A stretch of DNA of 64,000 nt from Setoptus koraiensis (lineage: Eukaryota; Animalia; Arthropoda), in assembly GCA_048013815.1 (NCBI GenBank), contig CM106585.1, forward strand, positions 558,001-622,000. The letters run 5' to 3'. Positions 1 through 64,000 of the stretch are shown in pieces (the first letter of the stretch is position 1; each line of letters starts with the position of its first letter). Position numbers and translations under genes: made by a program. The notes beneath the pieces were generated by a model. The model did no database searches. It saw only the letters and a list, made by a program, of their open reading frames with translations, and was not told the origin of the DNA.

Positions 1-3000
1 ATAATCAGATAATCACATTGAAGAATTACCCCGCCACCTATGTCTCGCTTGACACACACTCGGCAACACGCTCACAAAGCCATACGCATCCTGTCTGACA
101 GCATTTGTTTCATCGCAATCGACAACTGTCGTCTAGCCGACTGTCGTATGTTATCTGCCACAATTATCTGCTGCACTCCGTACTTTGGCCAGCCTCACTT
201 TTTGGGGCCCGCAGCTCGATCTTTGGCCAGCTTGATCTTTCCGGGTTAGGAAGGTTGGATCACACGTTTGTGCAGCTGCCGCTGCTGAAGGCACCACGGG
301 CCAGCACGAGCAGACAGTTGTCGCCTGCTGGCAAAAGTTGGTGAAAATTAAACTAGACACAACGGCGCTGCCGCCAGTCGCACAATTTCACCTGACACTA
401 ATCTGAGTAAATGTTATTGATGAACTGCCCTTTGTAATAACTGTAAATGTGAGCATTAACAAAAATTTGAGCGCTCCATATCGAAGCAGTTTGTCTTTTC
501 ATTTTATTTTATTTTATTTTTTCATTTCATTCATCAGTTCTTTTACTCTCTTCTTTTTCTCTTTGTATGCGCTTTCGTCCACCAATTCGCAAGCACACAA
601 ACACTAACAGTTGCTCTCTTTAATATTGATCTTTACACGAGAGGCGCCTCTATCTGCCGCTGCCAAAATCTATGGCTTCCTATAGACCATTACGGGCTAG
701 CAGATGTTACATGAGTAGCGATGTTGCGACATTGCCGAGAATTTTTAGCGCCAGAGTAGCGCCAGAGTTGTCGTCGATACCACTACCGTTATCGAGTTGC
801 TATCACCAGCAGCACCATTTCACTGATGATGAGAGAGGCACCATGTTCACAGTTGACCACTCATCAATAGAGATTCGATTAGTCAACTGGAATAGGCCCC
901 TAGTGAGAGATTGATACCACTACAACTTGTAATAAATAATTGGTATGTCCACTAAAGTGTCCATAACTCGCAAAATAATTTTTGTGCAACAAGAGAATGC
1001 ATTTTTGCTGCTGTTGAAAATATTCCGGATGTTTCATGTCTTGAATGTCCCATGAGTCGGTCATGAGTGTCTTGGCTATCGCCAAGCAGGTAGCCAATCG
1101 GCCAATTGATGACACACTCTGACGACTGATAACTCCGATATTGTATCAGTGATATAGTGTCGGAATGGCATTGTTGAAAAAGCCCATGGTGTGTATAGCA
1201 TATTCTTTGGCTTCGCAGCTCGCTTTTGCTCCTATCTGGCAATACCAACAAAAACTAAAACAACAGCAACAACTGATCATCTCTTTGGCACGATTACTCG
1301 ATGGTTGTGGACGAATTCATCATACGCTTTGTGAGGTAAGTGGGCAAGCCATTACAGCCATGTGTAAATATGGACCGGTGGATGTATAGACATTGTGACA
1401 ATTCCGTGTGCATAGACGTAAACAGTTAGCCAGTGATGTGCACCATAGAATCAGACAACATAGAGAAAAGAGGGAGCGTGGGAGTGAGAGAGTGATAACG
1501 AAGAGACATAATAGAGTTAAACTCACATGGGCAAACTCATATCCAGTGTGACTGGATATAAGTTTTGGTCTAAGTGAGTGCACAGGTACACACGGGTGGC
1601 TAGTGAGGAAATGATTTCTTGTCACGTATTTCATCAATTTATTGCAGGTAATAGAATTGAATTTTTATGTTGTGACGCCCTCCACTGCAGCAGCCATGGC
1701 AACAGCAGCAACAGCAGCCAATTCTCAATACGCCAGCCTGGCCAACACGAGAGAGCCCTCATAATAGTTCCGTTCACTAGTAGCCAAAAAGAATTTTTTC
1801 GCCTTGCTTGTCGGAAATTGCAATTTAGTTTCAGACACAAAAGTGAGCAGATCTCGAAATTGATTACTCTTCACACAGCGTGTGACCGTGTCGTCTAAAA
1901 AATCCCTCTCGAATATTTCATTTATTGTCATCAATTAGTGATGCGTTGCAACAAAAACGTGTCCTCACTGGCAGCATCCATGGTCGAAATGAAGGGAAGT
2001 TACAAAAATAATGCGCCAGATTACAGATTACTCGTTCGGTGTTATGCGCATAAAAATCTCGTCAGACGCAATGTTTCGGCATGTTCAACACACTGTCGAC
2101 TTGGATATTGCGACGGAAATGTTGTTGACTATGTGTCAAAACTAGTTATTTCGTTCGAATAAAAATACCTAACATAGTCAATGTTTGTGTGTGTTTGCCG
2201 TGTTGCCATCTACCTTAGGTCAGTTGTTGCTAAATAACGGTTGACTCCTTATAATTTATCATCCGAGCGTCACTACTGCAACTACATGTGTTCACATGTA
2301 ACGTGATTGCGGCGCCTACGACCACAGCCAGGCAAAAAGAGAGAAAAAACAGCTCAGAATACGATTCGATGATGTAACGACGATACAATGACAGAGAAAA
2401 ACAAAAGCAGGCAGCTACAAACTAGGCAGAGAAAAACCTCTCTGCCGTTTCAGGGAGAACGCAATGCTCGAGGTCAAATGATAACAACTGATTTGGGATT
2501 TACCTCTCACTATATGTGATGTGTTTGTGTTTGTTTTCAATTTACGACGACAGCAGCAGCAAAAATAAGGCCCGAACAGTTTTTGTTGTGTCGAATAGCC
2601 AACATGGCGGACAGGTGAATAGGCAAATGGAAAATAGACGCTCTCTGTATCTCTTGAGAATTGTGCCTGAAATGATGAAAATATTGCAGTCACTTTTACA
2701 TCTAACTATATGCGCCAAGTCCCAATTGCCAAGAGCGAGCCCACCAATGACTACTTGTATGCGCCATTCGATCGCAGAGCCCAAAGTTATATATCTGAGG
2801 CCCACACCTTAGTAGTGAAAGCAGCCACAAATAAAAAAACAATTCTTCTCTATCTCGCACATTTTAACCTGGAATGAAGTCCTGTTAGAGATTCGGCTGA
2901 GATTAGAGATATCATTTGGGAGGTAGTTGTTTCCCTCGAGACTGGCGAATTTTATCATTTATCTCTTTGAAAAACATCAGATAAAGCCAACAGAAGGCGG

Positions 3001-5765
3001 GAAAGATGCATTTTTTATCAGAACAATGACAACATTTAATGTTGTGCGAATTACATCGCGCATTATAAGTCATTGTAATTGTGTGTCACTTCAATCAACA
3101 CCAATGATGACTAAAATTTGAATCATCTCAATCTATAAACTTACGATATCCCACCACAACAATATTTGTGTTGGGCGCCGTTTCAATCGGAGTTCATTGA
3201 CGCTACAGGGCTTGCGAGAACCTCAATGTTACAGCAAGGAAGCAAAATATGATGAGTGAGCATCTATTTTGACCTAATCAAACATACCTGTAATTTCCTA
3301 TCGACAAATCTTGTTATGTCATTGTTTGTGTGCATGTCATGTGCAAAAACAAGGTTAAATAATGCCTGGCAATTTATCATAAACTCGATTTCCTTCCGAA
3401 CTCTATCTCTCTATCTTTGATGCTTTTACATTCTCGTTTGACCAGCTTCTCTGCCGCTATACGTTGTCCGCGGTAATTCAAATTTGACACCTTAATGCGC
3501 TTGCATTCAGCGTTGGTTTCTCTCTCATCTAGATATCCAACAAATAGTGCAACAGCATCAGTTTTGTTCACCACCGACAACAACTTACGTCAGATTGAAA
3601 TATCTAGCAGAGAATTTCAACTCAACCAACAAAGTTCCATCTAACAAGCTGTAAGCTGGATCAATGGCTCAGCTACCATTCATGTCCTTACCCTTGTACT
3701 GTCTAGTCAATTGTCAATCGACATCCAGCTCCGTTCAATAGAATCAAAACAATCTCGTGTTTATTCTCACCTCTTTTCTTTTCGTGACTCGGCATCTTTG
3801 GATCGAGAGCTTTGGATCGAGAGCTCTGATTCGAGCAACCGATCGAAAGTATTCGCGTTTAGGCTTACAGTTGTAAAGATTATGAAACATGCCAAACAAC
3901 ACAAGAACGACAATAAACAAATTGGATGAGTAAATTTCGCCTTGTTGTTGAGCGTGTCACGGGCAAATCGAACAATTCCTTTATCTGCGTCTCATAGCGA
4001 CCAGGCGTATCAATCTAAACCAGCATCTCAGGGCCGAATGATGGCTGAATTAATGAGAGACACCACAACTCTATTACGAAAAATATCCAGACAACCAGTA
4101 GACACTCTGATGCCACATCAATTGATGAAATTGAAGTCAACTTCAATACTGTAATATCTCTGGTATTTTTCTTACATTACCCTCGATTATATTAAAAGTT
4201 GGGCGATTTATATTCGATAGAAGCCGAGCGTGAGATTCTGGCCGCTATTCGACCTGATCAAGGTCAGACAGGTATTTTTTCTATTGTCGATATTCTGCTG
4301 CACATGTGAGCTACGATTGGTCTAACTTTCCTGCAGCCTTTTCAGATTAATATGCGAAGTAAAATTCAGACATGTTCTCGGGCATGTTCGGTCTGGACAG
4401 AAACTTTCGCAGCCTTTTGGAGAAACATCTCGATTCGGTGCCGATTTTTGTATCCATAGTGATACGGTAATGTAAGATTTAGGGCTAGTTTGCATTATTC
4501 GACGCATTAAGTGATTGTAGTTGATCGCTTGCGGTCGAGCAATCGGACTACGCTGTTAGGCATCAGATCTTGAGCAATTATATAGGTTCCCAGACGAACA
4601 TTGAGCTGGGATCGACACGGAAACAATTTTATGATGATCCTAACTCGGCTGGGTTTTCAGCAAGAAAAAGTTTTTTCATATTCGTGTGCTTTCTCAGACT
4701 GAGTTCCTATAGCACATATGGAACAAAGAAGCTCGTGTTGGTGAAATCAGAGTGAACGGAATCATACAACAACTCGACAGGATAGTAAAACTAAACAGAA
4801 TCAACGAAAAGAAGCGTTAATTATTTTTTCTCGAGATTAGCCACTGATTCATATGGCCCCAAGATGATTAATGACAGACACGAGCTGGCACTTGTTAACT
4901 TTTCGTTATTTTCCGTGAACCTTAGAGCTTGCCTACTAGGTGGCGCCAGTTACAATTGGCCCAGGCACGAGTACAATAGTTGACGAGAGTACAAGTTTTT
5001 TCTTTCTCATTATCATTACCCATATGTTTTCTATATCTTTGGATATATAACGGGTGTGTTGTATAAGATTGTTTCGCTTATTTCAGATGACTGACCTCTT
5101 TGGATAATGATTTCAGCCAGCACGTGTATAGCATGACTTGTATGGTAGTATATTTTTCGTGTCAGATTGAATCCCTTCCGGCACGACGAGACAAGTTTTA
5201 TTTCGGTGTCCAGTGGTGCACGATGGGACCGATCAGATGGTAATTGTTTCTGGTTAAGTCATGATGATAACTTGGTCATTTAGTAAGTGAGTAAAATGGT
5301 GATAAGAATAGATGATTGCCCGCTGAGACCGTTGACCATTGGCGACCGCTAAGCTCATTGTTTTCTATCAATGTTTCGTTGCTTTTGTATTAAGAGTTGG
5401 CAAGATTAATTAACTTCTGACCATGGCACCGAAATTGATGACACGCACACTGAGTGCCACTTACACTAACAAGTGTCTTGACAACAATCCCTTGGCGACT
5501 TGGATTGGTCACTGGTCACCGGAATCAAATTAAGTCAACTTTAATTTGATTTTAGTGATATTGAGCGCGTCGCTTTTGTCCATACATTTGCAATAGAAGG
5601 GGCTAGTGCTTTTGCAAGCAGCTACGATCATTATAGAGGAACAAAGAAAAAGAAATAACGAGTTTCTTGAAGAGTTGAATGAATCGTCTGACTGATATTG
5701 ACAGTAAAATTGCATTCGCCATGTCGGAGCAACAGTAACAATGACAACAACAACGACAACGACAA

Positions 5766-5766
<1 letters not shown>

Positions 5767-5801
<35 letters not shown>
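5767..5801. repeat. (AAC)11 microsatellite within a degenerate AAC/GAC tract (~5730-5820)
   Basis: Directly visible run. It generates the poly-V/C/L ORFs at 5530-5881. Confidence 0.95.
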
Positions 5802-5803
<2 letters not shown>

Positions 5804-7488
5804 GTGGACACAACCACCACTACCAGTGACAAGGTGATTAATGGCTTTGGCTTGTATAACAATGATACAAGATTCGCACAAGTTTCAAAAGTTAAATAAA
5901 ACAGCGAGACACTGTTACGCGACTACATGAGTATGATGTTGTTAGATTGTTGTCTCTTGGTGTTGTCGATATTGCCTGGCCAAAAGCGTCCATTGCAAAC
6001 TATACTATGCAGTGGGCGTGTGTGAGGCCCGAGACACAAAGCGTGGTGTATGTGGTTTTGGGCCAATGTGCACACAACTTTTAGGGACATTATGACAGTT
6101 TTGGGAGCCCCAAATATTTATGCCATACGCTGACAGTGTGTGTTGTTATGCAACTAAAAAATTGCCTCTAGTGTGGCCATAGCAAATGGTGGGTATTGAT
6201 CAATTGCGTGGTGGCTACACGTACACGTTAGAGCACGTGACTCAGCTGAGCACACATAGTGGTGACAGTTAGTGTTGTTGTTGACAAAAGGAAATTGAAC
6301 TTGACTCCATGTGTTTGTTATAAAGACACGTCTATCGCATAACGGACCGATAACCGGTGCTCACCAAGTCGCCTCAATGTTGATCTGGTGGCCAGATCTG
6401 GCTGGTTTTTATGCAGGCATCCCTATGGTCAGTGCCATTAGTTGTGTATGTGTTTGAACATTGAACTCTCTTGCCAAATATCTTTATTTCTGTATTTTGA
6501 GCAAGCTAGAGCGCGTTTGTTTTGGCCAAAGTGACACACAATCGCAGAGCCAATAGGCACAGCGACCATATAAACATATGATATTCAGAACAAGTGCTAG
6601 TTTTGTGGTTGACATCATTGTTGTTGCCATCATTTGCATATCATTTACTTTAACAAAACAAACACAAGCACATGTAATGATAGTGGTCATGTTTATAGAC
6701 TAATACCAAATGTACCCAAGTGGGCAAGCTAACAAGTGGCGTGCGGCAAAGTATTGCGACTAGGCCCCGCTTTTAACATGCTCGATAGCCAAAAAACTGA
6801 CCACTAAATACAGCCTGTCACTGTGGAGCATCAGTCAGCGGGTTGACATGGTCATTATTATTATAATCATAGTGCAAGTGTCCTTGATCGTGTCATGGTC
6901 ACCCAATGGAATGGCTAATGACAAGACTCAATTGTTGGCGAGTCTCTGTGCCAACATGATTATAATCAACGGTCGATGGTGACGATTTTGTCGGATTTGT
7001 AACGGGCCAATTACTGGTGAGCGACTTTAATATCAACATACAGACACTTTTACTAATCACACACACACACACACACACTCACTCAAACTTGCTCGGCTTC
7101 CAATTTGGCACAAATGAAAATGCGAATTCTCTGGTGCAATTCATATTGGTGAGATAATTCCGTTGGCATTTAGAACGGACTAGTAGACGCGTATCGAGTA
7201 GGCAAAAAGTGACATGTCAAACAGTTTCTAATAGCGTCAGATTTGTTTGTTGTTCTGGTGTCAGGTGCTATATGGCCTAAATTACCGCGACTACTACTCG
7301 ATAAGCTCATTTATATGTCGCTAGTGTCGCTAGAGTTGCTTGTGTCGCAGTGACAGTTGCAACTCGAGACCAGTTGACGCGCCTAGGCAGTCTGCTCATT
7401 ATTGGCAAATAAATTGTGTGCCAGGAGGGACACAAATAATAATTGTGTGCTTTGTTATTATCTAGAGCTTACAGCTAATTCACCATTA

Positions 7489-7625
7489 CAGATGTGTATG
7501 GATATCCGGGCCGAATAATCGATTCGAACCGGATCCGAGAAAATAAGCGATTATCCATATATATTCGTCTGAGCTGGATATTGGGCGGAGAGTATCCGTT
7601 CATGGATAAATTTAGCGCACCCCTA
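7489..7625. mobile_element. Possible degenerate hAT-like MITE remnant
   Basis: 137-bp GC-richer island with repeated GGATA/TATCC(G) motifs, ending in CACCCCTA (reverse complement TAGGGGTG, a hAT-type terminus). The left end CAGATGTG is only a partial match and no 8-bp TSD is seen. Confidence 0.25.
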
Positions 7626-10600
7626 TTTACCATAATCAGCTATTTGCCCGTCTTGTGTGTGTATAAATTGAGACTTGAAGCGACTTGTTAGTTTCATGCT
7701 CGCTGGTGACTGAATTGTAAGGGCATTCATTAGTTTGGCATGACACAACAATGATACCGATCATTGATTAACCTATGAAATCCGCTTAATTTCATTCATA
7801 ATTAGTTTACTCGTGACTACTTGTCAGTGCCGTTTCTAGTTAGACTAGACAGCCAGATAGCTAGTTTGTAGTTAGCCAGTTTGTACTAAAAACTCGATTT
7901 GTCCATCTGTCTCTTTGTAGTTAGACTAACTGGAGTAACGAGGCGAATTGTGGGAGTAAAGTCAGCGGGGTGCCGGAGCAGTTAATGAACAAGTGCAAAC
8001 TTTTGATAAGTTGTCACATGTGTGATGGCATGCAATATAGTAATAGTGATACCAATGATCACTTGACAGTAGTTATATCATGCTAAAACATTTGAATATC
8101 CCAGATTCGAGCTATATATTAATGCTAAAAATAAAAATCTTCGCATATCACTGGAATATCATTGGAAATTGAGGTTTTCCCGCTGCATGTTTTAACGAGA
8201 CAAAACTATTTTCGGTGTAGACATAATAACATATTATATGTTGCTGTGTGCGTTTTTTCCAAGGGCCTCTAGTCGATTTCTTTCTAAGTCGCCAGGGCGG
8301 CGCACTTAGGTTCTCATGTGCATTGTGAGTGAGAGCAGCAATTTGATATGGTGAACTGCCAATGGTGAACTGTGGTTAGCTCGGTGAGGCTCTGTAGTTG
8401 AAACATTTATCGATACACTCTGTGGCCGGTCGTGCGTTGAGCTGGCTCGCTACGCCCCTGACGGAGGAAAAAAGCTACCGGCGGGCTATCGGCAACAAAA
8501 CACACAGTAGGTATAATAAGGATACTTGTCACAACAGTAATCAGTCAGTCAGTCTTTTTTGACCGAGACTCACGACATTAGATGCCTCATCGTTTTTCTA
8601 TATTCTATCATTAGTTAGATTCACTATTACGTATTATTATTGCTGTTGTTATTAGTACAGGGCTGCTTAGGTGACCTATGTTGCGTAATATTGAAAAGCA
8701 CGCTGCTGGTTGTTGTTGTCGAAGGAAGAATTTGTCATTTGACAGGCCGAGCCACAGTCGATTAGCAAGAGCATAGGACAAGAAACAAGTCATTTGCATA
8801 TAGCGACAAGCGCATTTGCAGTTGTAGGTTGTTGCCTGTTTGGCGGCGCCAGTGGCGCAACAAAACGACAACAATAATTACACAATAAATGACGTTATTG
8901 TTTATCCTCTTTCAACTCTCTCTCTCTCCCTCTCTTTACATGACTTGCCAATGTCTGGCTGCTGGCTAGTCGTTGGTGCAAGAGCTCTAATAGGCTTTTT
9001 TACATGCTTGTCTGGCCTCACTTGCATTTTATCTTCGTTACTCTGCTTGCTTGCACAGCTTGTTAGTTGTTCTCTAGTTATAAGTATTTATCAGCCCACC
9101 ATTGGTGACACATTATGATTATACGTCCTAAGCCTGGCTGATTAGTCGCACTTATAATTTAGTTTACATGTAGTATGTATTACCTTTGCTGTTACCGTTA
9201 GCCAACAAGAACCTGGTGTGTTTATCACATGGACTGTCAGCGCCCTCTTTTGATCAAACACAAAATAATAATAGTAATAATGATAATGTAACACAAATGG
9301 TGACTATCTTTTTCACGCGCAAGATCCTCTTGAATTCTTGTTATTAGTAGTATACTTACAACATCATGGTCAACTAACTACACGCGTCCCCGAGCACCCA
9401 TGTAAATAAATGAAAAGTAGATCATTAAACCAACTTGTTTGTTCAGAGATCATCATCATCACCATCATCATCATCATGGCAGAAACGCGTGAATTTATTA
9501 ACCTTCAGTGTTTAAATATCTAGGTATTTACGTATGAATAGATCAAGTCGATAATAATAATGGCTTACTAATGATTACTATTACCATCAAACTTGCATCA
9601 GACTTGCATGTAATGCTGTTCAGCTTAACAGTTTATTGATCTAATAATAACAACAACAGTTAGTGTGTATTTATAAAGGTGTAACGTTATAAACAGGCAA
9701 ACAATGTACAAAATTAGTTAGTCATTGTCAATTTATCATCGCTACACTTTGACTAGTGATTACAGTTACAGTGTATTATTATGTAATGAGTGTTTGTGCA
9801 GATACAACTGTTCACCTGAGTCAATCAACATCATACATGTAATTTAAGGACGACACCATGTTGACTTATGCACATCACAACACAAACTTTACTCTCAAGT
9901 CGACTAACAACTCAACAGTAAACACCTTGCCCGGTTGGCTACACACCTTGATAGTAATAAGTTGATTTTATTAACCTACAACATATTGTTGTTGTCGTTG
10001 TTGTTGCAAATTTGACACAAACAACAATTGGTAGACGTGATCAATTGGCAGCGCTTGCTCTTCGGCATTTAAGTGAAAGGTGCCGTTGATGACACATTCT
10101 TTCTTCATCCTTGATTGAATAGAAACGGTGCGCGCAACTCCTTTAGTTTGCTTCATCAACTAAGTGACAAACACACATATACTTTGTGCAATATGAACTA
10201 TATATACAGTATTTATTAAATGACGTAACAACCGGTAGTGTGACAGGTACGCTTTTCAGTCAGCCTCAACAAACACAAAGCAACGTGACAATTGCTCAAA
10301 TTAACCTGGCCTAATAACCAACGGCCAATGTTGTTCACTTCATCCAAGTTTAGCTCAGTTTGGTTGGTGAGGCCAGAAATAGGTCGAAATCGATCTATTT
10401 GCATCAAGAAATTGGTTGCTCTATCTGGTTGGCTTTTGTCACTTATGTCTATCGATTTTGCAGCAGCCAATGCGTTATCTGTGATGATAGGGTCGCAAGA
10501 TTGATGCACTGGCATCATGAATGCAGCTTGTTTGCCATGGCAAGCGCATCATTTAAATAATACGAAACAATAATCCACTGATAGATTGAATCAATTGAAC

Positions 10601-11944
10601 AACAAAAACTTGTAATAGTTTTCATATTTATTTTTACCCATTTGCGAGAAACTATGATGAGGTGAAAATGCTTGTTTACGTCTGAAATGAATTGTTGCAC
10701 AAGTCGCACAAAAGTCACATCGTTATGGCTATTATTTTTGTTATTATTATTGTTATCGTAACTATTATTAGGCCGCGATGGATCTATAGCGACGTTCGCG
10801 AGTCGCGACACATTTGACTAGAGCTTGTCGGTGTGGCTGTCACACACGTTTCAATGCTGATGCGGCGTGACTTATGAGTTATCTCAATCAGACTTGGTCG
10901 GTTTGAACTGTGTCTAGAACTACAACCATTGTTATATTCGTCGAATCTAATGGGCAAACTAGCTAGACGCAAATAACTTGGCCTGGTGCGTGACTTGCTG
11001 CGAATTTGAAAGACAATAAACAATAGACAGCAACACATAACGCTTGCTTTTTGAACAATTATTGTATATATATTATATACATATCCGTGCGACATACAAT
11101 CCGCGAAACAATCTGTGTGACTAGAAATTTTTAAGTCCAAATCAATTGTTCTCGGCACTTTGCAGTGTTTTGTTCTGTAAATCTAGCTGTCTCACAAATT
11201 TAGTTCTAGTTTGTTTGTTATTATGTAATGCCTGTGGTGCCATTGCAAGTCAGTTTATCGAGCGCTACTAACAACTGTCCACAACAATGTTTGCCAAACA
11301 CATGCATTCATCCCTCTGACTGATGATGCTCCTCATACATTATGTAATGTACAAGTCTGACTGAGTTTATAGACCAGGCCGGGCCAGATTGACATTTACT
11401 ACGTGACCTGAATAGTGTATAATGAATAGAAAGGAAGCGGGGGCGACATTAACTGATGATCTCGCCGCGACATCCAGACGCATAAAAAGCGGAGGAAATC
11501 ATAGACAAACGCACAACTTGCACACGAACACAGTCGACAAAACCCGGCATTCTTGTGACTTTATGCCAAGGCACTTATTATTATAATCCTATTAGTAAAT
11601 ATTTATTATTGCCCAATATTATTTATCAACCGGCCGATAAGTTGGAACGACAACAGACGACACGAGTAACACTTTTTCTCAACAATTCAACTGAACTCGA
11701 AGCTGATCCATCGACACAAGCGCCATTTGCAGTGAGTGTGTCGAGAGCATCATGACACCAGATTTATAACTATAACTCCCACTATTTTTGTCCTCCTTAT
11801 CCCGTTATCGTCGTGCCCCCAGATGCCGGATTACTGTTTTTGAGACAATTTTCGGCTTTTTGCATTTTCGCTTTTTCTCTATTCCTATTTTCGGTTCCTC
11901 TGTTCGCCTATTTCAAATCGTCGGAAAACTGACATTTTCAATTA

Positions 11945-13027
11945 TCAGTTTCTCGACTTGCCAAATCGAATGGACAGAACCAGATCGCTGATCTGGTAGG
12001 CCAAGTACCAATACTCAACTAATTGGCTCTTGCTCAATAAACTGTCGTAGCGCTCTTTAAATCGCTGAAAAGAGTCATCATTATCTGTATCTGTATTGGC
12101 ATTCAGCATGCGCGTTGCCAAGTTCAATACGCCAAATATTGGCTCTAATTGCTGTTTCAAATCTCTGGCAAATTTATGGTGCGGCTGCTCGCGCTCAATA
12201 TCCGCTTGAGTTAAATTATCGTCGTTCACTTTATCTATTGATTTGTTTCTCTTGTAGACAGACACAACATATTTGGCTAACTTTGACATCACTTCTCTGG
12301 GTTGTTCGTCGTATTGGCGCAAAAATTGGCGCAAATTCTCTGTTTCGTCACAATCGAATGGCTCAGAATCGGCCACTTCCGATGCCAAATTTTGGTATTG
12401 GCAAGCAGATAACAGATTGCACATTTCCGATTGTAAGCGCTCCATTTTGGGTGTCAGTTGATAGTCTGGTACGCCATTGTTCTTTATTTGTTGGTAAAAG
12501 CTAAAATCCATAGAGTCATTGGAAATACGCGCAAACACTTTCTCTGCCAAACCCTGCAAATGATTCCACACAATTGCTTTCAAGAATCCAATAACAGTTG
12601 GCTTAGTTAATAGCTTGAATCGTTCGTCGCCATTACGCCACAATCGGTCTATATTTTTCATTGCCTCTAATGTTTGTCCGCTTTTATAAAAAGCATTATA
12701 TAATTTTTTGACGGGCTCTATATCAAACTCATAGCTTGCATAAGCATAAATTGGCGAGCTGATCAATGGCGTATTGGGTCGTTTAGATTTCGTTCTAATC
12801 TCCTGATTATATTGGGGTAATTTGTTCTGAAAGAACGCTTCGAATTCTGCGTAAGTTTCAAAATGAAACCCATTACTAAACTTCTCACTAATATATTGGC
12901 CCTCTTTATCCAATTCCGTTGTCGACTGTTCTGTTGGGCCCGTTTCGGCGGCCCAAATGCACAGAGACGATGAACTCAGCATGATCATCATCATCATGCT
13001 AACGTACCCTAATTTTGTTTGCAGCAT
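11945..13027 (-). CDS. Orphan secreted protein, 360 aa, intronless
   Basis: Long open frame. First ATG at 13027 (track start 13063 is GTG). N-terminus MLQTKLGYVSMMMMIMLSSSSLCIWAA is signal-peptide-like. The rest has normal globular composition with no family I recognise. Confidence 0.8.
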   Translation of the reverse strand: MLQTKLGYVSMMMMIMLSSSSLCIWAAETGPTEQSTTELDKEGQYISEKFSNGFHFETYAEFEAFFQNKLPQYNQEIRTKSKRPNTPLISSPIYAYASYEFDIEPVKKLYNAFYKSGQTLEAMKNIDRLWRNGDERFKLLTKPTVIGFLKAIVWNHLQGLAEKVFARISNDSMDFSFYQQIKNNGVPDYQLTPKMERLQSEMCNLLSACQYQNLASEVADSEPFDCDETENLRQFLRQYDEQPREVMSKLAKYVVSVYKRNKSIDKVNDDNLTQADIEREQPHHKFARDLKQQLEPIFGVLNLATRMLNANTDTDNDDSFQRFKERYDSLLSKSQLVEYWYLAYQISDLVLSIRFGKSRN

Positions 13028-14240
13028 TTTAATAAGGAGGGCTATAATTATATCACTAAACACTGTGTGTGATCTTTTTCGATATTGTTGTTTAGTCCAA
13101 TTTATCGACAGAGTTATTCTGGTGAACAGATTAATTAATTGAACTCAACACAAAGCAACTGAACAACAACTGCACCGACTGATATTTAGAGAGAGATTTA
13201 ACTAGCACCAACGAGTCGTTTGCAAACACCATCTACGTGTAGATATACCGACAGAGCTGGTCTGCGCTCTCAATATTGATCCGATTCCTGGTATCCACTC
13301 ATGGCGAATTCAGTGTAATTGCCAGTGTGAAACTCATTTATAAATAGACCGTCTGACATTCCATCGAGACATAAATAGAGACAGATATAGTTCCATGTTG
13401 GCTCGCTAGAGCCACTCTGTCGGCACATGCAACAATATCGCACCGTCGATAGGTATGTCACCATTAGCATGTCACGCTGTGTCTGAGTCGAAATCGCCCT
13501 TTTCGGTTCTATTTTTCTCAATCGAATACCTATCGATGACAATGACCCTCTACATCTGTGCAATTCAGGCTTTCTTTCGTGTGTGAGTTACTTGATTCGT
13601 GAATCGATGTAATCAGGGGAGACGAACTCTGAAAGAAAGAGGCTCATTTTTGTGTGATTTCCATTTTTGCAATTCCTTCCATTGTGCGCTATGGGATGGG
13701 ATTGAATTGTTGAATTGGATTGTGGCCATGCGCAAACGGCTCCCCAATTCCCACTGCTGTATATCTGTTTGAACTCACTTTAAGTTTGTATGCATAAAGA
13801 CAATTGTCATCAATTATGATGGCTGCATAATTGTACTCATAACTGTTCTCATATTTGTTCTTGTGACTCATAACTTACAATAGAATCCCAACTGCTTGCC
13901 ATCTATCAAACCCAATAAGCTTTTCGTTGGCCCCGATAATGATCGACACGAATGATCGAAAGCATAAATCATTCATACTAATTTCTTGCTCTCTGTTCGA
14001 ATGTTTATGTCTGTAAAAACAAAATATTTACTCTGATCGCCAACAATCAACACAGAGCAATTAGAGGATCAGTTTTTGACGCAAAAACAAAACACATCTT
14101 TAGACGCTGACAGAAACGGACGAGCAATGTCTAGGCGCCACAAATCACCAATTTTCTGTTTAGTTTTAGACTAATCAACGTTTTACGACAAACATGACAT
14201 CAAGCTGATTTCGCTGCCGCCAAGATCAGCAAAAAGAAAC

Positions 14241-17200
14241 ATGCCACTGAAAAGACAGCGATTAACTTTTATAGAGCCAGCATCTATGATCGGGTTACTA
14301 CTAGAAATATTTATAAAATTGAAACAGAAATTCCTTATTATTTCCATAGTATGTGCATTGATTTTAATGGCAACATTAACCAATGGCAACGGACAGCAAA
14401 TTACTAACGACGATTATAGTAATAAACTCCGGTATAGTAGCAATAGTAACAACAGTAGTGCCAATAGGAAAATATTTTACACCAACGATTATCCACACAT
14501 AAATAATCAAGATACATTACGACAATCTGATAACAGCAACAACAATAATGTATCACCGTTAGAGCAGCGCCATTATTATCGTTCTCACTCGTTACATAAT
14601 CACCATAACAATCACCGTAGAAGCCACAATGATAATGCCCGGTTGGTGCGGCGACCACAACAAGAGAAACACCAAAAGCAATATGATCGCTATGGAACTG
14701 ATAAAGTATTTTCAACTTCTACCAAACAACTAATCAACATGATTGATATTTCAGATAGGCCATTAAAAAAGCCATTCGCAGCAAACGATTCTCCCTTATA
14801 TCACTTAACATCAACATTATCGTCATTAGATTACAGTAGCCTCAATATAAGTGATCAACCTATGTTTAGAGAGAATATCAGCAGAGTACAACAGAATCAG
14901 CTGGTAATGAGTAGAGCGGATCCAAATAAATCGCAACGCAATCTCAATGAAAACAGAGCCTCACCATCACAAGCACTTGCTTCGTTTCCCTCCTATTTGA
15001 ATAAGTTTTTGACCATGTCAAACTCAAGCTCAGATCTACTTCATCATCACCGGCATCACCGTCACCAAATAGACAGGTTGTTTCATTTAGATGACGACAA
15101 CGATGACCACTTTACAATACTGAACGACCTGAACGACGTCAAGCAATACAACACAATTCCATTGATTGACACAAACAATCAACACCAAACACAGTCTGAT
15201 CGTGCAAGTGACGATGATGTTACCTATGAAGCCAGAGATATTCCACAACAGATTGACACAACAGACAAACAATTGTCAATTAGCAATAATGAGCCTCTAG
15301 CTATGCGAACAAACGAAAACGATGGTGACTTATTGTGGCGAACAGCATCGGCAATTAGACACAGACGAAGCAAACATAGGCATTGGTTTCCATTAAATGA
15401 CCACGAGCAACAACATTCAGACAATGACAATTTAGACAATTTAGATTTGGAGCGCCGGAAGGCTCTTTACAGTGAAGATAGCGATGAATTATATAGGACA
15501 ACAAAAAGTGATAACGGCGGTCATCGTCAATCGTCTAGAATAAATGATCCAGATTATGTTCTTTACAGGAAAGAAATGATGAAAGCAGACAAGGGTCTCA
15601 GCCAATTAAATCTAGACAATGGCAATAGGCAATTGATGGCAACAAGCAAGTCTTTTGTTGGCGTGAAAAATGATGAAAATTTCATGGGCAATTCAATGAC
15701 AGCAAACAACAACCGTGATAATGACAAACAATTGACAGACGATGATTTTCCCATTGTATGGATCCTCGACCAAAATGGTGCTACTAGAACAGTGCTGAAA
15801 AGCGATCAACGTTGGATTAATATTTTCAACAATAACAATTTAATTGAAGAATCACCTTTTGCTGTGACGGTCGGTCAATCAATTTGTTTTCATTTGAAAG
15901 ATACAAAATCATTGCGCGAATATCTAATTAGATTCCTTGGTCCAACAGCAAATGCAACAAATATGATGCCACAAGATGTGCCTGATATTTTGTCCTATAA
16001 TCAGTTTCTCAGTGAACACAATCTACAAATAACTGAAAAAACAATCACTAGTAATGATACCACCATTGGTCAGTCACAATTGTGCGTCAACCAACCCGAT
16101 GATTCCCAGATAAATGGGCCTTTGATAGCGGCTGTTGTATCAATTGTAGTACCAATTGTGTTTACATTTATATTTGTAACTGGATTATTAGGTAATATTA
16201 TAGTGGCTTGGGTAATAATTGGCGAACGCCAAAGGGGCAGCCTAAGCACAACTAATATACTTGTCTTAGACCTATGCGCCGCCAATATATTATTCATTAT
16301 AACCTGCATACCATTCACTGCTTGGGACTATTGCGTCCATCACTGGATCTTTGGCCAGGTGAGTAGTGATTTAAATCACAAAACAAATTGACTAATTTAT
16401 CAATCAACTATTTTTTTTTATGATAAAACGCTTATCATTTATTTATAAAAACTGATCAATCAATGAATCTTGTCGATTTGTATAAATCTCTTTGTATCAT
16501 CTCATCATAATGCTGACAATCTCTAGGTTTGGTGCCAGATTAATCAGTACCTCATTGTGGTGTGTGCCCTTAGCTCAATTTATACCCTGGTGCTCATGTC
16601 GATAGACAGATTCATGGCAGCCGTCATACCATTTGGCAGTATGCTATACAGAACCGCCTGTAATACAACTATAGCCATATTCCTAAAATGGTTTCTCATA
16701 TTGTTCTTTTCCTATCCTGTTATAGAGAGACACGAAGTAAATGTTAATCCATTAGATAATACATTGGGTTGTCGATTCAATACAGACCGATACGATTCTA
16801 TTACTTATCAATGGATATTCTTCACAACATCATATAGTATACCACTAATAATTATTGTAATATTATATTGTAAGATATTGCTTAAGATTTGGTGCGGCAC
16901 AAAACCACAAGGTCACACATCGTCATCAAAACAATTAGAGTCTAGAAAGAAGGCAACATTGTTGGTGGCTAGCATTATTGGTGTGTTTGCGATCTGTTGG
17001 GGTCCCATACAAGTGATGTTAATTCTAATGAGATACAACATCGGCTATCAGACAACCATTGCCATTATTTCTCAAGTATTTTCGCACACATTAGGTTATT
17101 CAAACTCTTGTATTAATCCCATTGTTTATGCTTTAGCATCGGACAAATTCATTAGTGACTTTCGGCGCTCATTTTGGGGTCAATTAATTGGCTGTATGAG

Positions 17201-17801
17201 CCAAGATGTAAGTCAACAATCGCATGAAACGCAGCAAACCTCAATAGTTCCTAATAATCACGGTAACCTACATACTCACAACAATCACATAGTCGGGCAT
17301 CATTTAGGCAAGACTAAAGCTCATAATAACAACAATAGTAATAATAATAATAATGTTGAAACCAGTCGGCGCAACAGTAGTAACATAAATATTATCAACA
17401 AAACCAACAACAGTAATAGTACAAGTAATAGTAATAAAAATAATACAAATACCAATACAAATAATCGCAAAAGTAAAATTATTGCCAATGATTGTTATGT
17501 TATAGCAAATACAGATGCAACAACAACCACCACAAGTAACAAAAGAAACAACAGTAATATCGACAATCAAAATTATGTTTCCGTTGGTGATATCAAAGCT
17601 AGTAGTGATCTTGACATTAATAACTCAATTAAATCAACGGTCAACAATCAACAAACAGCGGATGGTCCAAGATTGGCAATAAATGCCCACATTGTTGTCA
17701 ATCTTAGCGAAAAAGTTGAGGAAAACAATTTTGAGACGAAGCACATTAGGAATCACGACCAAGGTGATACGACATCATCTGTAGAAAACGAGAGTAGCTA
17801 A
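14241..17801 (+). CDS. AstA-R: Allatostatin-A/galanin-type rhodopsin-family GPCR, ~1130 aa, with a very long N-terminus and N-rich C-tail
   Basis: Exons 14241-16358 and 16527-17801. The phase-0 GT-AG intron 16359-16526 joins WIFGQ|VWCQINQYLIVVCALSSIYTLVLMSIDRF. Motifs seen: GLLGN (TM1), L(C)AAN (TM2), DRF, FAICWGP (TM6), NSCINPIVY (TM7), matching the arthropod AstA receptor pattern. Confidence 0.88.
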
Positions 17802-18149
17802 TTTGAGTACAATTAATTTTAACTATCAGTTATTGTGAACGAAATTGTAATAAAATATCTATACTTCTATGCTACCTCACCACTTAGTTTCGTGTCATCC
17901 AGCATTTATTCGATCTTTCCTTTTGAGGCTCCATTATTTACATCGGTCCGTCATGAGAATGGTATTTTAGATAGATAAAAGAGAAAACCGTACGCAAACG
18001 TAAATTGTAAAGTCTGGCATGGATTAAACATGATTTTTATTCAGTCAATAGGTATTGGATACAGGGTGCTTTAGAGAAGGCTGTCGGTGTCGATATTGAA
18101 ATATTGATGAACTGTGTTAGAGTCACAGATGCCGTTGAGAGAAAAAACT

Positions 18150-18476
18150 TCAAGCCCAACCAGCCGGTCCACAGGCCCATCGATTATCATCAATGAACGG
18201 ACAATTACGTTTCTTTCTGAGGTTCTTGCCATTTATGTTGCTTGCTACACTTTGTAATAGTCTACCCCCAAGTAACTCGACAGCTTGAAATGGCGTCTTG
18301 GTAGATCCAGGTTGAGAGGCTGATAGATCCGTGTTTGAGGCCTCCAGTGGACGGAAACGTCTCGATACTTGCCTAAGCCAAGGTTCGCCGAATTGAGCAT
18401 ATTGTTGGCATGACACTAGTTGAATCAGCATGATAACAACAGCAAATGATGTAATAAGTTTTAGTTTAGAGGACAT
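18150..18476 (-). CDS. Small secreted peptide precursor, 108 aa; predicted mature peptide NCPFIDDNRWACGPAGWA
   Basis: ATG at 18476 (track start is TTG). Signal peptide MSSKLKLITSFAVVIMLIQLVSC, internal RR, furin site RKKR, then an 18-aa C-terminal peptide with two Cys. Confidence 0.75.
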   Translation of the reverse strand: MSSKLKLITSFAVVIMLIQLVSCQQYAQFGEPWLRQVSRRFRPLEASNTDLSASQPGSTKTPFQAVELLGGRLLQSVASNINGKNLRKKRNCPFIDDNRWACGPAGWA

Positions 18477-19264
18477 CGCTAAAATTGATGAGAAGAACAA
18501 GAGCTCGCCGGAAATAAATTCTCAATAGCCTATTGATTTGTGTTGCGTCGATGATAATATTAATAAACAGGTGATCATCGGGGAGATGTGGCCTGAGAAA
18601 TGATAAATGTGCTTTAGTTAGCGCTGACCTTAAATAGTATTCGATCAATTAATTGAATAGCCATACAATTAAAGAGCTATCAAACATGCAACAATAATTG
18701 CCAGCCAACTGTTTGTTTGGCGACAAGACTAGCAATTCTTGTGACCATGGAACCGCGTTCTATTGTCTTGGTGCAATGTGTTATTGATATTTCGATTGTG
18801 ATGCAAACTGACTTGTCAGACAAGTTAATCATACCAGAAATCACGTGATTATCCCAAGTTGCATGCAATCAAGCATCAATACTGATTGTTATCACACTAT
18901 CGATTGTTTTCAACGAGTGCATGTAAATCTCATGCCTTCTGTTTTGTCTCACTATTATGTAGCTCACAATTGTTTGTCAAAATAACAATTTTCACTCTTT
19001 TTGGTAAACAAGTGACGCAAATCTGTAAATTAACAAGACAACCAACAAGCCCGAGTCAGCATTGTGTGGTAGAAATTAGATGCTATACGAATCAACTTTC
19101 GGCAACTATTGCACAATCTATTCCAATTCTACATATCACCCTGACCGCCAATACTACAGAGACATGTGTTGATAGTTCGTCTGATAAGTTGTTGATTACT
19201 ATTGTGGTCTCATGCTAGAATCAAATCATCACTGAAGCCTAAGGACCCTTGCCACCTTGCCTTC

Positions 19265-19390
19265 TTACCTTGTAACGCGTCCCTTTTTTGCTGTGATCCA
19301 ATATAGTGTTGGAATGGCTTCGCTGTTGGAAAAGAAGCCACCAAGACAAGCCACAACCGTTATTATGCTCGTTAGCCAAAGTATAAACAT
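19265..19390 (-). CDS. Possible 41-aa secreted peptide or first exon (MFILWLTSIITVVACLGGFFSNSEAIPTLYWITAKKGRVTR)
   Basis: Below the ORF-track threshold. ATG in gccaacATG context with an in-frame upstream stop, a signal-like hydrophobic stretch ending SEA, a KKGR basic site, and an AG|GTAAGA donor overlapping the stop. Confidence 0.35.
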   Translation of the reverse strand: MFILWLTSIITVVACLGGFFSNSEAIPTLYWITAKKGRVTR

Positions 19391-21023
19391 GTTGGCGGAA
19401 ATACATTTTTACGTCTTCCGCTCAAACAAATGCTCAAATCGTTTCGTTAATGTGTATGCTCAGAGTACTCTGCTCAGAGTTGATCGATCCTTTTCAAGCT
19501 ACGAAAGGCAATTTGAGACAGAATATAAATTTTTATTAGGTCTTACTATTCAATTGGTTGCAATAAGAATTGTCATTCGGACTGCATCGAACATCATTGA
19601 AAGCAATCCCCGAGAATGTTCGGAATATTTAAAAAAAAATGTTTTTGTTTGAAAAATTTCAATTTTTTAAAGTTCTACAGCTTTTGAAATACACATTCTA
19701 TGCATAAAAGTCGGGTGAGCTTGCACGAGCCTCCGAATCAACATGAGTCTATCGAGTTGTCATAGCTAGCTTGAAACTCTTTTCAGACAAACCTCAACGC
19801 TGCAGATTTCGGTCACTGTTTTCGGCCACTATTTTTTGTATTAGGATCGATCTATTTTTCACATTTTTTCAGCTTTTCGATCCGTGACGAACATTTTTCG
19901 TTTTCAAATGCCTATCTTTAGAGAGAGCGTTTTAGTTCTTGCAAGCGAATGCTATACCATCATCATTTGGAGGCTACAGTTTTATCAAACGGCTTACACG
20001 ATTGGATTTTAGTTATTATGATTATTACTATTTATATACCAATTTTGTACTTATCATATTCACAAAGTATTTTGATAGTATTTATACACCATGCTTGATA
20101 CTTCTCCATATCGTAACAGAAAATGACGGTAGGAACAACATTTCTTCAACTATTTTTGTCGTTCCACAATTCCGTTTTCTAGCGATTCTCAATTTGGTGA
20201 GAACTTCTTTGTGATTCGTTCTAAGCAGACGGCGATAAATAACAGATAAGACCAACTCTTGTATTGACTCGTAGAATACTTTCGGTAGTTCCATTATCGC
20301 TTCGCTAGGACGTTTGATCTCTCATTCAGTCATTCCGTGAGCATACGGAGCCAAAGCGAAATGTAATTAGTTTGCATTCCCGGTTTCAATCTTGTCAACT
20401 TAGAGTCTACAATTGACGTCATCATAGATTGGCAAGATCGTATAGTACATTTGTGTCATGCTCGAGTATAAATTAACCTAGTTATCCTGGCCAAGTTGTT
20501 GTTGCTGCTAATGATTTCCACACTTGATGATGCTGCTGCGACCGCATTAAACATCCTGTTTGTATTACAAAACAGATTATACGATTGGAAACTTGTGAGC
20601 ATCGTCTGTGGCAACTGAGTAGCACATATTGATTATTAACATTTTCACGTTTTACCCTCACACCTCTAGAGTCCAGAAAGTATCGAAAACTCGAAACGCT
20701 TGTCTTTTCACTCACGAAATGCGAAGAGTTCGCAGATATTCAAAAGAGGCCCCAATCTCAATCGTTCTAATCGATAGGATCTAATGTGATGCGTATGGCT
20801 ATGAATTTTGCGCATACATTGTATCATCCGATCTAGATTTCGCTCACAATTCAGTTGTCAGTTATCAATATCCGCCTGGCGGTGAGGTCCTAAACTATGA
20901 ACCAATCATATGGCTAGCGAGCTCTTTCATAAACGGCCTCATCTTCGCAAAAATCCTTTTTATCATCGTGGCCATTTTAAGTTAATTAATTGAAAAACTT
21001 TGCAAGTCACTCAAGTCTTTATC

Positions 21024-21927
21024 ATGGCCATGTTCCTCAACTACTTAGTCATCTTTATATTGCTAAGGCAAGAATATTCATTCGCTAGCATGCCAGCCAA
21101 GGCAGGTGAGTATATTCTATTTTTTTGCAGCTAATATTTAGTTAGGAAAATGAAGGTGCATGGATCAAACTATAAGTCAACATTGAAATAACTCTCCTTC
21201 TGTGTTATACTTCCAATCATCAAGGTATACAAAAGCCAAAGTTATTACCAATCGTAATTGCTGACTCATATCAGGAGGGTTCCGATGTCGAAATGTATTG
21301 TACACTGATATCCAAGAATGTTGCCGATATAAGATTTCAATGGTTCAAGGATGACATCAATATTGGTGAACTCAAAGACAAACTGGACAATCTCAGAATC
21401 GAGACTAACGACAATCGGGGACATTCTTTTTTAAGTCTGTCAAATATCACTGACAAAGATGCTGGCGAATACACTTGTATGGCAGAAAATTCATTCGGCA
21501 CTGATAAAGCCATTGCTAATTTAATTGTTTCAGGTATAACAATAGACACAAAAAAGTCAATCAAAGTCATTCCATGATGCATCCCATCAGAGACAATCAC
21601 ACATCATTCTATCATCCTCATTTATTCTTTTTATGCTAATATCAGTTGAACTTAGCTGGCTCATTGAGCCCAAAGACACTCATTTAGGAATCGGGCAAGA
21701 GCTGTCAATAAATTGCTCAGCACGAGGTCAGCCGAGGCCGATTGTAAAATGGAGCAAGCTCGACGATAAGGAGAGTCTACATGATGTAGCATCATCAGAA
21801 ATAAAATATCTCGGAGGAGAGCTCAAAATCAAGTCTACTAAGCAAGAAAACTCAGGGTGGTATGAATGCAAGGCTACAAACAATCTCAATCGAGAAATAA
21901 AAAAAATCATCAAGGTAGATATACAAG
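21024..21927 (+). CDS. Leader + two Ig (I-set) domains, resembling a chelicerate short-Dscam (Ig7-Ig8-like) 5' cassette; 3' end unresolved
   Basis: Exons 21024-21105 (signal peptide MAMFLNYLVIFILLRQEYSFA), 21225-21533 (Ig: C..FQWFKD..DAGEYTC.AEN.FG) and 21646-21927 (Ig: WLIEPKD..C.ARGQP.P.VKW.K..SGWYEC.ATN). All introns are phase-1 GT-AG and in frame. Canonical GTAAGT donor at 21928. Confidence 0.8.
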
Positions 21928-24199
21928 GTAAGTAACTCAGTTGATTCGGTTGAAAGTCTTAATCATTGGCAGTTAGCGCGGTTTCATTCTTAATCAAAAC
22001 AATAATCAGACACTGTAACAAATAGACAATAAAGTATGAACAAAAAAATACACAACTAAAGGGGTTTCTTGAAGAAAGAGAGCCTATTCGACTTGACTTT
22101 CTCACTTGATTTGATAGGTGCTCTCACCCTCCTCGATCAGCTCACCATAGATATAGAGTGACAATATTCAAGAAGCGATCAAGCGATACGTGCTCTTTGC
22201 TGGTCATTTGTTGAAAAGGTATTTCATCTAGGCGACAAATATAAAACTTATTTTTAACACCGCCATTCGTTCGACGTACATTTTTTCGACAGTACTCTTG
22301 CCCGACGTACAAAATTTCGATTTCACTAACTGTCAATATGAATGAATTTCGTTTACAGTCGATGTGTTCATTTCTTAATATCATACCATTTGACTAACTA
22401 TACCCCATTTTACACACAAGGTACTTATCGTCCTCGAACGATGTATATAGAAATTGGCGGGAAGATTTCTAATCAAGAGTTTTCTTGTCCTTCTCCATTG
22501 ATGATGATATGCAACTCAACTCATTACTATTTTTATATCAATTATATCGGGATGATGTTTAGAATGAGTAGTAGTTTATTGGAAATAATCAAACATAAAT
22601 ATATATATTTATATAATCAGATACATCTCCATCCAGCTCAGCCTCATTGAGGATGAATTCGTGGTCTCGAAGCGACCTGTTACATATAACGCAACAAAAG
22701 CAGGTGGTTTGATCCATCGCATTGTATCTCACGTCTTGTTTCGAAAATCGCCAATAATAGTAGGTAAATTAGTTGTGATGTTGCCCCCGTTTTAACACAT
22801 TACTATCGTTCGAGAGTTGGACAACCTAGATCAAATGAAGATCTATTATTATTCTTACAGTGCTGTTGTCAGCTTGATTGCGTCTAACTGTGACTTACTG
22901 TTTCCGCTTAGCACAACGAAGGGCGAATAGTGTTTTAAAATCTTTCTCGCCGTAATTTCATGTCGTATTCATGGCAGAATTTTCTCATTGTTCTCATTCA
23001 ATGGCTGAGAACACTCACAATAGGCAAAACATCATTTTATTTGACACATTGCCAGTATTCAGATGTGAGAAAGTATAGAGGTGGTCAGATGACTGCGGTC
23101 ACCTGAGCACATCATATCTTGGTATTCTTTAAAGCTCATGTTGATTTAAATACTAAATAACAACATGGCCTCTTAGCATGTATCAAGTTGATTGTCGATA
23201 TAATGAGCGAGAGCGGTTGTTTTCGAAATATTTCGATTGAGCTATAATTGAGGACATTCTTCTGATAGACACACATGCTAGCGGGGTTCCAGTCAGTGGA
23301 ATTTGTGGTTCATCAACACGAATTTTGCGCATATATTTGTAAAAGCATGTGAATATACGAAGAGAGATTTATGGTCGCCAGATTTAGTTTAAAAATGGCA
23401 GTTTGTTGCAATTGGCAGGCACGAACACAAAAATTTGTAGGATGCATCTGAGAAATAGAATTGAATTGCTAATAAACTCTCGAGTCAGGCTAGCTCATTA
23501 TGCATTGTGCGACCGCCGATTGTTCACCAATTGTCGCCCTCTCGTACCTCACGACAATTTGCATCGTGAGCTCACTTGGACGGATGTAAACAGTAGAATG
23601 GACTAGTGAATGTAAAGAAAAACAACCATTTTTTGAAATCTGTCAGTCACCTGCGATGACACAAACGATGTCGTAATATAAAAACCACAATGTTTGCACA
23701 TGTAATAATATTGGGTAATAGCGGTTTGCGAGTGAGTTTGCGCGTGAGTTAGATGCATTGCTCATAGCGCGCTTCGCAGTGCAGTTCGGTTGTTGAGGGT
23801 GTTTGGGTACCGTTGAGTAACGGTATCACAATTACATAAGTTCTGGTGACACTGCCTATCTGTGCTGTCTATTTGTATTGTACGCACCATATACACAAAC
23901 TGGTGCTGCCCACACTTTTACACTTTTACACCACGTCCGTAGGCCCAAATAGAAGCGACTATGACCTAGTGGTTGTTTGTTTGTTGGTTGCTCATATAAT
24001 GCTTGCAACAATACGGCTTGAATTTTTTTATTTTTATTTTTTTTGTTCATTCACATCCACATAACCGAATTGAATTCTATCCAATTTAATTGAATGCAAT
24101 ATAATTGGATAACATCACTATTGCCAAACTTCTTTCTCAGATATACATGCATAGATTAGCTAATAACTATCAAGTCCACAAAACATTTTGTCAATCAAC

Positions 24200-25814
24200 A
24201 TGGCCTTCCTACCCGGTTTCAAGAAACAATTTAACAAGGCCAATCAGATTATCAATGAGAGGATCTTGGGAGTTGAGGGCACAAAACTCAACGAGGAGTA
24301 CACAGAAATGGAGAGAAAAACCGACCTAACCATTGAATTGGTGGAAGAGTTGATAATCAAGACCAAAGAATATTTACAACCAAATCCTGCTACTAGGTCA
24401 AAGATGATGCTCAACTCAAAAGTAAACAAGAATACACGCGTAAGGAATTATGCTCAACCAGAAGGTGTTCTAGGTGAGACAATTCTAAGAGTGGCACATC
24501 GTTATGGCGAAGATTCGCCGTTTGTCAGAAGTCTGCTCGAAACTGGTGAGGCATTCAAACAAATGGCTGAGATTAAATATGCATTAGAGGATGATATTAA
24601 ACAAGATTTTCTCGAACCACTTAGTCTCTTACAAAACAAAGATTTAAGAGATGTCATTCATCATAGAAAAAAACTAGAGAGTCGTAGATTAGATTTTGAT
24701 TGTAAGAAACGTAGACGACCCGTTCAAACTGCAGGTGCCATGAGTGGCCCAAATGGTGGTGTAATGGACGAAGAAATGAAAGTGGCAGAAGACAAATTTG
24801 AGGAATCATTTAATTTAGCATCACAAGGAATGCACAATCTTTTACAAAACGATGTTGAACAAATATCACAATTCTGTGCTCTAACGGAAGCTCTCAGAGA
24901 CTTCCACAAGCAATGCGGTAGTATACTCGAAGGTTTAACTGAGAAACTAGTCGATCTGTAAGTATCTGTGATGATGCACAACAAACATTAGTCTCTATGT
25001 TCTTCAACAACTAATGTTGTATTTGATATCTTGAACAATTTTGTTGATTATAGACGCACAGAATCAGAGGGTCGCCAACGAACTCAGTATACACCTAGAA
25101 AACTTAACGAGATTAATATCAACAGCAGAGTCGAGCCTTTCGAAGCCACGCCGGAGGTTAATAATACCAACAATAATACGCAAAATGTAGCTGCAGGTGA
25201 GTGGGGTTTCTTCCAAATAGTTTCATAATGTGATACACGCATTTATATGTAGCTAAGTGTTAGCACCAAACTTGTAAAGTGTATTATATGGTTATCTAAA
25301 GAAGCTGAAGTAATGGATTATCGGATCCAAAGATCATTTTGATTCACCTGTCACTCTTTTCTATTCTTCCATCTCTGATAATAGCGAATGGATCAAATGA
25401 AAAGAAAACTCTCGAGGACCAAGAAGATAAATCACCTTACGGTCGGTATCAAATCAATCAGAATCAATAATAACATGATAGTATGATGTCTACCAAACTA
25501 ACTAAAAATTCACACATCACATATGCTGATGTCATTCTTTTGCGTATAAATACTATACAACAGATCAAGATGACCAAAAATGTGGATATTGCGTTGCATC
25601 GTACGATTTCCAAGCTGAGAATCCGGGCGAGCTGAGCTTCTCCGAGGGTCAGATAATAAAACTGATAGATCAAATAGACGAGAACTGGTTCGAGGGCTCA
25701 ACCGAGACAAGTAACGGAAAACAAACCGGAATATTTCCCACGAATTATGTTCAAGTAACGAAGCCGATTCCAGGACGAATTAATGATAATGAGTCCACTA
25801 ACAACGGAAACTAA
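24200..25814 (+). CDS. EndoA: Endophilin A (N-BAR + SH3)
   Basis: Exons 24200-24957, 25054-25196, optional 25385-25441, and 25564-25814 (stop TAA 25812-25814). N-terminus MAFLPGFKKQFNKANQ..EGTKL..EMERKTD..EYLQPNP and HRKKLESRRLDFD are endophilin A motifs. The last exon is an SH3 domain (ASYDFQAENPGELSF..ENWFEG..GIFPTNYV). Confidence 0.93.
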
Positions 25815-26217
25815 TCAGATATTTTGATTTTTAAATTTTCTAGCCACCCATGTAAAGCCAATATTTATAATTTATATTTCGCCAAGCCACACTAGCGATA
25901 TGATCATATGGCACTGGTATCTTGATCTCTTTTACAGTGAGTGGTATAGTCGCACTGACTTATGCATGTGTAGATCCATGGTATTTCATAGAGGATTGTT
26001 CCAAGTCACATAACTTAAGTAGACACAAGTGTCTCGCTGAAATAGTGGAAAAGTGTCACTTGGACGCTCTTGAGTTTTACTATTATGGGATATTGAAAGA
26101 AACATTTATGATGAAGCGCCCACATTTCAAAAAAACAAATTATGTCATGAAAGCGAATTTGGGCTGGTCATTTGTTGCCAAAATATACTTGATAGCGTCC
26201 TCTATAGCTATAGCTGA

Positions 26218-27909
26218 TCATGCAGGAGAAATTTGCGTATCATAACTATTGGCTGACAAATTTTCACGAAGATGCGCTGCCGCATGAGCAAGCTGGGCAA
26301 TAGCTTGTTGATTGGGTTTATCATTCGATTCAAGAAACAAACGCTCTCTGTCCAAAATGTCGGCCAATCTGTGAAGGGCCTCGAAGAATCCATAACTCAG
26401 TGCGGCTTTCCTGTACTTATTTAATTCCTTATAAAAATGTTGATTCTTTTCCGGTAGTCTTTTTGCGTGACGCAAGAGCTTAGAACAATCAGATTGAATA
26501 GATTCAGGTTCCAGCCAAATAACACAATTAGAAGAGTAGCTCTTCTTTTCAGCTTTCTCTTTGTATGCTTCTGCTAATGAAATTTTTGTACTTATAGAGG
26601 GTAAGCCTAAAGTTCTGAGATCAGGCAACCATGGAATGCATTCTGTTCCAGGCCTAAAGGTAGATAACATAAGACAAGATTTTTTCTTGGAATCTGATGA
26701 TGTGTGCAACATTCCAAACCACTCGTCCTTTCCCAACTGACATATTGCAACCACGTTTTCTGATTTCAGGCTGTTGTGAAGGAGGACACAGAATGATGGC
26801 TGCTTATCGTCATCATCTGATGGCTCTTGGGTTTTGGATGGTGTCGTCGTAGGGGTACCATTCTGAGAGTTGTTAGAGCCAGGCGTGAGAACTTTGTCGT
26901 ATGCATTAGGATCTTGAGAAAGAATTTGTTCGGCCTTAACGGTCTCATTGTACTTGGAAGACAGCAATGGGATCACAATATGACGAGAGAGTACAGGTGG
27001 ACTTGCTACTTCAGCTACCGGTAAAAATCCATAGATGGTAATCTCATTGCCAAATTTGTAACTATTTCCGGGTCGATGTTGACTGTTTTGAATCATAGAT
27101 TGATCATCTATGAGCTCACTGTTAGGTTTGGGATATAACATGACAAGCGACGATATGTTTCCACAGGTTAACGTCGTATTGAATGGTTTGTAATGTAATT
27201 CGGCTAGATTTTTAAACATGTCTAAAATAGATTCTTTTGTTAGATTTTTAGAGTTTCCACAACCAGGTAGCCATATACCCGATGAGGGGGCATGGTCTAA
27301 GGATGGATTTACTATTGAACATTTGTAATCGCTAGCGGTTGGATCAACGGTTGCTATAAGTTTCTTGTAAAATGGAATAGCATATTTGAGACTAGGTTCG
27401 TTAGGCGACGCAATACACATGATCTGCAACTTGCATGGAAAATCGAATGAGTCCTTTATTGAGTCCAGTGAAATATCGGAAAAGTCTTCATCATTTTGTG
27501 ATTTACCACCCTTCGTAATACTGTCTATTGTGTCGTCATGGAAATCAGTTGTCTGCCCATCAGTAACCAAAATTATATTAACTGGCCCATTCTGTGTCCA
27601 ATCGTGCAGTTTCAGGCTTAAGGCGCCATTTAGCGCATTAATGATGTTAGTTTTGTCGAAAGTTTCGAGGTTACCAAGTTCACATTTTATCATCTGAACA
27701 TCTCTGGTGAATGGAACGCGCAATTCCCACAATGAAGAAAAAAGCATGAAAGAAGTGTATTCCAACTTAGCATTGTTAGCAAGATAGTCTAATAGGGTGC
27801 TTATTCCTTGATTGGCCAACGCTTTGACTGACATTGGACTGGGTGAATCCTCGATAGTCAGATGACGACACATCGATAGGGAGACGTCGACAAGGATGAC
27901 AGTTGGCAT
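26218..27909 (-). CDS. INTS14: Integrator complex subunit 14 (VWA9), 563 aa, intronless
   Basis: Starts MPTVILVDVSLSM (INTS14 VWA N-terminus), with ILVTDG, GFLPVAEVASPPVLSRH, PSFCVLLHNSLK.E and KLLRHAKRLPEK..FYKELNKYRKAALSYGF. Confidence 0.93.
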   Translation of the reverse strand: MPTVILVDVSLSMCRHLTIEDSPSPMSVKALANQGISTLLDYLANNAKLEYTSFMLFSSLWELRVPFTRDVQMIKCELGNLETFDKTNIINALNGALSLKLHDWTQNGPVNIILVTDGQTTDFHDDTIDSITKGGKSQNDEDFSDISLDSIKDSFDFPCKLQIMCIASPNEPSLKYAIPFYKKLIATVDPTASDYKCSIVNPSLDHAPSSGIWLPGCGNSKNLTKESILDMFKNLAELHYKPFNTTLTCGNISSLVMLYPKPNSELIDDQSMIQNSQHRPGNSYKFGNEITIYGFLPVAEVASPPVLSRHIVIPLLSSKYNETVKAEQILSQDPNAYDKVLTPGSNNSQNGTPTTTPSKTQEPSDDDDKQPSFCVLLHNSLKSENVVAICQLGKDEWFGMLHTSSDSKKKSCLMLSTFRPGTECIPWLPDLRTLGLPSISTKISLAEAYKEKAEKKSYSSNCVIWLEPESIQSDCSKLLRHAKRLPEKNQHFYKELNKYRKAALSYGFFEALHRLADILDRERLFLESNDKPNQQAIAQLAHAAAHLRENLSANSYDTQISPA

Positions 27910-28710
27910 TTTGACTTGAGGGGTTTGTGCTAGAGCCGGCTAGCTCAAGTGATTATTTATCATCAGCTAATGAGGATTAATTATAAGAAGGTGTAGGGTT
28001 GACAATTATAATGAGCTAAAAGATTACTGACCCCTGGAGCACGGCACCACGTTGTTCACATATGACACCCGATGGAAATCACTCGCAGAGGTCAGCACTG
28101 TCGCCTTCTTTCTGGCGCAACAATTCTGCACTTTTGGTGCACACTACGCTTGAATCACTCTATTTGAGGGTGCATGCGCAAAATTTAATCAGCTTGCTGC
28201 AGGGCATATCCCGCGACGAATTGATGCATGTGCGTCAATGTTACGGTCTGTGCGTCCGAGTGAACAATTTCAATGCACAAATACTGGATGCACCCATTTA
28301 GGGCATAAACTATTGATTCCGAGCGGCTTTAGAGTGCATCACATGGTGTCATATTAGTGTGCCCCTGATAGAGTTGATACAGTTTAGATTTTATTGTTAC
28401 CTTTTACAACAAGTTTGCGCAAGAGAAAAACCTCATAGACATGATACCGAAGCCACCTCCAGTCTGTCCGGATTCCCCTTGGATTGGACTTGGAGAAAAC
28501 GGGAGAGGGCACGAGAGTTAGCGGGAGAGTGGGAGAAGTGTTATCTACTGGCCGTCTGGAAAATCTCCCGCGAGAATAGTCTCCCGTTCGCAAGTTTTGC
28601 GCTTTCAAATTTAGCGCGCAGTTGAGCGCACAGGGGCGGGGGTGTGCTCTAGTTGTTCTAACCGTCCAAATATTTAATCACAGGGGTGTAGATGCGCTCA
28701 CAGTAAAGTC

Positions 28711-28920
28711 TAGTGATGGGCGGGTAGGCTAGGCCCGTGACCCGCTAACGGTCCGCGGACTGCGGCGACCATTAGGCTGCGCGGCCTATAAAATGCCGCT
28801 TCTGATGGGTTGGGCAGCTCGGCCCACCGCAGCCGGCCCACTCACACCCCATTTCGCCCGTCAATGGTCTGGCCTGTTTCGAGGGGACAGAGAATCGGGC
28901 GGGGGGAGGCGGGTTGAGAG
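28711..28920. mobile_element. Possible truncated hAT-like terminus in a GC-rich island
   Basis: TAGTGATGGGCGGG at 28711, a second related copy TCTGATGGGTTGGG at 28801, and many GGCCC/GGCGGG subterminal-like motifs. No partner inverted end found. Confidence 0.25.
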
Positions 28921-29589
28921 CGGCTGCTTGCAGAGTGAGTGATATGAGACACTCACGAAATGATCATGGGAGCGCGAATGGAAACAGCAGCAGCAGACTG
29001 CACCACGACTGTACCATAGTGCATGCACTACATTTGTTGGCAGCCTCTAATGCTATTACACTGCTGATTCGATGCAGTGTTACAACACATGCAATAAGAT
29101 GTGGAAATACAGTGCGTCGCATTAACATTGTAGAGCATTGTTGAGCGCGGTTATCACTGGCGCTTGTCCAATACTTAATGAGCGCTGTGTATTGCAGCCA
29201 ACAAACTGCAGCGGCAGTTTCAACTGAACAACAGCGACGATGACGATGCCGTCGTCGTCGTCTTCAGTTTCGGGTGTATTCGTTGTTGCTGGCGCTGATG
29301 CTATTCATAAAGCTGCTGCTGCTGTTGTTGTTTCCCCCGCGGGAACATACTGTGTCTGTTCAACTGTGTGCTCACACAGTTTGAGTTTGTGTCTGCTCCA
29401 ACGATAACTCGCGAGCACAAATCGCGCACACATCGCCAATGAAATAGTGCATTTCACAACGATAGATGTGCACACGAAAATCCCCGAGCGTTCCCTATCA
29501 GCAGGATAGCTGGCAGGAGCAGCTCATTTTCGTGCATGTCTGTCGGTTTGTGTGTCTATGTGTGACTGAGTGTACGCTTACATTATGTA

Positions 29590-29986
29590 TAGGGTGGCAG
29601 GATCAATTCGACAAAGTCCAAAGCTTCTGTGCGGCACACAAGCACAGAGAGTACAAAATAGTATTGTGTGCCTGTGTTGCACTGTTGCCCTAAACATGCC
29701 CAAAATTTTGTTTACGCACGAACTGTGCGACATAAGCAATCGCAGTGTAGGCAAGGTTTTTCTGATGCACCTACATTGGTTTGTAAAATGTCCGCGAGGG
29801 CGGCGCTGCACTGCATCTTGTATTAAACAACTTGTGCGCAACGCCTCTGGTGGATCTTTCATAAAACATCGTTGCACATGAGGAAAATCTCCAGCAGCAA
29901 GCAGTGTTGCATGTGCATAGAAAGCATTGTGGAAGGCAGCGTAGCATAATCTGTAGAAACTTGTCGAGTTGATCGCGTTCACCCTA
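29590..29986. mobile_element. Tc1/mariner-type MITE, 397 bp, copy 1
   Basis: TA|TAGGGTG..GATCAA.TCGACAA ... reverse-complement end CACCCTA|TA. Imperfect ~25-bp TIRs with TA duplicated at 29588-89 and 29987-88. Interior is homologous (inverted) to 42346-42741. Confidence 0.85.
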
Positions 29987-30138
29987 TATTGTGCAAATTG
30001 AGCGAATGAGCGAGCAAGCAAGCAAGCGAACGAATGATAGAACGAATGCGAGAACTCAACAGCGGACGAATGCGAAAGAGAGCGAGCAAGCAGACAAACA
30101 GGCAGCCAGGCAGGCAGCCTGCAGTAGAGTGAGTGAGC

Positions 30139-30162
30139 GAGAGAGAGAGAGAGACACACACA
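30139..30162. repeat. (GA)n/(CA)n microsatellite following a GCAA/GCGA-rich tract (30000-30130)
   Basis: Directly visible, between MITE copy 1 and d4. Confidence 0.85.
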
Positions 30163-30660
30163 GACATATAGAGAGAGGGATACGAATGGCAGTGGTGGTG
30201 GAACGAAATGAAAACGAGGTTGGATAGGAAAATAATAAAGATTCTAATCGCCGTCGTCATCTCCCTTCTAGTTTAAGCTAGATAGCTAATAGTGCTACAA
30301 ATATCATTATTATTATTATTATTTTATATATAACAACGACGACCACGACAACAACAGCATCCACAATTATTAGGCAACAACAACATCAACTACTATTAAT
30401 ATTATTACTATCATCATTATTGATACGCAAACACACACACACAAACATTTATTGAACGGGGTCTATATGGTATAAACAATTCACGAACGATCTGACGATT
30501 ACGCCACCATTACATAGGAATAACCGAAACACTCTTATTAACACTACTGCTTGTACTAATATTATTATCACTATTACTATTATTATTACTATTGCTATTA
30601 TTACTATTACTACTATTACTATCACTATTATCATGATGAATCTCTAGTTCTGGCACCAAT

Positions 30661-32463
30661 ATGGAACAAGAAGAACAAAATTCACCCGCGGCCGCCGTGA
30701 CCTTTCGTCGCTCTGAAGTGCTCAACGAAATCGAAAGGTTTCTACATGGGGCCACATATAAGGAATTTATTGAGTCATCATCGTCATTCAATAACAAACT
30801 AGTTAAAGACAGAATGTCCAGGTTGCCATTCATAGATTCGCAAACGGGCGTTGCTCAAAGTGATTGTTTATTGTGGATGCAAAAGTGGGATAGGCAACCA
30901 GGTAAAGAAGAGGGACAATTATATACATACCCGGCCAGGAGGTGGCGCAAAAGAAAACGTCAATACCTTTTAGATGATAGCTATCTGAGGTCCAGGTTTA
31001 GCGGTATCAAAGATCATGTTGACCTACACCATCAAAACAATTCTGATTATTCTTCGCCAACCACCTCAACATCACACCATCATCACTATTCTTCTTCTCA
31101 TCATCGTAATAGTAGTAGTAGCAACATGCTTGATGGAAGTATTTTTACTAATCCACAACTGAATGCCTTGCTAAGCAATGACGCATCCTTAGATAGTCGT
31201 GACTCTCCCGCTCGCATTTCATTCTCAAATAAACTACTTGGGGCCTCTAGTAGTAGCAATCATGACCACATTCTAAATCATGATAGCTCATCCAATTCAA
31301 ATGCCTACGATGGCGCCAACAATAAATCTACCTCACATTCATGGCTTCACAATGAACACTCAAAAGATACATCATCTAGCATTCATGATAATGATGACGC
31401 TGCATCAGAGCACACTGAGATCGATGAGACGTCTGAACTAGATGAAGACTATGCAACCCCACCTTCTAGAAGACAACCTACCAATAGGTCAACTAACAAA
31501 AGAGGCCATAGCGTTTCAGTCAATGATCATAGCGTCACCCCAAAACGCAAACGAGAAAGAAGAAGACCTGATAAATCTGATATTAATAAGCCCTTTAAAT
31601 GTGAGTGGTGCGGACAAGGTTATAAAACAAGGCCTGGCCTCACTTATCACCGGAACCATTGTCATGCAAATGATAATGTAAAAAATAATAATAATCATAA
31701 CAACAATAGTAACTTAGCTAATATGAATGAAAACAATCATGATGACCACAATGGTCAGAATAGTAATTCTACAAATAGCAGCAGCTTGTTCACGGCGGTC
31801 ACATCAAATTCAAAACATCAAATATCGTCGAACCACTCTGCCACCACACCCTTCAACGGATCCAATAGCAATCCCTCTCAAGGCATCACTAGCACCAATA
31901 CAAATGCTAGTAACAATAATCAATTAGCAACCAATGCACAGAATTCTACTAATAATTCTACGCAAGCACATTATAACAGCATGTCTCTTAATAGCCAATC
32001 AGATGAGACAGATGAAGAGGCTCAAGCGAGAGCTGGAGGAAATTCTCCCGACCCATTCTGTGGTTTTTGTCTAGGTGACACCTCAGAAAATAAGAAAACT
32101 AAACAAGCCGAAGAGCTGATCTCCTGCTATAATTGTGGTAGGTCAGGTCATCCAACATGCCTTAAATTCACACCTAATATGATATTGTCCGTCAAAAAAT
32201 ACAAATGGCAGTGTATTGAATGCAAGTCATGCGGTTTATGTGGCAAATCAGACAATGATGACCAACTTTTATTTTGTGATGATTGTGATAGAGGTTACCA
32301 TATGTATTGCCTGAAACCACCTTTATCTGAACCACCTGAAGGATCTTGGAGTTGTGACCTGTGTATAGAGGAGTATCATAAAAAGAAGGAAGATACTAGT
32401 GTGACACCACTTATTAATAATGATGTAAAAGTAGAAGTAAAAGAGGAGGTGCTAAAGGAATGA
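30661..32463 (+). CDS. d4: Zinc finger protein ubi-d4/DPF2 (BAF complex), 600 aa, intronless
   Basis: Requiem N-domain (RLPFIDSQTGVAQ..GQLYTYPARRWRKRKR), C2H2 finger (FKCEWCGQGYKTRPGLTYHRNHCH) and tandem PHD fingers (CGFCLG..RSGHPTCLKF..WQCIECKSCGLCG..LLFCDDCDRGYHMYCL). Confidence 0.96.
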   Translation: MEQEEQNSPAAAVTFRRSEVLNEIERFLHGATYKEFIESSSSFNNKLVKDRMSRLPFIDSQTGVAQSDCLLWMQKWDRQPGKEEGQLYTYPARRWRKRKRQYLLDDSYLRSRFSGIKDHVDLHHQNNSDYSSPTTSTSHHHHYSSSHHRNSSSSNMLDGSIFTNPQLNALLSNDASLDSRDSPARISFSNKLLGASSSSNHDHILNHDSSSNSNAYDGANNKSTSHSWLHNEHSKDTSSSIHDNDDAASEHTEIDETSELDEDYATPPSRRQPTNRSTNKRGHSVSVNDHSVTPKRKRERRRPDKSDINKPFKCEWCGQGYKTRPGLTYHRNHCHANDNVKNNNNHNNNSNLANMNENNHDDHNGQNSNSTNSSSLFTAVTSNSKHQISSNHSATTPFNGSNSNPSQGITSTNTNASNNNQLATNAQNSTNNSTQAHYNSMSLNSQSDETDEEAQARAGGNSPDPFCGFCLGDTSENKKTKQAEELISCYNCGRSGHPTCLKFTPNMILSVKKYKWQCIECKSCGLCGKSDNDDQLLFCDDCDRGYHMYCLKPPLSEPPEGSWSCDLCIEEYHKKKEDTSVTPLINNDVKVEVKEEVLKE

Positions 32464-33125
32464 ATTATAGATGAGATTTAATTTTATAACTGAATGATTT
32501 ACCGATGCCTTTCTCTTGAACTTCTTATTTATATTAGAGTATTAGATTGAGATCAACTACTGTAAAATACTGTAAATCTAATATATACCCGAGAATGGAA
32601 TAATTATTGAACAACACAAACGTAATAAATCAATTATGCATGGCCATATAAGCTACGTATTAAAATTATCCGCCCTTATAGACTTAATACTACTGGGTGG
32701 AAAATGACTTCTCATGTGCCGTAAAAGAGTATTACACGGCGTTTTGTGAGCCTATTCTTTAGTGATCTGTCTTATTCCTGCTACAAATTTTGTAGAAAAA
32801 CCAATATCGACTGTGACATTCGTCCATCTGATCAGTTTCAATCGTTATTTTGGACGAATGCGCACGTCAGAATCCATCTCGCACCTTATCGAACTTGAGT
32901 ATTTCAAGTTGACGTTCGATGTGCGTCAAAAGATATGCGCAGTCCGTTTTTCGTCTTGTCACTAAAATATAGCGGTGCTGATTAGTAAGACATCTAGTGA
33001 ACATTGTTTACACAACTGAAAGTCCAATTTGGCAATCACATGTTTTCACTGAACAATCAACTGTCACAATACCACTCGGGAGTTTTATTTGATATATATC
33101 AGCATTTTGTCCGCTCTTTGTTAAC

Positions 33126-33413
33126 ATGTCGAATCCAATCAACTCGAATGCCAAACAGCAAGATGACCAACTTTTAGTCGATGATCCTATGAGAGATTAT
33201 TTTCTTAAGCAACAACAAGAAGAGCGAGGAGTAAAAAATGACATGCCCATTTATAAGAATAAGTACCCTCCTAATAGATACAATATACGGCCTGGCCATC
33301 GTTGGGATGGTTGCGATAGATCTAATGGTCACGAAGCTAAACTGATCAAAATGGCAGCAGCAAAAAAAGCTCAAGAAGAGGAACATCACAGATGGAGAAC
33401 CGAGCACTTGTGA
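33126..33413 (+). CDS. BUD13: Minimal BUD13 homolog (RES complex), 95 aa
   Basis: [40 protein letters not shown] matches the conserved BUD13 C-terminal domain. In-frame upstream stop at 33090-33092. Confidence 0.88.
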
Positions 33414-33662
33414 AAATAAAAATAGCTCGTCTTTGAAACTATATAATCATAACTCTGATTCTTAACAAGCCTCATCGTTTTGCAACCATAGTAATTTGAT
33501 ACTTTTACTTTGATAAATTAACAATTTAGATCTCAGATTAATTTTACTACAACTCGTTGCACGAAGAAGACAGGAAAGAGACACAAACAAAGAAGGTTAA
33601 TATTGAGAGGATAGAAAAGTCGAAATCTTTATTGTGTATATGGCAATCATAACATTAAGAAG

Positions 33663-34382
33663 TTATGGAATATTGAGGGAGTCATCTATTAGTGCGCACA
33701 TGATTTCGTCTATATTACGCTTTTCTTCTGATATTACTGACTTCTGAATGACATTTTTGTCCTCTTTATTATCATTGTTCGTTCCACTGGGATACCTGTG
33801 ATTGTTTATTAGCTTCTGTAGCACAGTATCGAAATCTTTTCCTCCGGTGACGCTATTGAGTAAATTCGAGGCTCTGTCCATTTCTTTGATCAATCTTTGG
33901 TTAATATCTAAACGTGATTTTTTCTGGTAAGTCAGCCAAACCCTCAGAGTTTCTCGCGCTTGATGGGGCCTCAATTCGTTGATGAGATGGTGAAAGTTTA
34001 TAAATAATGTTGCTAGATCGTTACACTTTTCTATTCTTTTGTCGGTATCTGGACAACGGACTAGCACATCGACTAAATCAAGAAAGTTGACAAGTATCGA
34101 TGCGTTAATCTTTTTCAATTCTTTTTTGTGGTCGTATTCGCCTCTTGGGTAGAGTCTTTTAGTGCCATGTGACTCCAGAGGGGCAACTATGGCGTCACTT
34201 AAGGAAATTTTCTGCCCAAACATATAGTAAACGCCATCTGTGATAGGTGGTGGTGGCTCTGGTGCTGTGCCATTTTCTATATTCTCACTATTGTATAGAT
34301 TTATATATTGAAGAGGTGGTGGCGGAAAAGCTAGCACAGTTTGATTGGCACCCGAAGTCGACGCTTCATTATCCGGATCCAT
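33663..34382 (-). CDS. MED7: Mediator subunit 7, ~239 aa, intronless
   Basis: FPPPP..Y, PEPPPP, Y.MFG, KELKKIN.SILVNFLDLVDVLV..P, LFINFHHLINELRPHQARETLR. Start moved to ATG 34382 (track start 34469 is non-ATG). Confidence 0.95.
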   Translation of the reverse strand: MDPDNEASTSGANQTVLAFPPPPLQYINLYNSENIENGTAPEPPPPITDGVYYMFGQKISLSDAIVAPLESHGTKRLYPRGEYDHKKELKKINASILVNFLDLVDVLVRCPDTDKRIEKCNDLATLFINFHHLINELRPHQARETLRVWLTYQKKSRLDINQRLIKEMDRASNLLNSVTGGKDFDTVLQKLINNHRYPSGTNNDNKEDKNVIQKSVISEEKRNIDEIMCALIDDSLNIP

Positions 34383-34635
34383 AATAACGAAAGATTGATT
34401 TTTGACAATTATTATTTTAAGCAGCAGGTATTTTTTCTCATTAATGTTTAATGTTGGCCTAGAAGTCAATCGATAGAACTATGACATTTTCAATTGTCAC
34501 TCATAGTAGGATGTGTCAGTTATAGTAGAAAATAAATAAATATGTATTTTTGGTTTGTTTCGTCATTGAATCGCAATGTAAGTATAGAAATTTTCAACAC
34601 ATGATTGGTGTTTTGATTAACTTGCTACACATTTC

Positions 34636-34760
34636 GCAAACGTAAGGGGGATGAAACGAGGTTTCCCCTACTCGTTCTAAGAGAGTTTGCTACGCACAAG
34701 AGACCTCTCACGGAGAATGCCTCAACTTAATTTATCTACGAATATGCATTCGCCACATAT
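34636..34760 (+). ncRNA. Candidate H/ACA-like double-hairpin small RNA
   Basis: Hairpin 1 closed by GCAAAC/GTTTGC (34636-34690), ANANNA box ACAAGA at 34696-34701, hairpin 2 GAATGC/GCATTC, ACA at 34755-57 plus 3 nt. Total 125 nt, downstream of a GTAAGT donor. The second hairpin is weak. Confidence 0.2.
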
Positions 34761-36109
34761 TTTATTGACATTGAGTCATATTGATTGGAACAACGACAAG
34801 CCATCTATTAATATTAATTAAATACATGCATCAAAAATATAACAATTATATTTGAACTACCATTCAAGAATATGTGGATATCAGTAACATTGTATAATTT
34901 TATTATAGAATTATTGAAATGATAGCAACCTCAAATCGATTTCATCCAAGCAGACGCAATTGACATCAAATGGAAGCGAGCATAAATGCACAATTCGAGC
35001 ATAGGATGATTTATTACCATACCTTTGAATGATTTATGGAATATCAATTAATGGATCCCACTGTTATTATTACTCTCATTAGCACTAACCATACAATGCG
35101 AACGCTCAACATAAAGTCAAGTCCAGTTTATGTTACCATTGCTGCACTATCAAAGGCACACCAGAACTTGATAAAAGTTGACTCTGATTATTACCATCAG
35201 CTGCATCATTACGGGAATAACTAAACATTGAAAGCATGTAACCTTCAAATTACAAATGTGTACAAGTGAATGAATGAATGAATTGATCAAGACCCACGCA
35301 TAACAATACAGATGAGATTAGTATGTTAGACACAACAATCAATGGTTGGATAATAACAATGATGAACAAACATAGACGCCTAAATTTGTTGTTGTAAGCG
35401 TTTCAACTGCGAATACGTTGTGCATGCATGTATCAGTATCATTCGTTTACCTTGCGACGAACAAGTAGGAGCTTGCTCTGAACAATTACTATCATGATAA
35501 CCTCCAGCTCTCTTTACAAGATCGGCCAATTCGTTCAAGGCCACTAACTAGAGAGCCATTAGGTCCATCGTCTAGGCCATAGTCGAGCCGATAGCTGAAA
35601 CACTTTATTCTATATTTTCTCGACATATTTTTACAACAGAATTGTATTTTTATAAGTATAACAACTCATAATCTTCCACAATATTCAGATATGTCCTGTC
35701 AGAGTATCCGGAAACATCAATATATACCCACTATTTGCGGTCTTTGCTACATCTAAAATATATTTTCTTCAAGCATATTACCAACGAATATATTAAAAAC
35801 AAAAATGATACTAATATTGAATCAACAGTACAGGCTTTCACTGATAGTTGTGCTAGTAAGCAGGATATTACTCATATAGGAAGCACCACAAGTTTGCGCA
35901 AGCAATTCTAATAACTTATAATTTTAATAACCAAACACTCATCAACTTTATTATATAGCTAGGAATCAATCCATCCAGACATTACCATTCCCGACGACTC
36001 ATAGATTGTCTCTATGATCGACCATATGAATTATGTCTCTTCAGGACGACTCTAGCCCAATCATCTAGATTATTGATTGTAAAAGCACCCTCCACAATAA
36101 ATTAGAGTC

Positions 36110-37849
36110 ATGGAACAATCTAGTAAGTTACAAGGCGATAAATTAGAAAAAACTGAGGAAGAAGACAAATCGGAGTCGAAACAGTTCGACTCAGCAGTCC
36201 AGGAGATACTTGACATATGCCAAAACTATAATGAGCGCTGTAGCAACTTGCAATCAGCAGCCATAAAATCGTCATTTCCTCTCAAATCATGCAATAACAA
36301 AAGTGAAAAGAGACCAACGGATGAAAACAGTATCATACATATCACGAATAGATTGAACGATCAATCGATCAGGGAAGTGGAAACACCTACATCACCTCAT
36401 CTCTATACCAATCTAAGTTCTTGCAATGAAATTATCACACCCGATTCTGATACTAATAATAAAACCATTGAACACATGCAAGCGGAGCAATCGACCCTTC
36501 AGGGGGAACTTGACTCTATCATGAGGAACCAAGATTGTATCGGCAAAGATGAGGACGATACAGAACTGGCAGAGTTCCAAAGATTAGAAAATGAAGTCAG
36601 AATAGCTGAGCTTAATAAGAAGTTGGATTTGATTCAAGAAGCCATTAGGATTAAACTCTATAACCAACTTTTCTCTCGAAATGGTTCCGATTCCTCAAGC
36701 AATGAGGCTCTGTCATCATCAAGCGATGGAGGCTTTGAACTTAACATCAAACATAGTAGTGCAAGTGAATCGGAAGCTTCAATCAATCAATCAAACCTAA
36801 ATACAGGCACAGAGAGCCCTCAGAGTGCCAGTTCTATGTACTCTAAGCAGAAAGCAATCGGATCTCCCAAGAGTAACTATGATTCTTTAGAACCAGTTGA
36901 CGAGGAAGCAACACAATTGATCTCAAACCCTAATGGAGACAAGTCAAAGTCAGCCTTCATTGAAAGAAGGTCAGATTCCATTACTCCATCCACCTATGAT
37001 CTCACGCCAACAACCAGTAAAGAATCTATTAATTCTTCTTCGAAACAATATACGGCAGATAGTGATGATGTTATCAAGCAGAATGGCCAATCTTCTGAAT
37101 GTGTCACTGCTCAATATCACCTTGACAAAGTTTTCAATCACCAGCGTATCAGTTCAGCTGTTGGCGATCTTGCCCGCATTGACGAAGGTGAAGAGGAGCT
37201 TCCTGAATTGAATCAGCAAGCAAACTCTTCCTCGAATGAAATTGATTTAAAGAACTGCGCACACGATTATGACAAAACTGACTCCTTTGATTTTGATGTT
37301 GCCTCACCTGGTAAACTTATTTGCAATATGACCGATGCCATATCCTCCTCTGTCACTGAAACCAACAGTAAGCAAAATCGTCCTCTAACATTATATTTAC
37401 CAAGGCCCAATGAAGAGTTAGATCTTATAGATCATGTCCAGATCATGGGTCACGATATTAACATAATTTCTGGAGACATACAGATCAGTTCCTCTAGAGC
37501 ATATGGTTTTCTCTGGAAAGCATGCATGCGATCATCAAAAAGGTGGAGAAAACGTTATTTTTTATTCGACAGGCGCAGTAAAGTTATAGCATACTACAAG
37601 AATGAACGTAATCTAGTCAAGAATGGATGCAACCCAAGTAATATTATAAAGTTTGACGACATAATTGACGTTTACGTTGATCATAAGCTCAGCGGAGCTA
37701 GAGCTAAGAATCCATCTCGCAATAGGGATTACGTCTTCGTCTTGGCCACAAAACAAAGGAATTATATTCTGGCCTCGGCTAAAGCTGAAACAATGCGAGT
37801 TTGGATAGACGTAATGTTTACGGCTGCTCAATCGTACGATTATTTCTAA
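36110..37849 (+). CDS. PHLDB: Pleckstrin homology-like domain family B (PHLDB/LL5-like) protein, 579 aa; upstream exons possible
   Basis: RPLTLYLP..LDLIDHVQIMGH followed by a C-terminal PH domain (GFLWK..KRWRKRYFLFDRR..YYK..I.DVYVDH..FVLATKQRNYILASAKAETMRVWIDVM), plus a coiled coil at ~aa 120-185. Confidence 0.8.
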   Translation: MEQSSKLQGDKLEKTEEEDKSESKQFDSAVQEILDICQNYNERCSNLQSAAIKSSFPLKSCNNKSEKRPTDENSIIHITNRLNDQSIREVETPTSPHLYTNLSSCNEIITPDSDTNNKTIEHMQAEQSTLQGELDSIMRNQDCIGKDEDDTELAEFQRLENEVRIAELNKKLDLIQEAIRIKLYNQLFSRNGSDSSSNEALSSSSDGGFELNIKHSSASESEASINQSNLNTGTESPQSASSMYSKQKAIGSPKSNYDSLEPVDEEATQLISNPNGDKSKSAFIERRSDSITPSTYDLTPTTSKESINSSSKQYTADSDDVIKQNGQSSECVTAQYHLDKVFNHQRISSAVGDLARIDEGEEELPELNQQANSSSNEIDLKNCAHDYDKTDSFDFDVASPGKLICNMTDAISSSVTETNSKQNRPLTLYLPRPNEELDLIDHVQIMGHDINIISGDIQISSSRAYGFLWKACMRSSKRWRKRYFLFDRRSKVIAYYKNERNLVKNGCNPSNIIKFDDIIDVYVDHKLSGARAKNPSRNRDYVFVLATKQRNYILASAKAETMRVWIDVMFTAAQSYDYF

Positions 37850-40800
37850 TCTAAAGAATAATGATGCCAATACTAATAAAAACTCGACTACTGTCTTTAC
37901 ACCAATCGCAGTGTGTCGAGCAGATATTTCACCACAAGAATAAGAACCAATATCTACAGAGAATCTAAATTGATATCAAGCCAGTTAAATTTTCTGACTC
38001 ACGCCTCGCCAATACTTTTTCTTCAAGCTTGTCATATCATACAACTATTGTCATGTAGGTCGCATGGAATTGCTTCTTGTTGTTTAGCAACATCTTCAGC
38101 ATCACATTTGATCCTTAGTTCTTTTAGTTGTGATTAAGTCAAACAATTCATCCTAACCAATACGATAGATATGAAGTACCACACTATACATATTATTCAG
38201 ATTGTCTAACAGAATATTCTGTCGACTCATTTGAAAGCATTGTGAACCATAAATCTTCTCAAGTTTTTCATCAGGTTCCACTTCTCTACAACCGGAATCA
38301 ACCTAAGTTGCTTTTAATCTTGTTCTACAATCAGTTACAAATATTTCGGTAAGAATTGCGCAAACGGTTTACAAGTAAAGTTTACAAGTTCAAGGTTAGT
38401 CTCATCGTGACCGAATGAAGGATATTTCGCAACACCAAAGATCGCGAATCTATTAAACCAATCAAAACAAGATCAATACTTTTATCATTCTAGACTCCCC
38501 ATAGAAAGATACACGAGCCACACATTGTGACCTTATATTGATGATATCATTGATATCTGTTACCAATTAGATTACAATCTGTATTGGTAGCATGTAGGGC
38601 ACTAGTAAGATTACTTAACAAACATGCGATAAAAGATACGCTACATATCAAATCTGAGACGATTAATCAAGCATCGATAGATGGAAACCCGCAAGGTGTG
38701 TAATTCAATTACTTGAGAGAGAAAATCATTCATTATTTGCCATCACAGTAACATTTTATCTTGCAAGATAAAAATAGACAAATGCACTTGTTGATTTTCG
38801 AGTATTGAGCTAACTATATAGATAATGATAATCGTTTGATCATGGCCTCACTTTCAGTATCGTGCCACTTGGATGACATTTCTGAACAAGACACAAGAAT
38901 AACAATCTTGAGTTGCCTAAGATCTTGCCATTTCTTTTGAGTAGTTTGAAACAACATGTGCCGAAGAGCAGAGCGAAAGCATTGCTTCATCTCTGATGGG
39001 AGTGGTCTGAAGATCATCCGATTAGTTTGCTTTGACCACGTTTCATAACATGCCGTATCAATTAATTGAGACAACTGTGGATTTACGATAACGCATTTAT
39101 TGTTGCACATTCTCCATGCTTGAGCTCTTTCTGTTAAGTTTATATCTGAATAGACTTTCATTGAAACATTGTAAGGCAACCTGCTAAAAGAAAAAAAGGA
39201 AAACCGTAGTGAATATTTACGTCATCGGCGATGCGCCTCTAAATGTGCTAACGACATTTGCACCTCGAAACTCAAGGGTTCTTTTCCATTTTGTCACTAA
39301 ATACTATTCCTTGATCAACAGTGAGCCACTGACGTCATTTGTCGTTGTCGAACTTTGTAGTATTCGCTTTGTGTATGATAATGACAGAGAATTTTATCTT
39401 ATTTACTACAACACACTGTTCTCTAGCTAGAGACTCGACAAACATCGACGACCATCCTCACTCATTATCAAACCACTATGAGTTGTTGCTGGCAATAACC
39501 TATCACTTTCAGCTGATAGACATTCTGGAATAAACTTTCCGGTTTTCTCTTGGATCAAACAACATGGCATAGTTGTCGTCAAGAAAAGATGATCTCTGTT
39601 CAGCATGCAAACTGCAGTTTGCAACTTAAATCTCACAACTCACAATTTTCAACTTGAAGACTTCTTCTGTCAGAAGGACTCAGTTCCATAGGTTATCGGG
39701 CTGCAGGGTTGAGCCATGCAAAGAAGCGACATCAGCAGAAACACATAAATATCCATTTGTCTCCTACGTTGACTTGATCTTATCTAGATAGCGGGAAGTA
39801 AAAAATGTTTATCTACATAACTGAAGTTCAAGTTTAAGCAATAAGGAAAGTTTGTTCGGTATGACCGTCGAAGAAATCGAGTTTTTGGACTTGAGTTGAG
39901 CATTGCGTCGACAAGTTATCTCTCGAGTCATTCTCACTCGTTGTCTCCATTTCTATCTTTGCATGGAATATTCATCTTTCTTTCCTTATAGGTACTGTTT
40001 TTTCCCATATAATATCATCATCAGCAACAACAACTCAAATTTGATCACTACTGACGAACTAAGAAGAATTAGAAGGAGGTAGGAAAAAGCTCTCGAGGCA
40101 AGAACAATCGATCCTCAGAGATGAGTGAATATATCGCCAACAGCGCCAACATCATGTTTTTATACTTGCATTTCAAGCAATAAATGTAGCTGTATCACCC
40201 GTTGCGATTATGATTTGAATTAGTGATCGTTGTAGATTTGTCCGAGAATTTCTTTTTGGGAAGATTCCGTCTCAGAAAAAAAAGAAACATGGAAGATTGC
40301 ATCTACTTTCTATACTATAAAACTATTGACATGTACCTACATACAACCTGTACAACCTAGAGATGTAAAATAATATCAGTTTACATGATGACGATAAGAC
40401 CATATATGAAACTAGTAATGAGCCCAGCGAAAAACCTTTTTTTAGTTTTGCATATCCATATGTCATCATGCAACTGGATATGGTCGAAAAAAGAATGGCG
40501 CCAAAATGCGGGCGAAACAACAATTCGTTAAAGCAGATAGATATTGATTGATATTAATTCCATTAGACTGGTAGTATTGATGAACATTTTGCCGTATCCC
40601 TCCTCCTACTCATAAGACGACAATGTACACTTGTATGTATACTTTCCATTCTTCTTTTTTTCTATGTGATCCAAGTAAATGTTTAATTAATACACGTGAT
40701 CAGATTTACGAATAGTTCACGCGTTGAATTTGCTTACAATGTGTCGGCTTTCACTCGCAAGTCAGCCGGCATCGTTTTGTTTCACGTGTTTATACAACAA

Positions 40801-42345
40801 ATACAACTTGTCGTATATACCGGTATACTGCTAACAAGTGATAGTTAATAGACGAATTTGCCAGCTCCGGCACTTGCCATATCGCCACTTCATACACACA
40901 CACACACACTACAATAGCCCCTTATAATCTTGATGCTCGATTTGCTTAAACCATTGTTATTGTTGATTCAATGCTTATCTCTCGCTCGGTCTTTAGCTCG
41001 TTGCTCATGTGATTAGTGCTTGTTAATTGTCAGTGATTAATAAGTTTCTGTGTTGAGTTGGATACACATGCCTCATGTCAGTGGCATGGCACATCAATGT
41101 GTTTGTATAGGTTGCTATGCAAATGTAGAAAGCATGATCTGAGAATATCATTAAATAAACTATAGAGCCGCCTTGTTGAACACACGCAGTCATACACTCG
41201 CCTCGCAGTGATTATCACCATCTTATTTTAGAGAGATATAGAGAAAGTGCTGATATGCAGCATTTGTCAAAACACTAGAACAGTATACTAAGAACACTGC
41301 TGTCTCACTTGCTAGAGCCGTGGTTAGTTTGACATCCCCGATCCATTGGTTGGTTCATTCATTCAATTATTCTCTGTTAAAATCACACGATATACGTCGT
41401 TGATTAGAATCACCACCACCATCAACAACAACAACAACAACATCTAACACAACATAAGCAACAGGATGTAGTAGAGAGCTTTAGATCATTATAATATTTG
41501 CAAGCTATATACTAATGATATGTATAGAAGGTGATAGAAGGTCCAAGTGCACATCTGTTGCACTTGTTGCAACGCTGTTGTTGGCGGTGCCGGCAAGTTT
41601 CTAAGAAGACATTACAAAAAAAAAACGTATAGATGGATAAATGTGAGATGGGAGAAACAAGAAAGTTACCACTACCACTGCTGACTGTTTTGGCTGGTGG
41701 CAAAAATCCCACTGCCACCACCACATATATACGCAATGCTTCGTCATGATCATCAATTGATATTCACTGACTCTCTCTCTCTCTCTCGCCTTTTCTACTT
41801 TCCACCAACTACTCGCTATAACTATCAAGATATAAATGAATGTTGTATGAGTAATATTAATCTTAGTCTTGCTACAGTCATGGTGGAATAGTTGGACAGA
41901 CAGACTCGAGCTGCATGCAGGTTGTTGCAATAGATAATTAAAAGTTGTTGCTTTTGGTCGACAGTGCCGCTGGTGAATAAGTTGGCTGATTTCATTCGGC
42001 AACTCAAACTTAAAGTCTGTAATACAGTATGAATATCTGGGCACTTTCGCACACACTCGCAGCCTACTTACACTTGTGATAACCACCAATAATAATATAT
42101 GTATACATAATTGAGGTATTATGTCGGTTGCCAAGTCTAGCCAGCAGCCAATAGTTGGCTGGACCAGAGACTCTCTGGCAGAGAGAGAGAGAGAGAGGGA
42201 GTGAGGGAGGGATGGAGAGAGAGTTTAAGTCGGTGGCAAATCCATGAAGATGCTCGCTAGCCGTGGTGTAACTTGTTCTGGCAAGCCGACTTTAGAGTGG
42301 TAATCATCACTTATATAAATTGGAGACAGGTTGTTGGCGATGATA

Positions 42346-42741
42346 TCGGGTGTAAGGATCAAATGCTCGACTTCCTACAGATTATGCTACGCTGCCTTCC
42401 ACAGTGCATTTTCCGCACAAAAACACTGAGCGCCGCTAGAGATTTTTGTCAGTGTGCACCGATGTTTTATGTAAGATCCACCAGAGGCGCTGCTTACATA
42501 ACATTAACCGAGAATGCACTGCAGCGTCGCCCTTGCGGACATTTTACAAACCAATACAGGTGCATCAGAAAAACCTTAGCTACACTGCGCTAGCTTAGAT
42601 CGCACAGTTCGTACGTAAGCAGGACTCTGAGCATGTTTAGAGCAACGGTGCAACGCAGGCACGCAATACTACTTTGTACACTCTGTGCTTGTGTGCTGCA
42701 CAAGTTCTTTTGGATCTTGGGTATCTGATCTTTACACCCGA
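42346..42741. mobile_element. Tc1/mariner-type MITE, 396 bp, copy 2 (inverted relative to copy 1)
   Basis: TA|TCGGGTGTAAGGATCA ... TGATCTTTACACCCGA|TA: 15/16-bp TIR with TA duplicated at 42344-45 and 42742-43. Shares long blocks with the reverse complement of copy 1 (e.g. CTACAGATTATGCTACGCTGCCTTCCACA; GCGGACATTTTACAAACCAAT). Confidence 0.88.
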
Positions 42742-43299
42742 TAGGTGGAGGTCACAAATAGTGCGGTGTTGTTTGGGTTGTGTGCTCAGGCCGACTGACA
42801 ATAAGCTTAACTGGTGGCAAGCCGGGTCTCAGGTCGCTACTACACTGTGCTAAGACTAGAATGTTCACAAGATTGCCTTGCCTTAGCTGTCTTGCTGTGG
42901 CATTTACAGTAGGGTGGACGTAGCGCACTCAGCCTCGGTGCCCAGAGTGTGTAATTGGAGTCTTGATTCAAGAGTCTTGAAGACTCTCGCTCATTTGCGT
43001 GTGTATGTTTTGTGTGCGCACAGATAGCACATCGGCAGTGCATAAAAGAGTGAGTGACTTGGCACAAGCGCTGGACTGCGCAACACAGAATTTATGTCAT
43101 AAATTACGTATATGGGGTGTTTCAGTCCGTTTGCACAACTATAATACACATCGTCCAGCTTCTAGCGCATGGTGCTTGTGTCAATTATCGAAAAATAAAG
43201 CACTGTTGGAGCCGGCCGTAGTATAATCAAGCCAAGTGTGCGTTTTGATTGAAACACTCTCTATCTGTTAGAGTGTGCAGAGAAGAAGTTGCTGCAGTT

Positions 43300-43301
<2 letters not shown>

Positions 43302-43332
<31 letters not shown>
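43302..43332. repeat. (GT)15 microsatellite upstream of ACC
   Basis: Directly visible. Confidence 0.95.
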
Positions 43333-43335
<3 letters not shown>

Positions 43336-43523
43336 AGAGCGCAAGTCTTATTGCAAATTGCAGCCACTAGTCGTAGGAGTAGTGTCGTCGTCTTTGTCGT
43401 CTCAGGCGCACACACACACACACCGGATCAGCCGTAGAGAAGAGCGGCGGTATTTCTTATTATCGTCTTCACTATTATTATTATATATTTAATTATATTA
43501 TCACATCATACCGGCCAATAACT

Positions 43524-46500
43524 ATGGCCAAACAATTGAGAACGTCCATGAGCGGCATTCATTTGCCCGCTCAAGACAAGCTCGACTCCAACAAGGAGGG
43601 AATGCAATTTAATTCGCCGGAGGAATTTGTTAAACGATTTGGCGGAACTAAAGTAATCAACAGAGTGCTTATAGCCAACAATGGTATTGCCGCCGTTAAG
43701 TGCATGCGATCCATTCGTAGGTGGTCGTACGAGTGGTTTAGAACAGAGAAGGCCATCCGTTTTATTGTTATGGTCACACCAGAGGATTTAAAGGCCAATG
43801 CCGAATATGTTAAAATGGCCGACATGTATATACCTGTGCCAGGCGGTGCCAATAATTACAATTATGCCAATGTTGATCTTATTGTCGAGGTAGCCAAACG
43901 CTTTAGAGTTCAGGGCGTCTGGGCCGGATGGGGTCACGCTAGTGAGAATCCTAAATTGCCTGAAATGTTATCTAAGGAAAATATTGCCTTTATGGGTCCA
44001 CCACATCAGGCCATGTGGGCGCTAGGAGATAAAATTGCCTCATCCATTGTGGCGCAAACAGCCAACGTGCCCACACTTCCATGGAGCGGTAGTGGACTAG
44101 TCAGTGATTGGAAAGAGGGACAAACTATTAGAATACCTACGGATTTGTATCAAAAGGGTTGCACGTCAGACCTGGAATCCGGTTTAGAGGCCGCCATTAA
44201 AATTGGCTTCCCTGTTATGATTAAGGCCAGCGAGGGCGGTGGTGGCAAGGGTATCAGGAAGGTGGAACGACAAGAGGAATTTGCCATTATGTTTAGACAA
44301 GTCCAAAATGAAGTGCCAGGATCGCCAATATTCATTATGAAATTAGCCACATGTGCCAGACATTTAGAAGTGCAATTATTAGCAGATCAATATGGTAATG
44401 CCATATCCTTGTTTGGTCGTGATTGTTCCATTCAGAGGCGTCACCAGAAAATCATTGAGGAAGCGCCGGCCATTATAGCAGACGAAGAGATGTTCAGAGA
44501 GATGGAGGTGGCCGCAGTTAGATTGGCCAAAATGGTTGGTTATGTGTCAGCCGGTACGGTGGAATATCTTTATGATCCATCTGCAAAGAAATTCTTTTTT
44601 CTCGAATTAAATCCAAGATTACAAGTAGAACATCCATGCTCAGAGATGGTGGCCGGTGTCAATTTGCCAGCTTGCCAATTGCAAATAGCCATGGGTCTAC
44701 CATTGAATCGTATCAAAGAAATTAGAACTTTATATGGGGAACATAATCCATGGGGTGATACTAAAATTGATTTCAGTGTGGGTAGATCACGGCCGCTTGG
44801 GCATGTTATTGCAGCGCGTATAACATCAGAGAACCCAGAAGAAGGCTTTAAACCGTCCAGTGGTACCGTGTCTGAAATTAGCTTTGCATCCAGCAAGAAC
44901 GTTTGGGGTTATTTCAGTGTGGCCGCGGCCGGTGGCTTACATGAATTTGCGGATTCTCAATTCGGACATTGTTTCTCATGGGGCGAAGATCGTGAAACTG
45001 CTCGTGAAAATTTAGTATTTGCTTTAGGTGAATTGAAAATCCGTGCTGACTTTAGCAATACAACTGAATACCTCATAACTTTATTAGAAACGCCGGACTT
45101 TCAAAATAACACCATAGATACCGGATGGTTGGATCGATTGATAGCAGAGAGAATTACAAGTGACAGGCCAAAAACTAGCTTGGCTGTTATCTGTGGTTGT
45201 ATACATGTTGCTGACAATAAATTAACAAACAATTGGCAACTGTTTCAACAATCTCTGCAAAAAGGACAAATTTTACCAGCGAACACACTTAACATAATGA
45301 ACACAGTCAATGTGGAATTAGTCTATGAGGGAGTCAAATATTTTGTTAGTGTTACACGCAGTGGACCGCATGATTACTTCCTTGTTATGAATGGCACCTA
45401 TAAACAAGTTGAAGTGCATCGTCTCTCTGATTCAGGATTATTATTGAGCATAGATGGGTTCTCATTGACGACATATATGAAAGAGGAGGTTGAACGCTTC
45501 AGAGTGATTATTGGAAACCAATCATGCGTATTCGAAAAGGAGAATGATCCAACAATATTGAGATCACCCTCGACCGGAAAGCTTGTGTCATATCTAGTTG
45601 ACGACGGCTCACACATTGAAGCTGGTCAAAACTACGCCGAAATAGAGGTCATGAAAATGATTATGACCTTACAGGCTCAAGGAAGTGGTACGATTTCTCA
45701 TGCTAAACGGGCTGGAGCTGTTCTAGAAGCAGGTGTGATACTTGCCAGATTAGAATTGGATGATCCATCACTTGTTCAGCGCGCTGAACTGTTTACAAAG
45801 GGCTTTCAAAGTTTAGAAGAGAACGACTTTGATGGTGACGGGAACTCTGACGATGTAACATTTGCAACGGAACCACCGGTACAAAAGTTGAACGTTACAT
45901 TCCAACAAGCTAAACAACATTTAGAAAACATTCTTGCAGGTTATACATTACCAGCTCCTTTCTTCGATGTTAAAATGACAGAAAATATAGAAACTTACAT
46001 GCGATGTCTAAGAGATCCACGCTTACCACTTATAGAGCTACAAGATATAATTTCCTCAATAAGTGGTCGAATACCAGCGACTGTTGAACGTCAGATCAAA
46101 CAATTGATGAATAATTATGAAAGCAATATAACTGCAATATTGGCTACATTTCCATCCCAAGAAATTGCAGCTGTCATAGATAGTTATGCATCTACACTAC
46201 ACCGGAGAGCCGATCGAGACATATTCTTCCTGAATACACAGGGAATAGTTCAATTGGTTCAAAGATACAGAAAAGGTATACGAGGTAGAACGCACAGTTG
46301 TGTGCAAGACTTGCTCAAACAATATCTCAACGTAGAACAGCATTTCCAGAACGGACAATATGACAAATGTGTTTCATCTCTTAGAGATACCTTCAAAGAT
46401 GAAGGAATGAGCAAAGTTGTTGAGATAATATTTTCTCATCTCAGTGTCATCAAGAAGAATAACTTAGTTATTGAGTTGATTGATCATTTATGTGGACACG

Positions 46501-49500
46501 AGCCTGGTTTGACTGACGAACTGAGTAGCATTCTATCAGCTTTGACCGACTTGAGTAAATCAGAGAATGGCAAGGTTGCCTTGAGAGCTCGACAAGTCTT
46601 AATATCAGCACATCAACCACCTCATGCATTGAGACATAACCAAATGGAATCTATATTCCTTTCAGCGATTGACATATATTCAAGAGAATTCGAACCGAAT
46701 GTACTCACCAGTCTTGTACTTAGTGAGCCGTCAATTTTTGATATACTGCATCAATTCTTTTACCACTCGAATAACATCGTTAGAAGGGCCGCTTTGGAGG
46801 TCTATGTCAGACGTGCGTATATCTCATATGACATGGTGGCCTTACAGCATTGCGTAATAGAAGATAGAGCGTCATCACCATCAATTAATGATGTGAACAT
46901 AAATGGATACCATAGCTTAACAAATGGCAACTTTAGAGGTAGTGATAGTAGTTCTTCCTCGACTGAACCCTCCGATTACTCCATGACCAATTCCTATGCT
47001 AGCATGCCCGCTACTCACGTTCAAACAGGACCAACAAAAGTTCCCGCAGCTGTCTACCACTTCATTCTACCCTCGTCGCATCCATCTATGGCTGCAAGCC
47101 ACGATAGTCTTGTGCCTCCGATAAGATCTCTCATGGCTAATCATGAATCTGCAACCTTGGATCACCACCAGTCGCAGCTCATGTCGAGCAACATGAATTG
47201 TTATGGAAGCTCAGATGGAATAGCAAATTACAGAGTTGGTATTATAGCTGCATTTGAAAATATCGAACATGCAGAACAAAATTTTGAGCAATTACTGAAT
47301 CATATCAGAAGAACTGAACAACAATTGAAAGAAAGCAGAATGGAGCCCGAAGGTGGTGCTGGCGGCGCTACTGCTCTTGGTGGTGTTACTAATGTGCCCA
47401 CAGCTGTAGTTCAGCGAATCAAGAAGGAGCGAAGTAACAGTCTCTTAGGTTTTACTGGTAGAGAAAGATCCTCCTCGCTTCCAGTCGCCCCGAGACCACT
47501 GAAAGAGAAGCAATTCAATCCTATCTATATAATGAACATTGTTCTCAAGGGTAAACATGAAGGGTCAGATGAGAGCGCTGAAAGTAGAAGGTTTGAGTTG
47601 TTCTGTCAACTGAGAAAATCGGATCTTATTAAGAACGCTGTCCGACGGGTCACATTTATAGTCTGTGATAAATTCAGATTTCCTAAATATTACACATTCC
47701 GACATCGAGACGAGTACTTTGAAGACAAAATATATCGCAACTTAGAACCAGCCCTCGCATTCCAACTGGAGATTAATCGTATGAAGAATTATGATCTTGA
47801 GGCTATACCCACGGCCAAGCAGAAAATGCATTTGTACCTTGGAAAAGCCAAAGTTGTTACTCCTGGACAACAGGTGAATGATTTTAGATTTTTTGTTAGA
47901 ACTATTATCAGACATTCAGACCTTATAACCAAGGAAGCTAGTTACGATTTCTTGCAAAATGAGGGTGAACGTCAGCTATTAGAAGCAATGGACGAATTAG
48001 AAGTAGCATCTTCTCATCCAAATGCTAGTCGCACTGACTGTAACCACATTTTCTTGAACTTCGTGCCAAAAGTAACGATGGATCCAACCAAAGTTAGTAT
48101 CTGTGCAATTCTTTCAGATTTTTTCCTTACTTTTCATCAAGACTAGAGATTTAATTTTCTCACTTACTTTTTTGTTCGTACAGATTGCGGAAAATGTCCG
48201 AAATATGGTAATGCGATATGGTCCTAGATTGTGGAAACTTCGAGTCTTGCAAGCCGAATTGAGAATGGCTATTCGATTTACATCCAGTGGACCATGCACG
48301 CCTTACCGATTATTTTTGGCTAATGAATCCGGATACCACTTGGATCTACATCTATACAAAGAAGTGATTGACAGCAATACGGGACAAATGAAATTTGAGT
48401 CATGCCTCGATTCTTCAAAACCTGGACCTCTTCATGATTTACTTATTGCCACTCCATACATGACTAAAGACTATTTGCAGGCTAAACGTTTCCAGGCTCA
48501 AAGTAGCGGTAGTACTTATGTATATGACTTCCCTGACATGTTTCAGACAGCATTGACCAAGCTTTGGGAAGAATTTTTGGTACACAGACCGGAGTTGGAG
48601 ATGCCAGAACAAGTTCTTCATTGTGTTGAGTTGATTGTTGATCCGACCAACACGAAACTGCTTGAACAAAAAAGAGTTCCCGGACAAAATGATGTAGGCA
48701 TGGTAGCATGGAAAATGTGCCTATTCACTCCTGAGTATCCAGGTGGCAGAGATATAATTGTAATAGCTAACGACATGACATTCTTGTTGGGAACTTTTGG
48801 CCCTAGAGAGGACATTGTCTTTCAATTGGCCAGTGAAAAAGCTCGCACTCAAGGTATACCTAGAATTTACTTGTCAGCAAATGGAGGTGCGCGCATAGGG
48901 CTGGCGGAAGAAGTGAAGTCTCTCTTCCATATTGCTTGGATTGACGAAGATGACCCCGAAAAAGGTTTTGAATATCTTTATCTATTACCAGATGAATACA
49001 AGAAAGTCGAGGCATCTGTAAGATGTGAACCGATTGATCATGACGGGCAGACAAGATATAAAATAACAGATGTGATTGGTCAGGTAGACGGTATTGGTGT
49101 CGAGTGCCTTAAGTATGCTGGTATGATCGCTGGTGAATCATCCCAAGCCTACAATGAAATAGTTACGATTACAATGGTCACATGCAGGTCTATCGGTATT
49201 GGTTCTTACTTGGCGAGGTTGTCTCAGCGTGTCATACAACTAGACAACTCGCACTTGATATTGACAGGATTTCAGGCACTTAACAAACTTCTCGGCAGAG
49301 AAGTATACACATCCAACAATCAACTTGGTGGTGTCAACGTCATGTATCACAATGGTGTCAGCCATGCCACAGTTCAGGATGATCTTCAAGGTACATCTTT
49401 AATTCTTCAATGGTTATCATACATGCCAAAGTGCAGATTTGCCTTGTTACCTGTGATTGAACCTCTCGACCCTGTTGACAGAGAGGTTCTATTCCGTCCA

Positions 49501-50394
49501 CCAAATGCACCTTACGACCCGAGATGGTTGATCAATGGGCGCGAAGCTGCTAATGGAACATGGGAAGGAGGTCTATTCGATAAAGGTTCTTTCCTAGAGA
49601 TCCTTAACGGTTGGGCTAAAACTGTTGTTTGTGGACGCGCTAGACTTGGTGGTATACCTGTTGGAGTGATTGCGACAGAGACAAGAACTGTTGATTTTAC
49701 CATACCAGCGGATCCAGCTAATCTTGACTCTGAGTCTAAGTCCCTTAGCCAAGCCGGACAAGTATGGTTTCCGGACAGCAGTTACAAAACAGCCCAGGCC
49801 ATCAACGATTTCAACCGAGAGGGCCTTCCCCTTATAATTTTGGCTAATTGGAGAGGATTTTCTGGTGGTATGAAAGACATGTATGATCAAGTTCTTAAAT
49901 TTGGAGCCTATATCGTTGACAGTTTAAGGCAATATTCACAAGCAATTCTAGTTTATTTGCCTCCATACAGTGAACTAAGAGGCGGTGCTTGGGCTGTGCT
50001 TGATGCATCTATTAACCCTCGTCACATGGAGATGTACGCGGATCCAGAGGCACGTGGCGGTGTACTGGAGCCAGAAGGTGTTGTTGAGATTAGATTCAGA
50101 CAAAAAGACCTTGTTAAGACTATGTATCGAAACGACAAAAAATTAATTCAGTACGCTCAAGAGATGGCAAAAACTGAAGATAGTTCCAGGAAGAAAGAGT
50201 GCGAAACGCTGATAAAAGAAAGAGAGCAGGTATTAATGGCTGCTTATCATCAAGTGGCCCTTAACTTTGCCGACCTCCATGACAAACCATGCAGAATGCT
50301 TGCCAAGGGAGCAATATGTGATATTGTGCCATGGCGAGACTCGCGACAATTTTTCCATATGCGTCTAAGACGCTTAATTTTTGATGAAAGATAG
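43524..50394 (+). CDS. ACC: Acetyl-CoA carboxylase, ~2259 aa, 2 exons
   Basis: Exons 43524-48092 and 48184-50394. The phase-0 intron 48093-48183 (GTTAGT..CAG) joins MDPTK|[27 protein letters not shown] domain ([16 protein letters not shown]; [12 protein letters not shown]; [11 protein letters not shown]), biotin motif EVMKM, CT domain (GARIGLA; GQVWFPDS; NWRGFSGG; ELRGGAW). Confidence 0.98.
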
Positions 50395-50498
50395 AAATAA
50401 GATTTATAAACGACGGTGATTTGTTTTTTGATGTTATTTTAACTAAATATTAACGCTCATATTGAGATTTACAGTACTTTCTCTTTCTGATATAAAGT

Positions 50499-51131
50499 TT
50501 AATCAACGTCCATACTGTCAGTGGCTGGCTTCTTCTTTTGACTCTTTTGGCGCATGTATTCGTCAAGATCTGCGTCCAGGTCGTTTTGGCTTAGGCCTGG
50601 GTCTTTGTTTTGATCGTTACTTCGACCCTTTTTAGTGCCCCACGACGAGTTTTTTTTCGCTGATGGTCTTGAGTCAGGTGGATTGGTATCTACTGCGTCA
50701 AGGCCTTCTATTACTTCGTTATGAACAGGTGTCACATCCATAGCTCCTTCTTCGAGTTGTTGTTTAAGCAGCTTGATTCTACGAGCCTCCACCATATATT
50801 CGTCGATGTCAGCATCTAGTTCAGGCCTAGTCACTTCCTCTCTTTCCTCTTGCGGAGTGGCCTCTATTACAATGTTATCGTTGATGGTAAGCATTTTTAG
50901 TCGGGCATTTTTGGTCGATGTAACACCACGAGCCTTCAATTTGAGTGTTCGGAGTAGCTGAACATTTTTGCTTGAGCCCTGCAAACGAGTTGACTCGCCC
51001 GCCTCGACAACAGGTACTTTGGCCTCAAGAGTATGGCATTTGTAGGAATCAAATTTATCATTGAGATCCGACGAGTCAACATCTTTTTGATGCAGCAATA
51101 AATTGAATACTTTGTCTTCTTCGCCGCTCAT
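50499..51131 (-). CDS. 210-aa protein with two LDxxxDxYM motifs (FoP_duplication/UAP56-binding-motif-like; CHTOP/UIF-related)
   Basis: ELDADIDEYM and DLDADLDEYM resemble the duplicated C-terminal motif of CHTOP. No RGG/GAR tract. ATG start, intronless. Confidence 0.7.
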   Translation of the reverse strand: MSGEEDKVFNLLLHQKDVDSSDLNDKFDSYKCHTLEAKVPVVEAGESTRLQGSSKNVQLLRTLKLKARGVTSTKNARLKMLTINDNIVIEATPQEEREEVTRPELDADIDEYMVEARRIKLLKQQLEEGAMDVTPVHNEVIEGLDAVDTNPPDSRPSAKKNSSWGTKKGRSNDQNKDPGLSQNDLDADLDEYMRQKSQKKKPATDSMDVD

Positions 51132-51284
51132 TGTTATCTGATAATTGGTTGATTAGGAATGATACAGATTCACTGAATGTTGCTACTGGGATGAAATGGA
51201 TGGGTAATGAAACAGTGATTGGCAACAATGTGCTCCGGCGGATGAAACGCGTAATGAGGTTATGTGCACCAACTTCTGGCCAAA

Positions 51285-51640
51285 TCTCTGCGCGAGTTGT
51301 TTTTCTCGTGAAAATCACATTCGTGCGGGTGATCGGGGGGGAAAGGCTTGAGCCTCCCATTTCCCTGACTCAGATTGGGGAGCTCCTCCTTCCCGATTAC
51401 GAGATTGGATTTTTATAAGTGCGAGAAATAGGTAAATCGATGGGTGCAATCATACGAATACAGTCCAGGTACCAATCAAATCACATGAAATCTGAGTGTT
51501 AATTGTTGGTCGAATTGTTGGTCTTCAAATATCTGGGAGCTCCCAGCGGAGAGTATGCCTTGCTAGCTCCCCCAGTTAATAGCTTTGTGCAGGCCATTTG
51601 AATGTTGTGAGCATCAATTCGAGCAACCCACATGGCCGTA
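51285..51640 (+). ncRNA. Weak candidate RNase P/MRP-like RNA (divergent)
   Basis: GGAAAGGCTTGAG (51340-52) can pair with AATTCGAGC (51616-24) as a P4-like helix. P2-like pair 51289-96/51584-91, P3-like hairpin just upstream of the CR-I-like motif, AGAAA 51424, TGAAA 51486, AGTTAAT 51574. The invariant bulged U is missing. Confidence 0.25.
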
Positions 51641-51862
51641 CACAGACTTCGAGCAAAATCCACCAGAGGCGCTGTTGGACTTTGCGGTAAAATGTACAGC
51701 GGCTATTGCATGGATTACAGCTCGCGCAAAGGTTTGATCAGAAGTGAATGCTGACAACTTGCAGCCAAAAATCAGGCCACATTTATTATTATTATTTCAT
51801 CATTTCCTTGGCAACATTCAGTGTATCCAAATCGTTCTTAGGTGGCCAATTATCAGACAACA

Positions 51863-52633
51863 ATGGGCGCTGAGGATAAAGTATTTAATCTACTGCGTCG
51901 TTCTGCTGTTTCCTACAATGCCGTCAAGAGGCTCCCTGCCGCATATTTAAAATACTACGAGGCATCTCAAAAGCCGGAGACAAGGGTACACGATTCGGCG
52001 CCAGAGACAAAATATCTAGATTACCAACAGGACCCTGAAAGTGGTTACATTTACAGAGTGCCAGATCAGCCGATACCCGTGTTCAGGCCCGAGCAATCAC
52101 AAGTGGGACTTTGGGGGGGTGTTGGTTGTATAAAGGGATTTGAGAAGCCAAAATTCAACAAGCCAAGACACACTAAATTTTGGTCGCCCACCCTGGAGCG
52201 CCATCTGCTATATTCGGACATATTAGATATCTACATTGATGTTGTAGTTACCAAGAGAACGTTAGAACTAATCGACCAACATCATGGCCTAGACTCTTAC
52301 ATACTGAGCACTCGTGATCAAGACCTACACTCAAAATTGGGCGTGAGTCTCAAGCACAAAATGTTGGTTGCTTTAGCTAAACAAGATTATCATGATGATG
52401 ATGAAACAAAAAAGAAGTATGTGACAGAGAAATATAAGAATTTTGTCATGCCATTGGAAGAGGCCGAATGGCATGGTTTAAGCGTGGCACAAGCCATAAT
52501 CAAAGACAGATGGAGCAACCTCAATCAACAAATAGATCCACCCTTAAAACAAATCTACGCCGAGAAGTTAGTTGCCGATTTAAAATTGGAAAAAGAAAGG
52601 CAGGCCAAGGAAGATGCAGAGAAAACGCAATAG
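51863..52633 (+). CDS. mRpL28: 39S mitochondrial ribosomal protein L28, 256 aa, intronless
   Basis: RLPAAYLK, P.PIPVFRPEQSQ.GLWGG.G.IKGF, FW.PTL..LYSDILD....VVVT.RTL.LID..HGLD.YIL.T..QDL.SKLG..LK.KML.ALA. First ATG at 51863. Confidence 0.95.
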   Translation: MGAEDKVFNLLRRSAVSYNAVKRLPAAYLKYYEASQKPETRVHDSAPETKYLDYQQDPESGYIYRVPDQPIPVFRPEQSQVGLWGGVGCIKGFEKPKFNKPRHTKFWSPTLERHLLYSDILDIYIDVVVTKRTLELIDQHHGLDSYILSTRDQDLHSKLGVSLKHKMLVALAKQDYHDDDETKKKYVTEKYKNFVMPLEEAEWHGLSVAQAIIKDRWSNLNQQIDPPLKQIYAEKLVADLKLEKERQAKEDAEKTQ

Positions 52634-52814
52634 ATTACGGGTCTGGCTTGATTGTTATAGCAATATGAAATGTACGTGGATGAAATGTACGAAAATGAAA
52701 CGATTGTTTCCCATAGAATATACAATCCTACATTATTTGGTGCAATTAATGGGGAATATTCATTACGCATAGATAATTACTTCAATTTGTTGGCCGGTGT
52801 GTTATCTGTGTTTA

Positions 52815-55696
52815 TTAAGTTGTCACCACGGCACATTTACTAATGTGTTTATTTTTTGCTAAGGATTGGCCACGCTCTCTACTGGTATCACTATTACTAC
52901 TATGGTCGTATTCAGTTATGTAAAACTTTTGGTTTAGATAGATGAATCTAATTAACAATTTATACAATGTACTGTCGGCCTTTATCTGGACATACATGGC
53001 CAAAAAGAAGGACAGAAACAATAATGCTCCACACATCAATGTGGCCTTCTCGCTTGAACTTAGCTCAGTGTGATTGTTGCTGGAATGTGATGATGGATAT
53101 TTGTGATGATATATATTCGCTTGCATGCCATCAAGATTGGACTCGTTAACAAACAAAACAAATATAACAGCGCAAGCTATCATGGTCAATATACAGCCAA
53201 CAAATATTGTATGTAACAGTATATCTTTGCAGGAACAATTTGGCAATCTCCAGCATCTTAGGTCAAATTTTGTGTGCCACAAATATTCATAGTTACAAAG
53301 TTCACAACTTAGAGGTTTCCTAGTATCCTTATTGGAGATTTCTAACCATTTCTGTACGTGTGAAAAAGATCAGAGATAGATAGTTATCAGAGTGGTGTTA
53401 GTTTAGTTACATATCACCAGCATTTAAATTTGATTGATTCATCTATATTCAGAGTACTTACGAGAAGACAACCGCAATGAATGTATTGCATTGTACCAGA
53501 ACATTTACAAGGCGATATTAGTTTGTCATTGCGCTTTGATCCAACATGACATATTTTACAGAATGGAGCTTGAGAGCTAGTTGAGCATATTGTCATAGTA
53601 TCACTAATATCACTGGCGTATAAATGTGCATTATTTTTATCATCATTATTATTTGTATAGCTGCTGTCACTAGTTGTTGCAGCTGGTTCCAATTCGATAG
53701 TGTTAACACTGTCTAGACTGATTTGCGACTCGGAAAAATGACCGCGACACATAACGGTACTGGGCTTCTGATAATGTCGTTGATTATGATGATTTTCATA
53801 ATTAGCCAGAGTCGTTTGCATTATTTGACTACTGTTGTCTTGATGTCTATTGTTGTTGTAGTTGTAATAGTTGTTGTTGTTGTTGTTGTGCACGGGTTGT
53901 TGTTGTCTACGATGACCCGAAGCCGTGTTATTAATGTTAGGTGGCCTATGTGCTTGAACTATCGATGACGCAAATGAAGATGAGGACGACGACGAAGGCG
54001 AGGACATGATGTATCTCTTGCTAGGTCGTGGAGTATATTTCATAATTCTACTCGATACCTGTTGCGATGGTTGTTGTGATATATCGTAATGACGCGAGGC
54101 AAGATTTGAGTTGCTATTGGCCGTAGTCAATGATGGTGGTGATATATTTCTCTGTTGTTGTGGCTGTTGTTGGTGGCGCCCTCTTATTATATTGAATCTA
54201 TTCATAATGTCGAGCATGATAGAATCAGAAGTGTCTTGCTGCCGATGCCTTTGCTGTTGATGGAAATTAGATGTTGCGTTGCCGCTGATAATATTATTAT
54301 TGTTGTTGTTATTTGTAACAACTTCAATGATGTCATCATTTCGCATGGATATTGATTGGCTGGCGTTGCCGGTGGTTGCTGCAGCAGCAGCGGCTGATAG
54401 TATAACTGATGGTACATAATCAGTAGTGTCAAGAGCATAATCTTGTTGTTGTTTGCTTGATTCAATCATGGGCACTATAACGGGGCTAGGGTGACTCGGA
54501 TAGTTGGCTTCTACGTTGTTTGTTGTTGCTATTATGTAACTACTTTCCGGCGTCGGATAATAACTACCTATGGGCGCTTGTTGTTGTTGCGCTTGCTGTG
54601 ATCTATGATAGTGTCGTTTATTTATTTGCAGTTTTTGCTGTTGCTGTTGTTGATTATGAGCACTAGCAGTGTCAACCGATAATTCACTGGTAGTAGTTGA
54701 TGTTTGCTGTTGTTCAAGGTTAACGGCAGTGGCGGCAACAGTAGCAGTTGCATTAGAAATAATGTCGTTGGTATCTATGTGATTAAATGTATTAAGTGTT
54801 TGTGTCATGTCTTTCTGGCAATCACTATTCACTCGATCACAACTGTTGCCGCCACGAATATTCTTTTTACCGACAGCAACACTGGCATAGCTAAGGCAAT
54901 TTTCATCACTACTACCACCGCCGCCGCCACTACTACTGCCACTACTACCATTGCCACTATTACAACTACGGTTGTTATTATTATTATTATACAGCAACGT
55001 ATCTGCGTTATTAGTTGTGCCAAGAGTTGTTGCTGTTGCGACTTTCAGACGATCACAATCGTTCTCTCGTAAGCTCTTGTGGCCACCACATATTAGCGCC
55101 ATGTTTTTATCTGGTTGTGTCGACAATGCTTGTTGCTGTTGTCTTTCGTCTAATCCAATGTAAATGTCGTTGTCGTTGTCGCCACTACAATTGACGATTG
55201 GCTGCAATAGTGGCGACAAGAGAGCCGAGTCGGCGTTGTGACTCGCCAATTTATAGTCGCTCTTATTTTTTACGCTTCGCCTGACCGCTGTGCCCAGCAA
55301 GCCCACGCTCTGTTTATTGTCCTCGGTATCACTGCTTGTTTCATGCAGCACCTGTCGTTGATGTTGTTGTTGATGGTGGTGCTGCTGTGAGTCGGCAGCA
55401 ACAATGTCAGTATGGCTGTCTGCGTTATTGTGACATTGTTTTGCTTGCCATGCCATCAACTGGGGATTGTAGTCAAGCTCAAGACCATGGGCCAGCAAAT
55501 TGGACGAATTGGTCCAGCCAGCTTTGGCCCGTTGCTGTTGTTGTTGTTGCTGCTGCTGTTGACGTTGCTCATGAGGAGCGTCCAAAAACAAGAGAGACGG
55601 CAAACTGGCCGGAAATCTCTTGTTGTATCTCAGACTGAAACTTGTCTTGTCTCGTTGTTGTTCTTTGCGCCTCAGCTTGTACTCTTTTGCCGTCAT
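52815..55696 (-). CDS. MARCH-family (RING-CH) membrane E3 ubiquitin ligase, ~923 aa, with a long Q/N/S-rich N-terminus
   Basis: Exons 55696-53462 and 53351-52815. The phase-0 intron 53461-53352 (GTAAGT..CAG) splits the RING-CH: CKICH..LISPCKCSGTMQYIHCGCLL|KWLEIS..SCELCNY. Two transmembrane segments follow. Confidence 0.9.
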
Positions 55697-58574
55697 GACT
55701 CGCTGTCTAATGCTAATAATTATGTCACTGATGTTGCTATAATAATGATGCCACTGTCAACGAAACGATACCATTGTCACAATAGCTAACATGCTGATTG
55801 ATAATTAGATTTAGCGAATTGTTCCATCGATTATCTCGTTCCGCCAATGTGTGTATGTGCCAGCGTGTGTGTGCCTTAATTGATTATATATATAAATATA
55901 TATCTAACTAACTAACAGTCAGAGTCGATGTTATCTCACTGTCGTATAAGTGTTATTCTATTCTGGGCTGTCTCCGGACATTTAGACACTACAATTGAGA
56001 CAACTATAACTCGATTGGCAAGAACAAGCGGGCGACAAAAATGACAGTTGCGAGCTGTTGTGACAGAAGCAGTTTATTTTGAAACAACAACTGCAATAGC
56101 TTGCTTGTTGTTGTCACATTAGAACATGACACTAGATAATGGCTATTATACTGCATTATCCACTTGTTGCTTACACTACCGGCTGGCTCGGCGATTCTTT
56201 GCGTCAGTTCGCCGAGTGAGTCAGGTGAGTTTCAGTAGTTGCTGTAGCTGTCGTTGTTGTTGTCGTTGATGGTGTTCTCCCTAACTGATGAATTTTGTTG
56301 TTTTTTTTTTTGCTGCTTTCCCTCTATGTTGCAGCACAAGTCTGAAAGTGATTATCAACAGGCTGGCAATGAGTGAGCATTTTGGGGGTTGGACACGCTG
56401 CCAGTCCGTAGTCTAGTGGCAACATACACCGAATAATAAAACTAAACGAACTCAACATCCAACAACAGCAAAAATAAATAATGCACTTTGTCATACACCT
56501 GTTAGCAGTAGGTTTGTTCGTGTCAGTCGGTGTTAAGTATTTTGCTACTTACTACTTGTGTGTGTCTATGCTGGGATCTACCGACTATGTGGTTTGTGTG
56601 TGTGTAGACGAGGAAATTGTGATGAAACTGGCAGCTGAATGATGAAATTACAAAACAACAACTGACATTTGCAACGGTAGCAGCGATTGATGCGGTTTAG
56701 AATATTTGTTCATTTTCGTCATCTATCGTGTTCTTAATCGCGTACAGTATTACCGAATATCGTTGCGTGGCGCTTAGTGTGCAGTTGTGTCGAAAATGGA
56801 CGTAGGGTGGCGAAATGACAGCCAATCCAGTAGCAACAGCGACGAAAGACAGTGCGCGCGTATCAATTCGCGAGATTACAGTAAGTGTAAGTGTCAGTGA
56901 GTTAGCGAATGGCCCGCACAATGGAGTCTTGCCAGCTCTGGCTGGCCAGTCGCGTTCACTAATGAATTGACAAGCGAAAAAAGATCTAGCGCCACAACAG
57001 CGGGCAATAAATTGTTTTTTATGAGCCGTATTAGTGAAAGTGTCGATAGGTACAATGTCTAATATACATGCACTAATATAATAATAATAATAATAACAGT
57101 ATTAATAGCTTGTTTCGGCTAGAATTCCAATGCGAATGATTTATCCTGCGCGATTCGAATTGGCATTTAAATTAGCAAGCCATAAATCTAGCTTCGACGG
57201 CGCACATGGCGCCAACTGAATAGCCCCCAAGTTGAATGATAATGAGTTAGCTTGGGCAACAGCAAATGTCTAGTCGCCATTGTTGTCTCGGCTTAACCAT
57301 TGTGCTCCTTTTGGCTGCCGTCGCTTGCTGTGGCAACCGAAAGACAAACAAACAATGCTAGCGCTGTCAATTAGCCAATAGTTAGTTGGGTAGCGACGCA
57401 TAGCTCAGGCTAATTACGCCGTACGCACAGTGGGCACGTGGTTGCACTACCAACAGGGTTACATAAGTGGCTAACTCACCTGTGTGGCTCATGTTGTTTA
57501 TTGTTTGTCTCCAGTGTGTGCTTGTTAGTTTGTGCATTTGTTTCCCTGATGTGATATCGTGTGCCGTGTGGCCTTGAATGAGCCTTTATTCTCTATAGAA
57601 TCTAAAAACAAATTCTTTTTTGCTACCGAAATTCATCTCACAATGAAACTCTCTTATGTGCCTCTCATCTGAGTGCGTATGTGAGTGTGGCTATCACTAA
57701 AACTTTGTTAACGTTACTACGACATGCAGTAACATGATGAGCAGTTATGCAAATTCACCCTTTCTCACTCGAGAAGCGAGTGAGTGTGTGATGAGAAGCG
57801 AGGAATGAAAAATTTCCCTGAAACTGCTCATGTCTGCTGTTAGCACAATTGGCTAATGGAGACGCTTGTGTTGCCAGCAGTTTTACACGATCTCACAAGT
57901 GGAGCTGGTTCGTTAATATCCGGATAATTGCTCATCATTGTTGTTTGTTTATTGTTACTTTGGCCTTTCCACAGCGACAACCTCTCAGCTGCTTGCGAAC
58001 AAGTGTGCATATCTGGCACCTACTAATTAGTTGATTGATGGCGCCACTTTTATGCACACTTGGCGACAACAATAACTGTCTAATGCCCACAGAGAGCAAC
58101 TGGAGATGAACAGCGGAATTGGATCGATTCGTTGGAGTTGCCGCAGAGCCAATGATAATCTCATCCGAGACGCTGAAATGCACGAGCGAATTGTGCCTAC
58201 TCAAGCAAACAATTCACATTTGAATAAAGGTATCGCGATGCATGCAAATCATGACGCTGATTGTGCACTGTTGCCATTTAAACTGCAGGTCTGCTGTTGC
58301 CCCTACTTATCATTGGCTCGCTTCTTGTCAAATCTACGTGCGTTCGATTCACCTGTTCACTTTGGCTGACAACGTTTGTGAGTTGCGAGTGGCGTTGTGA
58401 GCTCATTCTCAGCTTGTGAGTGCTTGCTGACAGCGATTATTGTTGGACGAGTATTCAGCTTAGGACAAGTTGCAACAACAGTCACTGTTGAACAGCGAGA
58501 GAACTCAAACAAAATGTTAAGAAGAAGACGAATTATATTCGCAAGGGGATGCTTTTTCGGTTGTGGTTGCCAGC

Positions 58575-58608
58575 GAGACAGAGAGAGCGAGAGAGAGAGA
58601 GAGAGAGA
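58575..58608. repeat. (GA)n microsatellite
   Basis: Directly visible. Similar GA tracts occur at 42180-42233. Confidence 0.9.
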
Positions 58609-61123
58609 ATTGCTGTGGTGCGATTATTGCAGCATGGGGTTGCTCAGCGGCTCAACATGATGCCAATGTGTAGAGCAACTTTTCAAGTGCACAAGTCAAC
58701 AGTTGGAGAGTGCTGCAAAGTGGAGAGAGTCAACACACTCGCTAACTAATAAGAATACAGGCGCAACCTGTTGGCGTCATTTTCACAAGCCTCTATTATA
58801 TCTATCGATTTGCAATACAACAATTCACCTGTTGTTGAACCGTTACATCTAATTGGTTAGGTGCTGCCAGCAGACGACCATCTATTGCAACAGCAACAGC
58901 AGCAGCAACAACAATGCGATTCGCACCCTATTAGCGCATGAATCCGGCAACAACTTTCGTCCCATTACTATCATCACTATTATCAACATATACAATCATA
59001 TGGACGGCATACGCTAGCATTGTAAGGATGATATAATGAAGTGAACACAAACATTTCACTTGTCGGAATATTTCCATGAGACTTGCCGCTGAACTAATTG
59101 ATTATCAGCTTGCGATAATGCGCGCCTTGTCGTGCAAAAGAATGGGCATTTGAGTGAGCGCGCAAAGGAACAAACAAACAAACATTAGCTAATATTGGCC
59201 AATGTTGCTTGGCTGATTAGCCAACCAACGTTGCCAACTCACCAAGCTGGCGCCCGACGTGACTAACAATGTAAATTTTGATGCGGTCTCGTCACTTGGC
59301 GGCCTATCCATTCAATGTTATTATAGCGATATTGGCCAAGCCTTGTCATTATCATCATCTCCCTTTGATATGAGCATTATTATATAAATAGTTTGTTTGT
59401 ATGACGCCACACGAGATACCAGACAATACAAGAGCAACAATAGTTATTAATTTATGACGACATAACAATTATTATTACGCCATTATCAGTGGCGCACAAG
59501 TGACAATAGCACACCAACTTATCTCATGTGTCGATAACGCTGTTGATTGGCTTTGGTAAGGATCAAATCTTTCATTTCTCTACTTTCATGTCTCCATTGA
59601 CAACAATTAATCAGCAACAATCACACTCAATAGCCTGACAAGTTAGTTTGTCATTGCAAGCTCACTCAGCAGTCTAAACGCGATTCACGCGTGAATACTG
59701 CCAATTATCCGTCTGGCTGCTCAACAGCGGTCTTTACATAATTTTAAGTTTGCTTTATTTCGCAATATTTTCTTTAGTAACACTTACCGCAATTTGTTAA
59801 TGTGCACTGTACTGTTGTCATTGTTATGCGACCGAAAGCAACGGTGTCTTTATCAACCAAACCACAATCATATCGACAATCAAAATACAACCGAATCAAC
59901 ATATTAGTTATCACATAAGTGTGCAGACAGTGAATGTACAGTGGTGAACAAATTGAATGTCGACATCACTCGATCCAGGCACAAGTCGGCAATGACTTGA
60001 AAAGTCAGCGCTGCCGACGGGCACAAATTATCACCCTCACCTGTGTACAGTCTGATTAATAAGCTAATAATTAGATGATATTTCTGCTTATAAGGCGCTT
60101 GTAACTTGCAGAGATTGTCAGCCAGTAGTGAACTACATGCATGCAACGAATGCATAATGTTTTAAATGCCGTTTATCGCTGACGCTGACAACTAATGCCA
60201 GCAACAGAACATAATCGATCGAATTTGCATGGGCAACCGTCACCACTAATGATGATGTTGATGACGCGCCACTGTTATGGAGACGATGATCGCAATAATT
60301 AGTTTGTTGTAAATTAATTATCCTTGCAGATTCACCTGTGTGTGAGCGTTGAAAGAGCACAAAACTTGTTAAATGTTGAAACTGATCACTGCAACTATGG
60401 CGCTCACATCCAAACCATATCCATGCTAATAGAATGTTGGCGATGCTAAGTAGGCAGTGGGGAGCTGCGTCATGAGAGCAAAAAATTGAAAGTTGTAAGT
60501 GGCTCTCATCTTGGAACGGTAATGTTTAAGATAGTGACTGGCAAGAGCATTTGAAACAGTGTTGCCGCTGTAAATGCCAAACAGCCAGTGCACTGGAGGA
60601 CTGTATCATCTATTAATGTTAAGTGAATCAAATTGTTGTTGTAATTAAATTTATAAATTACTGAACTGTCAATCGGCAACGTTCGCCACCCTAATATTCA
60701 AATGATATTAAGCTATATTGGAAGTGGCACGCTGACTTTCGATACATTCCAATTAAACTCTCAAGATTTGACTCTAAAGTAACCGTGAGAGTGACTCACA
60801 GACACGAGACTATCTGCTGGGGATTTTATGACTATTGTTCAAAGTCACCACTTGGCAACTGGTAAATCGCTAAACAAGCTTGCCGGTGCAATAGATGTAA
60901 AGTTTTAAGCTGAACAATTAACGTCTAAAGTATCTATAGTGATAAGTCAATAGAACAACGTAATGACTAACAAGTGGACACATGATTTGAGCGTGCACAA
61001 AATCTTTTACTCGTACAAACTGTAAAAGGCACCTAGTTTTATTCTATTTTCAAAAAGTCAGACAAAAACTATTCAAAATCAATGTGATCCCCAATGCGTA
61101 ATTGGCTTGTCTCTGTCCTGGCT

Positions 61124-61291
61124 CTAATCGTCATAGTAAGGCCCCCAAACGCCCGGTTCGATCCCAGGAGGGCGACTATCGTCCCAGTCGAATTCTTCTA
61201 TTGGTAGGTCCGGATGCGGAAGCGTCGCTACTGCGGTGGCGACCATGAGGACTACGAATACAAGAGCTAGAGTAATCTGACTGAAATTCAT
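61124..61291 (-). CDS. Secreted peptide family copy 1, 55 aa (truncated by TAG; homologous tail continues to 61079)
   Basis: Not in the ORF track. MNFSQITLALVFVVLMVATAVA-TLPHPDLPIEEFDWDDSRPPGIEPGVWGPYYDD*, then in frame SQDRDKPITHWGSH*. Confidence 0.75.
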   Translation of the reverse strand: MNFSQITLALVFVVLMVATAVATLPHPDLPIEEFDWDDSRPPGIEPGVWGPYYDD

Positions 61292-61432
61292 CGTAATTTT
61301 TAGCGAAACTGCTTAATTAGCTATTTATGTGTGGGTAATTGGGTAACGTATAGTATCTCTAAATTGAACTGGATTTGTTGTCTGATGAATCGCTTATTTA
61401 TTTTGTGTGCTTTTGTGATAAAAAGCGATCTC

Positions 61433-61439
61433 TTTTATA
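61433..61439 (-). promoter_or_regulatory. TATAAAA box upstream of peptide copy 1 (identical at 62715-62721 for copy 2)
   Basis: TATAAAA ~140 nt upstream of each ATG. A second CATAAATA plus GCAGTT Inr-like pair lies closer to the ATG. Confidence 0.45.
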
Positions 61440-62297
61440 GTCGGCGTCGACTCGGAACATTCCGAAAAATGGTACCCGAAGTCTAAATTTGGCACTTGGT
61501 GATGTTAGCTCGAGGGAATGCTGCAAACAATAGTCTAGTGTCTAAACTGGGGGTAAGCAAGCAAGCGCGCGTGATGTCTCGAAGAATGTTGTCTTCATCA
61601 CTGTTGCCATACCGAACTCAAGCTGCAGAACGAGTCCCAAAAGAAATGTCAAATCTAAAAAGTAAAATATTGCCAAGCAATTCCTATGTTGGATCATTAG
61701 AGTGGCCGATCTGAACACTATCGATAACCAATATCCGATCATAGCGATCAGCAATCCTTTCTGAAGGGTGGCTGTTAATACAGCGTTTTCTAACTTTTAT
61801 CTTGAATAAAATTCCGATCCCACCGGCAGGTGAGGCTGCAACTTTTTTCAGAGAATATTGCAAGTATGGTTGCAAGTAATAGGCTGGCAGGGAAGTTGAA
61901 AGTGATATCTCTCATAGTTAGTGTCGAATTGGAACATTCCGAAAAATGGTAAACGAAGTCTAAATTTGGCACTTTGTGACATCGGAATGATGTAAATAAC
62001 ATTTATAACAAAGAGTAAACAAGCCAGCGCTGGTAGAGAATCGTCTAGAATCGAAGCCAAAAGTAGCTTAGACATCTGTAGATGACTGAGTCGTGGCGAA
62101 GTTCTTGCTGTTCGTCTATCTGGAAAGTGACAAGTCGATGAACAAACTCAATTGAATAAACGACATGTAGAAAAAATGACAACTGCAACAAAATTGAGAG
62201 TGATCTCAGTTTTGTTGCAGATCTATTAATTGGTGATCAATCAATTTTAGATTTATTTAATTGAAAATGTCAACATTATTCTCGAAACAGTATCTTT

Positions 62298-62573
62298 CTA
62301 CCAACTGGTTACTGGCCTGCCATAGTCTTGAAATTCTTCTCTGGCATGCCAGCCGACATAAGTGCCCTGATCTACTCCAGGAACCACTTCCTCTTCCCAT
62401 TCCTTTGCGTAATTCTTTCCGTCTTTTCCTGTTGTGTAATCGTCATCATCATCATTTGCATCTCTCCATTTTGTTTTAGTGAATGCGTGATTTTTGTAAG
62501 AACCTGCAGAAACTGCGGTGGCGACCATGAGGACCACGAATACAAGAGCTAGAGTAATCTGACTGAAATTCAT
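62298..62573 (-). CDS. Secreted peptide family copy 2, 91 aa
   Basis: Signal peptide MNFSQITLALVFVVLMVATAVSA, then an acidic mature region KTKWRDANDDDDDYTTG..EEFQDYGRPVTSW. Confidence 0.85.
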   Translation of the reverse strand: MNFSQITLALVFVVLMVATAVSAGSYKNHAFTKTKWRDANDDDDDYTTGKDGKNYAKEWEEEVVPGVDQGTYVGWHAREEFQDYGRPVTSW

Positions 62574-63775
62574 CGTAATTTTTAGCGAAACTGCTTAATT
62601 AGCTATTTATGTGTGGGTAATTGGGTAACGTATAGTATCTCTAAATTGAACTGGATTTGTTGTCTGATGAATCGCTTATTTATTTTGTGTGCTTTTGTGA
62701 TAAAAAGCGATCTCTTTTATAGTCGGCGTCGACTCGGAACATTCCGAAAAATGGTACCCGAAGTCTAAATTTGGCACTTGGTGACGTTAGCTCGAGGGAA
62801 TGCTGCAAATAATAGTCTAGTGTCTAAACTAAGAGTAAACAAGCCAGCGCGCGTGATGTTTCAAAGAATGTTGTTTTCATCACTGTTGCCATACAAAACG
62901 CAAGCTGCAGAACGAGTCCCAAAAGAAATGTCAAATCTAAAAACTAAAATATCGCTAAGCGATTCCTATGTTGGATCATGATAGGCCTATCTGAACACTA
63001 TCGATCGCCATCATTATGACACTATACACGTTATTCATGAGTTTATTCATCGATGAATTGTTCATATATTGTTTGTCGCTTTGCGGTGAAAAGAGATACC
63101 TTCGATAGTCGCCGTCGACTTGTGACATTACGAAAAATGGTGCCCGAGGTCCGAAATTGTCTCTTTGTGACTCGAACAGAATAGTAACATTGGTAACATA
63201 GATTCATGCCGGTGAAGGCTGGTTGAGAATCGAAGTCAAAAATAGCTTAGACATCTGTATTTTTTGCTGACATTTGCTATCACTCTTAGTTTTTGTTATT
63301 CTCTTATGCCATGCTGCTGTTACATTCGCCGAAATAGACTCGATTCTGCTTGCTTCTATCCCTAGAAGTGTTAACATGTAATGGATTGAGACCAGCCTGC
63401 TCTTTGGGTTTGTCATTTGGGGTTTTGACTCCTTCCTGTTTCGTGATAGAAGGAAAAAAAACAAATTATCATTCTAATCATGAAAAAATAAAGGAAAAAC
63501 TTGGTATCCCCTCAGTCGGTGGACTGAGGCGCAGAGATCGTGGGTCGGAGAGGACCTCTCCGAGAGGTGCTGTTCATTTGCTTCTTCCAAGTCTTCCCTC
63601 ACACTCCCAAATCTCAAGAGACCTAAAGAAAAAGGAAAATTTCAGCTGACGAGAGAAAAGGTGTGAGCGAATTCATGACCGATATCGTGACATTTCAACT
63701 GATTGATTTATTTTGGAAAAAAAATCAAAATTAGGATACAGTTAGACAAAAAAAAACCATTCGAAATCAATGTGA

Positions 63776-64000
63776 TCACCAATGTGTAATTGGCCCACCT
63801 CGGTCTTGGTTTCGATCGCTGTCATAGTAAGGGCCATCAACGCCCTTTGCGAGCCATTGCCCCGGATGGAGACTCTCTTTTGCGTAAATCTTTCCGTCTA
63901 TCCCTGTTACGTAATCGTCATCATCATCAGTATCATCTCTCCATTTTGTTTTAATGAATGCGAGATTCTCAGAAACTGCAGAAACTGCGGTGGCGACCAT
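63776..64000 (-). CDS. Secreted peptide family copy 3 (5' end beyond the window)
   Basis: ..MVATAVSA-VSENLAFIKTKWRDDTDDDDDYVTGIDGKIYAKE..GPYYDSDRNQDRGGPITHW*. The first 15 codons of the signal peptide would lie past 64000. Confidence 0.85.
   Translation of the reverse strand: MVATAVSAVSENLAFIKTKWRDDTDDDDDYVTGIDGKIYAKESLHPGQWLAKGVDGPYYDSDRNQDRGGPITHW

Follow-up and report, generated by a model that had tools for sequence, protein, structure and literature searches.

A candidate intronless gene for a secreted prepropeptide with a putative C-terminal signaling 18-mer in the mite Setoptus koraiensis

We analyzed a 64,000-nucleotide stretch of the Setoptus koraiensis genome (contig CM106585.1, positions 558,001 to 622,000; hereafter the window) and found that the minus-strand frame at 18153-18476 is very probably a real, single-exon protein-coding gene. 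We propose, with moderate confidence, that this gene is intronless and lineage-restricted and that it encodes a secreted prepropeptide of prohormone-like build carrying a putative signaling peptide of 18 residues. By sequence the precursor is an orphan, and it likely represents a processed secreted peptide precursor, a kind of product that is already known. We infer its secretion, its cleavage, the disulfide bond, and the signaling role of its product from the features described below.

The frame runs from a Met codon at 18476 to a stop codon at 18150-18152 and comprises 108 codons in one exon, as read from the sequence; we annotate it as a complete coding sequence on this reading and on dicodon scoring. 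Its first 23 residues (18408-18476, minus strand) form a predicted signal peptide, with a basic n-region containing two Lys in residues 4-6, an uncharged and mostly hydrophobic core of 15 residues, and V-S-C before Q-Q. A crude rule-based test for a signal peptide was positive, and the AF2 model places a helix at the N terminus. Signal cleavage could occur after S22 or after C23; both predicted sites are allowed by the -3/-1 rule.

Between the predicted signal cleavage site and a dibasic site at R39-R40 (18357-18362, minus strand) lies a first propeptide of 15 residues, Q24-S38 (18363-18407, minus strand), which may begin with pyroglutamate and has no amidation Gly. It is followed by a spacer propeptide, F41-L86 (18219-18356, minus strand), in which a helix is predicted over approximately residues 62-84. 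The spacer ends at the tetrabasic sequence R87-K-K-R90 (18207-18218, minus strand), a putative cleavage site of the furin/prohormone convertase type. Cleavage there would leave a predicted C-terminal peptide of 18 residues, N91-A108 (18153-18206, minus strand), non-amidated and with a presumptive disulfide bond.

The two Cys of the 18-mer, Cys92 and Cys102, are the only ones past the signal region of the precursor; they are spaced as C-x9-C, with one residue before the first. Trp100 and Trp107 are spaced as W-x6-W, the former within the Cys loop and the latter outside it in the penultimate position, and the pair straddles the second Cys. The second Cys is followed by G-P-A-G-W-A and then directly by the stop codon. 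Because no Gly precedes the stop, the C terminus is taken as not amidated. A sequence-only reading of this region had listed a signal-like start, the QQ, RR, and RKKR sequences, the C-x9-C and W-x6-W spacings, and the lack of an amidation Gly, and all of these are present. Past the stop codon, an AATAAA polyadenylation-type hexamer was read from the sequence at a distance of 109 nt (18036-18041, minus strand). A TATA-like heptamer, TATTTAA, is located ~155 nt 5' of the ATG (18630-18636, minus strand), which is weak evidence in an AT-rich genome.

In the pathway that we propose, an intronless, lineage-restricted gene would give rise to a secreted prepropeptide of 108 residues. Once the signal peptide is removed, an enzyme of the furin or prohormone convertase type would cut at RKKR (residues 87-90) and perhaps also at RR (residues 39-40). 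The cut at RKKR would free the non-amidated 18-mer from the C terminus, and its two Cys would close a loop of nine residues, leaving over a tail of six. The most likely role for such a peptide would be that of an extracellular signal, a neuropeptide or hormone acting on some receptor.

The predicted protein has the generic build of a prohormone. It combines a signal-like start with basic sites and lacks a globular domain, and secretion and cleavage are both predicted. The genome contains five P_proprotein (PF01483) loci and therefore encodes convertases. AF2 modeling from the single sequence returned a confident N-terminal helix and a helix at residues 62-84, with low confidence elsewhere (<50 over the 18-residue C-terminal peptide) and no globular fold. 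The post-signal protein contains 14% basic residues, a composition at which a run of four would be expected in ~3% of such sequences. By simple arithmetic, the chance that both post-signal Cys fall within the last 18 of 86 residues is ~4%. The look-alikes of the precursor in a protein language model are mostly small hormone precursors (DH31, PDH, urotensin-2B, NPS, NPF, and gastrin); they are a lead only, because all score below 0.9. The recognition value of the precursor in the language-model atlas is low (1899).

Processing alone does not imply a neuroendocrine product, because RKKR is also a furin site of the constitutive pathway; R-x-K-R is the textbook furin consensus. The gene could instead encode a small lineage-specific secreted protein or peptide that is cut constitutively by furin at RKKR and serves a non-neuroendocrine function, whether salivary and directed at the host plant, antimicrobial or toxin-like, or in the reproductive tract. 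In the eriophyoid mite Aculops lycopersici, 83.7% of the genes lack introns, and 351 short secreted proteins restricted to the lineage have been predicted (PMC7738191). An intronless gene for an orphan secreted product would therefore not be unusual among eriophyoids, and this makes a non-neuroendocrine secreted peptide, for example a salivary one, the main rival. The means by which eriophyoid mites manipulate plant tissue are not known (PMC7738191).

The arguments that the gene is real and that its product is secreted apply to this alternative as much as to the prepropeptide reading. A total lack of relatives is unusual for an arthropod neuropeptide, and this genome keeps recognizable genes for myoinhibitory peptide (MIP) and for allatostatins A and C (AstA and AstC), which also speaks for a product of another kind. 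Set against this, both Cys are located behind a tetrabasic site at the very C terminus, after a non-globular spacer, an arrangement typical of prohormones, and we recognized no resemblance to a plant peptide hormone. We consider a non-neuroendocrine product unlikely, although it deserves serious attention, and favor the signaling 18-mer. A bolder version, which we regard as doubtful, holds that the 18-mer belongs to a new family of cyclic signaling peptides restricted to eriophyoid-type mites, either hormones with their own receptor or peptides delivered with the saliva to the host plant.

Our searches for relatives of the precursor came back empty. The protein has no Pfam match, and neither the whole precursor nor its last 50 residues found a match when 5.8 billion proteins were searched by word index. 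An exact look-up in the 5.8-billion collection found neither the precursor ORF nor either of two neighboring ORFs, so the proteins of this genome are not represented there. A phmmer search against 1.84 billion representatives gave two matches (P0001 and P0002), which we rejected as repeat-driven artifacts; in each case, a long protein with internal repeats had accumulated its score over 6-10 weak stretches. By this route, long tandem-repeat proteins can reach an E value of 6e-18 against a short unrelated query. A metagenome scan for the precursor was also blank, and no paralogue was detected within its own genome, indicating a single-copy gene. A literature search with six substrings of the 18-mer yielded no biological match, and no paper retrieved pairs "Eriophyoidea" with "neuropeptide." These blanks are weak evidence, given that records of near relatives were possibly excluded from the databases searched. 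Nor do they show that the 18-mer is unconserved, because a relative sharing only an 18-residue core would, by our estimate, not pass the E-value limits that apply in these databases.

The lack of a homologue or paralogue is also what one would see if there were no gene at all and the frame were open by chance in intergenic DNA, its precursor look being a selection effect of genome-wide scanning. The listed precursor features by themselves are no more than the chance expectation. We generated 20 Mb of third-order Markov sequence modeled on the non-coding DNA of the window and counted the ATG frames of 60-200 amino acids that satisfied crude rules for a signal-like start and ended, after a dibasic site, in a tail of 8-30 residues with exactly two Cys. 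Such frames numbered 9 in 20405, which corresponds to ~22 per 48.7-Mb genome. Frames of 100-130 amino acids are common within the AT-rich window. The W-x6-W spacing is likewise weak evidence, since 11 of the 153 position pairs (7%) match once two Trp are given in 18 residues. Because the feature list alone was not above chance, we evaluated the coding potential of the frame.

A dicodon model was trained on 36 long ORFs (21,559 codons) taken from the window and 200 kb of the same genome. In phase, the precursor ORF scored 0.23-0.26 bits per codon, which places it at the 45th percentile among 182 left-out real-gene segments of the same length, 108 codons; its codon-level score reached only the 18th percentile among real-gene pieces. 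The dicodon score was attained by ~4% of 135 small ORFs outside the long ORFs, and of the four small ORFs that rank highest by it in the window, three correspond to true exons, one of Bud13 and two of Ig domains. The score of the precursor was not attained by any of 2398 null ORFs simulated at 95-140 amino acids (null mean, -0.18; S.D., 0.12), and the remaining five reading frames over the precursor ORF scored negative.

Composition accounts for part of this signal. We used a conservative null that keeps the ORF's own sense-strand composition and is conditioned on an open frame; its mean was 0.02-0.03, compared with -0.18 for the generic null. Under this matched null, 1.3-1.5% of the frames reached the score of the precursor (p ~0.013-0.015, z ~2.1). 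The spacer propeptide, F41-L86, has the highest coding score within the precursor (0.54-0.66 bits per codon). In a sliding scan of 17.8-21.2 kb, no coding-like frame other than the precursor ORF appeared in the 3.4-kb gap, the signal was bounded by the ORF, and no upstream exon of the precursor was seen. The GC content peaks over the ORF, and no RNA family was detected by Rfam over 17700-19300.

A coding signal that is specific to one frame and stops at the limits of the ORF speaks against a chance frame, and the AATAAA lies at a typical distance past the stop. If the feature set and the dicodon score are independent, frames that combine them would be expected well below once per genome. These data argue for a real gene, and we judge a chance open frame to be improbable.

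Two other small frames in the window were noted during this scoring. A plus-strand frame of 131 codons at 19257-19652 shares the intergenic gap with the precursor; its coding score is marginal (~0.07-0.11), it has no Pfam match, and it is probably non-coding. A minus-strand ORF of 91 codons at 62298-62573 ranks second by coding score among the small ORFs that were tested, with 0.27 bits per codon at the codon level and 0.38 at the dicodon level; it has no Pfam match and likely represents a genuine exon or a small gene.

If the 18-mer had diverged strongly from a known family of disulfide-loop peptides, elevenin would be the most plausible one. Elevenin normally sits directly after the signal peptide. 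It is a non-amidated peptide of 17-19 residues with one disulfide bond and a C-terminal Ala in 83% of cases (PMC9963005), and it has been found in mites and ticks (PMC9963005, PMC4237046). The 18-mer shares these general traits: its length is within this range, it has a single pair of Cys, it ends in Ala, and it is predicted not to be amidated. The defining positions of elevenin are Cys at positions 5 and 14 (C-x8-C), an invariant Gly16, Arg15 in 93% of cases, and Ala-Pro before the second Cys (PMC9963005). In the 18-mer, the spacing is C-x9-C, the second Cys is followed by G-P and not by Arg-Gly, and it is preceded by W-A and not by Ala-Pro. Furthermore, elevenin has four residues before its first Cys, whereas the 18-mer has one, and elevenin normally lies next to the signal peptide, whereas the 18-mer is at the precursor C terminus.

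The gene structure of elevenin is conserved and includes an intron inside the peptide-coding sequence (PMC4237046). The precursor frame is uninterrupted, which is a weak test because the sequenced eriophyoid lost most of its introns. A noisy search of the genome with the elevenin core pattern gave 38 matches compared with 19 for controls, and translation by eye revealed no convincing canonical copy. We consider descent from elevenin or a similar family very unlikely. The sequence-only reading had held that the peptide matches none of the families it named, and we agree; the precursor fits none of them, and the defining positions of both elevenin and AstC are lacking.

The 18-mer was also compared with other arthropod neuropeptides, and their canonical genes were sought in the assembly (48.7 Mb in two contigs of ~24 Mb each). 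AstC of the PISCF type has a C-x6-C loop with a Y/F-F-N-x-x-S core and ends in C-F. The loop sequence of the 18-mer is unrelated, and an AstC reading was rejected; the genome contains three canonical AstC-type cores elsewhere (L037, L038, and L039, at G000:C1:17594138, C2:10565098, and C2:12810298), two of them C-Y-F-N-P-I-S-C-F and one C-F-F-N-S-I-S-C-F. Three AstC paralogues are the set known from other arthropods. The first propeptide, Q24-S38, has a Gln start, an aromatic residue at position 3, and Trp at position 10. Corazonin, AKH, and ACP start with pyroglutamate right after the signal peptide, have a Trp near position 8-9, and are amidated via G-K-R; no Gly precedes RR in the precursor, and we rejected a corazonin/AKH-like reading of this propeptide. 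A genome-wide search with a degenerate pattern for corazonin, allowing two mismatches at most, gave no match, and corazonin may have been lost, have diverged, or be intron-split in this genome.

The precursor is convergent with a gene for a galanin/AstA-type G protein-coupled receptor, whose last exon (16557-17801, plus strand; TM3 to the C-tail; Pfam 7tm_1, 6e-30) is not part of the precursor gene. The receptor stop codon is at 17799-17801, and the distance of 348 bp between the two stop codons given by the sequence-only reading proved correct. The receptor has its own AATAAA at 17849-17854 (plus strand); because each of the two convergent genes has such a hexamer, their transcripts need not overlap. 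Among solved relatives of the receptor, GALR2 and GALR1 ranked first for both TM1-2 (4e-13) and TM3-7 (5e-24), with a margin of 9-12 bits over the next receptors. This ranking across both halves of the seven-helix domain supports, at the level of sequence, the AstA-type identity suggested earlier. It is the only receptor of the galanin/AstA subtype in the genome, and its next paralogues are 30-32% identical.

Upstream, TM1-2 of the receptor are encoded at the end of a 716-codon open frame (14241-16391, plus strand), separated from TM3 by an intron of ~165-200 nt. Ahead of TM1, this frame holds ~620 mostly low-complexity residues rich in Asn, His, Asp, and Ser, which are putatively coding; the receptor C-tail is also Asn-rich. 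The closest relative of the receptor, 54% identical over TM3-7, is encoded on a Logan contig of 1760 bp; with 180 nt left past the receptor stop, this contig is too short to read from synteny whether the precursor is present beyond it. On the related contig (L003), which carries the orthologous last exon of the receptor, a minus-strand frame at 1692-1760 runs open to the edge and stops 111 nt from the receptor stop, ending in K-R and a Trp-rich tail of 14 residues without Cys. Its tail-to-tail placement is as in the precursor, but it has no significant similarity to the 18-mer and probably arose by chance.

Does the neighboring receptor, or the receptor for MIP and sex peptide, recognize the 18-mer? 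An 18-mer convergent on MIP or sex peptide would share the W-x6-W spacing. A ligand of the adjacent receptor, kept with it as a unit, would account for the tail-to-tail placement, and cyclic peptides such as somatostatin, MCH, and urotensin have receptors in the family to which this receptor belongs. We estimate that ~1% of genes would neighbor such a receptor (~50 receptors and ~10,000 genes). Animal ligand and receptor genes are not generally linked, so this adjacency carries little weight. In addition, a canonical AstA precursor is encoded on contig 2 (L033/L034, G000:C2:4494869-4498032, plus strand) with several Y/F-x-F-G-L-G-K-R units, and the receptor does not lack its expected ligand. 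The tail-to-tail adjacency is therefore best read as a coincidence, and the caution with which the linkage had been put forward stands.

In this AstA precursor, at least two F-G-L-G-K-R units are 147 nt apart, with an A-Y-G-L-G-M-G-K unit upstream. The second unit is past the end of the first open frame, which suggests an intron or a frame change.

MIPs are characterized by W-x6-W with an amidated C-terminal Trp and no Cys, usually in several copies per precursor; a Gly and a basic site follow the second Trp and direct its amidation. The 18-mer is like MIP in having two Trp six residues apart. It differs in that it ends in W-A and a stop without a Gly/basic amidation signal, is present in a single copy, and has a Cys between its two Trp. 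A canonical MIP unit was found on contig 2 (L025, G000:C2:1582419-1585450, minus strand; unit at C2:1583919-1583950), consisting of K-R, a 13-mer ending in W-N-K-L-R-G-M-W, and G-K-R within a 376-codon open frame. Just one unit is visible in this exon. Drosophila sex peptide combines Trp residues with a C-terminal disulfide, as the 18-mer is predicted to do. The sex peptide family is not known outside Drosophila; our sequence searches returned nothing resembling sex peptide or DUP99B, and the topology of the Trp and the loop differs. With no Trp-amide at the C terminus, a Trp pair that straddles a Cys of the loop, a spacing that has a 7% chance, and canonical MIP and multi-copy AstA genes elsewhere in the genome, a ligand of the MIP/sex-peptide receptor or of the adjacent receptor is the least probable of the readings considered here, and the MIP-like or sex-peptide-like identity first proposed for the peptide is not sustained.

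If the precursor is expressed and processed, the peptides encoded by a very reduced mite genome would gain a member that is invisible to homology-based annotation, and the 18-mer would become a candidate for the ligand of an orphan receptor or of a host target. For now, its practical value is that of a well-defined candidate gene. More generally, a signal peptide, a dibasic site, and a Cys pair are expected together by chance about twenty times in a genome of this size, and such calls therefore need a test of coding potential or conservation before they are believed.

Compared with known systems, the precursor resembles the orphan small secreted proteins of eriophyoid mites in being short and intronless, with a signal peptide and no orthologues outside the lineage (PMC7738191). 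Those proteins differ from it in being defined by prediction only, with no shared motif. In its layout, the precursor is like those of somatostatin, urotensin II, MCH, and allatostatin C. It has no sequence similarity to them, and, unlike their peptides, the 18-mer extends six residues past its second Cys. The number of residues between the Cys is 4 in urotensin II, 6 in AstC, 8 in MCH, and 10 in somatostatin, compared with 9 in the 18-mer. A urotensin-2B cluster appears among the language-model look-alikes of the precursor. As in these families, a signal peptide, a long non-conserved spacer, and a basic site within ~100 residues precede one non-amidated, putatively disulfide-looped peptide at the extreme C terminus.
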